IMG/VR virus record: IMGVR_UViG_3300038607_000022
Length of the DNA stretch: 39,122 bases
Source of the DNA: a virus
Direction: 5' to 3' (one strand)
The notes under the pieces are model-generated. The model had not been told where the DNA came from, searched no databases, and was given only the letters and a program-made list of their open reading frames with translations. This document shows, piece after piece, positions 1 through 39,122 of the stretch (positions are counted from its first letter, which is position 1; every line of letters begins with the position of its first letter). The position numbers and the translations under genes are program-made.

Positions 1-37
1 ACGGAGCGCTTGCGTCTCCGTTAATGAGGGTTATGAA
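1..37 (+). promoter_or_regulatory. Conserved hairpin-plus-tail element, copy 1 (same bases as 38996-39032)
   Basis: ACGGAG-CGCTTGCGT-CTCCGT hairpin followed by TAATGAGGGTTATGAA. A paralogous copy lies on the minus strand at 30040-30076 with compensatory stem changes. Confidence 0.5.
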
Positions 38-127
38 CTCATCGGAGCAGTTAAATAGAGTTTATGTAGTAATATAAATCTAAAGCTTAACTAGAGATAA
101 GAAAATGAAAACAATACAAGATACAGA
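1..127. repeat. Terminal direct repeat, identical to 38996-39122 (circular closure or assembly overlap)
   Basis: Base-by-base identity of the first and last 127 nt. The ORF starting at 105 begins inside the repeat and continues after it. Confidence 0.95.
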
Positions 128-269
128 AAACCTAAAACGCGCAGCTATCGAGGCCGCATTAAATACACTGGAAAGTCAAAAAGACTTTTTACTTAAAACT
201 CCTGAATACCGTGAACGTATTTACGGACTAGACTATGAGTTAAGCGAGCATATGAGCGCGAGGTCGTAA
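105..269 (+). CDS. Hypothetical protein (54 aa), below the ORF-track size cutoff
   Basis: ATG at 105, TAA at 267-269, 55 codons read by hand. Purine-rich stretch upstream. Stop lies 2 nt before the next ATG. Confidence 0.5.
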   Translation: MKTIQDTENLKRAAIEAALNTLESQKDFLLKTPEYRERIYGLDYELSEHMSARS

Positions 270-271
270 AG

Positions 272-604
272 ATGTTAGATCAAGGGCAAAGGTTGTTAAT
301 AAATTTAAACGGTAAAAAGCTTGGTGTTTTATTTTCATTCCCTAGTTCTATAGAGGGTTTGCGTGAACACTATTCGGAATGTAAAGCCGAGATAAAAAGC
401 TCAACCGAAAAACTAAACTCTACAAACTGGGATTTGTCCGATACTGGCGATTTAAGCTTATTAGAAATCCTACTTAGAAACGTTCGATTGGTACAGGCTC
501 ATATGAAAGATGTGGAGTATCACGCGAAGTTACTTAAAGGTGATATAGAGCCCAAGAAAGTTAACGTTGTAACCCCAGGTCAACTAGGCGATAAATTAGA
601 TTAG
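272..604 (+). CDS. Hypothetical protein
   Basis: GAGG 8 nt upstream of the ATG. Tightly packed with same-strand neighbours. Confidence 0.7.
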   Translation: MLDQGQRLLINLNGKKLGVLFSFPSSIEGLREHYSECKAEIKSSTEKLNSTNWDLSDTGDLSLLEILLRNVRLVQAHMKDVEYHAKLLKGDIEPKKVNVVTPGQLGDKLD

Positions 605-615
605 CAGAGGTTAAA

Positions 616-1179
616 ATGACAAGTAAAACACCGCTGGTTTATACCGCAATGAATAATGTAAGTGATGCGCTTAGTGTTGGTATTGCCAAGAATAGCCAAA
701 ACCAACAGCAACGATATAAGTTCCGAGGTATAGACGATGTACTAAATCATTTATCGCCGCAGCTAGCTAAAAACAAACTGGTTATCACGCCGACAGCAAA
801 AGAGCGGACGGTAACAGAAAGGAGCACAAAAAATGGCGGCATTTTGTTTTATGTAACATTGCTTATCGATTACGTTTTTACGTCAGTCGAGGATGGTAGC
901 CAGCACGTTGTGACAGTTTATGGCGAGGCTATGGATAGCGCAGATAAAGCGACAAACAAGGCGTTATCAGCTGCTTATAAGTACGCTATGATACAGGCTT
1001 TTTGCATTCCAGTTGAAGGTATGCATGACGCCGACAGTGTAACGCTTGAGGTCTCAGGGCGTAACGCGCCGGACGCCAACGCGCAATCATGGATAGATGC
1101 TATAAATAACGGACAAACAACACTTCAAGAAATATCGGACGAGCAATATAGGAATTATATTTCTCAGTACGTAAAATAA
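616..1179 (+). CDS. erf: Erf-family single-strand annealing protein
   Basis: YKFRGIDDV and GEAMDSADKATNKALSAAYKYAMIQAFCIP resemble the Erf signature. AGAGG RBS. Sits next to ssb. Confidence 0.8.
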   Translation: MTSKTPLVYTAMNNVSDALSVGIAKNSQNQQQRYKFRGIDDVLNHLSPQLAKNKLVITPTAKERTVTERSTKNGGILFYVTLLIDYVFTSVEDGSQHVVTVYGEAMDSADKATNKALSAAYKYAMIQAFCIPVEGMHDADSVTLEVSGRNAPDANAQSWIDAINNGQTTLQEISDEQYRNYISQYVK

Positions 1180-1226
1180 AATCAGATACAAAACTAAACT
1201 TAAACAACTGAAAGAGAGTAAAGAAA

Positions 1227-1739
1227 ATGAGTGTAAATAAAGTTCTTCTTCTGGGAAATGTAGGTAAAGACCCAGAGATTAGATATTCAAATGACGGAAC
1301 AGCTTTCGCCAATTTAACACTGGCAACATCTGAGAAATGGAAAGATAAACAAACGGGTGAGCAGAAGGAAAAAACAGAGTGGTCAAACCTTGTTTTTTCT
1401 GGTCGATTAGCTGAGGTTGTTGGTCAGTATGTAAAAAAAGGCTCTAAACTTTATGTTGAGGGCAAATTGAATACGCGCAAATGGCAAGACCAGCAAGGTC
1501 AAGACCGATACACCACAGAGATTAAGGTTTTAAGCATGGAGATGCTAGATAGCAAGCCTGCGAACCAAGGAACGCAACAGCCTGTTAATCAAGCCTTCCA
1601 ACAACCACAACAACAAGGCGGCTTTAACCAGTCGCCACAGCAGCACACAGGCGTTAATCAGGTGCAACAATCACCGCAACAATGGCAGCAACAGCAAGCG
1701 GGATTTCAAGGAGGTCAACAGCAGATGCCGGGAAAGTAA
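1227..1739 (+). CDS. ssb: Single-stranded DNA-binding protein, zero-frame product lacking the acidic tip
   Basis: OB-fold N-terminus ([16 protein letters not shown]...[15 protein letters not shown]...[10 protein letters not shown]) and a Q/G/P-rich linker. Ends PGK-stop without the usual DDDIPF tail. Confidence 0.9.
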
Positions 1740-1789
1740 ACCCGCAAGAGCCGTCAATTGATTTTGATAATTCAGACATTCCGTTCTGA
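1730..1789 (+). other. ssb: -1 frame extension of ssb encoding the canonical SSB C-terminal tip
   Basis: Slippery G_GGA_AAG at 1730-1736. The -1 frame reads [19 protein letters not shown] then stop at 1787-1789. AAGGAGGT lies at 1708-1715. Confidence 0.65.
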
Positions 1790-1913
1790 GGAATAGTATC
1801 GCCGCTCTATATGGGCGGCAATAACACGTATCTAATGCGCAAGCTCGCGCAGTCGCATTTAGGAAGGGTTATTTACTCAACTAAAATAAATACGAAATAA
1901 TTGCATTTTATAC

Positions 1914-1941
1914 TTGATTATATGAAATAGTTGCGTATAAT
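1914..1941 (+). promoter_or_regulatory. Sigma70-type promoter (TTGATT-N16-TATAAT)
   Basis: Hexamers at 1914-1919 and 1936-1941, in the 200-nt gap after ssb and ahead of the 1987 gene block. Confidence 0.55.
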
Positions 1942-1986
1942 GAGTATCAAGAGTTGAGAAACAAACCAAACAAAAGAGAGAATATT

Positions 1987-2175
1987 ATGTTAGAACTTAA
2001 ATTAAAATGGGAAAACTTAATCAAAGCTGAAACGGGTGCTAATGCAAAAGTTAACTTAGTTGGTGAAGATAAGATTCAAGTGTTAGTTTCTGGTGATAAG
2101 GTTTTTGATGTTTACAATTTATTCTTTGGTAAGAATATTGAAATCCTAGAAGATGGCTTGTTAGTGGCGCTATAA
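1987..2175 (+). CDS. Hypothetical protein (62 aa)
   Basis: ORF track starts at TTG 1954. ATG 1987 is preferred because of the AGAGAG purine tract upstream and because it lies downstream of the predicted promoter. Confidence 0.6.
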   Translation: MLELKLKWENLIKAETGANAKVNLVGEDKIQVLVSGDKVFDVYNLFFGKNIEILEDGLLVAL

Positions 2176-2195
2176 GCGCCAAAGGAGTAAATGAA

Positions 2196-2396
2196 ATGGG
2201 TGAGTATTTTAATTATATAGAGCTTGGTGGAAAATATTATTTAGAGTATCAAGGCGAGTTCACAGGTTGGCAGCAAAGAGTAACCGAGCTAACAAGCGAT
2301 CAATTTGATAGATTTTCTGATTTCATGTGTAAGCAACATGAAGATAAAAACAAGTTTTTAAAAGGGTTAGTAAATGAAAATTGTAGCGACAGTTAA
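2196..2396 (+). CDS. Hypothetical protein
   Basis: GGAG at 2184-2187, 8 nt before the ATG. Confidence 0.65.
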   Translation: MGEYFNYIELGGKYYLEYQGEFTGWQQRVTELTSDQFDRFSDFMCKQHEDKNKFLKGLVNENCSDS

Positions 2397-2568
2397 GTTT
2401 ATATGGGAAAACAGCCCAAACCCTGATCATTGGGTTATGAAGTTTGAGTCTAGGGTTTTTGATTGCGGGAGAAGTTTAAGCGATGTTCTTTCGTGGGCTA
2501 GAACTTATGATAAGTCGTTTACTTTTTCAGATATTGTTATAAGTGAATACACTGGGGCGTCAATATGA
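2374..2568 (+). CDS. Hypothetical protein
   Basis: Same-strand ORF overlapping both neighbours in an operon-like chain. Confidence 0.55.
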   Translation: MKIVATVKFIWENSPNPDHWVMKFESRVFDCGRSLSDVLSWARTYDKSFTFSDIVISEYTGASI

Positions 2569-2786
2569 ATCCATTTACGGCGGCGAATAACGGAGATTCT
2601 TACTGGTGGCAAAATCAAAGGAAAGATTTATATTCGGCTTTTGAAAAATCAAAAAGAACAGAAACAATAGAGGCTGCGGCGTTTGAGTATTTAGGAAGAG
2701 AGCCAAAGGTTGGAGATGTGGTTTCTATATGGGTTCACTCTGGCATTATGAATAAGTCTTTCTTAAAAACATTTGAGGTAAATTAA
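2565..2786 (+). CDS. Hypothetical protein
   Basis: ATGA start/stop overlap with the upstream ORF. Confidence 0.6.
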   Translation: MNPFTAANNGDSYWWQNQRKDLYSAFEKSKRTETIEAAAFEYLGREPKVGDVVSIWVHSGIMNKSFLKTFEVN

Positions 2787-2788
2787 AT

Positions 2789-3007
2789 ATGGTAAAAGGT
2801 ATATGGATAAGTGTAGATCATGACTTACCAATAAATGAGCTTGACGAGCATGATGGCAATGTAATCGGTGTTATTGCACCTCATGGCGATTTAAATGATG
2901 CCAGTGTTGAACTGGTTCATTTTGACGGTGAAGAATGGTACGACAAAGGCGCGAGAACTTGCACAGTTACACACTGGATGCCAATAAGCATAGAGTATTT
3001 GAAATGA
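2789..3007 (+). CDS. Hypothetical protein, DUF551-like
   Basis: The C-terminal ...VTHWMPI... pattern and the size recall DUF551 phage proteins. Recognised by eye only. Confidence 0.5.
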   Translation: MVKGIWISVDHDLPINELDEHDGNVIGVIAPHGDLNDASVELVHFDGEEWYDKGARTCTVTHWMPISIEYLK

Positions 3008-3180
3008 CAGCATCACAACAAGCAAAAGCTAATGGGCTTAACTCTCTTCGGCAAATGGCAGAGCTAACAGGCGTAAAAGAGCGCACTTTAATCAATTGGC
3101 ACAAAGATAGGCCGCTATTATTTAAAGTTATTTTAACTGGATTAGCCGCTGAGCTTGGTTATGATTACAATAGTAACTAA
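3004..3180 (+). CDS. Small helix-turn-helix protein (58 aa)
   Basis: ATG 3004 overlaps the upstream stop (ATGA). SLRQMAELTGVKERTLINWHK looks like an HTH. The longer ORF-track start at 2935 lies inside the upstream gene. Confidence 0.55.
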   Translation: MTASQQAKANGLNSLRQMAELTGVKERTLINWHKDRPLLFKVILTGLAAELGYDYNSN

Positions 3181-3196
3181 TTTAGAGGCTTTGAAG

Positions 3197-3580
3197 ATGA
3201 AAAAAGAAATAATCATACACTGTAGCGCAACGCCCAATGGAAGGCCGCACACAGCAGAAGATATTCATCGATGGCATACGGAGCGCGGCTGGTCTGGTAT
3301 TGGTTATCACAAAGTTATCCGAACAAGCGGTATTGTTGACGATGGAAGGCCAGAATATTGGCAAGGCGCACACGCCAAAGGTCATAATAAAAACTCTATT
3401 GGTATCTGTTTGATTGGTACAGATGAGTTTTCAAGCGCTCAGTGGTCGTCTTTAAAAGCATTAATTGAATGTTACAAAGAAGTTTACCCGGGCTGTAAAA
3501 TAATTGGCCACAACGAAGTAAGCGACAAAAAGTGTCCGGGCTTTGATGTTCAAGAGTGGCTTAAGCGGGAGCAAATATAA
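3197..3580 (+). CDS. N-acetylmuramoyl-L-alanine amidase endolysin (Amidase_2, T7-lysozyme-like)
   Basis: IIIHCSATP, GWSGIGYH, AHAKGHNKNSIGICLIG and HNEVSDKKCPGFDV motifs. GAGG 8 nt upstream of ATG 3197. Confidence 0.85.
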   Translation: MKKEIIIHCSATPNGRPHTAEDIHRWHTERGWSGIGYHKVIRTSGIVDDGRPEYWQGAHAKGHNKNSIGICLIGTDEFSSAQWSSLKALIECYKEVYPGCKIIGHNEVSDKKCPGFDVQEWLKREQI

Positions 3581-4077
3581 TGAGTTGGAAAAAAACTTTA
3601 AGCGCTATTGCGCCGACACTGGCAACCGCTTTAGGTGGCCCTATTGCAGGAACTGCCGCTAAATTTATATCTGATAAGTTTCTAGGCGGTGAAAGTGTTA
3701 GTGAAACTGATATTGAGCAGTTTGTTTTAAACGCTAATCCAGAGCAGTTATCTGAAATAAAGAAAGCCGACCATGAATTTAAGTTGCAAATGGAAAAGCT
3801 CGGCGTAGATGTTTTCGCGCTTGAAGTTAAGGATAAGGAAAGCGCTAGAGAGCATAACAAGCAATCGTCTATGCCAGCGGTTTTGTCTGTGTCGCTAACT
3901 GTTGTCATAGGGCTGTTGCTGTATGCTTTGTTTTATATCGAGCCGCCACAAGGCGCTAAGGAGCCATTGCTAATAGTTTTAGGGATGGTTGTAAAAGAAT
4001 GGTCAAACGCTATGCACTTTTGGTTTGGCACAACTAGATCAAGCCAAGACAAAACAAAGCTTATCAAGTATAATTAA
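3580..4077 (+). CDS. Putative holin (3-TM, GTA-type holin-like)
   Basis: Start overlaps the endolysin stop. MSW...GGPIAG N-terminus, central charged helix and C-terminal hydrophobic segments resemble the 3TM holin family. Confidence 0.55.
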   Translation: MSWKKTLSAIAPTLATALGGPIAGTAAKFISDKFLGGESVSETDIEQFVLNANPEQLSEIKKADHEFKLQMEKLGVDVFALEVKDKESAREHNKQSSMPAVLSVSLTVVIGLLLYALFYIEPPQGAKEPLLIVLGMVVKEWSNAMHFWFGTTRSSQDKTKLIKYN

Positions 4078-4177
4078 CTAACCATTAACAAAGAGAGGTA
4101 AATAGTATGACATCAGGTGACGGCAAGAAGCGCACACAGAACAACGAAGAAGAAAAAGAGCAAGAGTAGCTTTCTTC

Positions 4178-4642
4178 ATGTTCGACGCAAAAACAACTAT
4201 ATGCATAATTTTGTTTTGCATGTTGTTTGTAAGAAAAACCCGCAAGGAGTGTTTTATTCTGCTTTGCGGGTATTTTTTATACACATATTTTATTAAAGAC
4301 CTTAGCGCCAATTTTTATTATTCCATTACTGCGCTGCTTAATTTACTTATAGGCCTAGCTGTTTTTCGGCTTAACTTACTTGTCTCGGCATGCTCTTATA
4401 GTCTAGTCTTAGTCAACGTTTATGGCTATTGGCTTTGGTACAGTTATCAAGAACCTACATTGTATGATAATATATCCCTAACAATACTAACAACTCAACT
4501 GGCGCTTATAGTGCAGAAAGGCTTGCTAGATGGAATTGGAAACAATAGCAAACATAATGTGGCTGAGCCTTTTGGCGCTTTTGGCTTTCAACAGAATATT
4601 AAAATGCGTAAGAACCGCAAAGCTAAAGAAGATAATCAATGA
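4178..4642 (+). CDS. Multi-pass membrane protein, function unknown (start uncertain)
   Basis: Four to five hydrophobic segments and a basic C-terminal tail. Located inside the lysis cassette. No clear RBS. Confidence 0.5.
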   Translation: MFDAKTTICIILFCMLFVRKTRKECFILLCGYFLYTYFIKDLSANFYYSITALLNLLIGLAVFRLNLLVSACSYSLVLVNVYGYWLWYSYQEPTLYDNISLTILTTQLALIVQKGLLDGIGNNSKHNVAEPFGAFGFQQNIKMRKNRKAKEDNQ

Positions 4643-4863
4643 AAGAAGAGTTAAGGCAAACGACAGAGGCGATAGCTAGTCACCCAAAAACTGCGGTGGC
4701 TGTAGCGGCTGGGGCTAACTTTAATTCGTGGTGGCTGAGTTGGGGTAGTCCGATTGTTGACGCCGTAACTTCTATTCTTGGTATAGTGCTTGTTAGCGTG
4801 TTGATACGATATCACTGGCAGAACACGAAAAAGATAATTAAAGAAAATAACCAGGAAAGTTAA
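4639..4863 (+). CDS. Small membrane protein (lysis-cassette associated)
   Basis: ATGA overlap with the upstream ORF. Two hydrophobic stretches and a charged C-terminus. Confidence 0.55.
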   Translation: MKEELRQTTEAIASHPKTAVAVAAGANFNSWWLSWGSPIVDAVTSILGIVLVSVLIRYHWQNTKKIIKENNQES

Positions 4864-4910
4864 GGTCACTCTATACGTATTAGACGAGATTTAATTTAAA
4901 TAGGCAAGTT

Positions 4911-5279
4911 ATGGCTGTTATAATCGTTAGCAACCAAAGCAACATAGCAAAGGGCGAAATAGTCACTATTGTTGAAGACTCTCACCAATTTACACATAAC
5001 GAGTGTATGGCTGAGTGGATAAGTAAAGGTAATTCACCACAAGCATGGTTTAGAACCTTTTCTCTTGTTAGAGTTGCAGATAAAACAAAAGCAGAGCTAG
5101 AGTATCTTACCGAGCCACTTTATAACAACGCTACAGCAGAGCGAGAAATTTTAAATATAAGAAAGTGGTTTTTTATCGAACCGCCAGAGCAATCCCCGCA
5201 TTACATCGACCTGTTAGACAGTGGCGAAGTTTCAACCATGTTTGAAGAGTGCCTTCCTTATCTTCGAGAGCGTACGTAA
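4911..5279 (+). CDS. Hypothetical protein
   Basis: Same-strand ORF whose stop overlaps the next start (TAATG). Confidence 0.6.
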   Translation: MAVIIVSNQSNIAKGEIVTIVEDSHQFTHNECMAEWISKGNSPQAWFRTFSLVRVADKTKAELEYLTEPLYNNATAEREILNIRKWFFIEPPEQSPHYIDLLDSGEVSTMFEECLPYLRERT

Positions 5280-6754
5280 TGCCCACGCAAATAACAAAAA
5301 CAGTTAAGCCTAGCGGCGGTGACTATTCGTTGCTCAGTACGGCATTAGCGGCTGTGCCTGTTGACTTAATAGCCGCAGACGAGCAGTGGACGATAGAGTG
5401 TTACACATTTGCTGGCGGCTTGGATGATAGTGTTAGCATTAGCGGGGATAATAACGCAGACTCAACAAGGTACTGGGAAGTGGTAGCAGCATCAGGACAC
5501 GAGTACGATTATGCAACTGGTGCAGGATTTAAGCTGGATTATCAGGCGCAGGCATCTGGAGGTACTTTTTTCGCATCAACTAACAGTGATGCATATTTTA
5601 AGCTGAAAAATATCGGCATATTTAGATCAACAGTTACGAGCCAAAAACCTTTGCAGACATCGGCTGATAATATTGAAATAACAGGTTGTACTATATGGAA
5701 TAATAGTGGATCTAGAGTTGTTATGGATTTAGGATTGGTTAATGACTCGACTATAAATAATAATTTAATTATACAAGCTGGTACATACGATTGCGTCAGG
5801 TTGGATAGAGTATTTTCTGGCACTTTATTTCAGAATAATACAATTATATCGCTGGGTGGTGGCGATGCGTTTGAGCCTGATACAACTACAGCAGGGGTGT
5901 TAAAGAATAACTTATATATTGGTGGCGGTGGTTTTAATTCAAACGGTAATATATGGGATTCAGCTAGTGATTATAACGCATCTCAAGACAATACAGCGGT
6001 CGGTGGTAATTCACTGCAAAACCGCACAACAGCAGATTTAGTTGATTACGCTGGGGGAGACTATAGAACAGCGGCAAGTAGCGCATTAGCTACAGCGGGC
6101 GAAGGCGGAACGTTTATCGGTTTTGCTTTAGAGAGTGGAGGCTCTGGCGAAACCATCGTTCTTGATAGCGGCTCTTACCTTCTCAGCGGTACAGATCTAA
6201 ATCTTATAGCATCGTTAAATATATCTACGACAACAGGCAGTTACACACTAACTGGCTCTGATGCGAATTTAATAGCGGCATATAAAGAAATTGCTAACAC
6301 TGGAAATTACACACTAACGGGAACAGATGTCACTTTAGTATACACTCCCAGCGGTGGTGGTGAGTCTATAACTCTAGATAGCGGAACCTATTCGATGGTA
6401 GGTCAAGACAAAACACTGTCCGCTAATTTTGTTCTTAATGCCCAAGCTGGTAGTTATCAGCTGTCAGGAACAAACACTCCAATTAAGTATAATGGTAGTA
6501 TTCATGTTGATAGCGGTTTTTATAGCTTAACTGGCAGTGATTTAAGTCTATATTCTAACTATGTTATAATTGCATCAACAGGTGATTACGAATTAACGGG
6601 TTCACCTGTAACGCTTAGGTATTCTGGTGATGTTTTTCAGAATATCGGCGCGGTCACTGCTGGGTTTGCTGATAGCGGCATATCGACAGCATTTAAACAG
6701 GACTCTGTAACAGCAGGGTACAAAGCAAATTCAATAACAGTGAGATTTAAATAA
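5279..6754 (+). CDS. Right-handed beta-helix (pectate-lyase-like) protein with a C-terminal array of about 22-aa repeats
   Basis: N-terminal VKPSGGDYSLLSTAL and N/G/T-rich rungs. Seven GxYxLxGxDxxL repeats at roughly 6150-6630. ATG 5279 overlaps the upstream stop. Confidence 0.6.
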   Translation: MPTQITKTVKPSGGDYSLLSTALAAVPVDLIAADEQWTIECYTFAGGLDDSVSISGDNNADSTRYWEVVAASGHEYDYATGAGFKLDYQAQASGGTFFASTNSDAYFKLKNIGIFRSTVTSQKPLQTSADNIEITGCTIWNNSGSRVVMDLGLVNDSTINNNLIIQAGTYDCVRLDRVFSGTLFQNNTIISLGGGDAFEPDTTTAGVLKNNLYIGGGGFNSNGNIWDSASDYNASQDNTAVGGNSLQNRTTADLVDYAGGDYRTAASSALATAGEGGTFIGFALESGGSGETIVLDSGSYLLSGTDLNLIASLNISTTTGSYTLTGSDANLIAAYKEIANTGNYTLTGTDVTLVYTPSGGGESITLDSGTYSMVGQDKTLSANFVLNAQAGSYQLSGTNTPIKYNGSIHVDSGFYSLTGSDLSLYSNYVIIASTGDYELTGSPVTLRYSGDVFQNIGAVTAGFADSGISTAFKQDSVTAGYKANSITVRFK

Positions 6755-7173
6755 TGGCAACATATCAAAAATACGATAACGCTATAGAAGATGTTTTTAA
6801 TAAACAGCATGACTTCGGCGCAGACGTGTTTAAGTACGCACTAACGAACACAGCACCAACACCAGCTACTGATAATGCACTAGCAGACGCTAACGAGATT
6901 TCAGCGGGTAATGGTTATACTGCTGGTGGTGAGGTAGTATCAATTACTAGTGCAACTCAAACAGGCGGCGTGCTTTCGGTTGTTCCGACTGGCGATGTTG
7001 TTTTTACTGCTAGCGGTGGCTCTATTGGGCCTTTTCGTTATGTAACATTTTATAATTCAACTCCCGCTGGTGGTAAATTAGTAAGTTATTATGACAGAGG
7101 CGCAAGCGTAACTCTTTTAGACACTGAAACGTTTACTATTGACGTTGGCGCAACTCTATTCACAGCAAGCTAA
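6754..7173 (+). CDS. Hypothetical protein, probably structural
   Basis: Start overlaps the upstream stop. A/G/T-rich, beta-type composition. Confidence 0.55.
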   Translation: MATYQKYDNAIEDVFNKQHDFGADVFKYALTNTAPTPATDNALADANEISAGNGYTAGGEVVSITSATQTGGVLSVVPTGDVVFTASGGSIGPFRYVTFYNSTPAGGKLVSYYDRGASVTLLDTETFTIDVGATLFTAS

Positions 7174-7188
7174 ATATAAAGGCAAAAC

Positions 7189-7617
7189 ATGGCAAACTTA
7201 ACTGCTAAGCAGGAAAAGTTCGCAAACGAAGTTGTTTTAAATGGTGGCGACAAAGTTGCGGCTTATAAATCCTCTGGATATAGCACTAACATGAAGTCAG
7301 ACGCAATAAGCGTCAAGGCTGATGAAGTGTATAACAACGGTAAAGTCTCGGTAAGAATAGCTGAGTTACAGAAGATAGCAGACGAAAAGGCCAAAGAGGT
7401 CTTTTCTATCAGTGTAGAGCAGCGCTTGAAGTGGTTAAACGAAGTTGCTAATGCGGGACTGTCGAAATACATAGATCCAGCCGGAAATGAGCGCAGAGAG
7501 AATCTAACTGCAGTTACCGGCGCAGTTAAAACAATGAATGAAATGCTAGGTGTTTCAGATTCTACCGGAGGCACTAAGCCCGTCAAAGTTATAGTTGGTG
7601 TGGTAGATGCCTCTTAA
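7189..7617 (+). CDS. terS: Terminase small subunit
   Basis: LTAKQEKFANEVVLNGGDKVAAYKSSGYS matches the Terminase_2 (P27-type) N-terminus. Lies immediately upstream of TerL. Confidence 0.8.
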   Translation: MANLTAKQEKFANEVVLNGGDKVAAYKSSGYSTNMKSDAISVKADEVYNNGKVSVRIAELQKIADEKAKEVFSISVEQRLKWLNEVANAGLSKYIDPAGNERRENLTAVTGAVKTMNEMLGVSDSTGGTKPVKVIVGVVDAS

Positions 7618-8920
7618 TTTAAATGTCCCTCAGTTTGAGTTTTACCAAATGGATAAGCAATTCCGAGCTTTTGTGGGAGGTTATCGGAGCGGAAAAACTT
7701 TTTTGGGCTGTGTGAGATTGTGCGCCCTGTCTTTGGAATACCCTAACATAAGGCTTGGCTACTTTGCCCCTACCTACCCTCAAATAGCTGATATATTTTA
7801 CACCACTATAGAGGAGGTCGCAGAGCTTTTTGGAATGGACTGTGAAATAAAGACAACATCAAAAGAGGTTACGTTGAGTTATTGCGGTGATGTTCATTCA
7901 GTTATCAAGTGTCGCTCAATGGAGCACCCATCAAGAATTGTAGGGTTTGATATTAACCACGCGCTTATCGATGAAATAGACACGATGAAGATAAGCAAGG
8001 CTGATGCAGCATGGAAAAAGATTGTGGCTAGGCTTTCGTCAGCGGGCTTTGATGAGCAAAGATTATACGACGAAGATATGAACGCAGACTTAATCATTGA
8101 GGCGCTAGAAGAGAACACGGTTGATTTCACCACCACGCCAGAGGGGTTTGGCTGGATTTACGATTTATTTGTTAAGCAGTTGTCGGAAGATAAAGACCTG
8201 CAAAACTATTATGGGATAGTTCACGCTTCAACGAGGCAGAATAAAAAGAACCTACAAAAAGGTTATATAGAATCTCTGTATGCGACATACCCTAGTAATT
8301 TAGTTGACGCTTATATAGACGGGAAGTTTGTTAACCTTAAGGGCGGCACGGTTTATTCGATGTTTGATCGCTCAGTTAATGATTGTGATGCCGAATGGAA
8401 CGGAAAAGAGCCACTGCACATAGGCATGGACTTTAACGTATGCAATATGAGCGCGGCTATTGCTGTTGAACGTAAAGGCGCTCTTTATTTTGTTGATGAA
8501 ATTACAGGCTCCTATGATACCCCTTCAATCATAGACACAATAAAAAGTAGGTATCAAAACTGCCAAATCAATATTTATCCTGATGCGAGCGGGAAAAATA
8601 GAAACGCCCAAGGCGCTAGTGAATCATCTATTCAGCTTTTAAGGCAAGCTGGCTTTCGGGTTCACGCACCAAATAAAAACCCATTTGTTAAAGACAGGGT
8701 TCTATCGGTAAATACAGCTTTTGATAAGCAGAGAATTTTCGTAAATGTATTAAAGTGCCCAACAATTTCATCAAACTTAGAGCAACAGGTTTACAATCAG
8801 GCGGGAGAGCCGGACAAGTCTGCCGGAACGGACCACACAAACGATGCAGTGGGCTATTTAGTGAATTACAAGCAACCTGTCAATCGCCCTGTAACACAAG
8901 TTAGACGCTTGGTAGTGTAA
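7607..8920 (+). CDS. terL: Terminase large subunit
   Basis: Walker A GGYRSGKT, a nuclease-type C-terminal half, 437 aa. Confidence 0.85.
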   Translation: MPLNLNVPQFEFYQMDKQFRAFVGGYRSGKTFLGCVRLCALSLEYPNIRLGYFAPTYPQIADIFYTTIEEVAELFGMDCEIKTTSKEVTLSYCGDVHSVIKCRSMEHPSRIVGFDINHALIDEIDTMKISKADAAWKKIVARLSSAGFDEQRLYDEDMNADLIIEALEENTVDFTTTPEGFGWIYDLFVKQLSEDKDLQNYYGIVHASTRQNKKNLQKGYIESLYATYPSNLVDAYIDGKFVNLKGGTVYSMFDRSVNDCDAEWNGKEPLHIGMDFNVCNMSAAIAVERKGALYFVDEITGSYDTPSIIDTIKSRYQNCQINIYPDASGKNRNAQGASESSIQLLRQAGFRVHAPNKNPFVKDRVLSVNTAFDKQRIFVNVLKCPTISSNLEQQVYNQAGEPDKSAGTDHTNDAVGYLVNYKQPVNRPVTQVRRLVV

Positions 8921-8980
8921 AGGTTATAATACGAAAAACTAGCGGGTTAAGCCTGCGTATATTTTTGATAAGGCTTAATA

Positions 8981-10399
8981 ATGACAGTATCAGTACATAG
9001 AAAAGAATACACAGACGGGTTAGATGATGTAACCAAAAATCGCGACGCCGTAAAAGGTGAGCGAGCAATCAAGGATAAGCGCACGGATTACCTGCCGCCA
9101 CTCCCTTCTATGTGTTGCACATACCGACAAACCGAAAACGGCAGCCAAGTTATACAGGGCAGCACTATCACTGGTGAAGGTCTAGCAAGTTATAATAAGT
9201 ATTTATCCCTTGCCTATTTTTATGGAGCTAGTGGTCGTACTGTAGATGGGCTGACCGGGCTTATATTTTCCAAACAGCCAGAAATGGAAATAGATCCGCG
9301 TGTTGAATATCTCATTGATAACGTCGATGGCAAAGGCAATTCTTTACGCAAGCAATCACAAAAAGCGTGTGAAGAAGCTTTTATTACGCCTAAATCTGGC
9401 TTATTAGTTGATTATCCGAATGTCTCACAGCCCGTATCGGTAGCCGATGCTGAACGATCAAACCTACGCCCGAAAATACTACACTATAACTATGAATCTA
9501 TCGTTAACTGGCATTATGACGTAGTAGACAACCAACAAAAGCTAACATTGGTTGTGTTAGCAGAGCAGCGAGAGACATTAGTCGATAGATTTAAAATCGA
9601 GTATGAGACCGTTTATCGCGTATTGGAAATAATCGAGGGGAACTATTATCAATCTGTTATCAATGAGTCGGGAGAAGATGTAGAGCCTCAAGAATTGGTG
9701 CTAGTTAACGGCTCACCTGTAAATGAAATTCCTTTCTTCTTAATCGAGGTAGGCTCGCAAGATAAATCAATCATTAATGATTTAGTTGATGCTAACTTGT
9801 ATCACTATCGTACTTTTGCTGATTACGGCGGTAAATTACATTATTCGTCATTTGTTATTTATTACGAGACAGGCGCTATTGATGGTGATCAAAACATGGT
9901 CATCGGTAACGGTGTTAAGTGGTCTAATCAATCAACAGATGCGACTTTTGGCGTCTTACAGCCAGACGGTAACGCAGATTCGCATATGATGGCCCTAAAA
10001 GACATGGAAAATCGCATGGCTGCTTTAGGTGCTGAAATGCTCAAGCCTAGAGGCAGTGCGGCAGAGTCGGCAGAAGCTAAATCACTCGACCAGGTAGCGC
10101 AAAACTCAACGGTTTCTAGTGTTGCTATCAATGTATCAGAAGCTTACGAAAAAGCGCTGGATTTTGCTTTACGTTGGATGGGTGGAGAGGGTGAAAACGT
10201 CTATCATCTATCAACTGACTACAACCCTAAAGGATTAGCTGGTAATGATTTGACAGCATTAGTAAACGCTTTACAGCTAGGCGCGATTTCTTACGAAACA
10301 TTCTACGAGAATCTTCAAAGAGGAGGTGTTGCAAATCCTGAGCGAACTATTGAAGATGAGCAGGCGCAAATACAAGGCGCTGAGCTAGGGCTTGAATAG
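8981..10399 (+). CDS. Portal protein
   Basis: 472 aa, directly after TerL and before a MuF-like gene. Acidic C-terminus. Confidence 0.75.
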   Translation: MTVSVHRKEYTDGLDDVTKNRDAVKGERAIKDKRTDYLPPLPSMCCTYRQTENGSQVIQGSTITGEGLASYNKYLSLAYFYGASGRTVDGLTGLIFSKQPEMEIDPRVEYLIDNVDGKGNSLRKQSQKACEEAFITPKSGLLVDYPNVSQPVSVADAERSNLRPKILHYNYESIVNWHYDVVDNQQKLTLVVLAEQRETLVDRFKIEYETVYRVLEIIEGNYYQSVINESGEDVEPQELVLVNGSPVNEIPFFLIEVGSQDKSIINDLVDANLYHYRTFADYGGKLHYSSFVIYYETGAIDGDQNMVIGNGVKWSNQSTDATFGVLQPDGNADSHMMALKDMENRMAALGAEMLKPRGSAAESAEAKSLDQVAQNSTVSSVAINVSEAYEKALDFALRWMGGEGENVYHLSTDYNPKGLAGNDLTALVNALQLGAISYETFYENLQRGGVANPERTIEDEQAQIQGAELGLE

Positions 10400-11466
10400 T
10401 GGCTAACCAACAACTAACAGAATCAAGTAGCCGTCATGCTGTATATGTTCAGCGTGTTGCTGGTGGTTTAGATGACGAGTTTCTACCCTACCTTGAGAGA
10501 TTAAAAAAGGATGTTTCATCTTGGATTGTGCTTAATGATTGGGATCAACTAAGACAGCGTGACTTATTGCGCGAGCTTACATCCATTCAAACCGAAATCT
10601 ATAACGAATATAACAAGCAGTTAATCCTAGACTTAGGCGAGGTAGGATTAAACGATGCTAAATGGCAGCAAAGACAAATAAAAAGCGTTTTACCTGATGA
10701 TTTCGACCACTTAGTTACAACGCCACCCAAAAGCGCAATTATCAGCGTGATCAAATCTACGCCGCTTGTGTTCGAGGATGCCAACCAGGTTAAGTTGTTG
10801 CAGCCGTTTATTCGGGACTGGTCTGCAAGTGAAATAAATCGAGTTAACGGGATTATTCAAACGGGCTTTTTAACAGGACAATCTAATAGAGAAATCGCAA
10901 AGGCTGTTGCGGGTAAAGGTGGCTATCTAGATAAACAGGTAAGGCAGCATAACGAAACATTAGTAAGAACTGCAGTTAATCATACCGCAACAGTGGCGCG
11001 TGATGCTGTAATGAAAGATAACGACGATATTATTATCGGTTATCGTTGGCTTTCGACTCTGGACGGGCGCACTAGTGATATTTGCCGAGGGCTAGACCAG
11101 CAGGTGTTTAAGACTGATGACGACTACCAACCGAAGCCCCCGGCGCATCCTGGTTGTAGAAGCACCACAATCCCTGAGATTAATCCTGACTTACAGCCCA
11201 AATCAAAGCGCGGTAAACGTGGCAGCAGCGGTGATGAAGGTAGAGAACCAGTAGGCGCTAATACAACCTATTACGGATGGCTGAAAAAACAAACCGCACA
11301 ATTCCAAGATGAGACTATTGGGCCAACTAGAGGAAAGCTGTTGCGTAATGGTGGATTAACCAGCGAAGAGTTTAGAAGATTATCAACTGATGATAAGTTT
11401 AGACCGCTTGATCTAGAATCCATGCGTAAAAAATCGCCTGAAAGTTTTGAAAATGCCGGTCTTTAG
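10399..11466 (+). CDS. Head morphogenesis protein (Mu F / SPP1 gp7 family)
   Basis: IGYRWLSTLDGRTSDICRGLDQQVF...PPAHPGCRSTTIP is the family signature. GTG start overlaps the portal stop. Confidence 0.85.
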   Translation: MANQQLTESSSRHAVYVQRVAGGLDDEFLPYLERLKKDVSSWIVLNDWDQLRQRDLLRELTSIQTEIYNEYNKQLILDLGEVGLNDAKWQQRQIKSVLPDDFDHLVTTPPKSAIISVIKSTPLVFEDANQVKLLQPFIRDWSASEINRVNGIIQTGFLTGQSNREIAKAVAGKGGYLDKQVRQHNETLVRTAVNHTATVARDAVMKDNDDIIIGYRWLSTLDGRTSDICRGLDQQVFKTDDDYQPKPPAHPGCRSTTIPEINPDLQPKSKRGKRGSSGDEGREPVGANTTYYGWLKKQTAQFQDETIGPTRGKLLRNGGLTSEEFRRLSTDDKFRPLDLESMRKKSPESFENAGL

Positions 11467-11487
11467 GTGGCGACTGAGTGTTTTAAC

Positions 11488-11509
11488 ACGAAGTCAATTT
11501 TAGCTTCGT
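11488..11509. terminator. Hairpin between convergent genes (ACGAAG-N10-CTTCGT)
   Basis: 6-bp stem followed on the plus strand by TTGTCGTATTT. Overlaps the stop of the minus-strand gene. Confidence 0.35.
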
Positions 11510-11694
11510 TTGTCGTATTTCACTATTATCAAAATAAGACCAACCAAAGCGACCGCAATAAAAAGCAAAGAAGAGGCGATTACACCGTAAATAAAGCCAT
11601 CCGCCCCTTGCTCGTTAGGCATATAAACCCAACTAAACAACCAGCAAGTTATGCTAAAAGCAATCAGTAATGCGGTTATTTTCACCGTTTTCAT
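11500..11694 (-). CDS. Small two-TM membrane protein (island gene 4)
   Basis: AAGGGA RBS. Two long hydrophobic segments. The opposite-strand ORF 11467..11670 is judged a shadow. Confidence 0.65.
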   Translation of the reverse strand: MKTVKITALLIAFSITCWLFSWVYMPNEQGADGFIYGVIASSLLFIAVALVGLILIIVKYDKRS

Positions 11695-11704
11695 TGCATC
11701 CCTT

Positions 11705-11887
11705 TTATCCTATGTCGTATTTAATTTCAGATTTAAGGTGTATAGTAAATATATCTCTTTCAGAGCAGTAACTAATCTCTTCTATCGCGTAGTCTACACC
11801 AAAAACCTTTATTGTTTCTCTAGATTCGAGTTTCCGCCTTATTTTCGACTCTAAAGCACAACAACCAAACTGTATTATCATTTTCAT
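11705..11887 (-). CDS. Hypothetical protein (island gene 3)
   Basis: AAGGGGA RBS 5 nt before the ATG. 10-nt gap to the next gene. Confidence 0.6.
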   Translation of the reverse strand: MKMIIQFGCCALESKIRRKLESRETIKVFGVDYAIEEISYCSERDIFTIHLKSEIKYDIG

Positions 11888-11963
11888 TTTATCCCCTTAT
11901 ATGATTTTAGCTAATTGTTTAAGCTCTTCCGCTAAATCTAGCGCCCGCTCTTTTGTTGTTCGA

Positions 11964-12299
11964 CTAAAGCACCTCTGTTAATATACGCCAGTTTTTTAAT
12001 GTCATTCCGTCGAATTCAGCCTCAACAGGTTTTCCGTTTAATTGATCAATCGAGTTGCATTTTGCATCCCTCAACAAGTCGCTAACAAACCGCATAACCT
12101 CATCATAGCCTCTGCTGCGGTCTTCTTCTGTCCATTTGCAGTGCTCTGTATGTTTTACCTGGTTAGCGTCCCAAGATGATTTATTATCACCACAGCCCCA
12201 GCCATTACCACTAATTGTAACTGTCAAGCCTAAGCAAGCGTCCTGATAACCACCAAGACCAAACTTTACATTTTCTAATTTGCCCAGTTTCTTTTCCAT
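11964..12299 (-). CDS. Hypothetical protein (island gene 2)
   Basis: Strong AGGAG RBS. 111 aa with six Cys. No family recognised. Confidence 0.65.
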   Translation of the reverse strand: MEKKLGKLENVKFGLGGYQDACLGLTVTISGNGWGCGDNKSSWDANQVKHTEHCKWTEEDRSRGYDEVMRFVSDLLRDAKCNSIDQLNGKPVEAEFDGMTLKNWRILTEVL

Positions 12300-12358
12300 T
12301 TCAATCTCCTGTTTTTAACGAGTATAAACCTCAGCTTTTAATTAACAAATCCGATCAG

Positions 12359-12739
12359 TTAACTTAAATATCGACCAGAAGAAAACCAGTCTGATTTTAT
12401 TTTCTCGGCGTGCGTTAAGCATTTTAGCATGGTGTCTGCCTCTCCTTTCTCGGTTAGAGGCATCCCTTCTGGAAACATCCATCCGCCCAGTGTTGTTGTT
12501 TTTTTAGCGAATAAAAAGCGGCTCACCTTTTTGGTCGAGAATGGGACTTTAATCTTTTTGTGGTAGTAGTGATTAAAGTTGTGAGGATTGCACGTAACTA
12601 CCGAATAAACATCTCCCGCATGAAAGTCGCCATATAAAGACCTGCCATGCTTATCGTAGTAGCAAGTATCCATTGAACCGTGCTTTATTTTCTCGTCTTT
12701 GTAAATAAGCTCAAGAATCATTCTGATTATGTTGCGCAT
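12359..12739 (-). CDS. Hypothetical protein (island gene 1)
   Basis: AAGGG RBS 7 nt before the ATG. First gene downstream of the consensus leftward promoter. Confidence 0.65.
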   Translation of the reverse strand: MRNIIRMILELIYKDEKIKHGSMDTCYYDKHGRSLYGDFHAGDVYSVVTCNPHNFNHYYHKKIKVPFSTKKVSRFLFAKKTTTLGGWMFPEGMPLTEKGEADTMLKCLTHAEKIKSDWFSSGRYLS

Positions 12740-12771
12740 ATTCTAACCCTTTATTTAAGTGTATATACCAG

Positions 12772-12800
12772 ATTATAGCCGCTACTTAGGTTTTTATCAA
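12772..12800 (-). promoter_or_regulatory. Near-consensus sigma70 promoter for the leftward island (TTGATA-N17-TATAAT)
   Basis: On the minus strand, -35 at 12800..12795 and -10 at 12777..12772. Spacer is exactly 17 nt. About 26 nt of leader before ATG 12739. Confidence 0.7.
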
Positions 12801-12803
12801 AAG

Positions 12804-12812
12804 TGTTAAAAT
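12804..12812 (+). promoter_or_regulatory. Extended -10 element TGTTAAAAT ahead of the scaffold gene
   Basis: TGnTAAAAT with no good -35. A sister motif, TGATAAAAT, lies at 18412-18420. Confidence 0.35.
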
Positions 12813-12873
12813 ATCAACAATCCATAACGGATTAAAACTCTAAGAGTTAATCAAATACCTAAGGTGTGCACAC

Positions 12874-13539
12874 ATGTTAAAAGGAATCGAAAACATTGAC
12901 CTAACTGCTGATGATGCGGTTGATCAAATAAATGCGCTTGCTGCTGGTTTGGTGAGCAAGAAAGATGAATTGAAAGACTTACTTGCAAAAGCCAATACTG
13001 AGGCGAGAAAAGAGCGTATAGGTGAAGCTTCTGCGGCAGAACTTGAACGTCTTCGGCAGTTTGAAAAAACAGCTTTACGCTCACAAGAAGAAGAAAAAGG
13101 AAATTACCAAAAAGCGCTAGATATGGCGCAAAGTGATTTCACAAAGCAGCTTGAATCGTTGCAATCTCAACTCCAAGAGAAAGAGAGTGCGCTAACTAAG
13201 CTGTTAATTGATGATGGACTAAATAAAGCGCTCGACGGGGTGAATGTTAATCCATCGTTAAAAGCTGGGGCGGAGGCTATACTCCGTTCACAAGCGCAAC
13301 TTACCGACGGCAAAGCTATGATCGGTGATAAGTCACTAAGTGATGCAGTACAAGAGTGGGCTGAATCGGATGCGGGCAAAGCGTTCTGTTTAGCACCTAA
13401 CAACTCAGGCGGCAACGCCAACGGTGGCGGAACTAGTTATTCGTCAAACAAAAAATTTAGTGATTATTCATCGGCTGAGCTTAGTCAAATTAGACAGACA
13501 AAGCCCGAAGAATATCAAAGATTATTAACAACGAGGTAA
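12874..13539 (+). CDS. Scaffolding protein
   Basis: Charged, helical and coiled-coil-like sequence, 221 aa, immediately upstream of the capsid gene. AAGGTG RBS. Confidence 0.7.
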   Translation: MLKGIENIDLTADDAVDQINALAAGLVSKKDELKDLLAKANTEARKERIGEASAAELERLRQFEKTALRSQEEEKGNYQKALDMAQSDFTKQLESLQSQLQEKESALTKLLIDDGLNKALDGVNVNPSLKAGAEAILRSQAQLTDGKAMIGDKSLSDAVQEWAESDAGKAFCLAPNNSGGNANGGGTSYSSNKKFSDYSSAELSQIRQTKPEEYQRLLTTR

Positions 13540-13542
13540 GTT

Positions 13543-14550
13543 ATGTCTACTTTAGCTAACATTATTGATGTAACCGTTTTTCAGGATTTACCAGCGGTAG
13601 ATTCACCAGAAAAAACGGCATTTTATGAATCTGGCGTTATTGTTCGCAATCCGCTTTTAGATTCTTTCGCAATGGCTGCGGGTAAAACTGCGGAGTTACC
13701 ATTCTGGAACGACTTGGACGCAAGCTCAGAACCTAACCTGTCAGATGATACAGCAACCCTAGCCACACCTGACGAAATCTTACAAGGCGAACAAATCGCA
13801 CGTAAGCTTTTTGTTAACAATGGCTGGAAAGAAGCTGATCTTGCTGGTGAACTGGCTATGGGCGGAACAGCTATGGAGCAGGTACGCGCAAGAGTTGATA
13901 CTTATTGGCGTCGTCAGTGGCAGCGTCGATTAGTTGCTGCAACTGTTGGCTTACTAGCTGATAACGTGGCTAACGACTCAGGCGATATGGTATTTGATGC
14001 GTCTATTGAAGATGGTGATAATGCAACGGCAGCTAACTTGTTTAGCCGTTCAAACTTTACCGCCGCAGCCTTTACGCTTGGTGATATGTTTGATGTAACT
14101 GGTGCTGTTGCTATGCACTCTGTTGTGTATAAACGTGCTGTTGACAATGACGACATTGAGTTTATCCCTGACTCACAAGGCAACATGACCATCCCGACTT
14201 ATTTGGGTAAGCGTGTTATTGTTGATGATGGTATGACCGTAGTTGCTGGTGGCACTTCTGGCTTTAAATACACCACTATCTTATTCGGTGCTGGTGCGTT
14301 TGGCTGGGGTGAAGGTATGCCTCATATCCCTACTGAGATTCAGCGCCAAGAGTCTGCTGGTAACGGTGGTGGTATTGAAACGCTATGGAGTCGTAAAACT
14401 TGGTTATTGCATCCGTTTGGCTATCAGTTCACCTCTGCATCTGTTGCGGGTGTTTCGCCTACTCTTGCAGAGTACCAGAACGCCGCTAACTGGGATCGCG
14501 TAATTGAACGTAAGAATGTTCCATTAGCCTTCTTGGTAACAAACGGCTAG
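13543..14550 (+). CDS. Major capsid protein (SPP1 gp13-like, HK97 fold)
   Basis: Collinear resemblance to SPP1 gp13 as recalled: ...ELPFWNDLD..., IPTYLGKRVIVDDGM, ILFGAGAFGWGEG, LLHPFGYQFT and ANWDRV. Confidence 0.85.
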   Translation: MSTLANIIDVTVFQDLPAVDSPEKTAFYESGVIVRNPLLDSFAMAAGKTAELPFWNDLDASSEPNLSDDTATLATPDEILQGEQIARKLFVNNGWKEADLAGELAMGGTAMEQVRARVDTYWRRQWQRRLVAATVGLLADNVANDSGDMVFDASIEDGDNATAANLFSRSNFTAAAFTLGDMFDVTGAVAMHSVVYKRAVDNDDIEFIPDSQGNMTIPTYLGKRVIVDDGMTVVAGGTSGFKYTTILFGAGAFGWGEGMPHIPTEIQRQESAGNGGGIETLWSRKTWLLHPFGYQFTSASVAGVSPTLAEYQNAANWDRVIERKNVPLAFLVTNG

Positions 14551-14570
14551 ATAATGCCCAAGTAATAAAG

Positions 14571-14610
14571 AAACACCCTAGCGATAACATCAAAGGGGTG
14601 TTTTTTATTA
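14571..14610 (+). terminator. Rho-independent terminator after the capsid gene
   Basis: AAACACCC ... GGGTGTTT stem followed by a T-run (GGGGTGTTTTTTATTA). Confidence 0.6.
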
Positions 14611-14651
14611 TCCGCTGTTTAATGTATAATCAGTAAAAAGAGAGGTGCATC

Positions 14652-14789
14652 ATGTTTACACAAAAAGACTTAATCCAATCAGCACATAAGATTGATCAAA
14701 ACATCAAAGCTAAGGCCGAGAATAAAACTAATGTTGTAACAAAGAAAAAGCCAGCGACTAAGCGCAAACCTAAAAAAGAGAGCGCTTAA
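14652..14789 (+). CDS. Small basic protein (45 aa), below the ORF-track cutoff
   Basis: AGAGG RBS 6 nt upstream. 46 codons read by hand. Lys-rich tail. TATAAT at 14625-14630 upstream. Confidence 0.5.
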   Translation: MFTQKDLIQSAHKIDQNIKAKAENKTNVVTKKKPATKRKPKKESA

Positions 14790-14791
14790 TA

Positions 14792-15448
14792 ATGCCTTTT
14801 AGAGACGATCAACAATACATAGCGCACGAGGTAAGGCGTTCACGTATAGAGCGCGCTGCTGGCTCGCTTGGTGCTGGGGTTTATGCTGGTGGCTCTGCCG
14901 TTGCTGTTTTTGTTGGCGACGGTTACGCAGGTGTTACAAATAACCATGTTAAGTTCCAGTTTTTCGTTGAGTCACACAACCAGACACAGCGCGGGCTTGT
15001 TTTACAGGGTAACAGCTACACGGCTGCGTCAACATTCAGAAATCTAACTTTTAAAATACAGTCAGATGATACCATGCAGGTTCAATGGCGAAATTCTGGC
15101 GGAACTAATAACAACATAAATACAGCCGTTGTCCCTGTCGGTGTTTGGCTTTCTGTTGAGTTTTACATCGATGGAAACAATTATGAGCTAAAAGTAGATT
15201 GGGACGCTAATCAAAGTGGTGTTAGTGATTATAGCCCTGTTTATGCTGGCGGCGATTGGCGCATACTGGATGACGGTACAGCGTTAAGCACCGGGGTAAA
15301 AATAACGAAAGTGCGCTGGTTTGCTGGTGGCAATAAAGCGTTAGCCTGCAATTGTGATGAAGGCGCAGGCAATACGTCTATTAACTACGGCATCATTGGC
15401 AATGGCTCTATTGTTGGTGGAAATATTCACGGGGTTTACAATGGCTAA
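14792..15448 (+). CDS. Hypothetical structural protein, possibly a lectin/LamG-like beta-sandwich
   Basis: Beta-rich composition. Lies between the capsid and connector genes. The fold call is a guess. Confidence 0.55.
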   Translation: MPFRDDQQYIAHEVRRSRIERAAGSLGAGVYAGGSAVAVFVGDGYAGVTNNHVKFQFFVESHNQTQRGLVLQGNSYTAASTFRNLTFKIQSDDTMQVQWRNSGGTNNNINTAVVPVGVWLSVEFYIDGNNYELKVDWDANQSGVSDYSPVYAGGDWRILDDGTALSTGVKITKVRWFAGGNKALACNCDEGAGNTSINYGIIGNGSIVGGNIHGVYNG

Positions 15449-16112
15449 GAATGATTGGTATCCGTTAGGCGGCAACGGCGGCATACCGTCTGATATGGTT
15501 AACGAGCAGGCCATAGGGCTTCGACGCTTAAAAGTCACCAATATAGACCGCGCAGAAGTTCAAATTAATCGCGGCGATTATTATGTCCAGGGTATTTATA
15601 GGCCATTAGTTCCTGTTGGAGATACGACTTACTACGTCGTTGAAGCGATAAATAAACCGATTATTATAGAGGATATACAGTTAGCCTTTGATTTTAGCTC
15701 GGTTACACAGGGTCAATATTCATATCTTTTAGAGGCTTATGTTGGCAGTTCTGATGGTAACACTTGGGAGGCTATCGGCGGCGGAATAGCGCCCTTAGGT
15801 CGTCCGCTTAACGCTGCATACATCAACAAAGTGTCTGACGGGGTAATCAGGACGGGGTTTGACTCGGTTGCGGCGGCTGGAATCCCTGACTACCCGATAC
15901 AGTTTGTTGAGTATTACGTCGATACTCAAGGTAATCGTGAAACAATATCAGATACAGGCGCTAGCCTTTTTGAAGGCGATAGGGAAATAATTATCCCGCC
16001 TGGCGAGTCGGTTTTATTTACTGCTATTACAGGTGGTAATGCGACCGGAACGGCTGACATTCGGGCTAATGTTTTTACTTCTGAGTTTGAAGCGGCAGTA
16101 TTAGGATTTTAA
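15441..16112 (+). CDS. Hypothetical structural protein
   Basis: ATG 15441 overlaps the upstream stop by 8 nt. The longer track start at 15354 lies inside the upstream gene. Confidence 0.55.
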   Translation: MAKNDWYPLGGNGGIPSDMVNEQAIGLRRLKVTNIDRAEVQINRGDYYVQGIYRPLVPVGDTTYYVVEAINKPIIIEDIQLAFDFSSVTQGQYSYLLEAYVGSSDGNTWEAIGGGIAPLGRPLNAAYINKVSDGVIRTGFDSVAAAGIPDYPIQFVEYYVDTQGNRETISDTGASLFEGDREIIIPPGESVLFTAITGGNATGTADIRANVFTSEFEAAVLGF

Positions 16113-16113
16113 G

Positions 16114-16911
16114 ATGCAAAATTTAGTAATACCAAACAAAGACAATAAAGTTGTTTACGTATTCGCAGGTGTAGACCTTCAAATAGCAACCGATATACAA
16201 GTCACTTTCGGTTCAGAGGTTTACACGCTACTACTAAACCCTGATGTTGTTAGTATTATATCTAATACAGAGTTAGAGCTAGATTTATCTTCTACCTCAG
16301 AAGTTGGTAAGATTTATTCAACTGTAACTTATTTCGATGGTGGCAGTGTTAACGGTACTGACATTACAAGCCGAGAACTGGGTAATTCAGATAAAATCGT
16401 TGTTGCTATCGGAACTCAATTGATTATTGAAGATGGTTCAATTGTGCCTAATGCCAACTCTTACGTAACAGATGAAGAATTTAAGCAATACGCCGATTTA
16501 AGGAATAAAGATATTCCAGCGACACAGCCAGACCGTGAAGCTTTATTAATTAAAGCGATGGATTATCTGGCGAGCAAAGAAAGTAAAATGCAGGGTTATA
16601 GAGTTGATCCAGTAAATCAGTCTTTACCCTACCCAAGAAGCGGTGTTTATCTTTATTGCACTATTGTCCCTAATAACGCAATCCCGCAAAGCTTAAAAAT
16701 AGCGCAGATTGAAGCGGCTCTTGCGGCTAAAGAGAATGACCTGTTAGTTACTACCAGCTCACAGAATGTCGCAAGTGAAAAACTAGGCGACATGGAAGTT
16801 AGTTATTTTTCTGGCGGCTCATGGGCTAACATTAGGTTAGATACTGTTGATGCTCAACTTAACCCGCTTCTGGTCGGCGGCGGCAACAGTAACATGATGA
16901 GGCGCGTGTAA
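16114..16911 (+). CDS. Head-tail adaptor (gp6 / DnaT_2-like C-terminal domain) with an extra N-terminal domain
   Basis: ANSYVTDEEFKQYADLR...REALLIKAMDYL...QSLPYPRSG matches the head-tail connector pattern. Confidence 0.65.
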   Translation: MQNLVIPNKDNKVVYVFAGVDLQIATDIQVTFGSEVYTLLLNPDVVSIISNTELELDLSSTSEVGKIYSTVTYFDGGSVNGTDITSRELGNSDKIVVAIGTQLIIEDGSIVPNANSYVTDEEFKQYADLRNKDIPATQPDREALLIKAMDYLASKESKMQGYRVDPVNQSLPYPRSGVYLYCTIVPNNAIPQSLKIAQIEAALAAKENDLLVTTSSQNVASEKLGDMEVSYFSGGSWANIRLDTVDAQLNPLLVGGGNSNMMRRV

Positions 16912-17288
16912 TGGCTGTAACACGTCAGAGGTTTAAAAACTTAGCGAGCAAATTCACAAATGACACGTTTGAGGATTTCACGAAGTCTTTTTCGTTTGAA
17001 GAGAAGACTTTAACGCCAGATGGACAAGGTGGGTTTACTTCCGACTGGTCAACATTCGTCACCATTAATAAAGGCTTTGTTAAAATCGAAAGTGGCAACA
17101 AGATCATTAGAGATGATCACGTTGATAGTGACTACCCGACAAAATTTAGCTTCGAATACGTTGCAGGCATCAATAATAAAATGCGTATCCGTTACAATGG
17201 CGAGGTTTACAACATTAAATCAGTTATACCAATCCAAGAGGCTGATGTTTGGATTGATGTAATAGCAGACAAAGCGGTTGCCACATGA
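16911..17288 (+). CDS. Head closure / head-tail joining protein
   Basis: Size, position and the ...IRYNGEVYNIKSV... motif. Confidence 0.65.
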   Translation: MAVTRQRFKNLASKFTNDTFEDFTKSFSFEEKTLTPDGQGGFTSDWSTFVTINKGFVKIESGNKIIRDDHVDSDYPTKFSFEYVAGINNKMRIRYNGEVYNIKSVIPIQEADVWIDVIADKAVAT

Positions 17289-17710
17289 GCGTTAAAATTG
17301 AAGGTATGGACGCACTAAAAGCTAACTTGTTAAAGTTCGCTATCGATACAGATAAGGCTGTTGATAACGCTGTTAGACTTACGGCTTTCGAGGTCCAAAA
17401 GACCGCTAAGGCTGATATTAGAACGCCCAGCGTGGGAACATATTATAAACGCGGTGATAAATTCCACGTAGCAAGTAAACCGGGTGACGCTCCAAACACC
17501 GATACAGGGCGTTTAATCGGCTCTATCAATGTTTCTCACAAGAAAGGCGATATGTTTGCTTATGTTGGTACTAACGTGGCATACGGCCTTTATCTGGAAA
17601 CAGTAATGAACAGACCTTTTCTAGAGCCAGCAAAAGTAAAAGAAATGAAATTCTTCGGTGAAACATTAGAGCTAATGATAGATAAAGAAATTAAAGAGGC
17701 TGGCAAATGA
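17285..17710 (+). CDS. HK97 gp10-family tail component
   Basis: MSVKIEGMDALKANLLKF... N-terminus and gene order. ATGA overlap. Confidence 0.65.
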   Translation: MSVKIEGMDALKANLLKFAIDTDKAVDNAVRLTAFEVQKTAKADIRTPSVGTYYKRGDKFHVASKPGDAPNTDTGRLIGSINVSHKKGDMFAYVGTNVAYGLYLETVMNRPFLEPAKVKEMKFFGETLELMIDKEIKEAGK

Positions 17711-18096
17711 ACGAAGTATTCAAAGCTATTTACGACAAACTAACCGCCGACTTAAGTGTTAGTGTTTATGACCATGTGCCGCAAGATTTGCCCGAGTCAG
17801 ACTATCCCTTTGTGCGAATCGATTACCCAAACTTAAACGACGATGACACAGATTTAGAATTAGCTTGGAGTGGTGACATTCAAATAATCACCTATAGCCG
17901 ATATAGAGGCATTAAAGAAATAGCAGATTTAACAGATGCGGTGTATAACTCACTACACCGAATCAGCGACCTACAAACAACTAACTACACTATAAGTAAT
18001 CTAGTACAAAGCTTTATCAGCACAGTAACCGAGCCTGATGGATTGACTCGGCATGGTGTGCAGCGATTTACTTTAGAGTTTGAGAAGGTTACTTAA
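17707..18096 (+). CDS. Tail terminator / completion protein (DUF3168-like)
   Basis: IYDKLTAD...VYDHVPQD... N-terminus. Lies just before the tail tube gene. Confidence 0.6.
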   Translation: MNEVFKAIYDKLTADLSVSVYDHVPQDLPESDYPFVRIDYPNLNDDDTDLELAWSGDIQIITYSRYRGIKEIADLTDAVYNSLHRISDLQTTNYTISNLVQSFISTVTEPDGLTRHGVQRFTLEFEKVT

Positions 18097-18382
18097 TCCC
18101 CTTATTCACTTCGTTAATAATCTCTCTAATTTGCTCAGGCGTGAAATATAGATTGGTTTTTAGATCTATGTCAGATTTTTTGCTGATTTTGCTTGTCAAC
18201 CCATCAACAGCCAAACTAAGCAATTTATAACTCTTTCCGCCGTTACTGTGTTTATAGTACCAATCATGGCTATGCCTAATAAGTTTTAAAAACTCGTCTA
18301 CTGTATAGCCTTTTTGATGTAGTGCGATTGTTATTTTATTGTGTTTCATTGCTTGCCCTATAAAACCGTATAACCACCCCAT
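18089..18382 (-). CDS. Leftward moron gene, possible HTH protein (start may be ATG 18349)
   Basis: The only minus-strand ORF in the tail module. YTVDEFLKLIRHSHDWYYKH is HTH-like. Its 3' end overlaps the upstream plus-strand gene by 8 nt. Confidence 0.5.
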   Translation of the reverse strand: MGWLYGFIGQAMKHNKITIALHQKGYTVDEFLKLIRHSHDWYYKHSNGGKSYKLLSLAVDGLTSKISKKSDIDLKTNLYFTPEQIREIINEVNKGIK

Positions 18383-18411
18383 TATAGCGCCTAACTAGCA
18401 AAAAGCCTAGC

Positions 18412-18420
18412 TGATAAAAT
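18412..18420 (+). promoter_or_regulatory. Extended -10 element TGATAAAAT ahead of the tail tube gene
   Basis: 30 nt upstream of ATG 18451. Same motif class as 12804-12812. Confidence 0.35.
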
Positions 18421-18450
18421 AGTCATGTTAATTAACAAAGAGGACATGAC

Positions 18451-18852
18451 ATGTCAGTAGGTATTAAAATCGCAGGTCGCGAGGTTACTGTAACCGTTGG
18501 CGGAACAGCTTTAGTAGGCCAGCTATCCAAAAATATTTCTTTCAATAACGAACCATTCGATACGACAGATGATGATGCGTCAGGCTGGACAGAGCTTGCA
18601 GCAGAAGCAGCGGTTAAATCGCTTGAAATGGGTTTAAGTGGGCCACTGAAGAACTTGGAAATGGTCGCCTTTTACTTTGGCGCTTCGCAAATGGCCGAGG
18701 TTATCTGGACTTTCCCTGACGGTTCAGGCTCAACAATCACGTTTGATGCGTTCTTAAGTTCAGTTAGTACAAGTGGCGAAAGCAACACAGGTTTCACATG
18801 GGAGGCTTCTCTAGCTTCTAGTGGTGCGGTTGCGTTTGTAGCGGGTACTTAA
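18451..18852 (+). CDS. Major tail (tube) protein
   Basis: 133 aa, AAGAGGA RBS, directly upstream of the chaperone pair and the tape measure gene. Confidence 0.75.
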   Translation: MSVGIKIAGREVTVTVGGTALVGQLSKNISFNNEPFDTTDDDASGWTELAAEAAVKSLEMGLSGPLKNLEMVAFYFGASQMAEVIWTFPDGSGSTITFDAFLSSVSTSGESNTGFTWEASLASSGAVAFVAGT

Positions 18853-18853
18853 T

Positions 18854-19210
18854 ATGGGCTTGCGTAAAAAACTAGACCTTAGCTGGAAGGGTAAAGAATA
18901 TCCTTTACTGGTTACGATGGAAGTTGTTGACCGTGTGGAAGATCACATCAATACAAGTCTTTTATCTGTTCAGCTATCTAAGGGTGATATTCGCTATTCT
19001 AAATTAGCTAAATTCGTTGCTTTAATGCTTAACGAAGCTGGTGCGGATGCGACACAAGAGGAAGTGTATTGCGAGGCTTTTAGTAATGGCTCTGCTGGCG
19101 TTGTAGAAATACAAGAAACAGTCGGCGCTATGCTATCAGCCTTCTTCCCTGAACAGAAAAAAAAAGAAAGCTCCGCAAAGACGAAACCGAAGGCAGTGAA
19201 AGCGGCTTAG
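18854..19210 (+). CDS. Tail assembly chaperone (gpG analogue)
   Basis: Position before the tape measure gene. Contains an A9 slippery run near its 3' end. Confidence 0.75.
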   Translation: MGLRKKLDLSWKGKEYPLLVTMEVVDRVEDHINTSLLSVQLSKGDIRYSKLAKFVALMLNEAGADATQEEVYCEAFSNGSAGVVEIQETVGAMLSAFFPEQKKKESSAKTKPKAVKAA

Positions 19211-19410
19211 ATTTTACTGTTATTTATGAAGCTTTGGTGGGGCGGTTAAATATCGCCCCTTCGGAGTATTGGCGAATGACTCCGGCAGAGGCTTTTAATT
19301 TGCTTGAGCTTAACCGACCTAAGCACATCAACGGCATTCCAGAAGAGGATTATCATTCTATGATGGATAGACGGGAAGAGCTAGAAGCGCAAGGGGTTAA
19401 TGTTCTGTAA
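19153..19410 (+). CDS. -1 frame extension of the tail assembly chaperone (gpT analogue; fused product spans 18854..19410)
   Basis: The -1 frame is open from 19153 to TAA 19408-19410. A_AAA_AAA lies within the A9 run at 19157-19165. The extension contains ...APSEYWRMTPAEAFNLLE..., a chaperone-like motif. Confidence 0.75.
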   Translation, partial: TEKKRKLRKDETEGSESGLDFTVIYEALVGRLNIAPSEYWRMTPAEAFNLLELNRPKHINGIPEEDYHSMMDRREELEAQGVNVL

Positions 19411-21359
19411 TGTCTAATTCAGTTATAGGCGCTTTAAGCGTCAAAATCACAGGAGACGCAGCCGAACTAAAAAGAGCGTTAAAAGAAACCTCTGGAAGTC
19501 TCGATGCTGTATCAAAAAAAGCCCGTCAAACCGCTAACGCATTTGGCAAGATGGGCGTTGCCCTTGGGGCGGCTGCCGCTGCTGCAAGTGCTGCAATAGT
19601 ATCCGCAAACCTAAAAACAATCGACTCCTTAGCAAAGACCGCTGATAAGCTAGGTTTAACTACCGAAGCTTTACAGGGTTTGAGGCATGCCGCAGAGTTA
19701 ACAGGTGTTAGCTCTCAAACTATGGACATGGCAATGCAGCGCATGACCCGTAGAGTGAGCGAGGCAGCGCAAGGCACGGGCGAAGCAGTAAAAGCGATTG
19801 ACGAACTAGGCTTATCTGCTGAATCGCTCGCGCAATTATCACCAGACCAACAAATGCTTAAAATTGCCGGGGCAATGGAGCAGGTAACCTCACAAGGTGA
19901 TCGCGTCCGTCTAGCAATGAAGCTTTTCGACTCGGAAGGTGTTTCGTTAGTTAATACACTGGCAGCAGGCGAGGAAGGCTTGCGCGGCATGATTAACGAG
20001 GTTGACGAATTAGGCGCGGCTATTAGTCGTTTCGATGCGGCTAAGATTGAACAAGCCAATGATGCTTTTACCCGAGGCACTTTAGCTGCTAGTGCGTTTG
20101 GAACTCAATTAACTGTAGAGGTCGCGCCGACGTTAACCGCTGTTGTCGATTTACTAACTGAAACGAGTGATGGAGCCAGTATTTTAGGCGTTACTGCTCA
20201 GAATGTGTTTAGTGGAGCAACTAAAGTTGTCAGTGTTTTCGCTGATGGCTTGCGCGGTATACACGTGATTATAAAAGCGCTTGAGGTCGGCTTGTTCGGC
20301 TTTAGCTCCATTATGTCGTCAACCATGAAAGACATTATGGGCGGTATTGATACGGCGATTGATTTTGCTTTAGAGTCGATCAATAAGCTGATTGCAGTGG
20401 CAAATACAATACCAGGCATTGATATTGAACAATTTGTTACAGGCGATAAAAGCGCGGTAACGCAGTTCTTTACCGATATTGCGGATGAAGCAACCTCAAA
20501 AATGAGAGAGGCGCAGGCAGAGTTAAAAGATTTATCTTTACAGCCTTTGCCGTCCGAAGTCATAGATGAGTTCATACAAAACGCTAATACGTTAGCAGAT
20601 GAGAGAGCCAAGGCAACTGCTAAAGCAATCGAGCAGAAGCAGCAAGAGAAAACCGCACTTGACGAGATAGAAAACCAAGGCGGCACAGCGGTTGATCGTT
20701 ATCAAGCTGAAACCGTTGGATTGCTCGAAGCTATGGGGATGCGCTTCACCTCAGTTGAGGAAATGCAACTAGCACAAAATGCGCGTGAAATGGAGCTTTT
20801 ACAGCAGCAGTATGACAACAAGCTAATTAAAGAAGCAGAATTTCAAGACAAGAAAACAAAAATAGAAAGGACTAACCAAGAATTGCAGCGCAAAATGCTT
20901 GTATCTAGTCTTCAGCAGGGCTTTGAGGCTTTACGCTCTAATAGCAAAAAAGTCGACAAAGCCATGAAAGCGGCAGCAGTTGTGCAGGCTGTTATCAAAG
21001 GTAAGCAAGCAGCTGTTGATGCGTGGCAAGCTGGTATGTCTACAGGTGGGCCTTGGGCTCCAGCAGTGGCGGCGGCATATACAGCGGCGAGTATTGCAAG
21101 AACAGCTTCAATGATTAGTTCTATCAATTCGGGCGGCAAGTCAATGTCTGGTATGAGTGGCGGCGGCGGTATTCCGTCTGCGGGCGGTGGTTCATCCGCT
21201 GCAGCACCGCAAGCACCAACACAGGAGCCACAAGCTGATAGAAATGTTACAATAAACTTAACAGGTGATAGTATGTATAGCACCGACCAAGTTAGAAACC
21301 TAATAGAGCAGATTAACGGTCAAGTGGGCGATGGTCTGACACTTAACACAGGAACTTAA
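19410..21359 (+). CDS. Tape measure protein
   Basis: 649 aa, Ala-rich and helical, follows the chaperone pair. Gly-rich C-terminal region. Confidence 0.85.
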   Translation: MSNSVIGALSVKITGDAAELKRALKETSGSLDAVSKKARQTANAFGKMGVALGAAAAAASAAIVSANLKTIDSLAKTADKLGLTTEALQGLRHAAELTGVSSQTMDMAMQRMTRRVSEAAQGTGEAVKAIDELGLSAESLAQLSPDQQMLKIAGAMEQVTSQGDRVRLAMKLFDSEGVSLVNTLAAGEEGLRGMINEVDELGAAISRFDAAKIEQANDAFTRGTLAASAFGTQLTVEVAPTLTAVVDLLTETSDGASILGVTAQNVFSGATKVVSVFADGLRGIHVIIKALEVGLFGFSSIMSSTMKDIMGGIDTAIDFALESINKLIAVANTIPGIDIEQFVTGDKSAVTQFFTDIADEATSKMREAQAELKDLSLQPLPSEVIDEFIQNANTLADERAKATAKAIEQKQQEKTALDEIENQGGTAVDRYQAETVGLLEAMGMRFTSVEEMQLAQNAREMELLQQQYDNKLIKEAEFQDKKTKIERTNQELQRKMLVSSLQQGFEALRSNSKKVDKAMKAAAVVQAVIKGKQAAVDAWQAGMSTGGPWAPAVAAAYTAASIARTASMISSINSGGKSMSGMSGGGGIPSAGGGSSAAAPQAPTQEPQADRNVTINLTGDSMYSTDQVRNLIEQINGQVGDGLTLNTGT

Positions 21360-21362
21360 ACA

Positions 21363-21620
21363 ATGGCAATTATTAGCAAACCATCAAATGATGCGCAAGC
21401 TCCTAACGATATAACGGATAAGTCGGTAAATAATCCGGCTGTGCCGAATGCGCTAACAGGCAAGGCGCAGGCAGACCCAGCAGCACCTAATACATTAACT
21501 ACTGAAAGCGTTAATAGTCCAGTCGCACCTAATAGCCTGACAACAGAATCGCAAGTTGGTCCTGCTGTACCTAATAGCATATCAAGCCAGTCGCCAAATA
21601 ATCCAGTAGCTCCGCACTAG
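21363..21620 (+). CDS. Pro/Asn-rich protein made of 14-aa tandem repeats
   Basis: The P-N dipeptide recurs at residues 14-15, 28-29, 42-43, 56-57 and 70-71, an exact period of 14 aa. The N-terminus is paralogous to that of the next gene. Confidence 0.55.
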   Translation: MAIISKPSNDAQAPNDITDKSVNNPAVPNALTGKAQADPAAPNTLTTESVNSPVAPNSLTTESQVGPAVPNSISSQSPNNPVAPH

Positions 21621-21628
21621 GTTTTAGT

Positions 21629-22612
21629 ATGAGTATTATTAGCTTACCAGAATCAAATCCAGCGCCACCCAATGACGTTTCGCCAGTTAGTTTTAACAAG
21701 TTCTTTGATGCTAACGGCGAGCAAGTTTTTGTTTCTGATGGTCTAGGCGGTTACGAGCCTTTGCTTGTGCCATTGCAGTCCGTTGATGCTCCAAACTATG
21801 TTTCACCCGTAGCGCCCTCGCAGCCAATAATTCCAAACAACATAGTTCCAGCGCCAGCAAGGGATAACAGCAACAGGAATGCGCTAATAGGCTATGAACA
21901 ACTGCTTGTTAGTGCTAACGGTGTAACACCCCCTAAAGCCTTGCAGCCAAACACCTATGAAAGATGGGTTGACAGCGCAGGAACAGCCACGGGTGTTTTT
22001 CAGTTAGCAACGGCATCAACTATTGATTACGTTGGTATAGCGGCGCACAACTTGTTTAGTGCTTCGGTAAACCCTCTTGAAATATACACTAGGTCAACTA
22101 TTGGCGGCGCGTCAACATTGGTCGCCACTATCACACCCACAAGCAATAAAGCCATAATGCACGTGTTTGAAACACCTCTGGATAATGTGGCCGAGATAGT
22201 TATTTCAACAACAAGTGTTGGCTCAGGAATTGAAATCGGCGTTGTAATGGCTGGTAACGTATTGAAAATGGAGCAGCCTATATATGGTGGCCATAAACCG
22301 CAAGCTCTAGCGAGTAAAACAACCTATCAATCGACGTTATCTGATACAGGTCAATTTTTAGGTCGTACAGTTACCCGTAAAGGCACTGATACGCAATATA
22401 GTTGGAAAAACCTTACACCTAATTTTGTGTATGGTGAATTTGCGGATTTTATCGAGAGCGCTAAAACATTGCCTTTTTTCATTAAGTGGCGTCCTGATTT
22501 ATTCGAAGATGCTGCGTATTGCCACACAACAGCAGATATAAACCCGACTAACCAAGGTGGCGGCAGTACGAGGATGCAAGTATCTATGAGCGTTAGAGGC
22601 CATGACGAATGA
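21629..22612 (+). CDS. Distal tail / baseplate protein
   Basis: First large gene after the tape measure gene. Beta-rich. Confidence 0.55.
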   Translation: MSIISLPESNPAPPNDVSPVSFNKFFDANGEQVFVSDGLGGYEPLLVPLQSVDAPNYVSPVAPSQPIIPNNIVPAPARDNSNRNALIGYEQLLVSANGVTPPKALQPNTYERWVDSAGTATGVFQLATASTIDYVGIAAHNLFSASVNPLEIYTRSTIGGASTLVATITPTSNKAIMHVFETPLDNVAEIVISTTSVGSGIEIGVVMAGNVLKMEQPIYGGHKPQALASKTTYQSTLSDTGQFLGRTVTRKGTDTQYSWKNLTPNFVYGEFADFIESAKTLPFFIKWRPDLFEDAAYCHTTADINPTNQGGGSTRMQVSMSVRGHDE

Positions 22613-24912
22613 GTTATGAAGTTAAACGCGGTGAATACTCAAAAGAGCATATTAATGTTATTGAGCTTGAGGCTGACTATTGCGCCAACACGTTCGGTCT
22701 TGCGCCGTGTACCGCAACTGGTTCGGGCGATGCTAAATGCGTTAACACGTTTAATAACTGCCAAGACAAGAATAATTTTACTAAAACAACGAAGGTTTAC
22801 AGGTTTTGCGAGGATAGAAGCCCGCATCCTATCGGTATCGATGCAATACCAAACTTATTAAGCGTTAATATCTCACCGACCACAATAGACTTAAAAGGCG
22901 GTTTAGGTGTTCGGGCATCTATTAATTGCACGTTTAAAGATCATCCTCATTCCGATATAGGTATTGATCCATATGTTGACGAGCGCACTTTTATAGCGAG
23001 TGAGCGCGGCTCATTTTGGACTAAGTGGCGAGCAAGAAACCCTAATTACCAGTTTAGAAAGATGCGCCATTTATCGGGCTACCTTGTTGATGGTGTTTTT
23101 GATGCTAACAACTTTATCACAAGGCATTATATTATTGACTCTGTTAATGTGTCAGGCGGTAAAGCGAGCATAACAGGTAAAGACCCGCTAAAACTTACGA
23201 GCAGTAAAAAGGCGCAAGCTCCTAAGCCTAGTAATGGCAAGTTAGTTAATCCTATAAACCCAACAGACACTAGCCTAACTTTAACCGCTGGTACTGGGGT
23301 TGAATATCCTACCTCTGGTAAGGTTTTAATACGTTCAGAGGTCATAAGTTATAGCGGGAAAACAGGCGATCAATTAACAGGACTGACAAGAGGCGAAAAC
23401 AATACGGTAGCAGAAGATCACAGCGTAGGCGATACGGTTCAGCTTTGTTTAGAATACACGGCACAACAGGTTCATTTAATCGTTGAAGATCTACTGGTAA
23501 ATTACGCCAATATAGACCCGTCTTATATATCTATAGGTTCGTGGCAATCTGAAATAGACACTTATTTAAGCGGATTGTTAAATGGGATTATCGTTAAACC
23601 TTTTGACGTATTTAAGTTGCTGCAAGAATTAGCAGAGGCTATGCCGCATTACTTGTGGTGGGATGAAAGACTAAACCAAATACAACTAACAGCACTCAAA
23701 GCGCCTCAAGCTGGATCTGATGTAATAGATATGGATGGCAATATAACTGCCGATTCATTCAGCACAAAAGATAAGCCGGAGATGAGGGTTAATACTGTCT
23801 ACGTTAATTTTGGCCAGTTCAACCCGGTTAAAAAACTAGATGAGCCTGACAACTACCAGGCGACTTATGTAAGGGCTGATGCTGATAGTATAGCCAATTA
23901 CGGATCTGACGAGGTAAAAGTAATAAATACCCGCTGGCTATCACAGAATAACGAGGCAGCAGCGAGACAGTTAGCCGCATTAATTGGTAGAAGGTTTGCC
24001 GATGTACCAAGGGAAATAGGCTTTAAACTTGAACCAAAAGACGGTGACGTGTGGACAGGACAAACAAGAACCGTAAACCATAGGGATATTGTTGATGACA
24101 ACGGTCTGCCATTAAACACAGATTTTCAGATAATGAGTTCTAGAGAATCAGATTTGTTTGAATATAAGGCCTTGGAATTCACCTACGGCGGCTCTCTGCC
24201 GGAAGATGAAGGCGGCGGAGAGCCTGGTGTTGATCTTGTGTTTATTCCGGCTGATGCAACAAATATAAATCTGCGCACATTATACGATGCGCAATATCCA
24301 GCTCCAGACGCAACAACAATAGCCAAGTTTATTTTAGATAACGGGCGCAAATGCGGATCAACATCAACAGCAAGTTACGCGATTGATACTGGAACATGGC
24401 CAGCGGGGGCAGTAATTACCCTGCAAACAAACGCCAGCTCTGTTGCTGCCGGAGCTGGTGGTGATGGCGGTAACGGCAATGGGAATACAGCTGGCTTAGA
24501 TGGTGGCGACTGCTTAATACTCAACTATGACTTAGAGCTAATCAACAATGGTATTTTAGGCGGTGGCGGTGGCGGTGGTAGCTACGGCGAGAACACTATT
24601 GCTGGCGGTGGCGGTGGTGCTGGCTACATTATCGGCTTAGGCGGCGTTAATGACAGCGCACCAAATTTAATAAGCAGCGTAGCACCAGAAGACGGTGGCA
24701 CGCTATCTGGCGGCAGCGGTGGTGTCGTGACCTATGAGCCAATACCTACTGAGCCAGCGATAAGCACAGGCGGTAAAGGTGGCGATTTAGGGCAAGCCGG
24801 AGAATCAGTAGACGGGGCAACATCTGGCGCGGCTGGTGTTGCGATAAATCGAAACGGTTTCACATTAACGCAAACCGTACCGGGTGATATTCGCGGCGCA
24901 ATTGTGGGATAA
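22609..24912 (+). CDS. Tail tip / host-specificity protein with an N-terminal 4-Cys cluster and a Gly-rich C-terminus
   Basis: 767 aa, ATGA overlap. C25, C34, C44 and C51. G-rich region at roughly 24450-24850. Confidence 0.6.
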   Translation: MSYEVKRGEYSKEHINVIELEADYCANTFGLAPCTATGSGDAKCVNTFNNCQDKNNFTKTTKVYRFCEDRSPHPIGIDAIPNLLSVNISPTTIDLKGGLGVRASINCTFKDHPHSDIGIDPYVDERTFIASERGSFWTKWRARNPNYQFRKMRHLSGYLVDGVFDANNFITRHYIIDSVNVSGGKASITGKDPLKLTSSKKAQAPKPSNGKLVNPINPTDTSLTLTAGTGVEYPTSGKVLIRSEVISYSGKTGDQLTGLTRGENNTVAEDHSVGDTVQLCLEYTAQQVHLIVEDLLVNYANIDPSYISIGSWQSEIDTYLSGLLNGIIVKPFDVFKLLQELAEAMPHYLWWDERLNQIQLTALKAPQAGSDVIDMDGNITADSFSTKDKPEMRVNTVYVNFGQFNPVKKLDEPDNYQATYVRADADSIANYGSDEVKVINTRWLSQNNEAAARQLAALIGRRFADVPREIGFKLEPKDGDVWTGQTRTVNHRDIVDDNGLPLNTDFQIMSSRESDLFEYKALEFTYGGSLPEDEGGGEPGVDLVFIPADATNINLRTLYDAQYPAPDATTIAKFILDNGRKCGSTSTASYAIDTGTWPAGAVITLQTNASSVAAGAGGDGGNGNGNTAGLDGGDCLILNYDLELINNGILGGGGGGGSYGENTIAGGGGGAGYIIGLGGVNDSAPNLISSVAPEDGGTLSGGSGGVVTYEPIPTEPAISTGGKGGDLGQAGESVDGATSGAAGVAINRNGFTLTQTVPGDIRGAIVG

Positions 24913-24941
24913 TACGGTAAAATATTTTAGGGTGATCAACA

Positions 24942-26852
24942 ATGGCTTATTTTAGTGACAGAACAGGCGTAAACATCGATAAAGTTTTAGATGTTAATGA
25001 CGGCTATTTTACAACAGAAGATTTAATAAACTCAAATAACACACCATCATTAAATGATGTGATGAAAACGAATGGGTATACAACTCAAGGCGATGGCGGC
25101 GGTGCTCAATGGAAATTTACAGGCGTTACAGGTCAAACACCTAGTCAAAGCCCTCTACAGTTAGGGCTGGCATTAATAAATGACGCAGCCGGAAATCAAT
25201 TTGAGCTTTTACCTAGTGATGCTGGTTACTACTTATCAACAGCGGTAGGATTTTCAGAGTCACAAGACCCTGAAGATAATACGTATTTACTGCAAGCTGC
25301 GGTAAATACATTGATCAATAATAATGGTGGAAGGCTGCACACACCAAAGGGTGTTTACCCTATGGCGGCTATATACGATCTAGATCGTGCATACTTGCCA
25401 GCAGGCTTTGTGCCTAATGACGAAATGAGGCGAGCCAATAAAGGTTTAATAATCTATCAATCTCAAAATATAGAGCTTTCTGGTGACAAAGGCACTATAT
25501 TTGACAGAAGTGGTGACACCTCTATTAGTCCAACTTATTCAGAGCATTCATCAACAATTTACATCTCACAGTCAAGTAAAATTAAAATAACAGGTATATC
25601 CGGTCTTGGCTATCAAGTTGATTTAGATCTTTATAACGACATTAAATCAAACACGTCTGGATCACATATTTTAATTAATAATGGTTGTGATGACGTTATA
25701 TTGGAGGACATAAGAAGTCAAGATGGGACTAACGGTATAAGCATCGGCGTAAATAGGACTTCTAACGCGCAAGAAATAGATCCTTTATTGCCTGATTGCA
25801 CGAATATAAAGCTATCTAATGTCTCTACAGTAAATGGAGAGCACGGACTGCTATTAGCAGCAGTTAACGGGGTTCAAATAAGTAACTTAGATATATCCAC
25901 AATAGAAAGGAATTCAATAAAGGCAGCATTACAACGCGGAATATTTATTCACTCAGCAAGAAATGTGAAAGGTTCAAATATTCGCATCAGAGGCGCTTAT
26001 AAAACACCTATTAATATCGCAGACTATAGAGATGTTTACGATATCAAGCTAAACAATGTAACTATTGATGAGCCAGTAACAGGGGCGGAATATTTTTCTT
26101 ACACGGGATCTAATTATAATTTAACCTTTGAATCTATCGGCGTAAGGCTTTCTGGGCAGAATGGAAACAGCATTAGTGACGTTAAACTTTCAGGCTTAAG
26201 AGTTAATGACTACGCATCTGGCTCTAGAGTCCAAAGTTCAAATATTTTCAACATTGTTTATAGTGATATAGAGATACTGTCTCATTATGTAGGTATTGAT
26301 AATGTGGACTACAGAGAGGGAGCAACAACGCCTATTGAGCCTGACGGTCTATCAGTTTCAGGTGTGGTGAGTGTTGTAGATGACCAGACAAACTGGCCTA
26401 ATGCAGCGCCTAATAGCGGCGTTAATTTTAACGTAGTTTCAGCAGGGAAAGGTAAAAATTTGAACTTAAACAATTTAAGAGTGTTTTCTCAAAACAGAAA
26501 CGGAAGGATTGCAAACTGGGATGGAGCTGTTATTGGCGGTGAGTTTACTTTTCAGTCTGGCTTTGGAGGGGCAAGATCTTATGATCTAAACGCCTCTCTT
26601 GGTGATTTAAAAATATACGGAACAGTTTTTGGCACCCAAGGAAGGCCTAACAAGGGGCAAGACACACCTGCCGGTGCTGACACAGAAACGATACTATTTG
26701 ATATCGGAGGTATTAGGCGTAGCATTTTAACATCTACTACACCTGAACTAATTAGGGAGTTAAACGCAGAGCTAACAAATGACACAACCCTAACCTTTAA
26801 AATAAAAGGAGAGGATGGAACAGTAAGGCAAGCAACATTGAATCTATCTTAG
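24942..26852 (+). CDS. Tailspike / depolymerase (pectate-lyase-like beta-helix)
   Basis: 636 aa with repeated N/G/I-rich rungs. N-terminal GDGGGAQW motif. Last large gene of the tail module. Confidence 0.65.
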   Translation: MAYFSDRTGVNIDKVLDVNDGYFTTEDLINSNNTPSLNDVMKTNGYTTQGDGGGAQWKFTGVTGQTPSQSPLQLGLALINDAAGNQFELLPSDAGYYLSTAVGFSESQDPEDNTYLLQAAVNTLINNNGGRLHTPKGVYPMAAIYDLDRAYLPAGFVPNDEMRRANKGLIIYQSQNIELSGDKGTIFDRSGDTSISPTYSEHSSTIYISQSSKIKITGISGLGYQVDLDLYNDIKSNTSGSHILINNGCDDVILEDIRSQDGTNGISIGVNRTSNAQEIDPLLPDCTNIKLSNVSTVNGEHGLLLAAVNGVQISNLDISTIERNSIKAALQRGIFIHSARNVKGSNIRIRGAYKTPINIADYRDVYDIKLNNVTIDEPVTGAEYFSYTGSNYNLTFESIGVRLSGQNGNSISDVKLSGLRVNDYASGSRVQSSNIFNIVYSDIEILSHYVGIDNVDYREGATTPIEPDGLSVSGVVSVVDDQTNWPNAAPNSGVNFNVVSAGKGKNLNLNNLRVFSQNRNGRIANWDGAVIGGEFTFQSGFGGARSYDLNASLGDLKIYGTVFGTQGRPNKGQDTPAGADTETILFDIGGIRRSILTSTTPELIRELNAELTNDTTLTFKIKGEDGTVRQATLNLS

Positions 26853-26869
26853 TTTCTTTTAATAAATAT

Positions 26870-26897
26870 AGCGCGTTTAGTTTTCGCTATTCGCGCT
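26870..26897 (+). terminator. Hairpin after the tailspike (AGCGCG-N16-CGCGCT, then TATTATTT)
   Basis: 6-bp GC stem 18 nt after the stop, followed by a T-rich tail. Confidence 0.4.
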
Positions 26898-26911
26898 TAT
26901 TATTTCCATAA

Positions 26912-27406
26912 CATGATCATTGCAACAAGCAATCCGGCGAGGTTATTGGTGACACTGATGTCGGAGATATAACAATAAAAGGCGGCAGGTATTATGCTAA
27001 GGATGCTAGTTATAGAGGCTGGTGCAGCGAAATCAGAAACAGCCCTGTAAAACTTGATGTTTCTGGTTTAATAGTTTTTGCTGAAAATATAGGCACAGAT
27101 ATCATGTTTATGATCGCAGGAATATCAGGCGATTCGGCATCATATAAAAACATAACACTAAATATTAACAGTCAATCCTCATCTGGTATAAATTGCATAT
27201 TCACACGACCTATAAATAGCCTTGTCGGTGTTCAGCACACAGCTAAAATCGAGGGTATTACTTTTGACGGTGCAGGATTAATTGGTAATAATGTTATAGT
27301 ATCAAACCTAATGGACGCTTATATAAATAACTGTAGAGTAACAAGTGCATTGTCGTTTACAGATAACACAGGAGGAACAAGACTTACCTGGGGCGGGGAA
27401 ACATAA
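26912..27406 (+). pseudogene. 5'-truncated beta-helix (tailspike-like) relic
   Basis: The frame is open from 26912. The first in-frame ATG/GTG/TTG is at 27104, yet beta-helix-like sequence (DITIKGGRYY...) continues for 64 codons upstream. An out-of-frame ATG lies at 26913. Confidence 0.45.
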
Positions 27407-27426
27407 AAGACTTTACTATTACAATA

Positions 27427-27454
27427 CCGCTCAATTACTTATAGTATTGAGCGG
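27427..27454. terminator. Bidirectional hairpin between the convergent late and early-left operons
   Basis: CCGCTCAAT-N10-ATTGAGCGG, a 9-bp perfect stem with T-rich sequence on the plus side. Confidence 0.6.
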
Positions 27455-27537
27455 CTTGTAATTTAATCCACTTATTGACTAAACCTCTTTAGTTTTGTAG
27501 TGCGTTTCAATTTCTTTATAGTCTTGCGCTGTTCGTT

Positions 27538-27816
27538 TTATGTGATAGCTAAAACATCATCAACACTTTTTATTATTTCATATTCTCCCTGCCACTCATT
27601 CATAAATCTAATTTCTCCATCTGACAATTTTTGCTGGCTAGGTGGTTTGCTACCGTCTTTTATTTCTATCGCTATCGTCCTGCCATCCTTGCTAACAATA
27701 ATGTCGCAACAGTTTTTTAGTTGACTGATTATTAGCACGTACCAACCAAGATCACGAAAAGCTTTTACTATCTCTTTTTGATTTGCGTCAACTTTCGCGG
27801 CTCGCCTAAACGACAT
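27538..27816 (-). CDS. PD-(D/E)XK nuclease (VRR-NUC / Hjc-like), putative Holliday junction resolvase
   Basis: KVDANQKEIVKAFRDLGW ... CDIIV...IAIEIKDG fits a D...E-x-K core. 92 aa. Confidence 0.6.
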   Translation of the reverse strand: MSFRRAAKVDANQKEIVKAFRDLGWYVLIISQLKNCCDIIVSKDGRTIAIEIKDGSKPPSQQKLSDGEIRFMNEWQGEYEIIKSVDDVLAIT

Positions 27817-28093
27817 TTAATAAACCCTCAACTTGTTTTAATAATTCTTTTTCAGTGCCAAAATTAGCCTCAAAAGACTTTCTTCCGGCATGTACAGCTA
27901 CACCATTGTTACCAGTTCTATGGTGAATGTGGCACAAAGGTATCACTTCAAAATTTGATGCTCTCTTACCCATAGTTCCGTTGCCGATATGGTGTATTTC
28001 TGCTGGCATATCCATAAACCCATGATTGCGACAAACAATGCAGCCAAGAGACGCTACTTTGTCCATGTGTTCTTTTTCTTTTTTATTCGCCAT
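27806..28093 (-). CDS. ref: Ref-like RecA-dependent HNH nuclease
   Basis: LGCIVC...EIHHI...IPLCHIHHRTGNNGVAVHAGRKSFEANFGTEKELL matches the P1 Ref-type pattern. Confidence 0.7.
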   Translation of the reverse strand: MANKKEKEHMDKVASLGCIVCRNHGFMDMPAEIHHIGNGTMGKRASNFEVIPLCHIHHRTGNNGVAVHAGRKSFEANFGTEKELLKQVEGLLNVV

Positions 28094-28286
28094 GCTTCAT
28101 CAACTTCCCTAAAAACCAATGCAAAAACGTCTTTGGAGCACTTCTTTTTTCTCTTATCTTCGCAACGCAAGAGGGGCACAAATAACGATCCTTACGCTTT
28201 TTAAATAACTTTGTTTTGCTTGGTATTACTTCGCGGCATGAGTCACATATAACCGCTTTGTTAAGGCCACGTAAAAATACTTTCAC
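28083..28286 (-). CDS. Zinc-ribbon protein
   Basis: CDSC...CPSC pairs. GTG start preceded by GGAGGGAG. Confidence 0.6.
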   Translation of the reverse strand: MKVFLRGLNKAVICDSCREVIPSKTKLFKKRKDRYLCPSCVAKIREKRSAPKTFLHWFLGKLMKHGE

Positions 28287-28548
28287 TGTTATCTCCCTCC
28301 ACAGGCTTCATGGTTAAGCCTCTTTTTTTCATCTGCGGTATAACTCTATCGCTTAAATGTCTATTGAACTTATCGATTAAGCATTGTGGCTCACCATCGT
28401 ACAGATTCTGCAAAGTATCAATCCAATCAACACTTTCTTTGTATGAATCCAATATTTCAGCGTCAGTAAAGTCATCCCAATGTAATTCTATTTGCTTTTC
28501 TTGCCACTTCTTTGGTAGAAACATTATTATGATTGCTGGTAATTTCAT
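28261..28548 (-). CDS. Hypothetical protein
   Basis: GGAG RBS. Part of the operon chain. Confidence 0.6.
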   Translation of the reverse strand: MKLPAIIIMFLPKKWQEKQIELHWDDFTDAEILDSYKESVDWIDTLQNLYDGEPQCLIDKFNRHLSDRVIPQMKKRGLTMKPVEGDNSESIFTWP

Positions 28549-28623
28549 TTATCTATCTCCAATATTTTTCCAGCGCCAAACAGTTTTCATTCCTCTCAAC
28601 TTTTAGAGTTTTGGCGATAAAAC

Positions 28624-28857
28624 TTAATTACTCTTTACATGCTTAAAGCTACGAACACGCCAGCCGTCAGCTTCCATTTCATCAAGGTGCTGCTGCCAAT
28701 CTATATAGCGGTTATATCTCATTGTTTGATACTCCACCTTTGCGCCTCTAATCCCGTAATAGCGCGGAGTTAACTTTGTAAACTCAACTATAATATCTTC
28801 TGGTTCATATTCTTTATACGCTAGGTAAATTTCTTTTAAAAGCCCAAAAAAACTCAT
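28624..28857 (-). CDS. Hypothetical protein
   Basis: GAGGG RBS (TGAGGGTTATACAATG). Confidence 0.6.
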   Translation of the reverse strand: MSFFGLLKEIYLAYKEYEPEDIIVEFTKLTPRYYGIRGAKVEYQTMRYNRYIDWQQHLDEMEADGWRVRSFKHVKSN

Positions 28858-29042
28858 TGTATAACCCTCAAAGACTCAGGAATCCTACTGTAACTAAGCT
28901 TTGCGACAACCTCTTCAAGCGAGTCTATGTATTCGTTTTGTTCGTCTATCTCTTTTTGTTGAGACTTGATAATTTTATCAATATCTTTTGAGTAGCAATT
29001 GTCTTGCGCTCGTAGCCATTCAAATGTTTTATCTTTATTCAT
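28854..29042 (-). CDS. Hypothetical protein
   Basis: Overlapping start and stop with both neighbours. Confidence 0.6.
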   Translation of the reverse strand: MNKDKTFEWLRAQDNCYSKDIDKIIKSQQKEIDEQNEYIDSLEEVVAKLSYSRIPESLRVIQ

Positions 29043-29482
29043 TACTCATCCTTATACTTTAACTCTAAGCCATTATTGAACCAGTATAATCTTAAGCTAT
29101 CTCTGTATAGATTGTGTTGCTTTGTTTTAAACAGTGATGTTACCTGCAGAATATCCATCACGTTAATTTGCTGCTCTCGACTCATGCTGTAAAAACCTAT
29201 TTTATCGAGCGTGAAAGATACTCTTCTTGCGTAATCAGGAATAGATAATAGTATTGGTAGTCCGTGGTCTAACTTGCATGTATTGCCAGCGGTCCTAATA
29301 TCGTCTCCTGTAAATTCTGATATTTGCTTGTACCAAACATGCTGCTGCGCGTTAGCTGATAGAGTTCTTTTTCTATCCCAATCATCTATTATCACGCGAT
29401 AGTTTTTATTCGTAGTGATCAGATTTTTAAGTTGTTCAAAAACCCATAATAAAGAGTTGGCGTTTAACTTAAATTCTTTCAT
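29042..29482 (-). CDS. ninB: NinB/Orf-like recombination mediator (tentative)
   Basis: 146 aa, the same length as lambda NinB. RKRTLSANAQQHVWYKQIS resembles the NinB R-x-R-S-L-x-Q-N-x-x-x-W segment. Confidence 0.45.
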   Translation of the reverse strand: MKEFKLNANSLLWVFEQLKNLITTNKNYRVIIDDWDRKRTLSANAQQHVWYKQISEFTGDDIRTAGNTCKLDHGLPILLSIPDYARRVSFTLDKIGFYSMSREQQINVMDILQVTSLFKTKQHNLYRDSLRLYWFNNGLELKYKDE

Positions 29483-29616
29483 GCCGATAGCGCCAAAATC
29501 AAAACAAGTGAAAACAAAACAGTTTTATCAATATCGCTAACATCATCATTATTAGATATAAGAATAGCACCTTTAATAAAAATGATAGCTGCGATAAACG
29601 CTAGTAAGACTTTCAC
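29479..29616 (-). CDS. Micro membrane protein (45 aa), below the ORF-track cutoff
   Basis: GTG start overlaps the upstream stop (GTGA) and the stop overlaps the next ATG (ATGA). Two hydrophobic segments. Confidence 0.4.
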   Translation of the reverse strand: MKVLLAFIAAIIFIKGAILISNNDDVSDIDKTVLFSLVLILALSA

Positions 29617-29711
29617 AACATACACCAAACAACAAAAGTAATTAAAATTACATTCAATGTAAAAAATATTACCTGCTGCCTTCTAGCTTTTAAATTATCG
29701 TCGTGTCTCAT
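29613..29711 (-). CDS. Micro membrane protein (32 aa), below the ORF-track cutoff
   Basis: ATGA overlap with the upstream gene. One hydrophobic segment (VIFFTLNVILITFVVWCML). Confidence 0.4.
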   Translation of the reverse strand: MRHDDNLKARRQQVIFFTLNVILITFVVWCML

Positions 29712-29884
29712 AATTCAAATTCCTTCTCGATTTCTGCCAGCTCTTTTTGATGTTCTAGCAATCTACGGCGCTCTGTTTTTTCTTTCGCTGTTTGAGTCTG
29801 GCGTCTTGGCGTCATGCTCTCAGCGTTAAGGGTTTTATAAAATGTTGCGAACTCCGCTTGTGTTAGTGTGTTTGCGTTACTCAT
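29708..29884 (-). CDS. Hypothetical charged protein (58 aa)
   Basis: ATG 29884 is preceded by AGGAGA. The track start at 29920 is GTG with no RBS. Confidence 0.6.
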   Translation of the reverse strand: MSNANTLTQAEFATFYKTLNAESMTPRRQTQTAKEKTERRRLLEHQKELAEIEKEFEL

Positions 29885-29940
29885 TTCACTTATCTCCTGC
29901 TGTTTTATTAAACTTAGCACAATAAATACAGTAATGTGGT

Positions 29941-29968
29941 TTGACCAGTGAGATTATTTTGCTATTAT
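29941..29968 (+). promoter_or_regulatory. Sigma70 promoter on the plus strand inside the leftward operon (TTGACC-N16-TATTAT)
   Basis: Hexamers at 29941-29946 and 29963-29968. Points away from all neighbouring genes. Confidence 0.55.
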
Positions 29969-29974
29969 TGAGTT

Positions 29975-30042
29975 GAAACTTTTATCTCCAGTTTCTATCG
30001 ATGTTTCGCCCGGTCGTGGTTAGTTGGTGGCCGGGCTTTTTT
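29975..30042 (+). ncRNA. Candidate antisense small RNA of about 67 nt
   Basis: Runs from the predicted start to the GCCCGG-N17-CCGGGC hairpin plus T6 (30008-30042). 5' hairpin GAAAC-N11-GTTTC. Contains no ORF. Confidence 0.5.
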
Positions 30043-30076
30043 ATAACCCTCACTAACAAGGACGCAAGCGCCTTGT
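30040..30076 (-). promoter_or_regulatory. Conserved hairpin-plus-tail element, copy 2
   Basis: The minus strand reads ACAAGG-CGCTTGCGT-CCTTGT TAGTGAGGGTTATAAA. Starts 10 nt after the stop of the 30086..30340 gene. Confidence 0.5.
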
Positions 30077-30085
30077 AGTTTCGAG

Positions 30086-30340
30086 TTATGTGTTCTTCCC
30101 AATGTTATAAATAGTTGCAACCTGCGAATCATTAAGTCCGCGCTTTTTCGCTCCTTCTAAAGCATTTATTACCGTTTGCACTCCATGGTGGTAAATATCC
30201 AACTCTTCGGCATCATGGTATCCACCAAGGTAATCTAAACACCCTTTAGCTATTGCTATGGCATCATCAAAACACATAACAACAGGCTCAATCGGACTTG
30301 CTGTAGTTGGGTTTTTATCTTCGTCTTGCATCTTCGTCAT
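30086..30340 (-). CDS. Hypothetical protein (start may be ATG 30331)
   Basis: Same-strand ORF. AAGGA sits closer to optimal spacing for the second ATG. Confidence 0.6.
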   Translation of the reverse strand: MTKMQDEDKNPTTASPIEPVVMCFDDAIAIAKGCLDYLGGYHDAEELDIYHHGVQTVINALEGAKKRGLNDSQVATIYNIGKNT

Positions 30341-30399
30341 CCTTATTTATTCGTTGTAATATTTGCGCTCACAATCCGCAAGCGCGGTTAGCCTAATGG

Positions 30400-30606
30400 T
30401 TATTTAACGTAACAATCGCCATCTTTCATCACTATATTTATACGCTCTATTCCAAGATCGTAAACTTTTTCATTCATACACTTTATTTCGTCCTGATAGC
30501 GCTTCTCAGCCTCGTTCCAATCCTTAACTATAGTCGGCAGGGCTTCGACATATAAAACCGCCACACTTGCGATTAAGGCGCTTATAGCTAGTAAATTCTT
30601 AATCAT
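30400..30606 (-). CDS. Signal-anchored small protein
   Basis: N-terminal hydrophobic segment LLAISALIASVAVLYV. ATGA overlap with the RHH ORF. Confidence 0.6.
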   Translation of the reverse strand: MIKNLLAISALIASVAVLYVEALPTIVKDWNEAEKRYQDEIKCMNEKVYDLGIERINIVMKDGDCYVK

Positions 30607-30755
30607 CTCGTTACCTTCAATTCCTTATCACCAATAGCTCTGAACAATTCTGAAACATTCATATTGTAATAGCTGGCTATTTGCTTTAACTGCTCTTTTT
30701 GTTTGTTTGAAACATTAACTAAAACTTGCTTTGTTTGTTTAGCTTTCTTTTTCAT
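30603..30755 (-). CDS. Ribbon-helix-helix (CopG/Arc-like) DNA-binding protein (50 aa), below the ORF-track cutoff
   Basis: MKKKAKQTKQVLVNVSNKQKEQLKQIASYYNMNVSELFRAIG shows a basic tail, a beta-strand and two helices. Hand-translated, 51 codons. Confidence 0.55.
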   Translation of the reverse strand: MKKKAKQTKQVLVNVSNKQKEQLKQIASYYNMNVSELFRAIGDKELKVTR

Positions 30756-30915
30756 GTTCAATACCGTATTTTTCACAGTAATCTATAAACGGCTGGCGAT
30801 TGTCTTTTAATAGCTCTTTAAAAACCAGCTTACATTCGTCAAGTTGGTTCTTAGCTTCTATGTATTTGCAATGCCAACGATAAGCACCTATGTATTTTGG
30901 ATCTATATTTTTCAA
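30739..30915 (-). CDS. Hypothetical protein (58 aa from TTG 30915; the ORF track extends to 30948)
   Basis: AAAGAGGAA lies 7 nt before TTG 30915. The longer start at 30948 lies upstream of the predicted -10 at 30942..30937. Confidence 0.5.
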   Translation of the reverse strand: MKNIDPKYIGAYRWHCKYIEAKNQLDECKLVFKELLKDNRQPFIDYCEKYGIEHEKES

Positions 30916-30936
30916 AATTGATTCCTCTTTTTCACT

Positions 30937-30972
30937 ACTATAAACCAAATTTAAATGCCATGTGGTCGGATG
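30937..30972 (-). promoter_or_regulatory. Bipartite promoter-like box CATCCGACCACAT-N17-TATAGT
   Basis: On the minus strand the box is at 30972..30960 and TATAGT at 30942..30937. Identical architecture occurs at 37892-37927 (+). Confidence 0.5.
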
Positions 30973-31007
30973 AGTGTTTGAACTTACGTTAAGGCTCGAA
31001 AGCCTAC

Positions 31008-31178
31008 TTAAATATAATAACTTCTGTTTAACCAGTAATTTGTTATTTGTCCAGCTTTAGATTTTTTCTCGTATAGTTTATTCCTTTGTTTTTGACGAAT
31101 TATAAAGTCTTCTGAGATTTTCTTATCTATTGTTGGATCAGCTTTAAGTTCAATTAACTTTTGGAAAGTGTTGTGCAT
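31008..31178 (-). CDS. Hypothetical protein (56 aa), below the ORF-track cutoff
   Basis: AGTAGGGA RBS. 57 codons read by hand. Confidence 0.5.
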   Translation of the reverse strand: MHNTFQKLIELKADPTIDKKISEDFIIRQKQRNKLYEKKSKAGQITNYWLNRSYYI

Positions 31179-31186
31179 AATTATCC

Positions 31187-31441
31187 CTACTTTTGTGGAG
31201 TCTCGATAGCCCTATTAATTGCATTCGTGATTGCTTTAATTGTTTTTACACCTGCATCACTATTAATCATACCGTCAGGCTGTATTGAGTCACGTAAAGC
31301 GATTAGTGTGTCATTTCTAGTTTCCAGAACAATATCGTTAATATCACTCACAACCGCATCAATATAGTTGTCGTGAAGTACGCCTTTTAAATCCGACTTT
31401 AGGTTTTTAATTAACTTCTCCGCTTTCGCCATTTGTTTCAT
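31187..31441 (-). CDS. Hypothetical protein
   Basis: AGGAA RBS. 84 aa, helical. Confidence 0.6.
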   Translation of the reverse strand: MKQMAKAEKLIKNLKSDLKGVLHDNYIDAVVSDINDIVLETRNDTLIALRDSIQPDGMINSDAGVKTIKAITNAINRAIETPQK

Positions 31442-31618
31442 TTCCTACTTTTGCGTATGTAAATTCATCTTCTTTGATCACTTCTTTATCAGCAACAAGA
31501 CTCATTCTTGCTAACGACCTTGCCATTTCAGATGGCGTGTAATTTCTAACGTCACGAGCCATCATTTCAAAAAAAACCTAAAATAATCAACATCTAAGCC
31601 GTATTCGTTTTTAGCCAT
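31407..31618 (-). CDS. Split ORF: 18-codon ORF (31618..31562) and 52-codon ORF (31565..31407) joined by a -1 shift at a T8 run
   Basis: GGGG RBS before ATG 31618. On the minus strand the sequence reads T8 then GAAATGATGG. The second ORF has no RBS of its own. Confidence 0.35.
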
Positions 31619-31628
31619 GTTCACCCCG

Positions 31629-31868
31629 TTAATTTTTGTTAAGGCTCAAAGCCTGCTTTTGTGTGAGCTGGTTAATTTGATACTCTAGATTTTGCAATTC
31701 ATTTTGAACACCCGAATTAAGAGATTCGTAAAATTGCCAATCAGAGCTTTGGAATGCTGCTAGTTTATTTTGATGGAATTGCACTAACTGGCTAAATGCG
31801 TTTTCGATAATGCCAAGACGGGCGTTTAGTATTGCCATTTCTTTTTCTAACTCTTTTTCCATTGTCAT
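31629..31868 (-). CDS. Hypothetical coiled-coil protein
   Basis: Heptad-like, Q/L/E-rich sequence. Confidence 0.6.
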   Translation of the reverse strand: MTMEKELEKEMAILNARLGIIENAFSQLVQFHQNKLAAFQSSDWQFYESLNSGVQNELQNLEYQINQLTQKQALSLNKN

Positions 31869-31916
31869 TGCCTGATTTTATAAACTCTACGCATTAATAT
31901 AACACCAAAACCCCGT

Positions 31917-32150
31917 TTAACTGCTCCGATGAGTTAAGCCTCGCTCGATAGCTCTTTGCCGATAATGCCTAATCTGATCACTATTCAATCCAAATTTACG
32001 GCATGATTCATTAATGCCATGCTCCTCGCTATACAGCCATATCTTCCGCACTAGCTCTGGTTTTGCTTCTCTGCTGCTATTCTTGCTGCGTTTTATTTCC
32101 GGCTCTGTATTGCCTAGGGAGAATTTTTCGATTACTGATAGGTTAAACAT
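31917..32150 (-). CDS. Small HTH-type DNA-binding protein
   Basis: GINESCRKFGLNSDQIRHYRQRAIERG is HTH-like. Start overlaps the methyltransferase stop. Confidence 0.55.
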   Translation of the reverse strand: MFNLSVIEKFSLGNTEPEIKRSKNSSREAKPELVRKIWLYSEEHGINESCRKFGLNSDQIRHYRQRAIERGLTHRSS

Positions 32151-33448
32151 TATTGGTCCATATAGCTTAATAAGTGAGAAATAACATCAACGGTCCACCC
32201 GTTGCCGGTCATTTTGTATAATTGCGTGTTGCTGATACCGGCGTCTAACAGTGTATTAATATGGTGTTCTGGTATTGTTTGCAGTCTCATACACTCTCGA
32301 GGTGTGAGTTTTCGATATTTAAGGTTATTAATATCGCTATTGACAGCAAACTTTGGTGCGTGTGATGTTGTCAAAGTGTCAGTTTTGCCGGCTCCAGATT
32401 TTAATATTCTGCCTAGCTCGCTTATTCCTGATTTTCTAGCGTCGTTTTTGTGCGGCCTATACCCTCTATCATCTTCTGTTATACCTTTAACGCGCTCATT
32501 ATCATTGACACTTACAACAAGGTGATTATTGTGCTCCCAGGCGTTAGCGCTCAGGCAAGGTGTTTTACCGTTTTCTGCTCTAATTCCACCAGGGTTATTG
32601 CCTCTAGGTGTTTGCATGATTAACAAATTATCTTTTTGCACCGTGGTTATGGTGTTGGTTTTATCATCGCCTCTCACTTCGATGCGCTGTTCGGTTTTTA
32701 GGTTGGGGTTATAATCATCCCGTTTGCCGGTTTCAGGGTTAATCTTGCGCCCTATCATTGCACCGCATTTTATGTAATCTCCTTGACGGCCATTTTTTAC
32801 ATACTCCATAGCTGACAAATTCTTAGCTTTACCGCCTAAATCGTCACGTAGTATTTTTTCATTCCGCTTACAGAATTTACTCGACATATAGGTAAAATCT
32901 CCATCTGCTTCAATAATATCTTTAAGCACAATCCCTTTGTCTTCTGGCTGCTCACATGCCCAGCTAGTCCAATAATAACGATTACGATTCTGAGCAGACA
33001 CTAACGCGCTATTAATTAAAATTTTATGCACTTTACCTAGCGCTTGCTCTGTGTGGCGTGTGATATATTGTTCAAATTCCTTTTTCATCTTGACGTTTTC
33101 AATTAAGAAATGCGCTTTAGGGTTATTTTGTTTTACATGCTGCATTATCTCTAACATTGTCCAAAACAACATTCCGCGCTCGTCTTTATCGCCCAACTGC
33201 TTACCAGCCATTGACCATGCCTGACAGGGAAAACCACCGGTAACTAAATTAATACTGGGCCAGTCAATATCCCACTCGCGCCACTTGGTTACATCGCCTA
33301 ACTGAATTGTATCAGGGTAAAGCGCCTGGGCTGCTTTGATTGCGTGTTTATCAATTTCGGCGCTGTAGTATTTATTAACTTCAATACCTAGGTTTTCTAG
33401 AGCCATATAGCCGCATGACATGCCGTTGAACAAACTTAAAATATTCAT
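32150..33448 (-). CDS. DNA (cytosine-5)-methyltransferase, orphan
   Basis: Motif I LFNGMSCG, motif IV GGFPCQAWS, motif VI ENV, C-terminal TPRECMRLQTIP and GNGWTV. Long variable region. Confidence 0.9.
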   Translation of the reverse strand: MNILSLFNGMSCGYMALENLGIEVNKYYSAEIDKHAIKAAQALYPDTIQLGDVTKWREWDIDWPSINLVTGGFPCQAWSMAGKQLGDKDERGMLFWTMLEIMQHVKQNNPKAHFLIENVKMKKEFEQYITRHTEQALGKVHKILINSALVSAQNRNRYYWTSWACEQPEDKGIVLKDIIEADGDFTYMSSKFCKRNEKILRDDLGGKAKNLSAMEYVKNGRQGDYIKCGAMIGRKINPETGKRDDYNPNLKTEQRIEVRGDDKTNTITTVQKDNLLIMQTPRGNNPGGIRAENGKTPCLSANAWEHNNHLVVSVNDNERVKGITEDDRGYRPHKNDARKSGISELGRILKSGAGKTDTLTTSHAPKFAVNSDINNLKYRKLTPRECMRLQTIPEHHINTLLDAGISNTQLYKMTGNGWTVDVISHLLSYMDQ

Positions 33449-34092
33449 AATCTATTCTCTATTAGTTGTTGTGCTTTTGATTTAATCTGCTCAGACCTTT
33501 TTATTAACGAAGATTTGATTGGCTCTTTGTTTTTTAAGGCTTCAACGTAAACCACATGGGACTTGTAAGACAGGTAGGCAGACTCAGCCTCTTCGACTGA
33601 GTTGAAGTATCCTAAATTGATTATCTTTCCATTCCTGTTACATCTAGATCTAAACCTCTTGCCGCAAGATCCTATTGAAACACCAGTGGGAAGGCTCCTC
33701 CCTCTTTCAGGGATGGCAAAAAGCTTATTGAGCTCGCTGGAAATAAATACACAAGTAGACGGGGAATAAACTTTATTTCCACAAGACAATATATCCTTAT
33801 CAAGCTCTTTTCCTTCCCATTCCTGCTTCATCATCCAAGCTTTAAATGAAGAGAATGTCAACCACTCATCACACACATAGCAATCTTTATATGTGCCGTG
33901 CTCTTCTGTGTATTTACCGTAATAGCACCGATGAAGCATCTGTTTCCATCTAGTGTAAAACGGGCAGGATATTCTTTTCCCTTTTTCACTTAATTGAACT
34001 ATGTAATCGGCGTCATTGATGCCTTTGCCGTAAACCAGGCTTCTTCTACATAATGACTTACCTTTTGCTTTTATCTCTTTAAATTTAGACAC
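33445..34092 (-). CDS. AP2-domain DNA-binding protein (homing-endonuclease-associated type)
   Basis: LPTGVS...GKRFRSRCNRNGKIINLGYFNSVEEAESAY is AP2-like. Cys/Trp-rich N-terminal region. GTG start. Confidence 0.5.
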   Translation of the reverse strand: MSKFKEIKAKGKSLCRRSLVYGKGINDADYIVQLSEKGKRISCPFYTRWKQMLHRCYYGKYTEEHGTYKDCYVCDEWLTFSSFKAWMMKQEWEGKELDKDILSCGNKVYSPSTCVFISSELNKLFAIPERGRSLPTGVSIGSCGKRFRSRCNRNGKIINLGYFNSVEEAESAYLSYKSHVVYVEALKNKEPIKSSLIKRSEQIKSKAQQLIENRL

Positions 34093-34499
34093 TACAAACC
34101 CCTTTGAATTAAATCAGCGCAGACATTGTTTATCTCATTTTTGATCATATTTCTAAATCTTTCAAGATAAATACTGGGCAGTTCATTTTCCTCAAGACTC
34201 AATACTGGCCACCCCATCATTTGGGCTCTTCTTTGTTTCCAGTCCCAAGCCGTCCAATAAGTCATTTCATTGAGCTTCTTTATAAGGTTTAAATTTTCAT
34301 TTATGGCTTCGGTCATTTTTTCAGCTTCATAGCCGTGCATATTGAAATGGTAAGAACATGTTTTTCTTGCGGCGCTGACGCTTGCTAATAATTTACAATT
34401 GTGCTGTTCGCATCGACCCCAATAACTAACCTTTTCGGGCTTTTGCTCTTGATTTACCTTCTCGTAAAGCTTTTCAACAGCAGCGGTTTTACTCACCAT
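34092..34499 (-). CDS. Hypothetical protein
   Basis: Translationally coupled in the operon. Cys/His-containing N-terminal part. Confidence 0.6.
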   Translation of the reverse strand: MVSKTAAVEKLYEKVNQEQKPEKVSYWGRCEQHNCKLLASVSAARKTCSYHFNMHGYEAEKMTEAINENLNLIKKLNEMTYWTAWDWKQRRAQMMGWPVLSLEENELPSIYLERFRNMIKNEINNVCADLIQRGL

Positions 34500-35001
34500 G
34501 ATAATACCCGTCTAAAACTTTTGATAAATTAGCAGGCTTAACCAGCCATTCTATTGTTAACTTAAAAGGCTTTCTGTCACCAGCCTGAACTTTACCCATC
34601 AAGAAATCACTTTGCTTGACTGCTTCAAATAAATCGCGCCAAGACTGTTCAGTAAAAAAGTCAGCGCGTGTCAGACGGTCTAACTTACCTTTTAAATCAT
34701 CAGATATTACCGTTTTGAGCTGCGCGTATGTCCCTTGATATGTTTCGTTGTAGATATCGCAAACACGCTGGGCTGATACGTTTACTGCTTTCTGCTGGCG
34801 CTTAACTTTACTCGCTCCGCCTTTAACCTCATCAACTCTTTCTGTTATTTTAAAGAATAGGTCTATTGGCATTTTAAACACACCATCAATAATTGCGTGC
34901 TCATCTGTAACCCATGTGACAGTCATCACTTCATTTGCTGGGACTTCCACTTTTAAATCGTCTGTTATTTGACGATAGGGAAAATTAAACCTTACCTTCA
35001 C
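34489..35001 (-). CDS. Hypothetical protein, possible replication initiation/organiser protein (tentative)
   Basis: GTG 35001 is preceded by GGAGA 7 nt upstream. The C-terminal ...FKLTIEWLVKPANLSKVLDGYY recalls phage replication-associated proteins. The track start at 35040 overlaps the upstream gene. Confidence 0.5.
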   Translation of the reverse strand: MKVRFNFPYRQITDDLKVEVPANEVMTVTWVTDEHAIIDGVFKMPIDLFFKITERVDEVKGGASKVKRQQKAVNVSAQRVCDIYNETYQGTYAQLKTVISDDLKGKLDRLTRADFFTEQSWRDLFEAVKQSDFLMGKVQAGDRKPFKLTIEWLVKPANLSKVLDGYYHGE

Positions 35002-35012
35002 TTTATTGTCTC

Positions 35013-35210
35013 CTAATAAATTATGCTTTCTTTTCCACACTCGCCACAGTTGACTCTAGCTCCATAAAAATCTTTTTTTCCAGTGGCGTCTAAAAGGTCA
35101 GCGTCTTCGCCAGTGAATTTGTTTGTTAATCCACAATGCCCACACTTAAAACCAACCGGTAGAAGTCCGCGACCATCAGAGTACACTTCCAACATGTCAC
35201 TAAGAATCAT
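35013..35210 (-). CDS. Zinc-ribbon protein
   Basis: CGHC...CGEC pairs. AGGAG RBS. Confidence 0.6.
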   Translation of the reverse strand: MILSDMLEVYSDGRGLLPVGFKCGHCGLTNKFTGEDADLLDATGKKDFYGARVNCGECGKESIIY

Positions 35211-35244
35211 TTTATTATCTCCTAATCAATTTACGCTTTTAACT

Positions 35245-35445
35245 CTATTTTAAAACAGATAAGTTTCCATGATGACAACCACGTGTTTCTCCTGATTGCC
35301 ACTGAATTAAAGGAATAGCTCTTTCAGGCTCAGAGCGTGTACTAATGTCGCCAGAAGTGCAATTGTTGGTGATGCCAACAATCATTCCAATTTCTCCATT
35401 GCTACTCTTTACTAAAATACCATGCTTACAGTCTTTCAATTCCAT
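35245..35445 (-). CDS. Hypothetical protein, first gene of the leftward operon
   Basis: ATG 35445 is preceded by TGGAGA. The track start at 35469 is GTG without an RBS. Confidence 0.55.
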   Translation of the reverse strand: MELKDCKHGILVKSSNGEIGMIVGITNNCTSGDISTRSEPERAIPLIQWQSGETRGCHHGNLSVLK

Positions 35446-35531
35446 TTTATTCTCCAATAAATTATTCACACCCCAAACTCTACAACAAAAAATAGCGTTA
35501 TGTGATCCGACCAGTTAAATTAAATTTATAG

Positions 35532-35560
35532 TTGATTTATTGCGCAGGATTGGCGATAAT
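35532..35560 (+). promoter_or_regulatory. Rightward sigma70 promoter (TTGATT-N17-GATAAT)
   Basis: Hexamers at 35532-35537 and 35555-35560 in the 570-bp divergent intergenic region. Confidence 0.5.
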
Positions 35561-35566
35561 TTATTT

Positions 35567-35670
35567 GTTATTTGGAGTCGTGTCTGAATGATGAATAAGG
35601 TTTTATAGGTATTTCTGGCATTAACGACGATTAATGCACACGACCAGAGATACCCATAAAGCCTTTTTTA
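35567..35670 (+). ncRNA. Leader RNA or sRNA candidate: 22-bp hairpin plus T-run, with a 6-codon mini-ORF
   Basis: 35597-35618 pairs with 35644-35665 (19 Watson-Crick pairs, 2 G-U, 1 mismatch). Inner hairpin 35619-35636. TTTTTTATTA tail. Mini-ORF ATGATGAATAAGGTTTTATAG at 35588-35608. Confidence 0.5.
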
Positions 35671-36040
35671 TTACCTCAAATTCCCTCCAAGCAACATGCA
35701 ATTGCTGTAAAGCCGATTCGGGCATTGCATTATAAATCTGATACTGAGTTACTAGTACAATCAGACAGTGCGGCAATGTTTAAGCTGAGAGCCTATATTG
35801 GATTAATCCTTGGGTGATACTCAATAGTTTAAACGTGGAAAGCTCTGCTAGTGTCGAAAGATAAAAAGTTTCCAACCAGAAAGAAAGATTCTGGCCTTCA
35901 AAGCTCTACAGACCGCTAGGTTATTGCTAGAAGTGAAAAGCCTTTAGTTGAATTTTAATAATTCTCTTTAGGCTTATTATGCCTTTAAGATACGACATAG
36001 GTTTTGCTAGACACTTATCTATAACTAATAAGGTGATTAA

Positions 36041-36391
36041 ATGAGAAATACAGAAGCGGTAACGATAACTTACGAATACCTAAACAAGTACAAAACACCA
36101 AAGGGAGGCTACAACAGAAAACAGGTTGAAGCACTTGGACTGAGCTGGCCGCTAGTCTCTGGCTGGAAAGGTGAATTAATAGGAAAGGTGCTCACTGCCG
36201 AGAAAGCAAATATTTTTGAGTCAGCAGCTAAAAAACCGAATAAAAAACAGCCTAAGCAAAGCTTTAAGATTGACGATTGTATTGAATATTTATTCAAAAA
36301 TACTGATAAGTTAACAATGCAAAATATAGCTAAACTTAGATTTGTTGAAAGAAAATGGCGTGATGTTTGCGGATTAACACATAAGGAATAG
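36041..36391 (+). CDS. Hypothetical protein, first gene of the rightward operon
   Basis: AAGGTG RBS. 116 aa. Confidence 0.65.
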   Translation: MRNTEAVTITYEYLNKYKTPKGGYNRKQVEALGLSWPLVSGWKGELIGKVLTAEKANIFESAAKKPNKKQPKQSFKIDDCIEYLFKNTDKLTMQNIAKLRFVERKWRDVCGLTHKE

Positions 36392-36395
36392 CAAA

Positions 36396-36734
36396 ATGAA
36401 ATTCGAAATAACTTTAGAACTAATAGAAGAAATGGCTGAATGTATTCATGATTGCTCATGGGTTAGCGGCGAAGAAATTGCAGCTTATATGAAATCATGC
36501 GTTACTGATGGTAACTACGACCCGGAAGATTGGAGCGAGAAAGGTCAAGGCCATATCGCAAAAGAGCGAAGCACTGTTAAGAGTGAGTTTCGACCAACTA
36601 AAGAAAGACTTGAAGAAATAGCAAAGCAGGGTGCTGAACTTTTTTTATGTGACGCAAGTGATAATTCTTGGAAATATAATCGTGATTGTGATTGCTGGGA
36701 GCCGCAAGAGTCAATTCAAGATAAAGAGGAATAA
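36396..36734 (+). CDS. Hypothetical acidic protein
   Basis: AAGGAATAGCAAAATG initiation region shared with the next two genes. Confidence 0.65.
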   Translation: MKFEITLELIEEMAECIHDCSWVSGEEIAAYMKSCVTDGNYDPEDWSEKGQGHIAKERSTVKSEFRPTKERLEEIAKQGAELFLCDASDNSWKYNRDCDCWEPQESIQDKEE

Positions 36735-36739
36735 ACAAA

Positions 36740-37648
36740 ATGATTAATATTGTTGGCATGTCTGGTGGAAGAAGTAGTCTCCACTTGGCTAGAAAGCTTC
36801 AGTTAATGGGCTATAATCCTGTTTGTTTATTTGCGGACACTGGATTTGAGCATGATGAAACATATAGTTTTATAAAAAGATGCGTTAGCGAATTTAATTT
36901 AAATGCTCACTTTATACGCGCAGAAGTTAACGGCGAAGGTGTTGGTAATACGCCTATAGAGTTAAGTATTGATGATATAGGGTATAGGCCAGAAACCTTT
37001 GCTGCTCACTTCGCTAAATATGGTACTCCTACTTTCCACGCCAAGAATTGCACAGACAGGCTAAAGGGGATTGTCATGGACAAATGGAAGGATGAAAATT
37101 TCGGACGAAAAAACTATGTTACATGGACTGGTTTTAGAGCTGATGAAACGAGAAGGATTAAGGATAGAGAGCAGCAATTAGAATTAGTCGGTTTTGAAGC
37201 AGATAAGAAAAAAGTAAAAGTAAATACAAATCAAAGGTATTTAGCTGACATTTCCGAAGAATCAAAAAGCGACATCATTAAGATGTGGAAGGATTCAGAT
37301 TTTGATTTAGGGATTGGCGAGCATAATGGTAATTGTCTTTTTTGTATTCACAAGTCTTGTGAGAAGCTAGCCCTATCGGCGAGAGAGAACCAAGAGAAAG
37401 CTTCTGATTGGATTGAATTAGTTAACGATTCAAATGTAAGAACAATGCCAAGAAACAAGCAGTTACCTCCTGATATAATGTATAGAGGATATCATTCATT
37501 AAACTCAATAATTAACACATTTAAAGATTATTCCAATGGTGACCTTGCTGAAGCAATAAATAAGGGAAGAAAGTTTGATAGCGGGTCTTGCTCAGAGTCT
37601 TGTGACCCGACACCGCAACTTTCACTTGTTCTTGACGACCATTATTAA
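36740..37648 (+). CDS. PAPS-reductase-family PP-loop protein
   Basis: N-terminal IVGMSGGRSS PP-loop, FADTGFEHDETY, and Cys motifs GNCLFC and SGSCSESC. Confidence 0.7.
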   Translation: MINIVGMSGGRSSLHLARKLQLMGYNPVCLFADTGFEHDETYSFIKRCVSEFNLNAHFIRAEVNGEGVGNTPIELSIDDIGYRPETFAAHFAKYGTPTFHAKNCTDRLKGIVMDKWKDENFGRKNYVTWTGFRADETRRIKDREQQLELVGFEADKKKVKVNTNQRYLADISEESKSDIIKMWKDSDFDLGIGEHNGNCLFCIHKSCEKLALSARENQEKASDWIELVNDSNVRTMPRNKQLPPDIMYRGYHSLNSIINTFKDYSNGDLAEAINKGRKFDSGSCSESCDPTPQLSLVLDDHY

Positions 37649-37667
37649 CACATAAGGAATAAACAAA

Positions 37668-37889
37668 ATGAGCAATGTAAAAAGTATTTTCCCTGCAAAT
37701 GATTTCAGTGTCATTTGTGATAACGCATCTAAAGAGGTCGAGTGCGGGATTATTATTGGGTATGACGAAGAAGGTGCACTTTGCGTTTATGGTGGCGGAC
37801 TGCTTGACGGTAGGCAACCCTTACAAAAGGATTGGCTGTGGATGATTGAAGCTTTCAAGTTAAAAATGATGAATGGTGATTATTGCTAA
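37668..37889 (+). CDS. Hypothetical protein
   Basis: AAGGAATAAACAAAATG initiation region. Confidence 0.65.
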   Translation: MSNVKSIFPANDFSVICDNASKEVECGIIIGYDEEGALCVYGGGLLDGRQPLQKDWLWMIEAFKLKMMNGDYC

Positions 37890-37891
37890 CA

Positions 37892-37927
37892 CATCCGACC
37901 ACATAACACTAAATAATGATATATAGT
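37892..37927 (+). promoter_or_regulatory. Bipartite promoter-like box CATCCGACCACAT-N17-TATAGT
   Basis: Box at 37892-37904 and TATAGT at 37922-37927, 30 nt upstream of ATG 37957. Confidence 0.5.
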
Positions 37928-37956
37928 TAAGTTGAATTAATTAGGAGATAGAAAGA

Positions 37957-38133
37957 ATGAATTATTTAACAAAACGTGAATACTACGCTGCACTGGCGAT
38001 GCAAGCTTATCTATCTGGACGACTTTCTTGGACTTATGGTCTGGATGGTGGTTGTAGCACTAAAACAGATACAGAGGTAGCTAAAGAGGCTGTAGCTTAT
38101 GCTGACGCTTTAATTAGAGAGCTTGATAAATGA
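37957..38133 (+). CDS. Hypothetical protein (58 aa), below the ORF-track cutoff
   Basis: AGGAGA RBS. Hand-translated 59 codons (MNYLTKREYYAALAMQAYLSG...). Confidence 0.6.
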   Translation: MNYLTKREYYAALAMQAYLSGRLSWTYGLDGGCSTKTDTEVAKEAVAYADALIRELDK

Positions 38134-38297
38134 CACACTACAAAGACCAACACGAAGAATACGACCGCAACATCAACGAAATCTACACTAAGCAAGAGCA
38201 GAAACAAAAGCTTATAGGCTGGTTGATGGATTGCTTTGAAATGCAAGAAAGTGATGCGGTTAGTTATGTTGAGAAAAGTTTTAAGGATTTGAAATGA
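38130..38297 (+). CDS. Hypothetical protein (55 aa), below the ORF-track cutoff
   Basis: ATGA overlap with the upstream ORF. 56 codons read by hand. Confidence 0.5.
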   Translation: MTHYKDQHEEYDRNINEIYTKQEQKQKLIGWLMDCFEMQESDAVSYVEKSFKDLK

Positions 38298-38422
38298 TTA
38301 CAAAATACAGAATAATCGAAGGCCGTTATCATCTTTACAAAATGCGCGGTTATAGACGCTCATTTATTGCCAGCTTTAAGAGTGAAAAGAAGATGAATGA
38401 TTTTATTAGAGATAGTAAGTAA
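38294..38422 (+). CDS. Hypothetical basic protein (42 aa), below the ORF-track cutoff
   Basis: ATGA overlap with the upstream ORF. 43 codons read by hand. Confidence 0.4.
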   Translation: MITKYRIIEGRYHLYKMRGYRRSFIASFKSEKKMNDFIRDSK

Positions 38423-38426
38423 CTCG

Positions 38427-38457
38427 CCACCTTAAGAGGTTTATCCTCTTGAAGTGG
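38427..38457 (+). terminator. Strong hairpin (13-bp stem with 1 mismatch and 1 G-U) after the 38294 ORF
   Basis: CCACCTTAAGAGG-TTTAT-CCTCTTGAAGTGG followed by ATGTTATGTGTT. Confidence 0.5.
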
Positions 38458-38493
38458 ATGTTATGTGTTAATTAATTGATTGGAGAGAAAACC

Positions 38494-38736
38494 ATGATTA
38501 AAAGAAAAGGACAGATAGTTCCTAAATATTTATGCAGAAGCATAGAGAAAAAGGCTCAACATCTGGTTAAATTTGGTGCTGATGTTGAAATAACCGGAAA
38601 AACAATAAAGATGCTAACTGATGGGTATGCTATTTGTATTCCAGACGTTAAGCATGTGTTGAAAAAGAAGAACCAGAGAACTGTAAAAGGGTTTGTTTGT
38701 GAAGGGCTAACGCTGATTGGGTACAGAGAAACATAA
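38494..38736 (+). CDS. Hypothetical protein (80 aa)
   Basis: ATG 38494 is preceded by GGAGAG. The track start at 38476 is TTG. Confidence 0.6.
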   Translation: MIKRKGQIVPKYLCRSIEKKAQHLVKFGADVEITGKTIKMLTDGYAICIPDVKHVLKKKNQRTVKGFVCEGLTLIGYRET

Positions 38737-38814
38737 CCTTTTAAATAAGCGGGCGCGGCTGTTTGCGCTCCGTTTGATTTTGTTGTTAGCAGTGAAATAG
38801 CGAGGCACAGCATT

Positions 38815-38976
38815 ATGATATGTAACACATGCAAGTTTAAAAGCGATTGCCAGAAAGCAACTGAAAACGGTAATTGTAGATATTACGAAAAACAAGAGGG
38901 TACGCCCATTAACGAGCACCCTCTAAAAAATGAAATTATAGATAAAATTAAAAGTGGTGAAATAGTTTTTAGCTAA
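38815..38976 (+). CDS. Small Cys-rich protein (53 aa), below the ORF-track cutoff
   Basis: GAGG 9 nt upstream. Cys pattern CNTC...C...C. Preferred over the antisense ORF 38707..38919 because it shares the strand of all neighbours. Confidence 0.45.
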   Translation: MICNTCKFKSDCQKATENGNCRYYEKQEGTPINEHPLKNEIIDKIKSGEIVFS

Positions 38977-38995
38977 TTCCTGCTAACACGTAATT

Positions 38996-39122
38996 ACGGA
39001 GCGCTTGCGTCTCCGTTAATGAGGGTTATGAACTCATCGGAGCAGTTAAATAGAGTTTATGTAGTAATATAAATCTAAAGCTTAACTAGAGATAAGAAAA
39101 TGAAAACAATACAAGATACAGA
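38996..39122. repeat. Terminal direct repeat, identical to 1-127
   Basis: Exact identity with the window start. Confidence 0.95.

What the first reader, a model, noticed from the sequence alone, without database searches (positions are those of the whole stretch)
37892..37927. Bipartite box CATCCGACCACAT-N17-TATAGT precedes two gene blocks on opposite strands
- The 13-mer CATCCGACCACAT is followed after exactly 17 nt by TATAGT at 37892-37927 (+) and again at 30972..30937 (-).
- Both copies are intergenic and face the downstream genes (37957 block; 30915 block including the RHH gene).
- Each predicted start point falls just upstream of a good RBS.
- The box occupies the position of a -35 element but does not resemble TTGACA.
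- This looks like an activator-dependent or sigma-remodelled promoter class, comparable in concept to MotA-box or CII-type promoters. It would be distinct from the consensus sigma70 promoters at 1914, 12800, 29941 and 35532.
- A third, partial copy (ATCCGACCAGT, 35505-35515) lies in the divergent control region. It has a TATAGT only 11 nt downstream and overlaps a weak leftward promoter candidate.
Basis: partly seen in the sequence, partly recalled or inferred. Interest (0 to 1): 0.65.

Follow-up and report, generated by a model that had tools for sequence, protein, structure and literature searches.

The report
Phage promoters built on FadR operator
The repeated "box" is one variant of a 17-bp binding site for the bacterial fatty-acid sensor FadR, placed at a fixed distance in front of at least seven promoters of this phage, which suggests the phage ties much of its early gene expression to the host's lipid status.

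Summary
In detail: CATCCGACCACAT-N17-TATAGT occurs at 37892-37927 (+) and 30972..30937 (-). Both copies are intergenic and face genes.

The 13-mer is a sub-variant of a 17-bp element that matches the FadR operator consensus aaCTGGTCnGACC(T/A)Gtt.
- The window holds seven promoters with one architecture: FadR-like 17-mer, N17, TAnnnT, then 21-31 nt to a start codon.
- At N17 there are 7 hits; shuffles give 0.88 on average, and other spacings give 0-2.
It is the leftward early promoter.
- One box (12344-12360) is 16/17 identical to the E. coli fabA FadR site.
- The geometry matches fabA and fabB, where FadR activates from the -40 region (17-mer-N18-TAnnnT).

The same class recurs in metagenomic relatives and seven times in the cultured Pseudoalteromonas phage BS5. 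No GntR-family protein, MotA/AsiA, sigma factor or phage RNA polymerase was found in the window.

Best explanation: host FadR activates these sigma70 promoters, and long-chain acyl-CoA would switch them off. Binding and activation are inferred, not shown.

The proposed novelty of the box and the phage-encoded binders are not supported.

The parts
37888..37904 (+). Promoter A, FadR-like 17-mer AACACATCCGACCACAT.
   Evidence: It matches the FadR consensus at 11/16 positions. The promoter-proximal half, read as reverse complement, is a perfect TGGTC.
37922..37927 (+). Promoter A, -10 hexamer TATAGT. It lies 17 nt after the box and 29 nt before ATG 37957.
30960..30976 (-). Promoter B, FadR-like 17-mer CACTCATCCGACCACAT.
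   Evidence: 11/16 matches.
30937..30942 (-). Promoter B, -10 hexamer TATAGT. It is followed by the RBS AAAGAGGA and TTG 30915. The RHH gene 30603..30776 lies further downstream.
35500..35516 (-). Promoter C', FadR-like 17-mer AACTGGTCGGATCACAT. It is the leftward early promoter in the divergent control region, and it sits 15 nt upstream of the -35 hexamer of the rightward sigma70-type promoter at 35532.
   Evidence: 13/16 matches on either strand.
35477..35482 (-). Promoter C', -10 hexamer TAGAGT. It is followed by a GGAG RBS and ATG 35445.
29934..29950 (-). Promoter D, FadR-like 17-mer CACTGGTCAAACCACAT.
   Evidence: 12/16 matches. The same 14-mer, CTGGTCAAACCAC, occurs in the promoter in front of the 37957 homologue in L282.
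29911..29916 (-). Promoter D, -10 hexamer TAAGTT with TGc (extended -10). It is followed by an AGGAGA RBS and ATG 29884.
31919..31935 (-). Promoter E, FadR-like 17-mer AACTCATCGGAGCAGTT. It overlaps the 3' end of the HTH gene 31917..32150.
   Evidence: (repeat I5). 13/16 matches.
31896..31901 (-). Promoter E, -10 hexamer TATATT with TGt. It lies 27 nt before ATG 31868.
39031..39047 (+). Promoter F, FadR-like 17-mer AACTCATCGGAGCAGTT. The same bases appear at 36-52 because of the terminal overlap.
   Evidence: (repeats I5/I6). 13/16 matches.
39065..39070 (+). Promoter F, -10 hexamer TAATAT (= 70-75). It lies 29 nt before ATG 39100 (= 105). The operon that follows includes Erf and SSB.
12344..12360 (-). 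Promoter G, FadR-like 17-mer AACTGATCGGATTTGTT. It is 16/17 identical to the E. coli fabA FadR site AACTGATCGGACTTGTT.
   Evidence: The fabA probe sequence is from PMC4537474 and PMC4259882.
12321..12326 (-). Promoter G, -10 hexamer TATACT. It lies 21 nt before ATG 12299.

Best explanation
The box is the operator of a FadR-type (GntR-family) dimeric regulator, most probably the host's fatty-acid sensor FadR. It sits at about -46 to -30 of sigma70-dependent phage promoters that lack a usable -35 hexamer.

Proposed mechanism:
- FadR bound at the box recruits or stabilises host RNA polymerase, as it does at the bacterial fabA and fabB promoters.
- The seven transcription units (four on the leftward arm, two on the rightward arm, one inside the structural region) would then be on when FadR is free of ligand.
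- They would be turned down when long-chain acyl-CoA releases FadR from DNA.

Shown here: the sequence class, its fixed geometry, its enrichment, its recurrence in other phages, and its match to verified FadR sites and to the fabA/fabB layout.

Inferred: that FadR itself binds, that binding activates, and that the host has fadR.
For: **1. Sequence match.**
- The published FadR consensus is the 17-bp palindrome aaCTGGTCnGACC(T/A)Gtt (PMC9329746).
- A scan of the window finds 8 strand-hits with at least 13/16 matches against 0.41 expected, and 16 with at least 12/16 against 4.06 expected.
- 22 phage sites score 11-15/16. Eight experimentally used FadR sites score 9-14/16.
- Most positions invariant or nearly so in the verified sites (C3, T4, T7, G10, A11) are also nearly invariant in the phage sites. 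G5, also invariant there, is G in only 16 of the 22 (site sequences from PMC4259882 and PMC4537474).
- Box G is 16/17 identical to the E. coli fabA site.
- The CTCATC arm of boxes A, B, E and F is the mirror of the GATGAG arm of the verified fadD site 2.

**2. Geometry.**
- All seven window sites have exactly 17 nt to a TAnnnT hexamer.
- The spacing profile shows 7 hits at N17 and 0-2 at every other spacing from 10 to 25. Shuffles give a mean of 0.88 and a maximum of 4 in 200.
- A start codon follows 21-31 nt later, with a Shine-Dalgarno-like RBS visible in most cases.
- Host promoters activated by FadR have the same layout:
  - fabA_ec 17-mer-N18-TATCCT
  - fabB_ec 17-mer-N18-TATTGT
  - S. 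oneidensis fabA 17-mer-N18-TAATCT
- FadR is described as binding the -40 region of fabA as an activator (PMC3462791; PMC3460868).

**3. Recurrence.**
- The class occurs in L052, L282 (2-3 copies), L297/L278 (3), L239 and L289.
- It occurs seven times, all at N17 and all in front of annotated genes, in the cultured Pseudoalteromonas phage BS5. Shuffles of BS5 give 0.9.
- One palindromic BS5 site (2633-2649) serves two divergent promoters, each at N17. That fits a symmetric dimer.
- The pattern AC-N7-ACCAC[AT]T-N17-TAnnnT gives 6 hits in 1.84 Mb of fetched loci, all of them these promoters, against 0.44 expected.

**4. No phage candidate.**
- No GntR-family, MotA/AsiA, sigma-factor or RNA-polymerase domain was found in the window's ORFs (precomputed Pfam hits).
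- No regulator is shared between the window, BS5 and the other carriers.

**5. Host.**
- Structural proteins are closest to phages of Alteromonadales: Pseudoalteromonas, Alteromonas and Idiomarinaceae.
- FadR is a gammaproteobacterial regulator (PMC5343134). It is annotated or characterised in Colwellia and Shewanella.
Against: - Nothing here shows protein binding or transcription starts.
They have C-A instead of the G-G that is conserved in verified sites in their promoter-distal arm.
- 9 of the 22 phage sites end in C-A-T rather than G-T-T on the promoter-proximal flank. This hints at an extra or different constraint.
- The spacing is 17 nt, not the 18 nt seen at fabA and fabB.
- Several promoters have a TGn extended -10 and might work without an activator. 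The bound protein could then be a repressor.
- The class is absent from other phages of the same host group (H105/1, HS5, PHS3, 1N2-2, R9Y2). A host factor allows this distribution, but a phage-encoded factor would also explain it.
- The host and its fadR gene were not identified.
Confidence: 0.55

Rival explanations
1. The same operator is bound by the same host FadR (or a close paralogue), but FadR acts as a repressor. The promoters would run on their -10 or extended -10 alone. FadR sitting over the -35 region would keep them off until long-chain acyl-CoA removes it, so phage early expression would be induced by fatty acids.
For: - The site overlaps the -35 position.
- 2 of 7 window promoters and 5 of 7 BS5 promoters have a TGn extended -10, which can dispense with a -35 element.
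- FadR is a repressor at most of its known targets (PMC9329746).
Against: - According to the review read, FadR sites at repressed fad promoters overlap the transcription start site, not the -40 region.
- The only known FadR sites at about -40 are activating ones.
- The spacing of about 20 independent promoters is invariant at N17. That is typical of activators, which must touch polymerase stereospecifically. Repressors tolerate variable placement.
- Five of the seven window promoters lack both a -35 match and an extended -10.
Confidence: 0.15
2. The operator is read by another protein with FadR-like specificity. This could be a different host GntR/FadR-subfamily regulator, or a phage-encoded winged-helix protein too diverged to be recognised. 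The resemblance to FadR sites would then reflect family-level specificity (TGGT-N3-ACCA) only.
For: - TGGT-N3-ACCA is a general FadR-subfamily motif (established knowledge of GntR regulators, recalled and not tested here).
- The class has a patchy distribution among phages of one host group.
- The recurring non-consensus ...CCACAT flank appears in the window, L052, L282 and L239.
- Many small window ORFs have no detectable family.
Against: - The phage sites keep the FadR-specific flanks, C before TGGT and C after it, plus the outer AAC. C3 is present in 22/22 sites and C8 in 20/22.
- One site is 16/17 identical to the fabA site, and L278/BS5 carry AACTGGTCGGATATGTT (14/16).
- The layout copies fabA and fabB.
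- No GntR or winged-helix hit of note was found, and no protein is shared by the carrier phages.
Confidence: 0.2
3. One reading: a novel phage-specific -35 substitute, recognised by a phage activator (the RHH or HTH proteins) or by a remodelled sigma factor, analogous to MotA-box or CII-type promoters.
For: - The box replaces the -35 element at fixed spacing.
- An RHH gene lies downstream of box B, and an HTH gene overlaps box E.
Against: - The box is not unique to the phage. It matches a host regulator's verified sites.
- The RHH and HTH proteins have no homologues in the held parts of L052, L282 or L297, nor in BS5, all of which use the same boxes.
- No MotA or AsiA domain was found.
- The box does not match TTGC-N6-TTGC or the MotA box.
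Confidence: 0.07
4. The repeats are not regulatory. They would be recombination scars or module-boundary linker sequences shared by mosaic phages, or chance matches.
For: - The left and right arms share three inverted segments (I1, I3, I5).
- The genomes are highly mosaic.
Against: - Only the 17-mer and the -10 hexamer are conserved. The spacers and flanks are not.
- Placement relative to start codons is constant.
- Enrichment and the spacing peak are far above shuffled controls.
Confidence: 0.03

Closest known systems
FadR-activated fabA and fabB promoters of E. coli, and fabA of Shewanella oneidensis and Vibrio
   Same: - A 17-bp FadR palindrome sits directly upstream of the spacer, in place of a -35 hexamer.
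- It lies 17-18 bp from a TAnnnT -10 hexamer.
- The box sequences are nearly identical in some cases: AACTGATCGGATTTGTT in the window against fabA AACTGATCGGACTTGTT.
- The expected logic is the same: an activator released by long-chain acyl-CoA.
   Different: - The promoters are in phage genomes, in 7 copies per genome, driving early, recombination and replication genes rather than lipid genes.
- The spacing is 17 nt, not 18.
- No FabR site lies over the -10.
- Many sites have a non-consensus CAT promoter-proximal flank.
- Binding and activation are untested.
T4 middle promoters (MotA box plus AsiA sigma appropriation)
   Same: A sequence-specific box replaces the -35 element of a sigma70 promoter that keeps a good TAnnnT -10. 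The promoters form a multi-copy class within one phage.
   Different: - The MotA box is a 9-bp non-palindromic element centred at -30 and read by phage MotA, with AsiA remodelling sigma.
- Here the box is a 17-bp dyad centred near -38 that matches a host regulator's operator.
- No MotA or AsiA is encoded.
Class II activator-dependent promoters (for example CRP or FNR centred at -41.5; lambda cI at PRM)
   Same: A dimeric regulator is centred close to -40, abuts or overlaps the -35 region, and has strict spacing to the -10.
   Different: The regulator family is different (GntR/FadR), and the centre lies at about -38.
Lambda CII-dependent promoters (PRE, PI, PaQ)
   Same: These are activator-dependent phage promoters with poor -35 elements.
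   Different: CII sites are TTGC-N6-TTGC direct repeats straddling the -35 element, and they face against lytic transcription. The boxes here are dyads that face with the operons.

Membership tests
FadR-activated sigma70 promoters (fabA/fabB type) | A 17-bp operator matching aaCTGGTCnGACC(T/A)Gtt | tested here: met
   - Window sites score 11-13/16 and BS5 sites 13-15/16. Verified sites score 9-14/16.
- Most of the positions invariant in the verified sites are also conserved in the phage sites (consensus from PMC9329746).
FadR-activated sigma70 promoters (fabA/fabB type) | Operator in the -40 region, directly upstream of an 17-18-bp spacer and a -10 hexamer | tested here: met
   - All seven window sites and seven BS5 sites have N17 to TAnnnT.
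- fabA and fabB probes show N18.
- The '-40 region' statement is in PMC3462791.
FadR-activated sigma70 promoters (fabA/fabB type) | FadR protein binds the site and is released by long-chain acyl-CoA | not testable with these tools
   This needs a gel shift or footprint with purified FadR, with and without oleoyl- or palmitoyl-CoA.
FadR-activated sigma70 promoters (fabA/fabB type) | Transcription depends positively on FadR | not testable with these tools
   This needs reporter fusions or infection in wild-type versus fadR-deleted hosts, plus 5'-end mapping.
FadR-activated sigma70 promoters (fabA/fabB type) | The host encodes fadR | not tested
   - The host was not identified.
- The closest cultured relatives infect Pseudoalteromonas and other Alteromonadales.
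- fadR is present in Colwellia and Shewanella.
T4 MotA/AsiA middle promoters | MotA box (a/t)(a/t)(a/t)TGCTT(t/c)A centred at -30, with the phage encoding MotA and AsiA | tested here: not met
   - The box sequence and position differ, as read directly. The MotA box consensus is recalled from memory.
- No MotA or AsiA family hit was found in Pfam or PHROGs scans of the early ORFs.
Lambda CII-type promoters | TTGC-N6-TTGC repeats flanking the -35 element | tested here: not met
   None of the seven boxes contains this pattern (sequences).
Single-subunit (T7-like) phage RNA polymerase promoters | A contiguous conserved sequence of about 20 bp ending at +1, with the phage encoding the polymerase | tested here: not met
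   - Conservation is bipartite, with a variable 17-nt spacer.
- The largest ORF is 767 aa and sits among the tail genes. No RNA-polymerase domain was found.

The most novel reading that the evidence does not exclude
A group of marine siphophages (this phage, Pseudoalteromonas phage BS5 and relatives) has handed control of most early transcription units to the host's acyl-CoA sensor FadR.
- Infection would proceed only when the cell is not feeding on exogenous long-chain fatty acids. Fatty acids would then act as an environmental off-switch, or timing signal, for phage development.
- A side effect is possible. Replicating phage DNA, carrying 7 operators per copy, could titrate FadR away from host fab and fad promoters and so rewire host lipid metabolism during infection.
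Probability: 0.4. Interest if true: 0.8.

Novelty: new variant of a known kind. Interest (0 to 1): 0.7.

Why it matters
**Why it would matter.** Phage promoters that depend on host regulators are known in a few cases. I know of no phage promoter class built on the fatty-acid sensor FadR, and two literature searches found none. If confirmed:
- A host metabolic signal, long-chain acyl-CoA, would gate phage early gene expression.
- There would be a simple explanation for promoters without a -35 element in these marine phages.
- Such promoters could be predicted from sequence.

**Why it is testable.** A cultured phage-host pair, BS5 and Pseudoalteromonas atlantica, carries seven such promoters. 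E. coli FadR and its assays are standard.

**For genome annotation.** A FadR consensus scan with the N17-TAnnnT rule recovers transcription units that a TTGACA/TATAAT scan misses.

Tried and rejected
**Collection scans for the 13-mer.**
- Exact-pattern scans with TAnnnT returned mostly a coding-sequence family of gut phages and chance hits. Only L052 was a true relative.
- These scans consumed the single metagenome scan and the single genome scan.

**Searches for relatives.**
- Megablast of the early region against GenBank phages found nothing.
- Five other public assemblies are 100% identical over the shared region, apart from one mismatch in one of them, so they give no variation.
- Relatives fetched through TerL and through the PAPS reductase lack the motif. 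TerL is too widely shared to define the group.
- Word-based homologue search for gene 37957..38133 found only itself. The HMMER representatives search found about 50 clusters. The 72 loci fetched with their alignment showed the 13-mer at chance level. They did contain the diverged promoters that led to the FadR reading.

**Hypotheses considered and dropped.**
- DnaA, IHF, CRP and LexA sites, alternative sigma factors (RpoH, RpoE, FliA, HrpL) and a T7/T3-like promoter resemblance were compared by eye with consensus sequences recalled from memory. All matched poorly, or no phage polymerase exists.
- An 'inverted copy' of the box in L278 turned out to be a mis-registration. Aligned as a 17-mer it is in register: AACTGGTCGGATATGTT-N17-TAGGAT.
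- The RHH proteins of the window and of L278 show no similarity.

**Other negative results.**
- Rfam and tRNA scans of the window found nothing.
- Searches for sample identifiers in the literature found nothing.
- Two papers (PMC2785586, PMC99677) that would give the exact fabA and fabB coordinates are not held.

Full report
**1. Observation**

The sequence is as described. CATCCGACCACAT lies at 37892-37904 (+) and 30972..30960 (-). Each copy is followed after exactly 17 nt by TATAGT.
- Both copies sit in short intergenic gaps and face the next gene, with a Shine-Dalgarno sequence and a start codon about 22-29 nt after the hexamer.
- An exact inverted 13-mer pair alone is not unusual in 39 kb. 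A mismatch-tolerant scan for the 13-mer gives 6 matches against 5.5 expected.
- The 19 fixed positions of the bipartite match have an expectation of about 0.006.
- Only the box and the hexamer are shared. The spacers and flanks differ.

The window is a complete genome of about 38,995 bp with a 127-bp terminal overlap. The same genome occurs, 100% identical over the shared region apart from one mismatch in one assembly, in at least five other public assemblies. Close relatives therefore give no variation.

**2. Relatives and widening of the motif**

Pattern scans of the public collections returned almost only an unrelated coding family and chance hits. There was one exception.
- IMG/VR contig L052 carries ACTCATCCGACCACAT-N17-TAGTAT in a divergent control region, 29 nt before an ATG.
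- The second gene downstream is a homologue (E = 5e-8) of the window gene 37957..38133, the first gene behind box A.
- That protein is only 35% identical between the two phages, so an exactly conserved 16-mer implies selection on the box.

I fetched loci through that small protein family and inspected the region upstream of each homologue. This revealed orthologous promoters with related but different boxes:
- L282: AACTGGTCAAACCACTT-N17-TATAGT
- L239: AACTGGTCGTACCACAT-N16-TATATT
- L278: AACTGGTCGGATATGTT-N17-TAGGAT
- a further window site at 29950..29911: CACTGGTCAAACCACAT-N17-TAAGTT

The pattern AC-N7-ACCAC[AT]T-N17-TAnnnT gives 6 hits in 1.84 Mb of fetched loci, all of them these promoters, against 0.44 expected.

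**3. Identification of the box**

The diverged boxes contain the dyad TGGT-N3-ACCA with the flanks AAC-TGGTC. The published consensus of the E. coli FadR operator is the 17-bp palindrome aaCTGGTCnGACC(T/A)Gtt (PMC9329746).

A scan of the window with that consensus gives 8 strand-hits of at least 13/16 against 0.41 expected, and 16 of at least 12/16 against 4.06 expected. It exposes seven promoters of one architecture: a 17-mer, N17, TAnnnT, then 21-31 nt to a start codon.

| Promoter | Strand | Box coordinates | Box sequence |
|---|---|---|---|
| A | + | 37888-37904 | AACACATCCGACCACAT |
| B | - | 30976..30960 | CACTCATCCGACCACAT |
| C' | - | 35516..35500 | AACTGGTCGGATCACAT |
| D | - | 29950..29934 | CACTGGTCAAACCACAT |
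| E | - | 31935..31919 | AACTCATCGGAGCAGTT |
| F | + | 39031-39047 (= 36-52) | AACTCATCGGAGCAGTT |
| G | - | 12360..12344 | AACTGATCGGATTTGTT |

It drives the first leftward gene.
- G differs at one position from the E. coli fabA site AACTGATCGGACTTGTT.
- E and F are the 28-nt inverted repeat I5/I6.

The spacing profile is sharp. There are 7 hits at N17 and 0-2 at every other spacing from 10 to 25. Shuffles give a mean of 0.88 and a maximum of 4 in 200.

I compared 22 phage sites with eight FadR sites used in published gel shifts (fadL1, fadL2, fadD1, fadD2, fadBA, fabA, fabB, Shewanella fabA; PMC4259882 and PMC4537474).
- The phage sites score 11-15/16. The verified sites score 9-14/16.
- Most of the positions invariant in the verified sites (C3, T4, T7, G10, A11) are also nearly invariant in the phage sites. 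G5 is G in only 16 of the 22.
- The CTCATC arm of boxes A, B, E and F mirrors the GATGAG arm of fadD site 2.

**4. Geometry compared with known FadR-activated promoters**

The probe sequences show three host promoters with the same layout:
- fabA_ec: AACTGATCGGACTTGTT-N18-TATCCT
- fabB_ec: GGCTGATCGGACTTGTT-N18-TATTGT
- S. oneidensis fabA: AGCTGATCGGAGTTGTT-N18-TAATCT

FadR activates fabA and fabB and is released by long-chain acyl-CoA (PMC3460868; PMC9329746). It binds the '-40 region' of fabA (PMC3462791).

The phage promoters reproduce this layout with a spacer one base shorter. That places the operator at about -46 to -30. According to the review read, FadR sites at repressed fad promoters overlap the transcription start site instead.

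**5. Independent replication**

Locus L289 is about 81% identical to the cultured Pseudoalteromonas phage BS5. BS5 (NC_031917) has seven sites of 13-15/16. All are at N17 against 0.9 in shuffles, and all lie 26-31 nt before annotated genes.

One palindromic BS5 site (2633-2649) serves two divergent promoters, each at N17. That is what a symmetric dimer would allow.

The class is absent from Pseudoalteromonas phages H105/1, HS5 and PHS3, from Vibrio phage 1.060.A, from Idiomarinaceae phage 1N2-2, and largely from Alteromonas phage R9Y2. It is a property of a subset of mosaic phages, not of all phages of the host group.

**6. Who binds the box**

Pfam and PHROGs scans of essentially all non-structural ORFs found no GntR-family protein, no MotA/AsiA, no sigma factor and no RNA polymerase (precomputed hits).

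No regulator is shared between the window, BS5 and the held parts of L052, L282 and L297. Only TerL, SSB, NinB-type proteins and the small protein of gene 37957..38133 are shared.

The window's tail and capsid proteins are closest to phages of Alteromonadales, and its G+C content is 40%, as in BS5. FadR is confined to gammaproteobacteria (PMC5343134). It is annotated or characterised in Colwellia and Shewanella.

The most economical reading is that host FadR binds the boxes. The invariant spacing, and the lack of -35 matches in most of the promoters, argue for activation rather than repression. These last steps are inference.

**7. Caveats**

- Boxes A and B are the weakest members (11/16).
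- Nine of the 22 sites end in CAT instead of GTT on the promoter-proximal flank.
- The spacer is 17 nt, not 18.
- Several promoters have extended -10 elements.
- A diverged phage-encoded binder cannot be excluded.

**8. Verdict**

The box itself is a variant of a known host operator, the class is three times larger than noticed, and the proposed phage binders have no support.

Two literature searches found no natural FadR-dependent phage promoters. I therefore rate this a new variant of a known kind. Interest is fairly high because it links phage early transcription to a host metabolic sensor, and it can be tested directly in a cultured system.

Noticed in passing
window 30040-30088 (-), 38984-39032 (+), diverged third copy about 1826-1895 (+): A conserved element of about 45-50 nt lies at the end of the gene blocks started by promoters B and A, and before the sigma70-type promoter at 1914.
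- It has an inner hairpin around GCGCTTGCG, with compensatory differences between copies (CAAGG/CCTTG versus GGAG/CTCC), and an outer stem pairing ATAAC.C with G.GGGTTAT.
- No U-tract follows.
- The copy at 30092..30036 folds with z = -4.4.
- It may be an unconventional terminator or an RNA processing site.
- Its reverse complement contains 13 nt identical to the T3 promoter core as I recall it (TAACCCTCACTAA). No phage polymerase is encoded, so this is probably coincidence.
   Followed up: partly
window 29941-30050 (+): A sigma70-like promoter (TTGACC-N16-TATTAT with TG) is followed by a hairpin (GCCCGG...CCGGGC) and a T-run at about 30019-30050. Together they could make an RNA of roughly 70-80 nt antisense to the leftward operon. 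Its -35 hexamer is the complement of GGTCAA inside FadR-like box D, so the two promoters would be back to back.
   Followed up: no
window 1-127 and 38996-39122: There is an exact 127-bp terminal direct repeat, so the window is a complete circular or terminally redundant genome. The same genome is found in ENA ERZ27296250, JGI 3300038604 and 3300038605, and Logan SRR5439156 and SRR5439171. All are 100% identical over the shared region apart from one mismatch in one of them.
   Followed up: yes
window 35470-36040: The divergent control region is 571 bp long and has no convincing ORF and no Rfam match. It contains FadR-like box C', the rightward sigma70-type promoter at 35532, and palindromes such as GCATTAA-N6-TTAATGC near 35610-35630. 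What most of it does is unexplained.
   Followed up: no
window 37957-38133: The first gene behind box A (58 aa) belongs to a family of about 50 clusters of 75-100-aa phage proteins (MKNxDxPAMP...GLTKREyFA..AMQG...YADALLxELEK; PHROG 2201, function unknown). The window copy lacks the N-terminal 25 residues or so. Members sit at the head of the operon in L052, L278, L282 and L239.
   Followed up: partly
L300 (Pseudoalteromonas phage BS5) 2633-2649: A single palindromic FadR-like site serves two divergent promoters: + N17 TAGAGT to gp03, and - N17 TATAGT to gp02.
   Followed up: yes
L052 8370-8660; L278 3300-3610; L282 3590-3840: Each relative has its own set of short iterons in the control region: TGCCC(C/G)(A/C) in L052, TGTAAG(A/G) in L278, and (T/G)TGTTCAC in L282. 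The first leftward gene also differs between L052 and L278. This looks like immunity- or operator-type specificity that is separate from the shared FadR-like box.
   Followed up: no
window 5249-6754: The 501-aa ORF just upstream of the small and large terminase genes has no Pfam hit and only weak matches in GenBank phages. The true large terminase is 7607..8920.
   Followed up: partly
L305 (Alteromonas phage vB_AmaS-R9Y2) 30550-30566; L223 3379-3395: Isolated strong FadR-like sites occur in phages that otherwise lack the promoter class: AACTGGTCTGACGTGTG in R9Y2, within the divergent control region, and AACTGGTCGGAGCAGTG in L223.
   Followed up: no
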